Below are positions 1 to 16,000 of a DNA stretch of 16,000 nucleotides, piece after piece. Below the pieces are notes generated by a model that saw nothing but the letters and a program-made list of their open reading frames with translations, did not search any database and was not told the DNA's origin. This DNA comes from Marinobacterium nitratireducens (GTDB lineage: Bacteria; Pseudomonadota; Gammaproteobacteria; Pseudomonadales; Balneatricaceae): contig NZ_BMLT01000011.1 of NCBI RefSeq assembly GCF_014645375.1, positions 109,632-125,631 on the forward strand, in the 5' to 3' direction. Position 1 is the first letter of the stretch; the number at the start of each line of letters is the position of its first letter. The translations under genes and the position numbers were made by a program.

Positions 1-2224
1 CATGGAAGCGGCCGGCGTCGCATGCCTCGACGATGTCCCGCTGCAGCGTCAGGTGCTCGATGTTGGCAGCGGGAATGATGACGCCCTGTTCGCCGGTCAG
101 ACCGCGGCTGGCGCAGAGTTCGTAGAAACCCTCTATTTTTTCGTTGACGCCGCCGATGGCCTGGATGTGGCCGTGCTGGTTGACGGAGCCGGTGACGGCG
201 AACTGCTGCCTGAGGCCGATGCCGGCGATGGCGGACAGCAAGACACAGAGCTCCAGCGCCGAGGCGCTGTCGCCGTCGACCGGGCCGTAGGACTGTTCGA
301 ACACCAGGCTGGCGTTGAGCGACAGCGGCGCATTGCGGGCGAAGCGGCTGGCCAGGAAGGATGACAGGATCAGCACGCCCTTGCTGTGAATGGCGCCACC
401 GAGTTCGGTTTCCCGCTCGATATCGACCATTTTGCCGCTGCCGATGCGCGCGGTGGCGCTGATCCTCGAGGGGCGCCCGAAGCGCTCGTCGCCCATCTGA
501 ATCACCGACAGTCCGTTGCCCTGACCGACCACGCTGCCGTCGGTATCGACCATCAGGGTGCCGCGCTCCATCTGTCGCAGCATCAGCTCGGCGTACTGGC
601 CGTTGCGGTGCCGCGCGGCGGTCACCGCGCGTTCCACGTCGCCGGCCTCGATGGCGCCGCCGTGGCGTTGCCGGGACCAGTAGTCGGCTTCGCGCAACAG
701 GTCGACGATGCGGCCGCGGTGCAGAGACAGGCGGGTGCTGTCGTCGACATAGCGCGAGCTCTGTTCCACCACCCGGGCGACGCCGTCCCGGGTCAGCGGT
801 CGTAGCTGCTCCTCCTGACACAGGGCACTGATCAGGCCGATGTAACGGCGCAGGTTTTCGGATTCGCGGTCCAGCTCTTCGGCGAAGTCGGCGTATACCT
901 TGAACAGCGAGGTGAAGTCCGGATCGTAGGCCTTGAGCAGATAGTAGAGCCGACGGTCGCCGATCAGCAGCACCTTCACATCGAGCGGTATCGGCTCGGG
1001 TTCCAGTGAGCGGGTGGCGACGCTGCCGTAGAGCTTTTCCAGCGGGTCGATGCGGATTTCACGGTTGCGCAGGGCGCGCTTGAGGCCCTCCCAGGCGAAT
1101 GGCAGGGACAGCAGTTTGCGCGCATCGATGATCAGGTAACCGCCGTTAGCCCGGTGCAGGGCACCGGGCTGGATCATGGTGAAGTCGGTGCTCAGGGTGC
1201 CGAAATGGGCGCTGTACTCGATACGCCCGATCAGGTTCTGGTAGCTGGGCATGTCCTCGAGGATCACCGGCGCGCCCGCCTCGCAGCTTTTGCCCACCAG
1301 TACCTTGATCCGGTAACGGCGAAATTCCGGCGACCGCGCCAGTTTGTGCAACGGCGGGTGGGAGCCGTTTTTTTCGTCGGGCATAAAATCGTCGATGTTC
1401 TCGATCAGGTCCTGGTGCACCTGGTCGAGGAACTGCTGCACCGCCGGATGATCCCGGTAGCGCTCGCGCAGCTGCTGGATTTCGGGGTCGATGATCAGGT
1501 GGGTAAACTCGCGCTCCAGGTCGCGCAGGCGTTCGAGGCTGCGTTGCTGCAGCTTCGGCACCTGCTTGACGGTTTCGGTCAGCTCTTCGTTCAGTGCCTC
1601 GATCTGCTGCTTGATCGCCTCCTGCTCTTCCGGCGGCAGTTTGCTGAACTGCTCCGGCGTCAGCAGCTTGCCGTCGCGGACCGGTCCCAGCGTATAGCCG
1701 TGGGGCGTGCGCAGCAGGCTGATCTGCTGAGAATGGGCCTTCTCGCCCAGCTCCTGGAAGCCTTTCTCTTCCTCCGCCTCGAACTCCGCCTGCAGCTCCT
1801 GCACCCGGCTGCGGTAATCGTCGCTCTTGAAGGTCGCCGGAATCCGCGCGAGCAGGTTCTCGATCAGCTGCAGCATGTCGCGCCGCAGCTGGTGGCCCTG
1901 GCCGCGCGGAAGTTTCATCGCCCGGGGCTGGTGTGGTTCGTCGAAGTTGTTGACGTAACACCAGTCGCAGGGAATCGCGCCCCTCGAGGCTTCCTCGCCG
2001 ACGATACGGGCAACGAGCAGGTGCTTGCCGATTCCGCTGGAACCGCTGATGAAGAGGTTGTAGCCGCCGTGGCCGATGCCGATGCCGAAACGTATGGCAT
2101 CGACGGCGCGCTCCTGGCCAATGGCGGAAGTGTCGGGTGTCAGGTCGTCGGTGGTCTGAAACTCCATATCACCGAAATCGCAGGCGTGGTAGAGCTGTTC
2201 GGCACTGAGTGGCTTGGCTGCCAT
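1..2224 (-). CDS. Lon-like ATP-dependent protease (AAA-type N-terminal region plus Lon/S16 proteolytic domain), 3' end beyond window
   Basis: I translated the minus strand by hand from ATG (complement of 2222-2224). It reads MAAKPLSAEQLYHACDFGDMEFQTTDDL...GQERAVDAIRFGIGIGHGGYNLFISGSSGIGKH... and stays open to position 2 (741 codons, no in-frame stop seen). The C-terminal part carries S16 catalytic-type motifs PVDGDSASALELC (Ser) and IGGVNEKIEGF (Lys). It is absent from the ORF track because no stop lies in the window. GGAG lies about 8 nt upstream of the ATG. The plus-strand ORFs over this span are shadow frames. Confidence 0.85.
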   Translation of the reverse strand, partial: MAAKPLSAEQLYHACDFGDMEFQTTDDLTPDTSAIGQERAVDAIRFGIGIGHGGYNLFISGSSGIGKHLLVARIVGEEASRGAIPCDWCYVNNFDEPHQPRAMKLPRGQGHQLRRDMLQLIENLLARIPATFKSDDYRSRVQELQAEFEAEEEKGFQELGEKAHSQQISLLRTPHGYTLGPVRDGKLLTPEQFSKLPPEEQEAIKQQIEALNEELTETVKQVPKLQQRSLERLRDLEREFTHLIIDPEIQQLRERYRDHPAVQQFLDQVHQDLIENIDDFMPDEKNGSHPPLHKLARSPEFRRYRIKVLVGKSCEAGAPVILEDMPSYQNLIGRIEYSAHFGTLSTDFTMIQPGALHRANGGYLIIDARKLLSLPFAWEGLKRALRNREIRIDPLEKLYGSVATRSLEPEPIPLDVKVLLIGDRRLYYLLKAYDPDFTSLFKVYADFAEELDRESENLRRYIGLISALCQEEQLRPLTRDGVARVVEQSSRYVDDSTRLSLHRGRIVDLLREADYWSRQRHGGAIEAGDVERAVTAARHRNGQYAELMLRQMERGTLMVDTDGSVVGQGNGLSVIQMGDERFGRPSRISATARIGSGKMVDIERETELGGAIHSKGVLILSSFLASRFARNAPLSLNASLVFEQSYGPVDGDSASALELCVLLSAIAGIGLRQQFAVTGSVNQHGHIQAIGGVNEKIEGFYELCASRGLTGEQGVIIPAANIEHLTLQRDIVEACDAGRFH

Positions 2225-2246
2225 GGGGCTGACTCCAGTTTTGACT

Positions 2247-2261
2247 GTCTACTGTGTAGAC
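2247..2261. promoter_or_regulatory. Palindrome GTCTAC-TGT-GTAGAC, 23-37 nt upstream of the Lon-like start codon (possible operator or 5'UTR hairpin)
   Basis: Perfect 6-bp inverted repeat with 3-nt spacer, read directly. Function is not established. Confidence 0.2.
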
Positions 2262-2374
2262 CCGCAGCGGTCGTCATGCAATGCGCGGTCGCCAATTCCA
2301 CCTGATTCGCCTGGCCGCGGTGACGGGGCCGGGCTGAATGCTGTGCTCGCGCGATGGCGCGGGCACAGCCGTTA

Positions 2375-3010
2375 TCATCGGGCGTCGCCAAGCTCGAGAC
2401 GGGTTTTCTCCAGCAACTGGCGTACTTCTTCCCGGCGACCGCGATCAGCCAGCGAGCGTCCGGGACGGTCAGGTGCATGCTCGGCGTTCTGCAGATACTT
2501 GACCGCTTCATCGTAGCGCTTCTGCTTCACCAGTAAGTCTGCGTAGAAGTAATTGGGGTCTATGCCGTCCGGGTTGATTGCCAGCGCTTTTCGCAGCAGT
2601 TCTTCGGCCTTCTTGTCGTTGCCGAATGCGATCGGCCAGCCCGGTACCTGGTAGTATAGAGACCCCAGCGAAGTGTATGCCGAGCCGTCCAGCGCGCCGG
2701 CGTCCAGCTTCAGCGCCTGTTCCAGCTCGCTGCGGGCTTCCTTGACGTACTTGAGCGCGCCGAGCCCGCCCCGGGCGCCGGCATAGCTGGCGCCGATGAT
2801 GGCGGACCAGATCAGGTAACGGGCATCGTCCGGTTGCTGTATCAGCTCCCGGTGAATATCGTCATTGAGCGCCTCGAATTCCTTTTCCTGGCGAGAGCCC
2901 TCCAGTTGGTACTTGATTTCGGCCCAGCGTGACTGGTACTCCGTCAGCGGTGCCGCCAGCAGGGGGGTGCTGGCGAGCGCCAGCAGGGCCGCTGTCAACC
3001 AGGTTTTCAT
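2375..3010 (-). CDS. Secreted TPR-like repeat protein
   Basis: Start chosen at MKTWLTAALLALASTPLLAAP (signal-peptide-like, no lipobox Cys), preceded by AAGGAG. The ATG overlaps the upstream SDR stop as ATGA. TPR-like helical repeats are present (e.g. YFYADLLVKQKRYDEAVKYLQNA). The track ORF start at 3025 (MQGEV) lies inside the SDR gene and has no RBS. Confidence 0.7.
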   Translation of the reverse strand: MKTWLTAALLALASTPLLAAPLTEYQSRWAEIKYQLEGSRQEKEFEALNDDIHRELIQQPDDARYLIWSAIIGASYAGARGGLGALKYVKEARSELEQALKLDAGALDGSAYTSLGSLYYQVPGWPIAFGNDKKAEELLRKALAINPDGIDPNYFYADLLVKQKRYDEAVKYLQNAEHAPDRPGRSLADRGRREEVRQLLEKTRLELGDAR

Positions 3011-3777
3011 GACTTCTCCTTGCAATGAGCCTTGATGGTGTCGAGTTGTTTGCCGATGGCGCCGTCGACCAGGCGTGGCATCAGCGCGTTGATGCGGGTG
3101 AACAGTGATTCGGGAAAGCCCAGCACCTTGCTGGTTCGGGGGGACTGGATGAGCCCGGCGACGGCATCGGCGACAACCGAGGGGGCATCCACCCTGTTCC
3201 CGAGCGCTCGGTTGAGCTCGACAGCTTCGGGGCTGTTGAGCGCGGTATCGGTGGCACGGGGAGCAAGCCAGGAAACACGGATGCCGGTATCCCGCAGTTC
3301 GCGGCCCAGGGCCTCACTGAAGCGCTTGAGGCCGCCCTTGGAGGCTCCGTAGGCGACATAGCCGGGGTAGCCTATCTCACCCAGTACCGAGCCGATATTG
3401 ATGATCTGACTGCCGGGATGCAGGCGTGGCACCAGGGCATGGATGATCGCCATCGGTGCCAGCAGGTTGATGCGCATCAGCCGTTCGATCGCCAGCCAGT
3501 CGCTGTTGTCGAAGCGCTGAAGCTCCTGCACGCCGGCACAGTTGATCAGCACGTCAGGCACGCGTTCGCCAAGTGCCTCGACCAGCCGGATGCCGGCATC
3601 CGGTGCGGCCAGATCCTGGGTCAGTATCTCGTGGCTGCCCGGCAGTAACGACAGCTGTTCCTCCAGGCGTCGGGCGTCGCGGGCCACCAGTATCAACCGG
3701 TGACCGTCGTTGGCAAGCCTGACGGCGATGGCACGACCGATTCCGCCGCTGGCGCCGGTCAGCAGTATCCGTTTCAT
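3007..3777 (-). CDS. Short-chain dehydrogenase/reductase (SDR)
   Basis: MKRILLTGASGGIGRAIA (TGxxxGxG Rossmann motif), NCAG, and YGASK (YxxxK catalytic motif). The start ATG overlaps the upstream stop as ATGA. The 407-aa track ORF (to 4230) has an Arg/Pro-rich N-terminal extension that overlaps the upstream gene out of frame, so I rejected it. Confidence 0.9.
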   Translation of the reverse strand: MKRILLTGASGGIGRAIAVRLANDGHRLILVARDARRLEEQLSLLPGSHEILTQDLAAPDAGIRLVEALGERVPDVLINCAGVQELQRFDNSDWLAIERLMRINLLAPMAIIHALVPRLHPGSQIINIGSVLGEIGYPGYVAYGASKGGLKRFSEALGRELRDTGIRVSWLAPRATDTALNSPEAVELNRALGNRVDAPSVVADAVAGLIQSPRTSKVLGFPESLFTRINALMPRLVDGAIGKQLDTIKAHCKEKS

Positions 3778-4430
3778 GCGGCCTCCATCGGCAGGCTGCG
3801 GAACATGTCGCCGTACAGACGGTACATGCGCCGGGCGGCATGCAGGATATCCTGCTGGTCGGCCGGATCCTCGATACGGTTCATCAGATCCTCGAAAAAC
3901 TTCAGGTGATCCTGATCGAGCTCGCCGTGGGAGTAGAGGTAGCGGCAGGCGCTTGCGGGCAGAGAGAGCGTTTCGCGGATCAGGTCGGCCATCGGCGTCG
4001 CCAGATTGACCGAGGTGCCCTCGAGGACCCAGATCATGCCGAACAGGCAGAGTGGATTGACGCGCTGCACGCTGTCGTAGGCGCAGACTACCATTGTTTC
4101 GGTTTCGAAATTCGGCGCTGACAGGCGGGCGGCCTCGCGGTCGCCGCCGCAGGCGGCAATATCGTCGAGAATCCACTCGTGGTGGCCGTACTCTTCGGCG
4201 ATATACTCGGTCAGCGCCTGGCACAGCCATTCCTGGTCATCCCGCAGCCGTGCGCCACAGGCCATCATCAGCGGCACCGTGTGGCGCACGTGATGATAGG
4301 CGTTGTGCAGAAAGGCGAGGTAGCGCTCGCGCGTCACCTCTCCCTGCATGCAGGCCACGATCGCCGGGGCACCGAGCAGGTACTGGCGCTCTGTTTCGGT
4401 TTCCAGCTTCAGGCGGTCGAAAAATCCCAT
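3774..4430 (-). CDS. Heme-oxygenase-like diiron oxidase/oxygenase family protein (iron-containing redox enzyme, TenA/PqqC/CADD-like fold)
   Basis: 218 aa. It contains EEYGHHEW (ExxH), VLEGTS, and HGELDQDH (H-x3-D-x2-H), the carboxylate/His pattern of the HDO superfamily. Strong RBS AAGGAGG lies 5 nt upstream of the ATG. Confidence 0.75.
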   Translation of the reverse strand: MGFFDRLKLETETERQYLLGAPAIVACMQGEVTRERYLAFLHNAYHHVRHTVPLMMACGARLRDDQEWLCQALTEYIAEEYGHHEWILDDIAACGGDREAARLSAPNFETETMVVCAYDSVQRVNPLCLFGMIWVLEGTSVNLATPMADLIRETLSLPASACRYLYSHGELDQDHLKFFEDLMNRIEDPADQQDILHAARRMYRLYGDMFRSLPMEAA

Positions 4431-5833
4431 GATGCCTCCTTGATACGGCGAGTCAGAACGGCGCGGCGCAGGCGGCCGTTGGCCGTCAGCTCGCCGCGCT
4501 CGCGGGTAAAGGGTCTGGTGGTGATATGCAGGTTCGTGAGGCGCGCGTAATCCGGCAGTCGGTCATCCAGTGCCCGTTGCAGGGCACGCGGGTCCTGCTG
4601 GCGGCTTACGACCAGTGCCTGAATGCCGATGCTCTCATCGCCGTAGACGAAGGCCTGATCGACATCCGGCAGATCGCACAGCTCTGCCTCCAGCCACTCG
4701 GGGGCCAGGTTGCGCCCCATCGCAGTGACGATGGTGTTCTTGCGCCGGCCGTCGATCACGAGATAGCCGTCGGCGTCGATATGGCCGCGATCGCCGGTAT
4801 CGAGCCAGCCGTCATCCTCAGGGGCGGCCTCGCCAAGGTAGCCGAGAAAGCGGTTGCCCCGTACCCGGACGTCACCGTTGGGGCCGATACTGACCTCGAC
4901 GTGGGGCAGGGGGCGTCCGACGCTGCCCGGGCGCTCCGCGCCCGGGTGATTGAAGGCCACGACCGAAGCCGCTTCCGACAGGCCGTAGCCCTCGTACAGA
5001 GGCAACCTGAGCGCCCGCGCACGCTGCTGCAGCGATGCCGCCGTCCGGCCGCCGCCGAGTGCCAGGCAACGGTAGCTGTCCGGCAGCCCCTGTTGCCGGC
5101 CGGCCAGAATCACCGGCAGCAGTGCCGGTACCAGAATCAGGCTGTGCGGCTGCCATTGCGTCAGTGTCCCCAGCATCGCCGCTGGATCCGCGCCTGCAGC
5201 GCCCCGGATTCCGAGGTCGGACATCGGTAGCAGGGTGACGCAGGCGCCCGACAGCCAGGGAACATAGAGGCCTGCGATGTTCTCGAGCAGCACCGCCAGC
5301 GGCAGAAGGCAGAGATGGCGGCGGACCTTAAGCGGCGTGGTCGCAGTCTGCAGGGCCCGGGCGACGGCCAGCATATTGTCCTGCGACAGGCAGACGCCCT
5401 TGGGTTCACCGGTGGTGCCGGAGGTGTAGGTGATCTTCGCGGTTCCTTCCGGCAGTGATACCGATGCTGGCGGCGTCAGGCGATGCAGATAGCCGCAGGC
5501 GGTACGGTTGCCTGCGGTAAGTCCGGGCAGGGGGGCGGCCGCCAGGATGGCATCGAGTGCGGCGTCTTCTGTCAGGTGCCGGCGCTGAGCGGGGGTGAAA
5601 AATCCGGGTATCGGTACCGCCGCTATTCCGGCCTGAAGCGCTGCCAGGTCGGCGATTGCCCAGTCCGCGCCGTTGTCGAGCAAAATGCCGAGGCGACGCA
5701 CGCCCTGGCGTTCGAGTTTGGTGGCGAGCTCCCCTGCCCGGGCCAGTACCGCAGAACCGGCCAGGGTCTCGGTTTCGGTTTGCAGCGCACTGTCGTTCTG
5801 TTCCAGTGCCAGGGCGAGAGTATCAAAGAGCAT
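4409..5833 (-). CDS. AMP-dependent synthetase/ligase (acyl-CoA/acyl-adenylate forming, FadD-like)
   Basis: 474 aa with ITYTSGTTGEPKGV, GYGLSEA, LDTGDRG and GRRKNTIV core adenylation motifs. It overlaps the downstream gene by 22 nt and the upstream gene by 11 nt. Confidence 0.9.
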   Translation of the reverse strand: MLFDTLALALEQNDSALQTETETLAGSAVLARAGELATKLERQGVRRLGILLDNGADWAIADLAALQAGIAAVPIPGFFTPAQRRHLTEDAALDAILAAAPLPGLTAGNRTACGYLHRLTPPASVSLPEGTAKITYTSGTTGEPKGVCLSQDNMLAVARALQTATTPLKVRRHLCLLPLAVLLENIAGLYVPWLSGACVTLLPMSDLGIRGAAGADPAAMLGTLTQWQPHSLILVPALLPVILAGRQQGLPDSYRCLALGGGRTAASLQQRARALRLPLYEGYGLSEAASVVAFNHPGAERPGSVGRPLPHVEVSIGPNGDVRVRGNRFLGYLGEAAPEDDGWLDTGDRGHIDADGYLVIDGRRKNTIVTAMGRNLAPEWLEAELCDLPDVDQAFVYGDESIGIQALVVSRQQDPRALQRALDDRLPDYARLTNLHITTRPFTRERGELTANGRLRRAVLTRRIKEASWDFSTA

Positions 5834-6455
5834 CGGCAGCCTCGTTGTCGATGTTCAGCAGCAGGCGGCGCAGCATCGGCTGCTGCTGAATGCTGGACCA
5901 GCCGTCGGCGACGGATCCTGCGAAGACGGCTGGATTGTGGCGGTAGTAGTGACCCCAGTCGTCGAGCCCCGAAGCCAGTCGCTGGGCGCGGGCTTCGGTC
6001 AGGAAACCGAGCGACAGGCCAAGACGGCTGAAAGCATGCTGCAGCTCGCGGGTGGCGGTGAACACGACGAAGTCGATGCCGCCTTCGGTGAGGTAGCGCG
6101 TCAGGCTCAGGATCATCAATCGGGCACTGCCGCGCTCGCCGGCAAGGTTGCCGACCTCGACGATCTGTTCGCGCCGCACCGGCTTGCCGGCGAACGGACG
6201 CAGTACGTCTTCGACCGGGGCGTCGAGATATTGCTCGAGAAACAGCGGTTGGCGGTCGGCATAGCGGATGCCGCAGCTTGCTTTCCACTGGTTGCCGTCG
6301 CGCAGCAATATCTGCTGTGGCAGGAAGTGACGCAGCCTGGCCTGGTGCACGTCGGCGTAACGGGCACAGGCAAAGCGCTTGATTCGCTCGTATAGTTCCG
6401 TTCCTTCCGCACAGCTGATGAGGTTGAGCTGTTGTGGCGCTGTCCTGGGCTGCAT
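5823..6455 (-). CDS. Thermostable-hemolysin family (PF12261-like, GNAT/acyltransferase-like fold) protein
   Basis: 210 aa with LFLEQYLDAPVE, IVEVGNLAGERGSARLMILSLTRYL and VVFTATRELQHAFSRLGL. I recall these as hallmarks of proteins annotated as thermostable hemolysin (delta-VPH family), from memory only. GGAGG RBS lies 7 nt upstream. It is the first gene of the operon. Confidence 0.65.
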   Translation of the reverse strand: MQPRTAPQQLNLISCAEGTELYERIKRFACARYADVHQARLRHFLPQQILLRDGNQWKASCGIRYADRQPLFLEQYLDAPVEDVLRPFAGKPVRREQIVEVGNLAGERGSARLMILSLTRYLTEGGIDFVVFTATRELQHAFSRLGLSLGFLTEARAQRLASGLDDWGHYYRHNPAVFAGSVADGWSSIQQQPMLRRLLLNIDNEAADAL

Positions 6456-6496
6456 GTCGTAACCTCCATTGCGATGAGGTCAGAATGAGCCCGCTC

Positions 6497-6515
6497 TCTT
6501 AAGGGATACTTAAGA
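6497..6515. promoter_or_regulatory. Inverted repeat TCTTAAG-GGATA-CTTAAGA in the leader/promoter region of the minus-strand operon
   Basis: Perfect 7-bp arms, read directly, 42-60 nt upstream of the 6455 start codon. Confidence 0.25.
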
Positions 6516-6610
6516 CCTGCCCGCAGAAACCGCTTCCCCGCAGTCAGCGGCCCTCAGACAGCATGCAACCTTTCGGTATCAGGCTTCAGGCGTAGCCCCG
6601 GAAGTATATG

Positions 6611-6631
6611 ACTATCGCTAATTACGATAGT
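6611..6631. promoter_or_regulatory. Inverted repeat ACTATCG-N7-CGATAGT in the AT-rich divergent promoter region (candidate operator)
   Basis: Perfect 7-bp arms with a 7-nt AT-rich spacer, inside the only strongly AT-rich stretch between the divergent 6455 (-) and 6705 (+) starts. On the minus strand a TATACT -10-like hexamer follows immediately. Confidence 0.3.
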
Positions 6632-6704
6632 TTTTAACTTATTTATCCAATATTTAACCTATAGAATTCTTCGTTCTTCTGACAACCGGGGCGGAGTGGA
6701 AAGA

Positions 6705-7136
6705 ATGAGAAGCAAAGCGGACCGGATCCGGCATGCGCTGGGGTTCGAGATCATCGGTCTGGTGCTGGTCATCGGTTTCGGCGACTGGCTGTTCGGTCTG
6801 GAGCCGGCACATTTTGGCCCGCTGGCGCTGCTGTTCTCCGTACTGGCGACAGTCTGGAACTATTACTACAACCGCGCTTTCGATGGCTGGTTGCTGAAAA
6901 GGCGGGGCAGTGTCGTCAAGCGGCAGGCGGACCGGGTGCTGCATGCGGTGATGTTCGAGGGCGGACTGCTGCTGGTGACCCTGCCGGTCATCGCCTGGTG
7001 GCTGGATATGAGTTTATGGCAGGCGCTGGTGGCCGATATCGCAATGGTTGTCTTCTACCTGCTGTACGCTTACCTGTACAACCTGGCGTACGACTGGCTG
7101 TTCCCGGCATCTAAGGCACCCGTGCCGGCGCGCTGA
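6705..7136 (+). CDS. PACE-family (AceI-like, bacterial transmembrane pair) efflux transporter
   Basis: It shows the two-repeat architecture typical of AceI. DRIRHALGFEIIGLVLV and RVLHAVMFEGGLLLVTLPVIAWWLDMSLWQALVADI...YNLAYD align by eye with AceI RRLIHAISYEGILLVI and RILHAIGFEGGLLIATVPMIAYMM. I chose the ATG at 6705 (GGAG 8 nt upstream) over the GTG at 6696 used by the track. Confidence 0.85.
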   Translation: MRSKADRIRHALGFEIIGLVLVIGFGDWLFGLEPAHFGPLALLFSVLATVWNYYYNRAFDGWLLKRRGSVVKRQADRVLHAVMFEGGLLLVTLPVIAWWLDMSLWQALVADIAMVVFYLLYAYLYNLAYDWLFPASKAPVPAR

Positions 7137-7163
7137 AAATGAGCAGTTGAGTGTCGCAGCCTG

Positions 7164-7189
7164 GCAGAGCCCGCCGACGCGGGCTCTGC
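7164..7189 (+). terminator. GC-rich hairpin (11-bp stem, 4-nt loop) downstream of the PACE gene, no T-tract
   Basis: GCAGAGCCCGC-cgac-GCGGGCTCTGC, 28 nt after the stop codon. There is no following U-run, so intrinsic-terminator function is uncertain. Confidence 0.35.
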
Positions 7190-7215
7190 TGCGATCCGAA
7201 GTGATTTGTCCAAAG

Positions 7216-7251
7216 TTTTCCCCAAAGCTTATCCACTGATTTTGTGTATAA
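7216..7251. promoter_or_regulatory. DnaA-box cluster A
   Basis: TTATCCACT (7229-7237, +, 8/9 to TTATCCACA), TGTGTATAA (7243-7251, minus-strand TTATACACA, perfect to TTATNCACA), and TTTTCCCCA (7216-7224, 7/9). Confidence 0.5.
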
Positions 7252-7471
7252 GCCCGTAGCGGCGCTGATCCCGAATGCGGCGGATCGGCGCGCTGTCAAT
7301 CTTGACATTCGCGGCTTTTCGCAGGGCTCGAGACGGGGACTTCGGTGCTGAATACACCGAAAAATTAGGCTCTTAAGCCCGGTGTCAAGAAAATAATTTT
7401 ATTACCGGACTGCGTTCTGAGTGAAGATTCGCCAGTTTGTGACGGGGCCCGATATTGCTGGCTTCGGGGGC

Positions 7472-7529
7472 TGTGAATAACCGTTGTGAATATCTTATCC
7501 AGAAACTTATTCACAGTTTTGGTGGAAAA
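7472..7529. promoter_or_regulatory. DnaA-box cluster B (four boxes in 44 bp, arranged minus, minus, plus, plus)
   Basis: TGTGAATAA 7472-7480 (minus TTATTCACA, perfect TTATNCACA). TGTGAATAT 7485-7493 (minus, 8/9). TTATCCAGA 7495-7503 (+, 8/9). TTATTCACA 7507-7515 (+, perfect). GGTGGAAAA 7521-7529 (minus TTTTCCACC, 7/9). Confidence 0.55.
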
Positions 7530-7620
7530 GCCAAGGCTTGACGCCGCGACTTCGTGATGATCCGAAATGTCGCTTTTGCCTGCACTCAGGCTCACAGGGC
7601 ATCTTGCCGTCACGGAATCG

Positions 7621-7629
7621 TGCTATTAT
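7621..7629 (+). promoter_or_regulatory. Candidate extended -10 promoter element for metA (TGcTATTAT)
   Basis: TGn+TATTAT lies 43 nt upstream of the metA ATG. There is no good -35, which is tolerated by extended -10 promoters. GAGGA RBS at 7656-7660. Confidence 0.35.
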
Positions 7630-7671
7630 CTGCGGTCTTTTTGCAGTTTTTGTTCGAGGAGCACGATCCAG

Positions 7672-8604
7672 ATGCCCATCAAGATTCCTGACCAGTTGCC
7701 GGCTGCCGACCTGTTGCGAAGCGAGAACATCTTCGTGATGAGCGAGTCCCGCGCGATGCATCAGGACGTGCGGCCGCTGAAAGTCGTGATTCTCAATCTG
7801 ATGCCGAAGAAGATCGAGACCGAAAACCAGCTGGTCCGACTGCTGTCGAACACGCCGCTGCAGGTGGATATCGAACTGCTGCGTATCGATAATCGCGAGA
7901 GTCGCCATACGCCTGCGGATCATCTCAACAGCTTCTACCGCAATTTCGACGAAATTCGCGAGCGCAATTTCGACGGCATGATCATTACCGGTGCGCCGCT
8001 TGGGCTGGTGTCGTTCGAGGACGTCCATTACTGGGATTCGGTGCTGGAAATCATCCGCTGGTCGCGTTTGCACGTCAGCTCGACGCTGTTTCTCTGCTGG
8101 GCCGCCCAGGCGGGGCTCAAGGCACTGTACGATCTGCCAAAACGCACCCGGGAAAGCAAGCTTTCCGGCATCTACGAGCACCTCACCCTGGTGCCGAACG
8201 ATCCGCTGGTGCGGGGTTTCGACGACAGTTTCTTCGCTCCCCATTCGCGCTATGCGGACTTTCCGGTGGAGTTCGTCGAAGCCAATACCGATCTGCGTGT
8301 GCTGGCAGCGTCCGAGGTCGCCGGTGGCTATCTGATGGCCAGCGCGGACCGGCGCCAGGTGTATCTGACCGGTCATCCGGAGTACGACAGCATGACGCTG
8401 GCGCAGGAGTACCATCGCGATGTGCTGGCGGGGCTGGATCCGGCCCTGCCCGAACACTACTTCCCCGGCGACGATCCCGAGCAGACCCCGCGCAACCGCT
8501 GGCGCAGCCACGGCAATCTGCTGTTCTCGAACTGGCTCAACTACTACGTCTATCAGATCACGCCGTACGATCTCAGCGTGATGGAAACGAAGATAGACGA
8601 CTGA
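7672..8604 (+). CDS. metA: Homoserine O-succinyltransferase (MetA/MetAS)
   Basis: 310 aa, near-collinear with my recollection of E. coli MetA: [93 protein letters not shown]. The TGAPLG (Gly) context suggests succinyl rather than acetyl specificity (inference). The track ORF start at 7567 is upstream of the RBS and was rejected. Confidence 0.95.
8558..8604 (+). repeat. Direct repeat copy 1, the authentic last 47 nt of metA including TGA
   Basis: TCACGCCGTACGATCTCAGCGTGATGGAAACGAAGATAGACGACTGA. It recurs at 8807-8853 and 8996-9042 with one mismatch (C8597 versus A). Confidence 0.95.
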
Positions 8605-8794
8605 CGTAGGTTGGGTCTAGGTCCGAAGGACCGTAACCCAACGCCGGCCCACCCGCCTGCCAGCCGCAACCAATCGATCTGCACAGGGGGTCTCGGTCGC
8701 CACCGCAGCCGGATCGACCAGTGTTGGGTTACGACGCGCCCGAAACTCACGCCATTCCGGCACTCCCTGCCCTGCGCGTCTAGACCCAACCTAC
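8605..8794. mobile_element. Palindromic ~190-bp element, copy E1 (complete), with 15-bp perfect terminal inverted repeats; MITE-like, non-coding
   Basis: Left end GTAGGTTGGGTCTAG (8606-8620) is the exact reverse complement of the right end CTAGACCCAACCTAC (8780-8794). An inner 11-bp inverted repeat is CGTAACCCAAC (8632-8642) / GTTGGGTTACG (8723-8733). A local hairpin is GGTCC-GAA-GGACC (8620-8632). No credible ORF. No target-site duplication is evident at the TIR edges. Confidence 0.5.
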
Positions 8795-8802
8795 AAAGCG
8801 AC

Positions 8803-8853
8803 CAGGTCACGCCGTACGATCTCAGCGTGATGGAAACGAAGATAGAAGACTGA
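8803..8853 (+). pseudogene. Displaced metA 3'-terminal fragment (direct repeat copy 2), encodes ...[16 protein letters not shown]
   Basis: 51 nt align with metA 8554-8604 with 2 mismatches (I to V and D to E at protein level). No upstream metA sequence is attached. Confidence 0.85.
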
Positions 8854-8995
8854 CGTAGGTTGGGTCTAGGTCCGAAGGACCGTAACCCAACGCCGGCCCA
8901 CCCGCCTGCCAGCCGCAACCAATCGATCTGCACAGGGGGTCTCGGTCGCCACCGCAGCCGGATCGACCAGTGTTGGGTTACGACGCGCCCGAAAC
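8854..8995. mobile_element. Palindromic element copy E2 (right part deleted)
   Basis: 8854-9002 is identical by eye to 8605-8753. The right TIR is missing, and the copy ends exactly at a TCACGCC heptamer shared with the metA tail. Confidence 0.5.
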
Positions 8996-9042
8996 TCACG
9001 CCGTACGATCTCAGCGTGATGGAAACGAAGATAGAAGACTGA
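8996..9042 (+). pseudogene. Displaced metA 3'-terminal fragment (direct repeat copy 3), encodes ...[14 protein letters not shown]
   Basis: Identical to 8807-8853. Confidence 0.85.
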
Positions 9043-9214
9043 AGTAGTATGGGTGGGTGGCGCCGCCGCGCCGCCTTCCTTTCTGGTTGCACGACGTCTG
9101 CGGCGGCATAACCCATCACCGCCGCAACACTGCCCCGCGTTGCCGGCTGAACCCAATCGATCTGCACTACGATCTGTTGTCGGGTTGCGCGACTTCGTCG
9201 CCAGACCCAACCTA
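9043..9214. repeat. Diverged third copy (E3) of the palindromic element
   Basis: The block order matches E1: AGTAGTATGGGTGGGTGG vs CGTAGGTTGGGTCTAGGT; CATAACCCATCACCGCC vs CGTAACCCAACGCCGGCC; CCAATCGATCTGCAC identical; GTCGGGTTGCGCGAC vs GTTGGGTTACGACGC; CCAGACCCAACCTAG vs TCTAGACCCAACCTAC. Its right end overlaps the stop codon of the convergent gene. Confidence 0.6.
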
Positions 9215-10051
9215 GGGTTGGCTGTCGGTCAACCGTATCCCATCGTCCCCGATCTCGATCAGGCGCTGCTTGAACAGGCTGCCGATCGCCATTTTGAAGG
9301 CCTTCTTGCTGCAGCCGAACAGACGCGAAATGGTATCCGGATCGGTCTTGTCGTGGGCGGCAATGAAACCGCCTTCGACCCTCAGCCGCTCGAGGATCTG
9401 TCCGGCCAGGCCGTCGACCTTGTTATAGCCGGGCTGGTCGAGGCAGAGGTCGAGCTTGCCGTCGGGCCGGACCCGCTTGACGTAGCCTCTGATTTGCTGG
9501 CCGAAATGCACCCGGCGAAACAGGTCCGACTGGTGGATCAGGCCCCAGTGCTGGCCGTCGACGATGGCCTTGAAGCCGAGGTCGGTGCGGTTGGCGATGA
9601 CCAGATCGACCGCCTGGCCGTCGCGGTAGTTGGCGGGGGTGCGGTCGAGGAAGCGGTCGAGCTTGCTGGAGGCGACGATGCGGTCGCTGCGATCGATGAG
9701 GATATGCACCAGGTAACTCTTTCCGGCTTCCATGCGACGGTGCTGTTCGCCGAACGGAGCCAGTAGCTGCTTCGGCAGCCCCCAGTCGAGAAAGGCTCCG
9801 ACCTTGGTAACGTCGGCGCAGCGCAGCAGTGCGAAGTCACCGACCTGGGCCAGTGGTTTCTGGGTAGTGGCGACCAGATAGTCTTCGGAATCCAGCGACA
9901 CGAAGACCTCGAGCCAGTCGCCCGTCTTGCAGTCTGCCGGCACGTAGCGGGCCGGCAGCAGAATTTCGCCCAGTTCCCCGCCGTCGAGATAAACGCCGAA
10001 GTCCTTTTGCTTGATCACCTGCAAGCGGTTGAAGCGACCGAGATCGGCCAT
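9212..10051 (-). CDS. S1-domain RNA-binding protein, CvfB/YitL family
   Basis: 279 aa from MADLGRFNRLQVIKQKDFGVYLDGGELGEILLP (repeated S1-like modules plus a C-terminal winged-helix-like segment ISRLFGCSKKAFKMAIGSLFKQRLI). GGAGGG RBS lies 7 nt upstream of the ATG at 10051. The 354-aa track ORF extension to 10276 runs into luxS and was rejected. Confidence 0.8.
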   Translation of the reverse strand: MADLGRFNRLQVIKQKDFGVYLDGGELGEILLPARYVPADCKTGDWLEVFVSLDSEDYLVATTQKPLAQVGDFALLRCADVTKVGAFLDWGLPKQLLAPFGEQHRRMEAGKSYLVHILIDRSDRIVASSKLDRFLDRTPANYRDGQAVDLVIANRTDLGFKAIVDGQHWGLIHQSDLFRRVHFGQQIRGYVKRVRPDGKLDLCLDQPGYNKVDGLAGQILERLRVEGGFIAAHDKTDPDTISRLFGCSKKAFKMAIGSLFKQRLIEIGDDGIRLTDSQP

Positions 10052-10093
10052 GAAAAGCCCTCCATTCCTGCGCCCGCGCGGCAGGACAAGACG

Positions 10094-10123
10094 AAAATAA
10101 AAACGGAGCCGAAGCGGCTCCGT
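10094..10123 (-). terminator. Rho-independent terminator of luxS
   Basis: On the minus strand: ACGGAGCCG-CTT-CGGCTCCGT (9-bp stem) followed by TTTTTATTTT, 21 nt after the luxS stop. Confidence 0.8.
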
Positions 10124-10143
10124 GATCGGTGCCCAGGCGCTAC

Positions 10144-10656
10144 TCAGGAGTGCTTGGCGAGAAAGTCCGCATCCAGTTTGAGCTGGTCGTTGCTGTTGAT
10201 GCCGACGCCGCGGCTGCGGATGTTCTCGGCGATCTGCTTGGCTTCCTCCAGCGAGTGCATCTGGTAGGTGCCGCACTGGTATTCGTTGAGTTCGGGAATC
10301 TCGTTCTGCGCCTGAACCTGGAGCACGTCGTTCATCGCCGCAAGCCAGGCTTCCGCCACCCGGGTCTCGTCCGGGGTGCCGATCAGGCTCATGTAGAAGC
10401 CGGTGCGGCAGCCCATCGGAGAGATGTCGATGATCTCGACGCCGTTACCGTTGAGGTGGTCGCGCATGAAACCGGCGAACAGGTGCTCGAGTGTGTGGAT
10501 GCCTTTTTCGCTGAGGATTTCCTCGTTGGGGCGGCAGAATCGCAGGTCGAACACGGTGATGGTATCGCCGCCAGGCGTAGTCATGGTCTTGGCGACGCGC
10601 ACCGCGGGCGCGGCCATGCGGGTGTGATCTACGGTGAAGCTATCGAGCAGTGGCAT
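10144..10656 (-). CDS. luxS: S-ribosylhomocysteine lyase (LuxS, AI-2 synthase)
   Basis: 170 aa: [14 protein letters not shown], metal-binding HTLEHL, and [11 protein letters not shown] with the catalytic Cys. AAGAGGA RBS. Confidence 0.95.
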
Positions 10657-10735
10657 CTCGGGTCCTCTTGATTGACGGGCAGGGCTCGGTGGCCGTTGAG
10701 GTCATTATCCCAGCGCGGCGGGGGCTAGCGCAATC

Positions 10736-11392
10736 TCAGCCCGCCCCTGTCAGCAGCAGCCATACCGCAGCCGCGGCGCCAGTGCCGGTAACGGCAAAGG
10801 CCCACAGCGGCAGATGCGCGGATTCGGCCGGGACAGGGCTGCGCTTTTCGCCGGTCAGCATGGCGCTGACAAGGCCCTCGCGTCGCACCAGGTCATGATA
10901 CAGCACCGCCAGCAGATGCAGTCCGATCAGCACCAGCAGCAGATTGGCGTTGAAGTGGTGCCAGTCTGTCAGTCGCTCCACCCAGCTGTCATCGAGCCAT
11001 GCAACCAGCGGGCCGTCGATCATCAGGTCGTCGGTGGTGCCGAGCCCGGTCAGTCCCTGGAACAGCAGCGACAGCAGCAGTGCGACCACCATCCAGCCGC
11101 CGAGCGGGTTGTGGCTGAGATAATGGGCGCGCTGCCGGCCCAGTACTCCGGGAACGCTTCTCAGCGTTTCCCGCGGCGGGCGCAGGAAGGCGCCGAAGCG
11201 GGCATAACGGCTGCCGACGAAGCCCCAGAGTATTCGATACAGGATCAGGCCCAGCACGCAGTAACCGGCGACGGGGTGATAGTCGATGCCGTCACCCTGG
11301 CTGCCGCTCCACCAGAGAAAGCTCATCAGGCCCACCAGGGCCCAGTGGAACAACCGGATGCTCGGGTCCCAGACTTTGATCCTGTAGTCCAT
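10736..11392 (-). CDS. Membrane cytochrome b (Ni/Fe-hydrogenase b-type / cytochrome b561-like family)
   Basis: 218 aa: KVWDPSIRLFHWALVGLMSFLWWSG, HNPLGGWMV, and four or more hydrophobic helices with conserved His residues. Confidence 0.8.
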   Translation of the reverse strand: MDYRIKVWDPSIRLFHWALVGLMSFLWWSGSQGDGIDYHPVAGYCVLGLILYRILWGFVGSRYARFGAFLRPPRETLRSVPGVLGRQRAHYLSHNPLGGWMVVALLLSLLFQGLTGLGTTDDLMIDGPLVAWLDDSWVERLTDWHHFNANLLLVLIGLHLLAVLYHDLVRREGLVSAMLTGEKRSPVPAESAHLPLWAFAVTGTGAAAAVWLLLTGAG

Positions 11393-11406
11393 TGCGGGAG
11401 CCTGCC

Positions 11407-11859
11407 TCAGTCGTCGCAGTCCTTCTTGAACTGCTTATGGCTGTCCTTGCTGTGCTGACCCAGCTGCGCCACGAGTTCCCGCATGCCGTCGAGGTCGCGG
11501 GCCTGCTCGGCTGCGGCCAGCTCGTCGAGCAGCTCCTGCAGACGGTTGATGCCGGCACGGTAGTCCTCCAGCATCTGCGGCCGCTCCGATTCGTCGATGT
11601 CCTGCAGCTTCATCGGCTCCTCGTCGGCGGCCGTGGCGGCGAGTTCGGATATTTTGGCGCGGGCCGGGGCTATGCTGTCCCAGTCGCCGGACTTGGCGGC
11701 GCCGCGCAGGGATTTGAAGCTGGTTTTCATCTCTTCCATGGTTTCGCCAAGCGGTGTGTCTTCGCACTGCTCCGCGGCCTGAGTGAGCGGCGCCGTCAAC
11801 GCCATCGTGGCGATCGTCAGGCCGAACAGTCCCGCTCTGATTCCTTTTGCCTGCTTCAT
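11407..11859 (-). CDS. cybC: Soluble cytochrome b562 family protein with signal peptide
   Basis: 150 aa from MKQAKGIRAGLFGLTIATMALTAPLTQA. The mature part aligns by eye with E. coli b562 (ETMEEMKTSFKSL vs DNMETLNDNLKVI; PMKLQD...MLEDYRAGINRLQELLDEL vs PPKLED...MKDFRHGFDILVGQIDDAL; C-terminal HKQFK vs HKKYR). The track ORF start at 12018 was rejected. Confidence 0.75.
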   Translation of the reverse strand: MKQAKGIRAGLFGLTIATMALTAPLTQAAEQCEDTPLGETMEEMKTSFKSLRGAAKSGDWDSIAPARAKISELAATAADEEPMKLQDIDESERPQMLEDYRAGINRLQELLDELAAAEQARDLDGMRELVAQLGQHSKDSHKQFKKDCDD

Positions 11860-11890
11860 GATGTCCTTGGTCTCCGTGATATTGAATGGG

Positions 11891-12706
11891 TCAAAAGCGT
11901 TGCAGCTGATTGAGAAGTCGCTGCAACGGTACACCGACCTTGCGCCCCAGCTGCCGGGCGTGCTGCTGCAGGCGCCTGGGGTTGGTGACCGGTGGTTTTC
12001 CGTTGAAGGCCAGTGCAATCAGGTTGCCGCCGTTGACCGGGCAAAGCAGGCACTGACCGTCAAACAGCTCTTTGAGCCGCCCCAGTGCTTTTTGGTTCCG
12101 TGGCTGACCTTCGTCCCAGAGATTGAGAACCAGGATGCCGTCGGGGTTCAGCAGGCGCTGGCAGTCGCCGAGAAAATCGCGGTCGAGCTGAACCGCCTGC
12201 ATGCCTTCGTCAAGGAACAGATCACTGAACAGAATATCGGTGCGTTCGGTACTGCTGGCGGCATAGCACTCGGCATCCTCGATCCGCAGGCGCAGGCCGG
12301 GCCCCTCCGAGAGATAGAGCCAGTTGCGGGCGGTCTCGGCGACCAGCGCACGCAGTTCGACGACAGTCAGCTGCAGCGTCGGGTCGTAGGCCTGCAGGCA
12401 GTTGCTGAGATTGCCGCCGCCCAGACCGAACAGGGTGACGTGACGCGGCGCCGGTTTGTAAAGCAGGGCCAGCAGCATGGCCTGGACGTACTCGAACACC
12501 GGCAGCGCCGGGTCTTCGCAATGGATGCAGCTTTGCTCGCCGCCGTAACCGAAGCTGAGATACCGCCGTGGCCCTTCCTCGATGACCCGGACGGGGCCCC
12601 ATTCGTCGTAGGCCCGGTGCAACTCGTGCCCGGGGGGCGTGCGGCCCAGCGCGCGTTTTGACCGATCCTGGTCGGAGGCGGGGAAGTATTCGAGAGGGGA
12701 TGGCAT
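11891..12706 (-). CDS. Spermidine-synthase-like SAM-dependent (aminopropyl/methyl)transferase
   Basis: 271 aa: VTLFGLGGGNLSN (GxGxG SAM motif), LTVVELRA, DILFSDLF, and LNPDGILVLNLW, the typical spermine/spermidine synthase-fold pattern. AAGGAG RBS. Confidence 0.7.
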   Translation of the reverse strand: MPSPLEYFPASDQDRSKRALGRTPPGHELHRAYDEWGPVRVIEEGPRRYLSFGYGGEQSCIHCEDPALPVFEYVQAMLLALLYKPAPRHVTLFGLGGGNLSNCLQAYDPTLQLTVVELRALVAETARNWLYLSEGPGLRLRIEDAECYAASSTERTDILFSDLFLDEGMQAVQLDRDFLGDCQRLLNPDGILVLNLWDEGQPRNQKALGRLKELFDGQCLLCPVNGGNLIALAFNGKPPVTNPRRLQQHARQLGRKVGVPLQRLLNQLQRF

Positions 12707-12892
12707 CCGGGCTCCTTGGCTGCGCTGACAGCCTCGGATTCTACTCCTTGCCCTGGCGGGTTACATCTCGGGACCCGATGCGCATGGCCAAACATTCGTT
12801 TAAAAAAATGCGATCGGGCTGGAACCTTTTGCGCAATGTGCCTGTCTTATTTTTCGCGAGCAAGAAGTTCTCCAGCAGAGTTTCCTTTCCAG

Positions 12893-12917
12893 CGGCCCTC
12901 AGAGGGCCGTTTTTTTT
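12893..12917 (+). terminator. Orphan rho-independent terminator on the plus strand
   Basis: CGGCCCT-CAG-AGGGCCG followed by eight T (12910-12917). No plus-strand CDS ends upstream of it. The two frames that lack stops upstream of it both read straight through the hairpin. Confidence 0.7.
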
Positions 12918-13232
12918 GGAATATCGATGCACTTCGGGGGGATGTACGGCGCCGGAGCAATGGAGGGAAGGCTACCCCCGGCGCTTTTGGCGCCAGGGAC
13001 CCCGGATATCCGCGGGATGCTGCGGAAAGCGCGGTATTCTATCCTCGGTGAACGAAAAGGGAATACCGGAAACGCGCAAAAACAGTTGCCATTTCGTTCA
13101 CCTTGTTTTCCCATTGTCGCTTTTCCCGATTCGGTATCGGGCCCGGTCGCTGGCAGTATGAGCGGGGCCGTCCGATGATAGTCGGCGCCTGGAACGCCGA
13201 AGGCGGGTATTGTCCCGCGACCGAGGTTACTT

Positions 13233-14297
13233 ATGGATCGACGAATCACCGTTCCCACCGGTTACGTGCGGCACCTGCTCGAGCAGGCCGACCGCCAGGG
13301 TCTGGACGTCGCGGAGCTGCTCGAGCAGGTGGGCATTGCTCCGGAACAGGTGGAGCAGCAGAGCGCCCTGTCGGCGGTCAAGTTCGGTGCTCTTTACCAG
13401 CGCATCATGTGGAGTGCCCAGGACGAATTCTTCGGCATGCTCAGTAACGGCAAGGTTCCGATCGGCACCTTCCGGCTGCTGTGTCACTGTCTGATTCACT
13501 GTCGTTCGCTGGAGCGGGCGCTGTGGCGCTGCGCCGATTTTCTCGATATCTGCCGCGGTACGCTGGTCAAGCCCATGCTGGTGCGCAAGGGGCGTTATGC
13601 CAAACTGTCGCTGGCACCGGTTGCCCAGGTCGATGAAGCCGAGTTCGACAGTCTGCTGGCGCGCGAGTCCACGACCAGCATCCGCACGTCGCTGTCGATG
13701 TGGCACCACTTTCTCAGCTGGCTGATCGGCAAGCGGCTCGAGCTGAAAGCGGTTTACCTGGCGTTTCCCGAGCCCGATGACGCCGACTACTACCGCACCC
13801 TGTTTCAGTCGGAAGTGAAGTTCGATCAGCACGAGAATGCCATCGTGTTTCCGCAGTACTTTCTCGACTATCCGCTGGTGCAGACCGAGGAGACCCTGCG
13901 CGCCTTTCTCAAGACCGCGCCTTACCAGCTGATCGTGATGGTGGACAACGATCACAGTCTCAAGTCTCAGGTCATCGCGATGATCGGCAAGGATTTCAGT
14001 CGCGAGCTGCCGGGTTCGGAAGAGGTGGCGCGGGCGCTCAACATGTCGGTTTCGACACTGCGCCGCCGTCTGTTGGACGAGGGCACGTCCTATCAGGCGA
14101 TCAAGGATGACTGTCGCAAGGCGGCGGCACTCAATTACATGAACTCGCCGCAGCTGGCGATCAACGACGTCGCGGCGCTGATGGGATTCGACGAGCCGTC
14201 GGCCTTTTTCCGCTCGTTCAAGAAGTGGACCGGCATGACACCGGGACAGTATCGCAAGAGCCCGAGCTACTTGCGGCTGTACGACAAGCGGCGCTGA
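13233..14297 (+). CDS. AraC-family transcriptional regulator with N-terminal AraC-type ligand-binding (Arabinose_bd-like) domain
   Basis: 354 aa. The C-terminal dual HTH reads LNMSVSTLRRRLLDEGTSYQAIKDD...INDVAALMGFDEPSAFFRSFKKWTGMTPGQYR. GAGG RBS lies 6 nt upstream. Confidence 0.9.
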   Translation: MDRRITVPTGYVRHLLEQADRQGLDVAELLEQVGIAPEQVEQQSALSAVKFGALYQRIMWSAQDEFFGMLSNGKVPIGTFRLLCHCLIHCRSLERALWRCADFLDICRGTLVKPMLVRKGRYAKLSLAPVAQVDEAEFDSLLARESTTSIRTSLSMWHHFLSWLIGKRLELKAVYLAFPEPDDADYYRTLFQSEVKFDQHENAIVFPQYFLDYPLVQTEETLRAFLKTAPYQLIVMVDNDHSLKSQVIAMIGKDFSRELPGSEEVARALNMSVSTLRRRLLDEGTSYQAIKDDCRKAAALNYMNSPQLAINDVAALMGFDEPSAFFRSFKKWTGMTPGQYRKSPSYLRLYDKRR

Positions 14298-14441
14298 GGA
14301 CGGTGGCGCTGGCGGGATCAGTCGTTCGTGCGGAAGGCGGCCTCCGGGTGTCTGCTGTCGAAGCTTTGCACAGTCTGGGGCGGTCGGTGGCGGCAAAATC
14401 AACTTTTAAGAAAAAATTATAAGAAACAGTCTCTTAGGTTG

Positions 14442-14469
14442 TTGACAGCGAAATTCATTCGGGTAATAT
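14442..14469 (+). promoter_or_regulatory. Sigma70 promoter of the tRNA operon (TTGACA-16 nt-TAATAT), AT-rich UP-like element upstream, GC-rich discriminator
   Basis: TTGACA 14442-14447 and TAATAT 14464-14469, followed by ACGCGCC. Upstream is AAAATCAACTTTTAAGAAAAAATTATAAGAAA. The first tRNA begins 16 nt after the -10. Confidence 0.65.
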
Positions 14470-14484
14470 ACGCGCCACTCCTTC

Positions 14485-14572
14485 GGAGGGATGGCTGAGT
14501 GGTCGAAAGCACCGGTCTTGAAAACCGGCGGGTCGAGAGGCTCCCAGGGTTCGAATCCCTGTCCCTCCGCCA
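14485..14572 (+). tRNA. tRNA-Ser (anticodon UGA), CCA encoded
   Basis: Acceptor GGAGGGA/TCCCTCC, anticodon arm CCGGT-CTTGAAA-ACCGG, long variable arm, T-arm CAGGGTTCGAATCCCTG. Close to my recollection of E. coli serT. Confidence 0.95.
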
Positions 14573-14597
14573 TCGCAAAAAGGAGTAATGCTGTCGT

Positions 14598-14673
14598 TCC
14601 CCGATAGCTCAGTTGGTAGAGCAGTAGACTGTTAATCTATTGGTCGCTGGTTCGAGTCCAGCTCGGGGAGCCA
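14598..14673 (+). tRNA. tRNA-Asn (anticodon GUU), CCA encoded
   Basis: Acceptor TCCCCGA/TCGGGGA, anticodon loop CTGTTAA, T-arm GCTGGTTCGAGTCCAGC. Confidence 0.95.
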
Positions 14674-14682
14674 CTAAAAGTT

Positions 14683-14758
14683 GGGTCGTTAGCTCAGTTG
14701 GTAGAGCAGTTGGCTTTTAACCAATTGGTCATAGGTTCGAGTCCTATACGACCCACCA
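14683..14758 (+). tRNA. tRNA-Lys (anticodon UUU), copy 1, CCA encoded
   Basis: GGGTCGTTAGCTCAGTTGGTAGAGCAGTTGGCTTTTAACCAATTGGTCATAGGTTCGAGTCCTATACGACCCACCA, nearly identical to my recollection of E. coli lysT. Confidence 0.95.
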
Positions 14759-14784
14759 CTTCTTCTCGGAAGTGGACCCAAAGT

Positions 14785-14860
14785 GGGTCGTTAGCTCAGT
14801 TGGTAGAGCAGTTGGCTTTTAACCAATTGGTCATAGGTTCGAGTCCTATACGACCCACCA
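14785..14860 (+). tRNA. tRNA-Lys (anticodon UUU), copy 2, identical to copy 1
   Basis: Exact repeat of 14683-14758 after a 26-nt spacer. Confidence 0.95.
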
Positions 14861-15214
14861 TCTTTTTCCCGGACATGCCGGGTCCCGATTCAAAAACGCA
14901 AACGGATTTCCTGTTTATCGGATCTGGTCTGTGCTGTCAGCCGCTGGCTGACCAGCGAGTCCGTCCCGTCTGGTCGAGTATCCCCTTCCTTTGGCCGGGC
15001 GGTCCGACGTCGTGATGCATTGCCGCCGGCGATGCATCGACTCCTGCCTCTGTGCCGTTTACAGTCACGCATACCACCTCACCCCGTTCGTCTCGGGGCG
15101 CGACTCCTACAGATTCATCAGTCCTTTCAGCGCCCATTCACGCCCAAACTTCGAGTATCTATACTGTGTCCGAACCGGACTGGCCGGGTGTGGGAACGAG
15201 AACGAGGACTGAAA

Positions 15215-16000
15215 ATGCGATTGATCGGGAGCAAGGGAATCTGTCTGGCGGCTTTGGTGGCCGCGCTCGCCGGGTGCAGCGCGGGCGTGCGGGATGGCGG
15301 CGGCGAAACCCTGGACGGCGAGGTTACCTATCGCGAGCGCGTCATGCTGCCGCCGGGCGCCGAGGTTCGGGTACGACTGGAGGATGTCAGTCGCGCAGAC
15401 GCCAAGGCCGAGCTGATCGCCGAGCAGATGATCGAGCCGAAGAAGCAGGTGCCGATCGCTTTCAGTCTGCTGTACGACCCGGCAGCCATCGAACCGCGTC
15501 ACCAGTATGCGGTCCGGGCCGAGATCCGTGCGGCCGACAACTCGCTGCTCTGGACCACCACTCAACGCTATGGCGTGTTCGGCGAAGGGCAGCCGAGCGA
15601 CGATCTGAGCCTGGTGCTGCAGCAGGTGCGCAGCGCGCCGCAACCGGCGGCGGTGCAGGCCGGCGGGGATCCCTGGGCGGCGGCGACCATGCGGGGCGTC
15701 GACTTTCGCGGCGTCGGTAACGAGCCCGGCTGGTCGATCGAGATCGACGACGGCAACAGCATCCAGCTGGTGACGGGGTACGGTGAGCGCACCATCAATA
15801 CGCCGGCGCCGGCGCCGCGGTTCGAAGCCGGTATCGTGCACTACGACGTTCGCACCGGCGCCCACGAATTCAAGATCGAGATCGAGCCTGTCGCATGCCG
15901 GGACAGCATGAGTGGGGAGGCATTCGAGGCGAAGGTGCGCGTCAGTCTCGGCGGCAGCCGCTATCAGGGCTGTGGCCGTTATCTCGAAACCACCCGCTAG
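15215..16000 (+). CDS. Lipoprotein with YbaY/YscW-like N-terminal domain and a C-terminal Cys-containing domain (COG3650-like)
   Basis: Start MRLIGSKGICLAALVAALAGCSAG (lipobox LAGC), with GAGGA RBS 6 nt upstream. YbaY-like segment: EVTYRERVMLPPGAEVRVRLEDVSRADA...AFSLLYD...HQYAVRAEI. C-terminal part: GNEPGWSIEID...ACRDSMSGEAF...GCG. The stop TAG is at 15998-16000. The track ORF start at 15020 was rejected. Confidence 0.8.
   Translation: MRLIGSKGICLAALVAALAGCSAGVRDGGGETLDGEVTYRERVMLPPGAEVRVRLEDVSRADAKAELIAEQMIEPKKQVPIAFSLLYDPAAIEPRHQYAVRAEIRAADNSLLWTTTQRYGVFGEGQPSDDLSLVLQQVRSAPQPAAVQAGGDPWAAATMRGVDFRGVGNEPGWSIEIDDGNSIQLVTGYGERTINTPAPAPRFEAGIVHYDVRTGAHEFKIEIEPVACRDSMSGEAFEAKVRVSLGGSRYQGCGRYLETTR

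Follow-up and report, generated by a model that had tools for sequence, protein, structure and literature searches.

The metA locus of Marinobacterium nitratireducens raises the question of how the 3' end of a housekeeping gene has come to stand three times in a row, with a palindromic element directly 3' of each copy. A sequence-only reading of the window, by which we mean the whole 16-kb stretch of DNA analyzed here, saw in this layout the attL/attR-like trace of circular DNA integrating into the end of a gene, and offered unequal crossing-over or another local duplication at the metA terminus as a fallback. The fallback is judged to be the better explanation. Three REP doublets (REPINs, BIME-like) probably lie clustered in the spacer between metA and the convergent cvfB-like gene, the tails being a locally duplicated flank and not attachment sites. 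Overall, the metA array is a fairly ordinary new example of a described arrangement, not a new kind of integrating mini-element.

The array between metA and cvfB

The gene metA (7672-8604, forward strand) is intact and encodes a homoserine O-succinyltransferase of 310 aa (Pfam HTS, E 3e-133), which matches the M. nitratireducens MetA P0001 at 100% identity. The convergent cvfB-like S1-domain gene lies at 9212-10276 on the reverse strand (Pfam S1_2 and CvfB_WH), coordinates that denote the maximal ORF, homologues having about 279 aa. Exact-protein look-ups with the MetA and CvfB of the window returned no second M. nitratireducens assembly.

The array itself has the order T1-E1-x-T2-E2-T3-E3, in which T denotes the last 47 nt of metA, TGA included, and E the palindromic element. 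T1 (8558-8604, forward strand) is the genuine tail of the gene; it opens with a small hairpin (TCACGC-12 nt-GCGTGA) and carries C8598, so that it ends in GACGAC, the state nearest the ..IDE ending of relatives. T2 (8807-8853, forward strand) and T3 (8996-9042, forward strand) are non-coding copies that are identical to each other in sequence and differ from T1 at a single base, with A8847 and A9036 in place of C8598 (GAAGAC versus GACGAC). The homology of T2 possibly extends 4 nt further upstream, where CAGG at 8803 faces CAGA at 8554, and over 200 nt the identity of 8554-8753 to 8803-9002 is 99%. The terminal 14-mer of the tail, TAGGTTGGGTCTAG, was observed four times against 0.56 expected, and the three 47-nt copies are not attributable to chance; the 16-kb window holds no further copy of the tail beyond T1, T2, and T3.

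The three elements are not equivalent, since E1 is complete, E2 is a shortened copy of E1, and E3 is a diverged member of the same family. E1 (8605-8794, forward strand) is a complete REP doublet of 190 nt (REPIN/BIME-1-like). Its 5' REP at 8606-8642 (forward strand) reads GTAG GTTGGGT CTA GGTCC GAA GGACC GTA ACCCAAC, its conserved core, AACCAATCGATCTGCAC, occupies 8668-8684 (forward strand), and its inverted 3' REP, which has a long loop, spans 8723-8794 and ends in CCCAACCTAC. Between units 1 and 2 lies an unrepeated filler x of 12 nt (AAAGCGACCAGG, 8795-8806, forward strand), the last 4 nt of which, CAGG, correspond to CAGA in metA and may belong to the duplicated tail. E2 (8854-8995, forward strand) is 142 nt long and 100% identical to E1 over these 142 nt, and it lacks both the last 48 nt of E1, which comprise most of the 3' REP, and the 12-nt filler. 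The join of E2 to T3 falls at a microhomology, TCACGCC (8996-9002, forward strand), which stands both inside E1 (8747-8753) and at the beginning of the tail.

E3 (9043-9215, forward strand) shows about 77% identity over the aligned parts and lies directly 3' of T3, as the resident element does in relatives. It comprises a long-loop 5' REP (GTAGTATGGGT..ACCCATC) with a terminator-like hairpin inside it (9055-9076), a core at 9151-9167, and an inverted 3' REP ending in CCCAACCTAG. The terminal CTA of E3 is the TAG stop of the cvfB-like gene, and the same holds in M. aestuariivivens. The junction words of the array are GCGACCAGGTCACGCC, GAAGACTGACGTAGG, and CGAAACTCACGCCGTACG.

Much of what the sequence-only reading described is recovered in this anatomy, namely the threefold tail with one mismatch, the identity of the segments between the tails (142 nt of E2 and E1, then the shared TCACGCC), and the diverged homologous element behind the third tail. 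Its palindromic element of about 190 bp does follow all three tails, in complete form in E1, shortened in E2, and diverged in E3. The ORFs inside the array gave no Pfam matches and Rfam returned nothing in the array, either at the gathering threshold or at E<=1, and readings of the array as a known structured RNA or as an overlooked protein gene were rejected on these grounds.

Identity and distribution of the REP doublets

Each arm of an element consists of a GTAG head and an imperfect hairpin (CGTAGGTTGGGT..GTAACCCAAC), and two such arms are inverted around the conserved core. In addition to the head and imperfect palindrome of 8606-8642, equivalent GTAG-type heads stand at 8794, 8855, 9044, and 9215. 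In E1 the inverted arms are 8606-8629 and 8771-8794, the inner arms are 8632-8660 and 8705-8733, and as single-stranded DNA the element folds into one long hairpin with both ends paired (-51 kcal/mol, z -5.3). The fit of GTTGGGT/ACCCAAC to GTTRRRY/RYYYAAC prompted consideration of an integron attC-like reading, but intI is absent, the motif is nothing more than the stem of the REP, and the family occurs as dispersed doublets; that reading was accordingly dropped.

REPs of this type occur in at least 120 metagenome stretches, and an inverted head came next after 58 of 85 heads. The core A[AC]CCAATCGATC..GATCGAT is lineage-specific, being present in 0 of 88 metagenome REPs. The metA-cvfB elements probably belong to a Marinobacterium subfamily of a widespread GTAG-type REP. 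A RAYT homologue with 44% identity to E. coli RayT (E 2e-24) is encoded on the metagenome contig L076, 30-260 nt from GTAGGTCGGGT and GTAGGTTGGGT REPs; no Marinobacterium protein is among the best 120 RAYT homologues. The GTAG head, the imperfect palindrome, and the inverted doublets are held in common with known REP/REPIN-RAYT systems (for example, the Coxiella burnetii REP GTAGGTTGGGCTGAGCTTGCGAAGCCCAAC), as are the dispersed distribution, the position at gene ends between convergent genes, and, in L076, a RAYT beside the same REP type. Unlike those systems, the family has a low apparent copy number in Marinobacterium relatives and a lineage-specific core.

The sole M. nitratireducens sequence read, the 16-kb window, contains no other copy of the family, which is nevertheless dispersed, with four loci in M. 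aestuariivivens and three in the Oceanospirillaceae MAG HF-Din08, all of them intergenic. One of the copies, at another M. aestuariivivens locus (L005), is identical to the 5' REP of E1 at 38 of 38 positions. The copy number in relatives looks modest, below that of classical REPs, at four matches in 5.9 Mb as counted with a strict composite pattern over a genome collection without M. nitratireducens.

At the metA-cvfB spacer itself, M. aestuariivivens (L002) and L031 carry a single element with no duplication of the tail, and L003 carries none. A flank repeat of at least 14 nt was found at 0 of 7 other copies of the family (two related genomes), and a long flank duplication at one of 120 metagenome REP loci, L091, where a REPIN is accompanied by a 39-bp flank duplication and filler. 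The ancestral occupant of the metA-cvfB spacer is probably E3; pairwise identities fail to single it out as the orthologue of the M. aestuariivivens element, and the assignment is made from its position and from the stem type of its 5' REP.

Growth of the cluster and competing explanations

The order and mechanism of events are inferred here from one sequence. The ancestral state would have been metA-tail-E3-cvfB, like that of relatives. A second family member, E1, would then have arrived together with the 12-nt filler, with duplication of 47-51 nt of the upstream flank, by a templated insertion or a template switch in which the original template was rejoined upstream of the exit point, although a staggered break would have had an equivalent outcome, and the product would have been T-E1-x-T-E3. 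The non-coding tail copy would subsequently have acquired the C>A change. A second slippage or template switch may then have re-copied the first 142 nt of E1 and rejoined at the 7-nt TCACGCC common to E1 and the start of the tail, giving T1-E1-x-T2-E2-T3-E3; alternatively, an unequal exchange may have been followed by a deletion of 60 nt. REP hairpins that stall replication are likely promoters of both events, and the element itself would presumably be spread by RAYT (an HUH tyrosine transposase) acting in trans.

Several features of the array are in keeping with such a history. The derived base is common to T2 and T3, and T1 retains the state nearer to relatives. The 7-nt microhomology within the element at which E2 meets T3 is a sign of illegitimate recombination or template switching, not of site-specific integration. 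In addition, a tandem duplication that begins inside a gene always preserves the first gene copy, which accounts for the intact metA and makes a special integrative design unnecessary. When E1 with its filler, and also the 60-nt segment absent from E2, were compared by BLAST with 150 fetched loci, neither the filler x nor the 3' loop had a match, and neither the donor copy of E1 nor the origin of the filler was found in the 16-kb window or the fetched loci. Somewhat against this history, the two junctions coincide with one and the same TCACGCC or lie no more than 4 nt from it, a mild coincidence of about 1 in 10 under purely random breakage.

A more active origin of the duplicated flank is conceivable, if doubtful: a RAYT/HUH enzyme, or a strand transfer programmed by the REP hairpin, might make the 'flank + REPIN' unit. 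Clusters with a duplicated 5' flank would then be a regular by-product of REPIN mobilisation and not of passive slippage. The same architecture has been described in P. fluorescens (16 clusters, PMC3116915) and beside rayt genes (PMC2817692), L091 adds its REPIN with duplicated flank and filler, and both duplicated flanks, at metA and at L091, start at or contain inverted-repeat arms. However, such duplications are uncommon, with a single case among 120 metagenome loci and none among 7 family copies, transposition of the IS200/IS605 HUH type proceeds without target duplication (PMC2817692), and the microhomology at E2/T3 is unrelated to the REP heads. Only tentatively can it be proposed that the arrival of a REPIN itself brings about a duplication of about 40-50 bp of upstream flank, with filler bases, and so seeds tandem 'flank + REPIN' clusters; the trigger could be a template switch programmed by the REP hairpin or by RAYT. 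If this were true, the metA locus (amplified, with a microhomology junction) and L091 (a single insertion with a 39-bp repeat) would represent two stages of one active gene-end-copying process.

It is improbable that a foreign allele was integrated, that is, that the metA tail and E1 of a related strain, carried on a DNA fragment or circle, recombined ahead of the recipient's own tail and E3, by a Campbell-type single crossover or by homology-facilitated illegitimate recombination, with unit 2 added later by local slippage. In favour of this reading, C/A8598 and perhaps also CAGA/CAGG (Ile>Val) separate the tail copies from T1, the related environmental metA P0003 has a Gln-Val variant at the latter position, and E1 and E3 differ by more than divergence in place would allow, the tails being nearly identical. 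However, E1-type elements were found at metA in no relative, no relative shows the E-D ending of T2 and T3, and the filler is left unexplained. Furthermore, a REPIN from elsewhere in the same genome accounts for E1 equally well, an identical 5' REP being present at other loci.

An artefact of assembly or a mixed population, whether a walk through a repeat graph or the merging of sub-populations with differing unit numbers, is very unlikely. The near-identical 200-nt repeat is longer than typical k-mers, and the contig of a related MAG (L001) breaks off 57 nt past metA, but three distinct junction sequences in the array argue against simple repeat expansion by the assembler, and each join (x/T2, T2(A)/E2, E2/T3, and T3/E3) has its own sequence, which must be present in reads. 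No path through all of the junctions is shorter than the reported one, so that the true copy number can only be equal or higher.

The reading in terms of miniature integrative units is highly improbable. It supposes circles of 189-249 bp with the metA tail as attP, inserted by a tyrosine, serine, or IS110-type recombinase encoded elsewhere, so that the tail copies would be attL/attR-like. The tail-element-tail layout does leave the gene intact, and with the variant base 6 nt from the 3' end of the tail, a crossover beside the GTAG head fits the C in T1 and the A in T2 and T3. But the unit ends are inconsistent, unit 2 being a shortened unit 1 that lacks the filler and the element's 3' end and is joined at a microhomology within the element; the gene tail accompanies 0 of 7 family copies in relatives; a duplicated flank occurs at only 1 of 120 metagenome loci; relatives have a single element at metA with the tail not duplicated; and the family is an ordinary REP doublet at many unrelated sites. 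Nor does the window encode a recombinase or transposase, none having been found among 20 of its ORFs compared with Pfam, in agreement with the sequence-only reading. Of the miniature non-autonomous mobile units proposed there, what stands is a dispersed miniature family that needs mobilisation in trans, and what is not supported is the integrating circle. A long target-site duplication made by a transposase was also rejected, as other copies lack the duplication.

Comparison with described clusters

Although the sequence-only reading knew of no described family with such behaviour, precedents exist. In P. fluorescens SBW25 there are 16 clusters of tandem REPINs in which the 5' flank (f1) and a short f2 recur with the REPIN, alongside a short stretch that is not repeated (PMC3116915; Bertels and Rainey, 2011), and gene 3' ends with their stop codon have been found built into BIMEs (PMC2817692; Nunvar et al., 2010). 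No mechanism for the growth of tandem REPIN clusters has been established (PMC3337134).

The metA locus has the composition of such a cluster, with T(47)+E1, the 12-nt filler x, and T+E2 at 99-100% identity. As in the SBW25 clusters and the BIME-2-type arrays of E. coli, the unit is made up of a 5' flank, a REP doublet, and a short 3' piece, the units are near-identical, head-to-tail, and two to five in number, and a short unrepeated stretch, here the filler, lies between them. Unlike in those clusters, the flank at metA comes from the coding region of a housekeeping gene, stop codon included, a different and older member of the family stands in the last unit, one unit is shortened at a microhomology, and the doublet, at 190 nt, is longer and contains a conserved core in its middle. 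In the BIMEs of Nunvar et al., as at metA, the repeated inter-REP segment runs from the 3' end of a gene through its stop codon and the spacer as far as the downstream REP; there, however, the gene is rayt itself, whereas here it is metA, with no rayt nearby. REP-doublet clusters with duplicated flanks are thereby extended to Marinobacterium, and an odd-looking metA locus is explained without a new class of integrating mini-elements. The value of the locus is modest, as a well-resolved case of cluster growth, in which an older resident stands beside a newcomer and its filler, T2 and T3 have a derived base in common, and one junction lies on 7 nt of microhomology.

Two other kinds of element invite comparison. 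Accretion of ICEs and their cis-mobilisable remnants, CIMEs, takes place at gene 3' ends, an example being ICESt1/CIME at fda of Streptococcus thermophilus, and there too tandem units lie between direct repeats derived from the gene's 3' end, and the gene itself is preserved. Such elements, however, measure kilobases, their att sites are defined, and they use a dedicated integrase, whereas the metA units measure 189-249 bp, have inconsistent ends, include a join at microhomology, and lie in a window with no recombinase. MITEs resemble the metA elements in being short and non-autonomous, with terminal inverted repeats and a flanking direct repeat. Their target duplications are 2-10 bp and are found at both ends of every copy, unlike the repeat at the metA locus, which is 47-51 bp long, comes with filler, and is missing from other copies.

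For genome annotation, the array calls for some caution: metA pseudo-tails and spurious ORFs of 80-204 codons cross it, and the stop codon of the neighbouring cvfB-like gene is supplied by the repeat.

The repeat array behind metA

The metA gene (7672-8604, plus strand; Pfam HTS, E 3e-133), whose product is 100% identical to the M. nitratireducens MetA protein P0001, converges on a cvfB-like S1-domain gene (9212-10276, minus strand; assigned by Pfam). Its final 47 nt, including the TGA, are present three times in tandem in the window, as the sequence-only reading had reported, at 8558-8604 (T1), 8807-8853 (T2) and 8996-9042 (T3). T2 and T3 are the same in sequence, T1 differs from both by one base (C8598 versus A), and segment 8554-8753 shares 99% identity with 8803-9002. 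The claim that every tail is followed by a copy of a palindromic element stands for E1 (8605-8794), which is complete and runs directly into a 12-nt filler, AAAGCGACCAGG, and for E3 (9043-9215), a diverged relative of E1. It has to be corrected for the second unit, because the elements are not equivalent: E2 (8854-8995) matches E1 at every base but is missing the last 48 nt of E1, and the filler as well.

Each end of E1 consists of a GTAG head and an imperfect hairpin, GTAG-GTTGGGT-CTA-(stem-loop)-GTA-ACCCAAC, and the two ends lie in inverted orientation around a conserved core, AACCAATCGATCTGCAC. Modelled as single-stranded DNA, the element is predicted to form a single long hairpin from its entire length (-51 kcal/mol, z -5.3). 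An element built in this way is a REP doublet (REPIN, BIME-1-like), and the family overall is REP/REPIN-like. The inter-REP core lies at 8668-8684, 8917-8933 and 9151-9167, and also in the loci L005, L009, L019, L020, L023, L025 and L013; its pattern is A[AC]CCAATCGATC-(7 nt)-GATCGAT(AT), with two to three GATC sites inside, and it might be a protein-binding site comparable to the IHF site of BIME-1. Family elements abut or supply stop codons. The cvfB stop, TAG on the minus strand, coincides with the CTA at the end of a REP doublet in both M. nitratireducens (9212-9215) and M. aestuariivivens (L002, 5128-5131), and at about 4516 in L025 the TAG stop of a gene overlaps a GTAG head.

Distribution and known counterparts

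A genome-collection scan with a composite of REP stem and core matched two related genomes, with four loci in M. aestuariivivens (the metA locus, L005, L025 and L023, the last with two tandem copies) and three in the Oceanospirillaceae MAG HF-Din08, whose MetA is 93% identical. Copies are not confined to metA ends, even if one does sit there in M. aestuariivivens. The 5' REP of the L005 copy matches that of E1 at 38/38 positions. The tandem copies in L023 (4927-5135) are short-form, 81-87% alike and without flank duplication, and a further head-to-head REP pair lies at 7280-7340 of this 8-kb locus.

When metagenomes were scanned for just the REP, at least 120 stretches matched, and most of the matches listed form inverted doublets, CGTAGGTTGGGTTAG..GTAACCCAAC-spacer-GTTGGGTTACG..CTAACCCAACCTACG. 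The Marinobacterium core occurs in none of the 88 metagenome REPs examined, and is therefore a lineage-specific addition. One metagenome contig, L076 (3100-3801), carries a RAYT gene directly adjoining REPs of E1's type and shows this class of REP in natural association with a RAYT. The gene starts at 3460 and is cut by the contig end, the several REPs upstream of it are of the GTAGGTCGGGT, GTAGGTTGGGT and GTAGGTCGGAT types, its product shares 44% identity with E. coli RayT (E 2e-24), and source annotations name its family REP-associated tyrosine transposase. The best 120 RAYT homologues listed include no Marinobacterium protein. A Coxiella REP flanking a RAYT, GTAGGTTGGGCTGAGCTTGCGAAGCCCAAC, has the same head as E1-type REPs (PMC2817692). 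Another contig, L100 (680-1400), holds a tandem array that repeats every ~153 bp and in which two REP types, GTTGGGT..ACCCAAC and GTAGGTCGGCTTAG..AAGCCGAC, alternate, as in a BIME-2-like cluster.

The sequence-only reading knew of no described family behaving in this way; however, 16 tandem REPIN clusters with repeated flanks have been described in Pseudomonas fluorescens SBW25 by Bertels & Rainey (PMC3116915), and the metA array matches their layout, filler included. It is therefore a new example of a known REP-doublet arrangement, and what is new is the genus, Marinobacterium, and the location at a housekeeping gene. Bertels & Rainey also remark that E. coli BIMEs show similar arrays and that no mechanism for them has been put forward (PMC3337134). 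Nunvar et al. report absorption of gene sequence into a BIME in four cases: the 3' end of a gene, rayt in each, together with the stop codon and the stretch up to the following REP (PMC2817692).

Origin of the tail copies

In M. aestuariivivens (MetA 87% identical) the metA-cvfB spacer is filled by a single family element and holds no tail repeat; in metagenome contig L031 (MetA 89%) an element lies right behind the metA stop; and in the more distant L003 (MetA 83%) the spacer is 71 bp long and the element is absent. The contig of the closest relative, HF-Din08, ends 57 nt past metA (L001, 4934-4990), and what follows the gene there is no REP sequence. E3 occupies the position of the resident elements in relatives, and its 5' REP shares their ATGGGT/ACCCAT stem and long loop. 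We therefore infer, from position rather than from pairwise identities, which are not decisive, that T3-E3 is the ancestral arrangement and E1 the newcomer.

The base differences among the tails give the relative order of events. In relatives metA ends in ..I-D-E (GAC GAA/GAG); T1 (GAC GAC) is one step from this ending and T2 and T3, both GAA GAC, are two, so that the latter pair share a derived change, one having been copied from the other. The E2/T3 junction falls on the heptamer TCACGCC, which lies inside E1 (8747-8753) and is also the first 7 nt of the tail; such a join is the mark left by slippage, template switching or deletion at a microhomology, and not by a recombinase acting on defined element ends. 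The simplest history would start from metA-T-E3. E1 and its filler would then have arrived, and 47-51 nt of flank have been duplicated in the process, to give T-E1-x-T-E3 (x, the filler); a C>A change in the non-coding tail copy would have followed; and last, the tail and the first 142 nt of E1 would have been re-copied and rejoined at TCACGCC. The intact metA needs no special explanation, since the first gene copy always stays complete when a tandem duplication has its left boundary within the gene. The alternative of local duplication at the metA terminus, which the sequence-only reading had also offered, is supported.

Alternative histories and side observations

The first duplication could instead stem from a foreign metA allele, through Campbell-type or homology-facilitated illegitimate recombination. 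The CAGG preceding T2 would encode Gln-Val, a variant found in the related protein P0003, which is a slight hint in this direction, but an E1-type element at metA was not found in any relative examined. L030 (ENA k141_166431, 1290-1417; MetA 93% identical) also shows the Gln-Val variant; there the last ~13 codons of metA are replaced, the gene reading ..YQVTPYD and then unrelated sequence (WE*), which could be due to insertion, to rearrangement or to chimerism of this short contig.

It is also possible that an active RAYT-linked process captures flanks, as L091 (CXWL01113649.1) would suggest: a 39-bp perfect direct repeat, ACTGCATTCCTTGATCGCTTTGTGACACAGTAAGACTAG, at 2982-3020 and 3147-3185 encloses a REP doublet (3043-3143) with filler on both sides, 22 nt before it and 3 nt (AAA) after it. 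Such cases are rare, however, L091 being the only other long, non-REP flank duplication among the 120 metagenome REP loci listed. Part of its repeat also occurs inverted at about 2876-2896. An assembly artefact is a possible source of the triplication, but the array holds four distinct junction sequences, and no shorter path would include all four.

The integrative mini-elements first proposed, circles that bear a tail and insert site-specifically, are not supported. Against them stand the microhomology join, the bare flanks elsewhere (direct repeats of at least 14 nt flank 0/7 other family copies, and L091 is alone among the 120 metagenome REP loci listed in its long flank repeat) and the lack of any recombinase gene in the window, as originally reported. 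A tRNA gene cluster at 14485-14860 (one Ser-TGA, one Asn-GTT and two Lys-TTT), unrelated to the tail copies, has no adjoining integrase within the window.

Open reading frames run through the array at 8553-9167 (minus strand, 204 codons), 8866-9210 (minus, 114) and 8611-8853 (plus, 80), the last terminating with the T2 pseudo-tail; they have no Pfam match and are therefore probably spurious, a trap for gene callers. At 9055-9076, within the long loop of the E3 5' REP, lies a terminator-like hairpin with a T-rich tract behind it; this may be the terminator that metA had originally, which would now stand about 440 nt farther from the stop codon.
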